Shown here piece by piece: positions 1-12,329 of a stretch of 12,329 bases of DNA. A program made the translations under genes and the position numbers. The stretch covers positions 1 to 12,329 of the forward strand of contig CBDDUX010000104.1 of the NCBI GenBank assembly GCA_965234725.1, in the 5' to 3' direction. Position 1 is the stretch's first letter; each line of letters starts with the position of its first letter. This stretch comes from Thermoplasmatota archaeon (GTDB lineage: Archaea; Thermoplasmatota; Penumbrarchaeia; Penumbrarchaeales; Penumbrarchaeaceae). The notes below the pieces were generated by a model. That model saw only the letters and a list, made by a program, of their open reading frames with translations, was not told where the DNA came from and made no database searches.

Positions 1-661
1 AGGATTCCAGATACCAAGATATGACAGTGAGATGTCAGGTGTCTATTCCATCAACACCAACGAGGTCAATCCAAAGGATCCGGAAGTCTACGCGGGCCAT
101 CCGAAAACCATTTCCATTGATGATGATCAATATGGAAAAGGGGATGATACATTTATCGAACCCTGGGTGATGATCATGCTGATCATTATCGCGGTAATTG
201 TAATAAGTCTGGCAGCAGGATTCATCGTAATCCTAAGGATCTCAAAGGTCAAAGAACAGAAGGAGGAAGAGGATATCGATAGGAGGGTCCTGAAGATGGA
301 AGCCAGACAGAAGGAGATATCCTCCTTATACGGGACCATGAGTGCGGATGAGGTCTTCGGACCTGACCAATCGACCCTAAGCGACCTTAAGCTCGATCTT
401 GGAGGACAGGTTTACCATGAAGAGGGATCCGGTGCTCTTGCAAAGGGCGTGAAAAAGGGAAGCCTTGAGGAAGAGAAGGATCAGGGACCTCGATGGGAAT
501 CCACGACCGGCCTTCTATTCGAAGGATCAGCCCCGGGCCTTTCTTTCGGTCAGAGCCTGGACCTGGAAGAGAATGAGATCGGAACCTCGGAGCCTGATCA
601 GGAAGAACTTGGCAGGTCCATGGATGAGCTTGTAGAAGAGGGAGACCGTTCTACTCCTTGA
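1..661 (+). CDS. C-terminal part of a single-pass membrane-anchored surface protein with an acidic cytoplasmic tail (5'-truncated by window)
   Basis: The frame is open from position 2 (GFQIPRYDSE) into the ATG at 32, so the true start is probably upstream. A hydrophobic span WVMIMLIIIAVIVISLAAGFIVIL is followed by basic RISKVK (positive-inside), a charged helix and an E/D/G/S-rich tail. Stop TGA at 659-661. Confidence 0.8.
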   Translation, partial: GFQIPRYDSEMSGVYSINTNEVNPKDPEVYAGHPKTISIDDDQYGKGDDTFIEPWVMIMLIIIAVIVISLAAGFIVILRISKVKEQKEEEDIDRRVLKMEARQKEISSLYGTMSADEVFGPDQSTLSDLKLDLGGQVYHEEGSGALAKGVKKGSLEEEKDQGPRWESTTGLLFEGSAPGLSFGQSLDLEENEIGTSEPDQEELGRSMDELVEEGDRSTP

Positions 662-1310
662 ACAGCGTTCTGAGGATCTCTCTCTGTCCCTTCTTGATGT
701 GCTCCAGGACCGTGGCGTGCGATAGACCTAATTCAGTCGCAATGTCCCTGGAGCCTATCTTCCTCTTTACATCGAAATAACCAAGCCTCAATGCAGTCTC
801 CAGACAGTGATACTGTTTGGGTGTCAGATTCGATAGTGCCCCCTCAACACGGGGCTGATATTTGGTAATAGAGAGGACCTCATAGGTCGCACCCCATTCC
901 TCGGCAAAAGAAAGGAACCTGTTTATGTTCTCGGAAGTCCCCACTATGGAACCTGTAAGTGTTTTTTCAGTGAACCTTGCAGGGAATTCAAGGAAACAAT
1001 CGAATGTCTCGAAGAATGCCTTGAGTACATTCGAATAGATCTCGGGGAATTTCCCGGATACCATCAGGAGCGACCTTTTCCCATCCGTGGTGATCTCATC
1101 GGCCTTATCCACCAGATCGACCCTGTCTAAGAAGGTGAGGTCAACAGCGTCCTTCCAGATCACCTCACAGACAAGAATGAACCTCTCGAAGGTCTGCATG
1201 AGGGGTTTGATGACCGTTACCTCTTCTATCCGTTCGAACATCTCACCGTATCCTAGGTCCAAGATATCAGGAGGATTGTAGTTCAATCGAAGTATCCTGA
1301 GGTCTGTCAT
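651..1310 (-). CDS. Transcriptional regulator with C-terminal HTH_10 (bacterio-opsin activator-type) helix-turn-helix
   Basis: 219 aa. The C-terminal LTPKQYHCLETALRLGYFDVKRKIGSRDIATELGLSHATVLEHIKKG matches the archaeal HTH_10 pattern LTxxQxxxLxxAxxxGYF...xxELGIS.xTxxEHLRK. The N-terminal domain is unassigned. Confidence 0.9.
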   Translation of the reverse strand: MTDLRILRLNYNPPDILDLGYGEMFERIEEVTVIKPLMQTFERFILVCEVIWKDAVDLTFLDRVDLVDKADEITTDGKRSLLMVSGKFPEIYSNVLKAFFETFDCFLEFPARFTEKTLTGSIVGTSENINRFLSFAEEWGATYEVLSITKYQPRVEGALSNLTPKQYHCLETALRLGYFDVKRKIGSRDIATELGLSHATVLEHIKKGQREILRTLFKE

Positions 1311-1312
1311 CT

Positions 1313-1374
1313 ACCTTCCATGGCAGGTTTTCAAGATAAACCTTTTGGAAAGAGCCTTCCAGGGAAGGTTTTCA
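1313..1374. repeat. Two imperfect 20-bp direct repeats, each quasi-palindromic; candidate operator sites
   Basis: CCTTCCATGGCAGGTTTTCA (1314-1333) and CCTTCCAGGGAAGGTTTTCA (1355-1374) are 18/20 identical and 41 bp apart. Each approximates the palindrome ACCTTCCATGGAAGGT. Confidence 0.65.
1335..1346 (-). promoter_or_regulatory. Putative BRE/TATA promoter of the HTH_10 regulator
   Basis: The minus strand reads AAAAGG-TTTATC, 24 nt before the ATG at 1310. This fits an archaeal promoter with a very short or no leader. Confidence 0.45.
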
Positions 1375-4300
1375 GACCTCGGGTATGAGTTCATCCTCAA
1401 GAGGAACTTCTTCCTCTTCTATCTCGGCCTCGATCACCTCAGCGACCAACGTGGGATGTTCCGGTTCCTCGGGACCTGCCGTGATCTCCATCTCGAGGAC
1501 ACCCTCGTCCTCCGGGGGTGTGATCTCCATCTCCGGGACATCCTCATCTGTTGGAGGAATCTCCCCGGATTCGACCTTGACCCCTTCCGGACCATCTGGA
1601 ATCCCGGTACCTTCCTCGTCAGGAGGCGGTCCTGATGGAAGACCGAACTTCCAAAAATAAAGACCTCCCCCGACAATGAGGAGAACGATCAGTAATATTA
1701 TGATAAATGGGAGATAATACGTGAATTCCCTGGCGCTGGAAGTCCCTTCGATCACGATCTCTTTGGATGCGGTATTATCCGATAGGTCCTGTTCCTGATC
1801 ATCTCCAACTGGCTCGACAGTAACGAACAATGTTCTGTTGCCTTTTCCTTTTGGAAGGAGGAGATCAATGGTGACGGTCTCTTCGGGATCCTTGGAGGGA
1901 TCAAGATCAAGATCGAAGTTCATGGATATCAATTGGTCTCCTGTTGAGGTGTCAATGTTCATCCTGACAATGAAACCCTTTGAAAGAGGGGCATTCCCTT
2001 CATTCTCAACGGATACCCTGAAGGAGGCCGGACCATCCTCCTTGAAGGATCCTTCCAATGGAGTAACCGATCTGACCGATAGATCAGGATAGAAGGAGAA
2101 GCTCCTTTCGAGTTCATTATCCTCCTCATCTGTCTCCAATATCTCATTGAAGGGGTCCACCTTGAAGGTTATGGTATGCTCACCTATCTCAGATGGGGTC
2201 CACATGATACCGCTTATTGTTGCTTCCTCATCCGGTCTGAGATCTGTCTCGATCGTCCTTGAACCGATGATAGAGCTCCCCTCGTAGAAAGTGCACAAAA
2301 CATCTGAAATGGAGATCCTTCCCAGGTTCTTGACCCCTGCCATTAGCTCGATCTCCTCCCCCAGGACAGGATCGGTGGGTTCTGAACCAATCACACCAAC
2401 CACTTCAAGGTCCGGATAGGCCCTTTCGATGCTGATCTCCCAATCAACGATATTTCCCGATCCGGATGTGGAAATGAAGATATATCCTGTCAGGGAACCT
2501 GTCTCGTTGGGGAGTGTTATATCAACATAGGGAGAGGCTCCATCACCCGGGAAAAGTGATCCATCCCCGTCCCTGATCACCGTATCATCCTCAAGGGGTG
2601 GAGAAACCGAGACCTGGTAATCGAATGGAACGTTCCCTCTATTGAAGATATAGAGTTCAAAGCTCGTTTCGGAGTCATCACCAGGCCCCAATGTGACATT
2701 TGCAGATGAGATCATCTGGACAAGGACCTGTTCGTCTCCCACTACCGTAAGTTCATAGACCAGTTTCCGTGAAACCGTGGTATCGCCTGAAATGGATCCT
2801 GTCACTTCGATGATGATGATCCTTCCCGGTTCCTCACCATCCGGTACGGAAAATGAAACCTTGACGGACCTGGAGTTACCAGGTTCCAGAGTGAAGGTGC
2901 TTGGAGTGAGGAGGATACCCGCTCCAGTAAGGGTCGAATTACCCTTCTGTTCCTTTGTCAACTGGACATCTCCCCGTATGTTCCCGTCGTTCACAACAGT
3001 GATGTCCAGAGTGATGTCCTCTCTCGGGACGACATCGAATCCGGTTGAACCCTCGGGGGAGAGAAAGATGGAGAGTGTGGGAATATCGGTGAGATCTATT
3101 GGCAGGTCCAGGGTGATATCCTCGGAATATGCAATTGATGAGTTTTCACCCCACATCTGGTCCTTGGAGGCTCTTACCGAGATATCATCTCCATCAAGGT
3201 ATTCGATGAAGTTCATGTCGAATCCATACATACCGTCGGAACCCGTGGTGATCGGACCCAGTGACTCACCGGTCCTTTTGACGGTAAGGGTCACTCTTAC
3301 GTCAGCTTCCGGAGATCCATCGCTGCCATTCACCTGACCCTGGATGTAAAGAGAACCCACGGGTTGCCTGGATTTGACGTTCGTAAAGACCGTGATATTG
3401 TTGTTGGCCCCGGATATCTCCTGTACGCCCTGAGGGGGTATAACCCATGCTTCTATCTTGAAGGAGGCCTCATCCTCCTCCTCCGGAACACCTGTTGGTG
3501 TCCACGGCACCGAGATGTTCACATCCATTCCCTTTGCAACAGAGCCAAGGGGTGTATCCTCAGGACCTCCTGTTGGGGAGTCCTCGTTGACATTAACCCG
3601 AACGGTTCCCCCCGACACGGATTTCTGACCGATGTTCGAAACGGTGATGATAATGGATGAGGGGTCCTCTTCCACAAGTCTCCTGTCATTCGAGACCCTT
3701 TTTCCGTCCCCTCGAAGGAATATGACATCTGTTATGGTCAGATCTGGAAAGGCTGGGAGGACATAGAATGAGTTCTCACCCTCATTGTTGGTCTCATCGG
3801 TCTCTGATATGTTCCCATCAGGATCGATCACAACTGATATTTCATGGTCGCCATCCCCTCCTGGTATCCAGACAACGGAAGCCTCCGCGGTATCTGAAAG
3901 GGTGATCCTGTCATGACCAATAATGATAGGGTCACCTCCGGGACCATCAATGTCAATGAACCTTACAACGACATCCGAAACAGAGGTTCTCTTGGTATTC
4001 TGAACGACACAGTTCACGGTAACGGGAGACCCGTCAACAGGTTCTGTATTGTCGAGGTATATATTGGTGCCTGGAGGGTCCTTTATCTTGAGGTCCACTA
4101 CCTTCTGGGTGTACATGTGTCCGTTGATGTATATATCACAGAAACCGTCAGTGTTCAGATCCCCTATCAAACCGTTACCCGTGGATAATTGACCCGTCAC
4201 TGTGAGGTTCCAGTAGGATGTTCCGTCTGACAATATGCCATATATGATCCCATTGGAGAAGAATACCCCATCCGGGATCGAATCCTCGTTCAGGTCGCAA

Positions 4301-5601
4301 GCAAGGGGAGTGGCATACACAGGAGATGTCCCTAGGTTCGTCCCCTCTCTTGTCCAGAGAACGTCATGATCCCAATCCGACCCATCCATGAATATCCTGC
4401 GACAGGTCATGATGTTCCGAGAAGATATCGTGAAGGTCCTGGATTGCAGCAGTATCTCATCCTTCAGGTCTCCATTGAGATCGGCAAGTGCAACGGATCC
4501 CTCGAACGTCCCGGGTATATCCTCTATGGAAAGTACTGGCACGAGGGAATATGTGTAGACCACAACTCTCCCATACCCGTTGCTTGCAGGATAGGAGACT
4601 ATTATATCAGAGGTCCCATCACCGTTCACATCGGAAACAGAGGGCATCGGGATCGGGCCAAGATGGGAATACCCGATGATGGTTGGCGTTAGGTCGTCAG
4701 TGACATTGTTCAGATGAAGTCCTTCATAATTTACAACGGTCGTCCTCATGGTGGATTTTCCAGGGAGCAGAGAATTCACAACAATTCTCTTCAATGGTCC
4801 AGCCCCGGGATAGATCGCGGGAGTGGAAAGTGTTTCCCCCATCGGACCTATATCCAGATACCAGAACATGGTTCCGTTGTTACCGTAATAAGAGAACAGT
4901 CGATTCCCTGCACCCACGATCACATCCTCCACACCATCACCCGAGATATCATAGACCATTGGGGAAGATGTAATTACGGAACCTATAATGCCCGATGTCG
5001 AGAGCCATACACGATCATCGAAGAATGCCTGGTTCGAATATGAATACCCAGAAGTGGTGAGTGTTATATTGGGTTCGAACAGGACCATCTGATGTGTATT
5101 GCCATCCGATATGGCCGCAAGGACCTCAACCTTACCATCGTCGTCTGTATCCATTAAGGCAAGGGAACCAAGCAATCGATTGGTGATCCTTCCTTCTATC
5201 CTTCTGACATCGATCGACCAAGCGATCTTTCCATTGTTCCCGTCCCTCAAAATGACATGAGTGGTATTGCTATCTCCCACCAACACTATCGGTCTGGATT
5301 CAAGACCGGAGAACTTGACGTTGGGTGTCATATCCGATGCGACACCCCCTGGAGAGGTGGTATTCTCCTGATCGGACCATCTCTCAACAGGATCCTGCAG
5401 ACCCCTGTCAGATGATATCCCTTCCTGGGTGTTGAAAGCATCCCTTCCGACCATTGGCCAGTAGATCCCACTCAGGTCCAGTGTTCCCTCTGCATCGATG
5501 ACTCCCTCAAAGCCGTTGGAATACCACATTCCCGGAACTATCAGGGACAATGTCAGCATCAGAAGAAACAGGCGGATCGTTGTACGGCCCTCCTTTTCCA
5601 T
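1372..5601 (-). CDS. Large secreted, C-terminally membrane-anchored surface protein: FG-GAP/VCBS-like beta-propeller, multiple CARDB/Ig-like domains, TM and acidic tail
   Basis: Start reassigned to ATG 5601 (MEKEGRTTIRLFLLMLTLSLIVPGMW, signal-peptide-like, TATA just upstream), giving 1409 aa. WPMVGRD propeller-type start and six DxDxDG-like Ca-binding loops (DTDDDG, DISGDG, DVNGDG, DLNGDL, DLNEDS, DLNTDG). CARDB signatures (PDLxI/V...V.N.G...DPxxxIxETDExxN) occur about four times. There is a carboxypeptidase-regulatory-like segment (IQGQVNGSDGSPEADVRVTL...TTGSDGMY), a TM YYLPFIIILLIVLLIVGGGLYFW and an E/P-rich tail. Confidence 0.9.
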   Translation of the reverse strand: MEKEGRTTIRLFLLMLTLSLIVPGMWYSNGFEGVIDAEGTLDLSGIYWPMVGRDAFNTQEGISSDRGLQDPVERWSDQENTTSPGGVASDMTPNVKFSGLESRPIVLVGDSNTTHVILRDGNNGKIAWSIDVRRIEGRITNRLLGSLALMDTDDDGKVEVLAAISDGNTHQMVLFEPNITLTTSGYSYSNQAFFDDRVWLSTSGIIGSVITSSPMVYDISGDGVEDVIVGAGNRLFSYYGNNGTMFWYLDIGPMGETLSTPAIYPGAGPLKRIVVNSLLPGKSTMRTTVVNYEGLHLNNVTDDLTPTIIGYSHLGPIPMPSVSDVNGDGTSDIIVSYPASNGYGRVVVYTYSLVPVLSIEDIPGTFEGSVALADLNGDLKDEILLQSRTFTISSRNIMTCRRIFMDGSDWDHDVLWTREGTNLGTSPVYATPLACDLNEDSIPDGVFFSNGIIYGILSDGTSYWNLTVTGQLSTGNGLIGDLNTDGFCDIYINGHMYTQKVVDLKIKDPPGTNIYLDNTEPVDGSPVTVNCVVQNTKRTSVSDVVVRFIDIDGPGGDPIIIGHDRITLSDTAEASVVWIPGGDGDHEISVVIDPDGNISETDETNNEGENSFYVLPAFPDLTITDVIFLRGDGKRVSNDRRLVEEDPSSIIITVSNIGQKSVSGGTVRVNVNEDSPTGGPEDTPLGSVAKGMDVNISVPWTPTGVPEEEDEASFKIEAWVIPPQGVQEISGANNNITVFTNVKSRQPVGSLYIQGQVNGSDGSPEADVRVTLTVKRTGESLGPITTGSDGMYGFDMNFIEYLDGDDISVRASKDQMWGENSSIAYSEDITLDLPIDLTDIPTLSIFLSPEGSTGFDVVPREDITLDITVVNDGNIRGDVQLTKEQKGNSTLTGAGILLTPSTFTLEPGNSRSVKVSFSVPDGEEPGRIIIIEVTGSISGDTTVSRKLVYELTVVGDEQVLVQMISSANVTLGPGDDSETSFELYIFNRGNVPFDYQVSVSPPLEDDTVIRDGDGSLFPGDGASPYVDITLPNETGSLTGYIFISTSGSGNIVDWEISIERAYPDLEVVGVIGSEPTDPVLGEEIELMAGVKNLGRISISDVLCTFYEGSSIIGSRTIETDLRPDEEATISGIMWTPSEIGEHTITFKVDPFNEILETDEEDNELERSFSFYPDLSVRSVTPLEGSFKEDGPASFRVSVENEGNAPLSKGFIVRMNIDTSTGDQLISMNFDLDLDPSKDPEETVTIDLLLPKGKGNRTLFVTVEPVGDDQEQDLSDNTASKEIVIEGTSSAREFTYYLPFIIILLIVLLIVGGGLYFWKFGLPSGPPPDEEGTGIPDGPEGVKVESGEIPPTDEDVPEMEITPPEDEGVLEMEITAGPEEPEHPTLVAEVIEAEIEEEEVPLEDELIPEV
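1481..1533. repeat. 14-bp direct repeat encoding a duplicated EMEIT peptide in the cytoplasmic tail
   Basis: GTGATCTCCATCTC at 1481-1494 and 1520-1533, 39 nt apart and in frame. Confidence 0.7.
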
Positions 5602-5624
5602 GGCATCTTCACGTTTTAGATGGG

Positions 5625-5638
5625 ATATAACCTTTATT
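5625..5638 (-). promoter_or_regulatory. Putative BRE/TATA promoter of the beta-propeller/CARDB gene
   Basis: The minus strand reads AATAAAGG-TTATAT, 23 nt before ATG 5601. Confidence 0.55.
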
Positions 5639-5657
5639 ATCCAATGATAGATAATAA
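5634..5657. promoter_or_regulatory. Inverted repeat TTATTATC-N8-GATAATAA; candidate transcription-factor site
   Basis: Perfect 8-bp arms at 5634-5641 and 5650-5657, overlapping the BRE of the minus-strand promoter in the divergent intergenic region. Confidence 0.4.
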
Positions 5658-5724
5658 TGAGATGCATAAGTTGTTGAAAACCACTCCATTGGTGGATACT
5701 GGTCCTTTTTTCGCCGTGTCACAT

Positions 5725-5738
5725 AAAGGATTTAAATA
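5725..5738 (+). promoter_or_regulatory. Putative BRE/TATA promoter of the coiled-coil/HhH gene
   Basis: AAAGGA followed by canonical TTTAAATA (5731-5738). A GGAGG RBS lies at 5786-5790, 7 nt before ATG 5798. Confidence 0.65.
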
Positions 5739-5797
5739 CATATGCGGTCATTCCCGGTATATTCCCCGACCTCACGGGTTATTGCGGAGGATGCTCC

Positions 5798-6526
5798 ATG
5801 ACCGATGATGATCTCAGACTGGCCAAGGAAAGATTGATGAAGCTTTGGGATGCCTACGAATCGCAAGAACTGGAGCTTCAGGGAGCAATGAAGAAGGTTA
5901 ACAGCCTTGAGTCCAGGAATGCAGACAAGGATAGAGTCCTTGAGACTTTGAGGGAACTGGTCGAGGCCAAGGATAAGGAAATCGGGAAATTGGAGATAGA
6001 CAGGTCATCCTTGGAGAGGGAATCCTCTGACTACACAAACAGGCTCGAGGAGACATCCGCATCACTTAACCAGGAGAGGACCAGATACAAGAAGCTCTTC
6101 ATAATCACACAGGAACTTGAGAGAGAGGTGGACAGATTATCAAGGGAGCTCGAGGAAAGGGACAGATGGTTCAAGGACAATATGTCATTCTTCGAGGAGT
6201 TCCCCTCCAGGGTAGGAAAGAGACTTGGTATGGTCTCCAAACCAAGGAAGTCCCTTATGGATGAACTCGGGGAGAGGCCTGCACTTCCAAAGGAAGCAGG
6301 CGGTGAATCTACCAAGGCAACATTCCAGCGTGTTGACCCTGCAGAAGAGGCCATGAAGGTCCTGCAGGACATACCTGGCCTTGATGAAGTTAAGATGAGA
6401 GTGCTTATCGAGGCGGGATATGATTCCGCAGAGAAGTTGAAGACCGCCTCACCATTCGAACTTGTAAAACTGGAAGGGATAACCCCCACAGTAGCAAGGA
6501 AGATCACAGACCATCTGAAGGCCTGA
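5798..6526 (+). CDS. Coiled-coil protein with C-terminal tandem helix-hairpin-helix (HhH) domain
   Basis: 242 aa. Residues about 5-125 show an E/K/R/L heptad pattern. The C-terminal LQDIPGLDEVKMRVLIEAGYDSAEKLKTASPFELVKLEGITPTVARKI resembles the HHH_5/RadA-N-type double HhH. RBS and TATA are present. Confidence 0.85.
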   Translation: MTDDDLRLAKERLMKLWDAYESQELELQGAMKKVNSLESRNADKDRVLETLRELVEAKDKEIGKLEIDRSSLERESSDYTNRLEETSASLNQERTRYKKLFIITQELEREVDRLSRELEERDRWFKDNMSFFEEFPSRVGKRLGMVSKPRKSLMDELGERPALPKEAGGESTKATFQRVDPAEEAMKVLQDIPGLDEVKMRVLIEAGYDSAEKLKTASPFELVKLEGITPTVARKITDHLKA

Positions 6527-6532
6527 TGTAAC

Positions 6533-7207
6533 TCACTTCTTCTTCTCCCTTCCTTCCTTGAAGAGGGATGGAAGGTGCAGAAGGTATGAGCCATCCTTCT
6601 GTATAATGATGGGATTATCATCAAGTAGCTTCTCGACGTCTATCTCGTATACTCCGGTCTCAATGATGTTTATCACATCTACATCGGTCTTCTTTCTAAG
6701 GGGACTTTGAGGGACCTTCTTAAATGGTAAAGACCTCTTCTTTACAGGTCTCTTCTTCTTCTTGATGGTCTTTCTTTCCTTTGTCTCCTCATCAGTTTCC
6801 TTCTTACTGTCCAATTCCGAGATAAGGTCCTTTGCCGAAGGTTTCCTGACACCTTCCACTATCTCGATCCCTGTCTTGGAGGTCCCCTCGTCCAGTTCGA
6901 TCTCATCTTCCGAGCCCGGCCTGTACCTCACCCAATCATCCCCCAGGGACCTGTCGATCTCAAGTGAGGAGCCATCTATCTCGGTCATCCCCCTCTCTTT
7001 CAGGATCTTCAGAAGTTCAGGGTCAGCCTTCTTGATCATCTTGTTCCTGACCCTGTCTGCCTTTCTGTTGAGGGTCTCCCTTGCCTCCTCTGACATGGGT
7101 TGAGATGTGAACATGAACTTCTTTCCACTGCACTTCGAACATCCCTTCAGGATCTCATCAGACCCTCTGGGTATGACATGTCCGCAGTTCAGGCATTGAT
7201 GTGGCAA
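6533..7207 (-). CDS. oapC: OapC/ArvC-family Zn-ribbon protein (DUF2072-type)
   Basis: Starts MPHQCLNCG...ILKGCSKCSGKKF (two CxxC pairs) and ends with the family-type INIIETGVYEIDVEKLL...KDGSYLLHLPS. TTG start preceded by AAGGAGG (6-nt spacer). Third gene after the GTPase and DUF2073 genes. Confidence 0.9.
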   Translation of the reverse strand: MPHQCLNCGHVIPRGSDEILKGCSKCSGKKFMFTSQPMSEEARETLNRKADRVRNKMIKKADPELLKILKERGMTEIDGSSLEIDRSLGDDWVRYRPGSEDEIELDEGTSKTGIEIVEGVRKPSAKDLISELDSKKETDEETKERKTIKKKKRPVKKRSLPFKKVPQSPLRKKTDVDVINIIETGVYEIDVEKLLDDNPIIIQKDGSYLLHLPSLFKEGREKKK

Positions 7208-7269
7208 GGTGTGCCTCCTTTATGTCCAATGATCTAATAAGATGAAATATTTTACTGGAGAAGGAAGGT

Positions 7270-7782
7270 TCATTCCTCATTATCCGATGATCCGGATGAT
7301 CCCTCACTTTCTTCGATTCCTTCTTCGGTATCCTCATTGAGGATCCTGTCCTTTCCGATCTCTTCACCTTCCTCGTCCAGAGCAGTATCCCTGGTCAGTA
7401 TTATTGCCTCTATGGTCCTACCATCCTTCTTGATGGTCTTCAGGAGATGTGCAGGTCCCACCACCATCATCCTGGGTGGAGGGGACCTTCCAAGTATCCT
7501 CATGAGGAACGATCTCTTGGCGAGGTTCCCGGTGAAACCTGGTGTTTCGACACCGATAAAGGAATCGTGGTCGATCTCGGTCATTGTCACCTTTATCAGT
7601 TCCAGTTCCTCTGAGGACGTCAAACCCTTTTCAAGGACAAGGACCTTGCCGGTCTTCACCTGATCGATAATGAACCTGATCTTACCCTTTCCCATCTCCT
7701 CCAGCCTTTCAGTGGAGATCAGATCGATGGAGATGCTACCCCTCTCGGAACCTTCCTTCAACACCCTTTTCTTTAACTCCAT
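7270..7782 (-). CDS. oapB: OapB/ArvB-family protein (DUF2073-type) with acidic C-terminal extension
   Basis: IDLISTERLEEM...KIRFIIDQVKTGKVLVLEKGLTSSEELELIKVTMTEIDHDSFIGVE...MMVVGPA is the DUF2073 pattern. The ATG is 4 nt after the oapA stop, and an AGGTGA RBS overlaps that stop (translational coupling). Confidence 0.9.
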   Translation of the reverse strand: MELKKRVLKEGSERGSISIDLISTERLEEMGKGKIRFIIDQVKTGKVLVLEKGLTSSEELELIKVTMTEIDHDSFIGVETPGFTGNLAKRSFLMRILGRSPPPRMMVVGPAHLLKTIKKDGRTIEAIILTRDTALDEEGEEIGKDRILNEDTEEGIEESEGSSGSSDNEE

Positions 7783-7786
7783 CGTT

Positions 7787-8413
7787 TCACCTGAAGTACT
7801 TTATCATTGCCTTGTAAAGATTATCCATTCCGTAACCGGCTAGTGCAGATACAGGTATCGTTGGGTGCTGTGGGAATGCATCCCTGATCGTTGCAGGAGA
7901 TGCGTTCTCCAGGTCCATCTTGTTGGCAACAATTATCGTTGGAAGTTCCCTTGCTTCCAGATTACCGAGTAGGGTCACGTTAACCTGATTGAAAGGATCC
8001 TCTGCTGAATCCATCACCAGCAGTACACCATCTACCTTGTCCAGCCATTTGATCGCCTCGATCACACCTTCCGTTGCTTCTTTGGCTCTTCCACGGGCCT
8101 TCTCCTCATCCATCCCGAACTCCTCCACAAAATTGTGGAAGTCGATCTTTGTGGCGATCCCTGGTGTGTCGACAATATTGAAGCTAATCTTGGACCCTGC
8201 TGCCTTTATGACTATTTCCTTGGCCTCTTTTGCCCTGCGGGTCTCATGGGGGATCTCGGAGGTCTTTCCAAGAGGTTTTCCCGTCCAATCCCGGCTGATC
8301 CTATTTGCCAGAGTGGTCTTCCCAGCATTGGGTGGTCCATATATCCCTATTGAGGGTTGTCTTTTCCTGAAGAGTCTGGACAACCCCTTCAAGATCGAAT
8401 TAAAAAAACCCAT
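7787..8413 (-). CDS. oapA: OapA/ArvA Era-like small GTPase
   Basis: G1 GPPNAGKT, G2 IPHETR, G3 DTPG, G4 NKMD, G5 SAL. Family-typical TTLANRIxRDWTG and AKEATEGVIEAIKWL. GGAGGT RBS at 8423-8428. Confidence 0.93.
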   Translation of the reverse strand: MGFFNSILKGLSRLFRKRQPSIGIYGPPNAGKTTLANRISRDWTGKPLGKTSEIPHETRRAKEAKEIVIKAAGSKISFNIVDTPGIATKIDFHNFVEEFGMDEEKARGRAKEATEGVIEAIKWLDKVDGVLLVMDSAEDPFNQVNVTLLGNLEARELPTIIVANKMDLENASPATIRDAFPQHPTIPVSALAGYGMDNLYKAMIKYFR

Positions 8414-8452
8414 CCGCCTCTGACCTCCGGTTCATCTCTATTAGGACCTGCT

Positions 8453-8462
8453 TACATAAAAA
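8453..8462 (-). promoter_or_regulatory. Possible TATA box of the oapABC operon
   Basis: The minus strand reads TTTTTATGTA about 40 nt upstream of ATG 8413, placing the start site just before the RBS. The BRE is weak. Confidence 0.35.
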
Positions 8463-8479
8463 GATAACTCTGACCATGT

Positions 8480-8521
8480 AAAAAATAATAAAAATAACAG
8501 GGGCAGGATCGCTCCTGCCCC
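8480..8521 (-). terminator. Stem-loop plus T-rich tract terminator after the 1168-aa surface protein gene
   Basis: Perfect 9-bp stem GGGGCAGGA / TCCTGCCCC (8500-8508, 8513-8521) with a 4-nt loop. On the minus strand it is followed by TGTTATTTTTATTATTTTTT and lies 11 nt after the stop at 8533. Confidence 0.8.
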
Positions 8522-8532
8522 GATCTCACTGA

Positions 8533-11500
8533 TCACTGCTGGCCTTCATACATAGGATTCTGCTGCTCTGCAACAGGTTCCTGGTATAATGGATTCTCGG
8601 CTTCGGGGTATAATGGAGCTGGCTCCATTGGCTGGGGCTGAGCATCCATGGGTTGGGCAGGCGGTAGTGCTTCGCTCTGAATACCTCCCTCGGCACCTGG
8701 CAGGGTTGGTACGGATGTATCAACCATTGGCATGGTTGGAATATCCAACTGAGGTGTTGCCAGCATTGCCTCTTCTTCTGCCTCTTCCCTCTTGTCGGAT
8801 TCCTCTTCACGATGTATCCTGAGGTATCCGATCACAACGATAAGGGCTGCAATTATTATAGCAGCTATCACAACAATAATGAACACCCAAAATGCGAAAG
8901 GCTCATCCAATGCCGGGGCAGGTTTATCGCCTAGAATTGCCGATGGTTTGCTTTCAGAGTCCCATGGATTGGTTGCATCCCTTTTGCCATTGTAGGGACC
9001 CACACCGTCATCTCCAAGGTATTCCTGGATATTGGTATACCCGTCGGAGTCAGAGTCCTCATTCCTATCCGATGCATCGGAAAGGTCAAGAAGATTTTCC
9101 CATTCCCAGAGATCGACCATTCCATCCAGGTCAGTATCATTCGTTTTGCTTGGTATGTATTTCACAATTTTTACAGATACTGTAGCAATAGCCCTGTCAA
9201 GATCCTTATGCCCCGAATCACCCACATAAAGTGTGATCGTATGCCATCCCAGGGTCTCAAACCTGAAGTTATTAAATATCATATCAGTTGAAAGGGTAGT
9301 ATTCCCCTCCTTCCATTCGAATTTCAGGTTTCCTGCATCGACATCCACATCATATGAGCCTGAACCATCGAAGTTAATAAGCTCTGTGATGTTGAATTGA
9401 GCAAGGTTCTTTGGGGACCTTATCTGAGCAACAGGCTCCGTATTGACAAGGATCTGGAACATCTGAGATGCTGACCAGGGTCCACCTTCCCTTCCGGTAT
9501 ATGCTCCATTGCCTGCCCTGTCCTTGGCTATGAACTGCATGAAGTTCATCTCACCCTCAATAAAATTCTCGTAAAGGAAATGGACCCATATGAGATTGTT
9601 CTCATCCATCTTGTCATACCATTTCCTCGGAAGCTCTTCCCAGCCACCCTGAGGTTGTATTCCCGTTGACCAGATATAATTGCCTGATTCATCCAGTTCA
9701 TGGGAGATCCTGTAATAGATACCGGAATCGGTATTGATACCCGCGGTATCATCTCTAAGATAGAGTGATACCTCTTTCTCATTTATTATATCAAGATTAT
9801 GCCAGGCTCCAGATGTGGGGAAGAACTGTTCGAATGTCACCGGTGTGACATCGATCTTGATATTATATGGATCGGAGACAGCGTAGCCGTTCCCGGCCCA
9901 GTCCTTGACCCTGAACTTGATGTAATTCTCTGTCCCTTCAATGAACCTGGGCTGAACTGTCAACTCCACATCATCGTCAGCAGCCCTTGTGACCTCTTCG
10001 TCAAAGAGACCCACCGAGATCCAGTCTCCGAATTCATCCAATCCATCCGTTGAGATCGAATACTCCGCGGTGGATTTTCTTATTCCGGACATCTGACCGA
10101 TAATGGTCCCACCATCAATGCAAGTGATGGTTAGCTTGGGTGTCAGCGTCTTCAACCAGTTTGCTGTATTGTAAGAGAACTGAGTGAAGATCGGGTCTGC
10201 TTTGTCAATGAGGATCGTCTGTACTGCCGCCTCACCGATGTGTCCGACATTGTCAACTGCCCAGACGTAAAGTTTGAAGTCACCCACAGTTGTGAAGTTC
10301 CACACCCAGGAAGTGATCTTGGGATCCACGGATACAGCCGATTCATTGTTCTGATCAGGAGTACTGGAGATCCTGTATTCCCTGATACCTGATCCCGTAT
10401 CAGCAACAGAACCCCAGCTGACATAGAGGAAATCATCATTATCCACTTCCCTCTGTTTGTCCTTGAAGGAATCAGCTCTTATGACCAGTGCCGACGGAGC
10501 CTGAGGGGTGGAATCATCCACCTTAAGACCGATGGACGGTGGTTCAGCGAGAATACTTTTCGCCGGTACGCCCATGACCCTGACCTCAAACTCCTTCCTT
10601 AGTGCCCTGGTAGGCATGTTGACAGCTATGTGGAACTCCCTTCCCGAAACGTTCCTATCCTTGTATTCGGTAAGTTCGTCATCGATGACTGCCATGTAGA
10701 AGGAATCGTTCTGTGGATAATAAGTTGCATTGGGGGTGGTCATATTATAAAGGAGTGTTGCGCCAGTGAAGGTTATCGATTCATTGTCCCTGGTGAAACT
10801 TTCCTGTTTGAGCTCTCTTCCATCGTCACCAAGGATCATGAACTCACCATCTATCTTCAACTCATTGTCAAGATAGAACAGGTCTTCCTGAACCTTTGAA
10901 TAGGGTAAGGAAACGCCTCCACGGGCCCATAACGTGACGGGGATCATTCCGGTCCACGGGAATGCGAACTGGAATTTGACATATACCACCATATCCCAGG
11001 GTGTGAAAAGACCTGTGGTATCCGTTTCTGTCATTGACCTGATTATGTTCATCTCTATTGTTCCGTTGCCGGGACCATTGTCCCCTCCTCCCATCTCCCA
11101 ACTGGCTTTTCCTCCCTGGATCTTATACTGTGCATAGATCCCCAGGGAAGGTGGGCCGAAATACAACCTGATATCGTTAAGGTCGGCAGATCCAAGGTCA
11201 GGATGTGTCGTTGTAACATTGAATGAGAACTTATACTCCTGGTAATCAGCATAGCAGATGGGTATGGTCTCATTGTTCTCATTGACATAGTCGGTCTGGG
11301 CATTCTCCACTTCCACATGGCCTAAAACTGGTTCGGAATAGGAGAACTCTATTGCCATATTGTCTTGTAGTGTCTGGTCGTAGAATGTCTTGTAGATGGA
11401 TCCTACCGTCCCTGTCTCATCCTCGATCCCAACATTATGGTAATATCCGTTTACATAGGAACCGGTTCCGGCGGATTTGTACTGCATCTTTATCACACCG

Positions 11501-12039
11501 GTCTCATAGAGTATGACCTGGACCTGCTGACCATAGGATGAGAAGGTATTCCATTCAATGGCCAGGTATTCGGTGTTACCTGTGGAACCGAACATGTAAT
11601 AGGCGTTCCCATATCCATACCCCCAGCATACTGCTATCATCGGGTTGGGGGCTGCGGACTGTGGCATACCAGAACTGTAACCGATGGTATATGTGAAAGA
11701 ATCCAGACACACATATCCTCGGGCATGTACATAGGCTCTAGTGTATTCGTTCTCGTAATAAGGGAAATCCCACGGCAGATCTATCTGGCCATAGTCTTGG
11801 GATCCTGAACTGGAGAATCCCATACTGGTCCCAGAACTTTTCACATCTATCCAGCTATAAGTGGTCCTTGGCTGGTCACCGATACTGGTCATGTAATAGT
11901 AACCTCTCTCATCCTTTTCTGAAAGTGCTGCTGTTGCCTCATCCGATACGAGACCGGTAAGGACAAAGGCTGAAAGGATCATAGACATCACTAATACAAC
12001 GGCCATAAGGACCTTTTTCATATCCCCACTTTTATCCAT
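8533..12039 (-). CDS. Large secreted, C-terminally membrane-anchored surface protein (nidogen-like N-terminus, FN3/Ig-like, PKD, TSP3-like Ca-binding repeats, TM, P/Q/E-rich tail)
   Basis: 1168 aa. Signal peptide MKKVLMAVVLVMSMILSAFVL...ATA; YSWID...LPWDFPYYENEY...GYV nidogen-like motif; FN3-like PQAPSAL...VSWGSVADTGSGIREY...VWAVDNVG; Ig-like ends VKDWAGNG and AKDRAGNG; PKD PVAQI...FDGSGSYDVD...FEW...HTITLYV; DTDLDGMVDLWE and DSDSDGYTNIQEY repeats; TM FWVFIIVVIAAIIIAALIVVIGYL. A GAGGGGTG RBS-like sequence lies upstream, with an alternative start at 12021. Confidence 0.9.
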   Translation of the reverse strand: MDKSGDMKKVLMAVVLVMSMILSAFVLTGLVSDEATAALSEKDERGYYYMTSIGDQPRTTYSWIDVKSSGTSMGFSSSGSQDYGQIDLPWDFPYYENEYTRAYVHARGYVCLDSFTYTIGYSSGMPQSAAPNPMIAVCWGYGYGNAYYMFGSTGNTEYLAIEWNTFSSYGQQVQVILYETGVIKMQYKSAGTGSYVNGYYHNVGIEDETGTVGSIYKTFYDQTLQDNMAIEFSYSEPVLGHVEVENAQTDYVNENNETIPICYADYQEYKFSFNVTTTHPDLGSADLNDIRLYFGPPSLGIYAQYKIQGGKASWEMGGGDNGPGNGTIEMNIIRSMTETDTTGLFTPWDMVVYVKFQFAFPWTGMIPVTLWARGGVSLPYSKVQEDLFYLDNELKIDGEFMILGDDGRELKQESFTRDNESITFTGATLLYNMTTPNATYYPQNDSFYMAVIDDELTEYKDRNVSGREFHIAVNMPTRALRKEFEVRVMGVPAKSILAEPPSIGLKVDDSTPQAPSALVIRADSFKDKQREVDNDDFLYVSWGSVADTGSGIREYRISSTPDQNNESAVSVDPKITSWVWNFTTVGDFKLYVWAVDNVGHIGEAAVQTILIDKADPIFTQFSYNTANWLKTLTPKLTITCIDGGTIIGQMSGIRKSTAEYSISTDGLDEFGDWISVGLFDEEVTRAADDDVELTVQPRFIEGTENYIKFRVKDWAGNGYAVSDPYNIKIDVTPVTFEQFFPTSGAWHNLDIINEKEVSLYLRDDTAGINTDSGIYYRISHELDESGNYIWSTGIQPQGGWEELPRKWYDKMDENNLIWVHFLYENFIEGEMNFMQFIAKDRAGNGAYTGREGGPWSASQMFQILVNTEPVAQIRSPKNLAQFNITELINFDGSGSYDVDVDAGNLKFEWKEGNTTLSTDMIFNNFRFETLGWHTITLYVGDSGHKDLDRAIATVSVKIVKYIPSKTNDTDLDGMVDLWEWENLLDLSDASDRNEDSDSDGYTNIQEYLGDDGVGPYNGKRDATNPWDSESKPSAILGDKPAPALDEPFAFWVFIIVVIAAIIIAALIVVIGYLRIHREEESDKREEAEEEAMLATPQLDIPTMPMVDTSVPTLPGAEGGIQSEALPPAQPMDAQPQPMEPAPLYPEAENPLYQEPVAEQQNPMYEGQQ

Positions 12040-12069
12040 TTTTCACACCCCTCTTTGATCGATCGAACT

Positions 12070-12329
12070 TTACTGAGTATCGCTCCCTCCCTCTAAGGGT
12101 TGTCCCATGGGTGCAGCCTGCATAGGCTGGGCTTCCATGGGTTGAGCGGCCATTGGTTGTGCTTCCATCGGTTGAGCTGAGGGCTCAGCAGAAGGAAGAG
12201 CAGTAGACATATCATGAACAGAAGCAGAAGGAAGTGCACTCGCCTCGCCCTTGGATGAAGCAAGAAGATTGTTTAAACGAGCACGACCACCAGAAGCAAG
12301 AGCGTTCTCCATTAGCTGCTTCTCATCTT
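12070..12329 (-). CDS. C-terminal low-complexity tail of an upstream gene (5'-truncated), probably another surface protein related to the 1168-aa one
   Basis: The frame is open to the window edge (DEKQL before MENAL). ALPS and AQPM(E/A)AQP repeats resemble the neighbour's ALPPAQPMDAQPQPM. The stop is only 30 nt before the next start, suggesting co-transcription. Confidence 0.7.
   Translation of the reverse strand, partial: DEKQLMENALASGGRARLNNLLASSKGEASALPSASVHDMSTALPSAEPSAQPMEAQPMAAQPMEAQPMQAAPMGQPLEGGSDTQ
12110..12184 (-). repeat. Degenerate 15-bp coding tandem repeat (MEAQP-type pentapeptide, about 5 copies)
   Basis: Plus-strand units GGTGCAGCCTGCATA, GGCTGGGCTTCCATG, GGTTGAGCGGCCATT, GGTTGTGCTTCCATC, GGTTGAGCTGAGGGC encode SAQPMEAQPMAAQPMEAQPMQAAP. 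Confidence 0.8.

Follow-up and report, generated by a model that had tools for sequence, protein, structure and literature searches.

A doubled NPxY motif at the end of a predicted archaeal receptor tail and its recurrence in unrelated prokaryotic proteins

The window analyzed here, the whole stretch of 12,329 nucleotides, comes from an uncultured archaeon of sediments and encodes a large surface protein whose predicted cytoplasmic tail ends in two NPxY motifs spaced 8 residues apart. The explanation that we prefer, at somewhat less than an even chance, is that the pair is a docking motif, convergent or captured, with a non-canonical reader, and that the protein which carries it is one of the two chains of an archaeal receptor pair. 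The context of the motif is more suggestive than the first-pass annotation, made from the letters of the window, could see. The name of the class to which the source organism belongs, Ca. Penumbrarchaeia, is given in PMC12220078.

A closely spaced pair of receptor genes upstream of arvABC

The focal gene (8533..12039; like all features below, on the minus strand (-)) encodes a type I membrane surface protein of 1168 aa, as judged from its ORF and from a topology prediction that places an N-terminal hydrophobic helix and a single C-terminal TM; orthologs across the family share 40-92% identity. The genome carrying it (G000) is 97.65% complete, with 2638 ORFs called. The head domain (~aa 40-232; 11344..11922) is all-beta and NIDO-like, without vWA. 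This assignment draws on a structure model (pLDDT 81, pTM 0.85) and on homologous heads, 2 of 17 of which matched Pfam NIDO (best E 3.7e-6; the window's own head is unmatched). A fold search with the focal head gave no Foldseek match at E<=0.001 (best Z 5.5) and no clear PDB match; these missing matches do not establish a new fold. Ig-like/PKD beta-sandwich legs follow in series (~aa 233-960; 9160..11343). For the whole ectodomain, which is modeled as all beta and without vWA, the fold search returned generic Ig strings only. Asp-rich repeats of the DxDxDG type lie close to the membrane (9010..9147); they were recognized from the sequence and from weak TSP3_bac and EF-hand matches in orthologs, and may bind Ca.

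The predicted TM helix (8824..8892) runs on into a cytoplasmic helix, to ~aa 1091. A near-invariant juxtamembrane block (GY...EEAEEEAMLATPQ...P; 8725..8829), with many columns identical in 29-30 of 30 ortholog tails, is the best conserved region of the tail, and LATPQ is found in 29 of the 30. In the structure model, the focal tail has a pLDDT <50.

At the contig end, 30 bp from the focal start, lies a partner gene represented by its cytoplasmic tail only (12070..12329). Its head was not found in G000, where only the tail was assembled. The partner in relatives is a type I receptor of 1430-1520 aa with an N-terminal FG-GAP propeller, detected in all four partners tested (E 8e-20 to 8e-48); seven FG-GAP repeats were matched in the sister-family copy. 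The window available to the earlier reader could not show this propeller, which is visible in relatives. The legs of the two proteins are paralogous (focal aa 340-1162 against partner aa 657-1477: 27% identity, E 9e-60). Among 15 loci in which both genes were found, 14 have them separated by 30-56 bp, the exception being a locus with a frameshifted focal gene, and the two genes are adjacent in the sister family too, so that the pair is conserved across two families. The two closely spaced genes are probably co-transcribed. Three other ORFs with a similar head were found, none of which adjoins an FG-GAP anchored protein. Duplication of the pair as a unit was considered and rejected: the extra paralogs that were checked are not in the same arrangement. 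In the open-access literature, as far as the accessible texts go, we found no description of a gene pair that combines a propeller with an NPxY tail.

The pair could be read as a working integrin analogue, that is, an FG-GAP plus NIDO heterodimer that is coupled to a cytoskeleton through a diverged adaptor of the PTB/PH fold bound to its NPxY pair. An alpha-like propeller gene directly upstream in two families, paralogous legs, conserved juxtamembrane helices, and a motif pair under selection (see below) are all consistent with this. However, neither vWA nor EGF domains were found in the focal protein, GFFKR is absent from all 12 partner ORFs (one of them without its tail), and extra partner paralogs that were checked do not recur in such a pair. 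FG-GAP surface proteins are also common here: a set of 249 large anchored proteins includes at least 14 of them; this count is an underestimate, because the strict pattern would miss some of the partners themselves. Together with the tail and adaptor results below, this leads us to regard a working integrin analogue as unlikely.

Downstream of the focal gene, profile matches identify the small GTPase OapA/ArvA (7787..8413; naming as in the excerpts of PMC10927574), OapB/ArvB (7270..7782), and OapC/ArvC (6533..7207). Of 21 family loci, 19 have the focal gene immediately ahead of arvA, and the other two are too short to tell. ArvA drives vesicle formation in Haloferax (PMC10927574, in excerpts), and the tail could be a cargo-sorting signal for ArvABC extracellular-vesicle formation; the linkage within the family and the role of ArvA favor this idea. 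In contrast, none of nine loci outside the family (seven with at least 1.4 kb of upstream sequence) has the focal gene upstream of arvA, and the sister family keeps its receptor pair away from arvABC. A hairpin followed by a T run, resembling an intrinsic terminator, separates the focal gene from arvA (8500..8521), and the linkage is identical in orthologs with and without the motif. A role in vesicle cargo sorting is, in our judgment, very unlikely.

Conservation, loss, and selection of the motif pair

Re-reading the sequence confirmed the tail as the first-pass annotation described it: the first motif, NPLY (8584..8595), and the terminal motif, NPMY (8548..8559), are separated by 8 residues. 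The focal pair is the sole NPxY-x8-NPxY among the 2638 ORFs of G000 and the sole pair in any of its post-TM tails. The pair exceeds what chance would give: in a post-hoc test with 200,000 shuffles of the distal 40 residues, the x8 pair arose in 0, and two or more NPxY did so in 1.1e-4 of them. An enrichment of NPxY across the tails of the proteome, which had been proposed as a check, was not borne out. The 199 post-TM tails of G000 contain four NPxY against 1.0 expected (p=0.017, focal protein included); once the focal protein is excluded, two remain, one of which depends on a probably false TM call. A loose DNA pattern for NPxY before a stop was uninformative.

The 57 ortholog sequences with a conserved EEEAM block were collapsed to 30 distinct tails, a set that omits sequences truncated before the tail or without a match to the block (e.g., L016). 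Seven tails have NPxY-x8-NPxY, seven have [DSQ]PxY-x8-NPxY, and one has xPxY-x8-NPxY; one has NPxY-x8-NSxY, one a single NPxY, and 13 have no motif. A terminal NPxY is thus present in 16 of 30 tails, and in 9 of 30 the pair is degenerate but keeps the 12-residue period. All 15 tails with at least two PxY have the 12-residue step, including one tail with three units. Among the 17 motif-bearing tails, the P of the first motif is kept in 17 and the Y in 16, whereas the N is kept in only eight and replaced by D, Q, S, or P in nine. When the alignment is anchored on the terminal motif, most columns of the spacer contain 3-7 residue types. Across the tails, the motifs lie 76-110 residues from the membrane. 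The expectation that the pair would be held at a constant spacing while its flanks diverge agrees with these tails; conservation of the pair throughout the orthologs does not, given the 13 tails without it and the substituted first N.

Tails whose ectodomains have diverged by 1.79 and 1.96 subs/site still have the full pair, and in the 12 orthologs read as DNA the terminal motif uses all four Pro codons, both Asn codons, and both Tyr codons. Retention at this divergence together with the synonymous codon variation shows that the motif is under purifying selection where it is present; the rough chance of six sites surviving at the ectodomain's average rate is 1e-4. In a quick tree with a midpoint root, the motif is missing from the outgroup and from five early rows, which suggests that it arose inside the family. 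All 10 members of the clade formed by the organism's own genus have it, as do 6 of 9 in a second clade, whereas a five-row clade lost it. With 13 of 30 tails lacking the motif, several losses are needed. On the evidence of these sequences, the terminal motif is dispensable, though selected where present.

Such a pattern could also come from a tandem repeat that arose locally and neutrally in a Gln/Pro/Glu tail of low complexity and resembles NPxY by chance. Copy numbers of 0-3, repeated losses, and a spacer with the same composition as its flanks all fit a neutral repeat, and NUMOD3-type repeats, too, produce NP[MF]Y at a 12-residue period. The retention of the pair at ~1.8-2.0 subs/site against the rough chance given above, the synonymous variation, the fixed period, and a match to a module beyond N/P/Y (see below) speak against neutrality, which appears quite unlikely. 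The first-pass annotation had also raised the caveat that local duplication of a preceding APLY created NPLY. The 11-bp repeat common to the two was confirmed (8583-8593 and 8607-8617); however, the APLY copy (8608..8619), offset by 8 residues, is confined to the three closest tails (L001, L002, and P0001). APLY is therefore the recent copy, and an origin of NPLY from it is ruled out.

The doubled motif in other prokaryotic proteins

We searched 37 genomes of the class with a DNA pattern for the pair and obtained nine matches against three in controls: six orthologs, two out of frame, and one in genome G032. In the G032 protein, a membrane protein of the beta-helix/PKD/TSP3 type that is unrelated to the focal one, the pair directly follows the TM. 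A stricter pattern, applied to 401 Thermoplasmatota genomes, gave 13 matches against two in controls, namely the six orthologs, G032, a protein in genome G088, and five spurious matches (three with a stop in the spacer, one antisense, and one right where an open frame begins). The G088 protein is a third, unrelated type I protein, the C-terminal end of which is the pair; its homolog retains the pair with an altered spacer. All eight real-frame matches in Thermoplasmatota are in post-TM tails, and they belong to three unrelated protein families.

Short motifs make up the G032 tail in mosaic fashion, and a search with this tail gave 76 matches among 1.84 billion representatives. The x8 pair was present in 12 of the 75 non-self motif-mosaic proteins matched by this tail, which are mostly secreted-looking. 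One of them, P0044, contains seven tandem units; a search with this seven-copy array returned only P0044 itself. Two of the ten mosaic proteins looked up had an organism assignment (Sphingobacteriales and Planctomycetales), suggesting that the carriers of the module in mosaics are bacterial. Searches of the ESM Atlas with the focal and G032 tails returned nothing, and a PDB sequence search with the focal tail gave one irrelevant match (E 2).

A looser pattern collected 27 module copies from 15 non-orthologous proteins, with the consensus NP[LM][YF][EQ]..G..G.NP[LM][YF][EQ]. The focal tail has NP[LM][YF][EQ] twice at a 12-residue period, as the module does. In a search of its proteome with an HMM of the 27 copies, the focal protein ranked first (E 0.023). 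Its tail scored 22.4 bits, a value reached by 0 of 3047 scored full shuffles and by 6 of 4891 scored shuffles in which N, P, and Y were fixed (5000 shuffles were made of each type). By these scores, the focal tail resembles the module beyond N/P/Y. The two Gly positions of the module spacer are occupied by Gly in 16 and 20 of the 27 copies; the focal spacer contains no Gly, and Gly precedes the second motif in 3 of 17 ortholog tails.

In none of the 15 mosaic proteins does a TM-like stretch precede the module from residue 40 onward, and a signal-like N-terminus is seen in 10. The module in these proteins is therefore probably extracytoplasmic, which argues against a general role in binding cytoplasmic adaptors. 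An alternative that accommodates this is that the module is a location-independent tag (an element for modification, cleavage, self-assembly, or mimicry) that the tail tolerates. The module occurs in secreted-looking proteins beside fragments with matches to a tyrosine-kinase loop and to the FG-GAP, eCIS core, and cold-shock families, and in up to seven tandem units (P0044), as might be expected of a tag. However, all three Thermoplasmatota families carry it behind a TM, and the distinctive mosaic motifs that we searched for are absent from the six frames of G000. We consider a tag to be a fairly unlikely explanation.

Outside these groups, 301 genomes of the phylum centered on a Verrucomicrobia record yielded seven matches at any spacing of 5-13 residues: one real-frame x8 match in an RHS-repeat protein, five off-frame matches, and one in-frame x11 match within a DNA repeat. 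At least 118 viral loci were matched. Among the matches listed, most of those in long ORFs resemble NUMOD3 repeats, an identity that Pfam confirmed for the one tested. A cadherin-like TM protein on a viral contig of 1.47 Mb (L206) also terminates in a pair in this style. The 8-residue spacing, which the first-pass annotation had taken as a pointer to integrins, is not specific to them, since it recurs in the prokaryotic module and in NUMOD3-type repeats. NP[LM]Y-x8-NP[LM]Y recurs as a module in prokaryotic proteins. The accessible parts of the open-access literature gave no account of archaeal NPxY tails or of the mosaic motifs, and the doubled motif in unrelated archaeal and bacterial proteins seems to have been undescribed until now.

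Interpretation and comparison with known systems

The Asn of NPxY is critical for PTB binding, and integrin beta tails contain two NPxY motifs spaced 8 residues apart. The first-pass annotation proposed that the tail docks an intracellular adaptor. The part of this proposal that concerns the tail stands, in that the pair is conserved at a fixed spacing between drifting flanks; the part that concerns a recognizable PTB/PH/FERM adaptor was not supported. No match to PID, IRS, FERM_C, PH, bPH_1/2/3/5/6, or actin exceeded the Pfam cut-off in G000, nine PH-like families being covered (a diverged fold would escape such a search), and two weak sub-threshold fragments were seen. G000 contains 1372 soluble ORFs of 80-400 aa. 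These results also weigh against the working integrin analogue.

In the docking-motif explanation that we prefer, the focal gene would be the second of two closely spaced genes, each for a single-pass surface receptor. The Ig legs of the two receptors are paralogous; the head of the first chain is an FG-GAP propeller and that of the focal chain is NIDO-like, as seen in relatives. The juxtamembrane helix and the LATPQ block, which are conserved, may provide the core universal function. The terminal [ND]P[LM]Y unit, which occurs 0-3 times at a 12-residue period, would be presented on a long disordered Pro/Gln/Glu tether, where, by analogy with NPxY chemistry, an Asx-Pro turn could expose the Tyr and the hydrophobic residue for recognition by a peptide-binding protein of the cytoplasm. 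A second copy may add avidity and thereby tune the location or turnover of the receptor. The tail would then work like an integrin-beta or Sib tail, with the module gained by capture or convergence rather than by descent from integrin beta, and its reader would be a protein other than a Pfam-recognizable PTB/PH/FERM protein. Several observations appear to count against docking: the replacement of the first N in 9 of 17 tails, a spacer without the Gly of the module, and the probably extracytoplasmic module in mosaics. The 13 of 30 tails without the motif and the lack of NPxY enrichment in the other tails of G000 would further weaken it.

A bolder proposal, which we consider speculative and unlikely, is that one archaeal lineage outside the Asgard group has an adhesion receptor resembling integrins but assembled from different components, an FG-GAP/NIDO heterodimer with an adaptor-docking tail, and that the doubled motif is an old prokaryotic peptide code. 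If true, this code would predate the integrin-beta/Sib tail and may have supplied it. Short linear docking motifs in receptor tails are commonly regarded as eukaryotic, and the recurrence of the pair bears on the origin of the integrin-beta/Sib tail. The selected NPxY pair, which occurs in the tails of three unrelated archaeal membrane proteins, together with the module in bacterial proteins, provides a concrete bait peptide in the search for a reader in prokaryotes. The conserved pair of genes for a propeller and an NPxY tail is a direct candidate for two-chain adhesion receptors in archaea.

Homology to the integrin-beta or Sib tail, whether by acquisition from a eukaryote or because the archaeal tail is ancestral to the eukaryotic one, seems highly improbable. 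Pfam Integrin_b_cyt (PF08725) matches the focal protein weakly, and the TM protein on viral contig L206 ends in the same style of pair. The Pfam match is below threshold, though (17.7 bits against a cut-off of 23.4), and covers only positions 25-44 of the 44-position model, the motif half, in an alignment that spans both motifs. The ectodomain is unrelated, the motif seems to have arisen inside the family (quick midpoint-rooted tree), and the motifs are far from the membrane. Homology is thus largely refuted for the whole protein, which leaves aside the 20-residue module alone. The PF08725 model is also not specific, because the tandem copies of P0044 pass its cut-off with 32.4 bits; matches to PF08725 in prokaryotes are no evidence of integrins. 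The first-pass annotation had likened the membrane-proximal segment to that of integrins; this likeness did not hold, as IHREE is found in 8 of 30 tails and HDR in none of the 30. Its caveat that the ectodomain is not integrin-beta-like was correct: the protein has a NIDO-like head and Ig legs, and Pfam gave no match to vWA (beta-I) with MIDAS, PSI, or Cys-rich EGF. Identity as an integrin beta was rejected on the NIDO-like head, the Ig legs, the absence of vWA and HDR, and the sub-threshold PF08725 score.

Among known systems, NUMOD3 repeats (PF07460), found in homing endonucleases, share NP[MF]Y at a 12-residue period with the focal tail. Their context is basic, Gly/Lys-rich, and soluble, whereas the focal tail is acidic, membrane-anchored, and unrelated, and the Pfam search gave no PF07460 match in the focal protein. 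The ArvABC (OapABC) operon, as described in the excerpts of PMC10927574, is directly downstream throughout the focal family; however, the linkage is restricted to the family, interrupted by the terminator-like hairpin, and independent of the motif. Prokaryotic FG-GAP/VCBS propeller proteins are described in the available part of PMC3192720, whose bacterial examples have no TM; the partner also has FG-GAP repeats, but its propeller is anchored in the membrane and has a chain with an NPxY tail as its counterpart. Archaeal integrin-alpha-like propellers are mentioned in the excerpts of bioRxiv 10.1101/2020.04.29.069435, and the literature consulted (PMC10927574, PMC12220078, PMC12686525, PMC9197732, PMC9258230, PMC3192720, and bioRxiv 10.1101/2020.04.29.069435) covers, between them, Asgard integrin-like families, archaeal and bacterial FG-GAP propellers, and amoebal NPxY tails.

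The focal protein shares a type I topology and two NPxY motifs with integrin beta (tail domain PF08725), and the FG-GAP propeller, Ig legs, and TM of integrin alpha are matched by the partner in relatives. The integrin beta head has vWA, PSI, and EGF domains; the focal protein has a NIDO-like head and Ig legs instead. GFFKR and HDR, both of which appear in the literature consulted, are missing from the partner and the focal family, respectively, and the motifs lie 76-110 residues from the membrane. In contrast to the integrin system, the motif has been lost in 13 of 30 tails, and the Pfam searches of G000 found no talin/kindlin-type domain or actin. The excerpts of PMC12686525 and PMC9197732 describe amoebal non-integrin receptors with NPxY tails, including Dictyostelium SibA. 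SibA contains a vWA domain and binds talin A (same excerpts), whereas the focal protein is without vWA and G000 without a talin-like match. These amoebal receptors, SibA included, combine a non-integrin ectodomain with two NPxY in the tail, as the focal protein does (PMC12686525 and PMC9197732, in part), and SibA-type receptors are its best functional analogy.

Tail motifs in the source genome and NPxY-type tails elsewhere

Three motifs are strongly enriched genome-wide in the tails that follow a TM segment in the source genome (199 tails). LPP was observed 46 times against 8.5 expected, [AQE]LPP[AP] 8 times against 0.4, and DLYG 10 times against 0.1; paralogs inflate the enrichment. As elements of a general sorting code, these motifs are better candidates than NPxY. 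The tail of a He_PIG/FN3 surface protein (L117:1-1977, plus strand; contig C92 of the source genome) terminates exactly at NPIY, and a cadherin-like TM protein encoded on a 1.47-Mb viral contig (L206:1492-3048, minus strand) carries NPxY-x8-NPxY at its tail end.

Genes around the focal locus

The window also encodes an HTH_10 (bat-type) regulator (651-1310, minus strand) and a second FG-GAP and CARDB membrane protein (1372-5667, minus strand), the latter syntenic with the focal locus in most family members. The coiled-coil and HhH protein at 5798-6526 (plus strand), convergent with arvC, is conserved within the family. In genome G004, a frameshift near residue 151, possibly an assembly error, splits the focal gene (L061:3560-7065).

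In genome G028, a bacterial-type DnaA ATPase domain (L293:3-689, plus strand; Pfam E 6e-58) lies 0.8 kb upstream of oapA/arvA. Homologs occur in 32 of the 37 class genomes, including the source genome (C3:101752-103068, plus strand), and several sit in frames of 1000-1500 aa.

Motif-mosaic proteins

The G032 membrane protein (L116:8737-12099, minus strand) and the matches to its tail (P0026-P0100) have short recurrent peptides strung along low-complexity regions. These motif-mosaic proteins, of which no description was found in the open-access papers searched, are possibly of greater interest than the NPxY-tail finding. Among the peptides are some that match parts of the tyrosine-kinase, FG-GAP, eCIS-core and cold-shock families.
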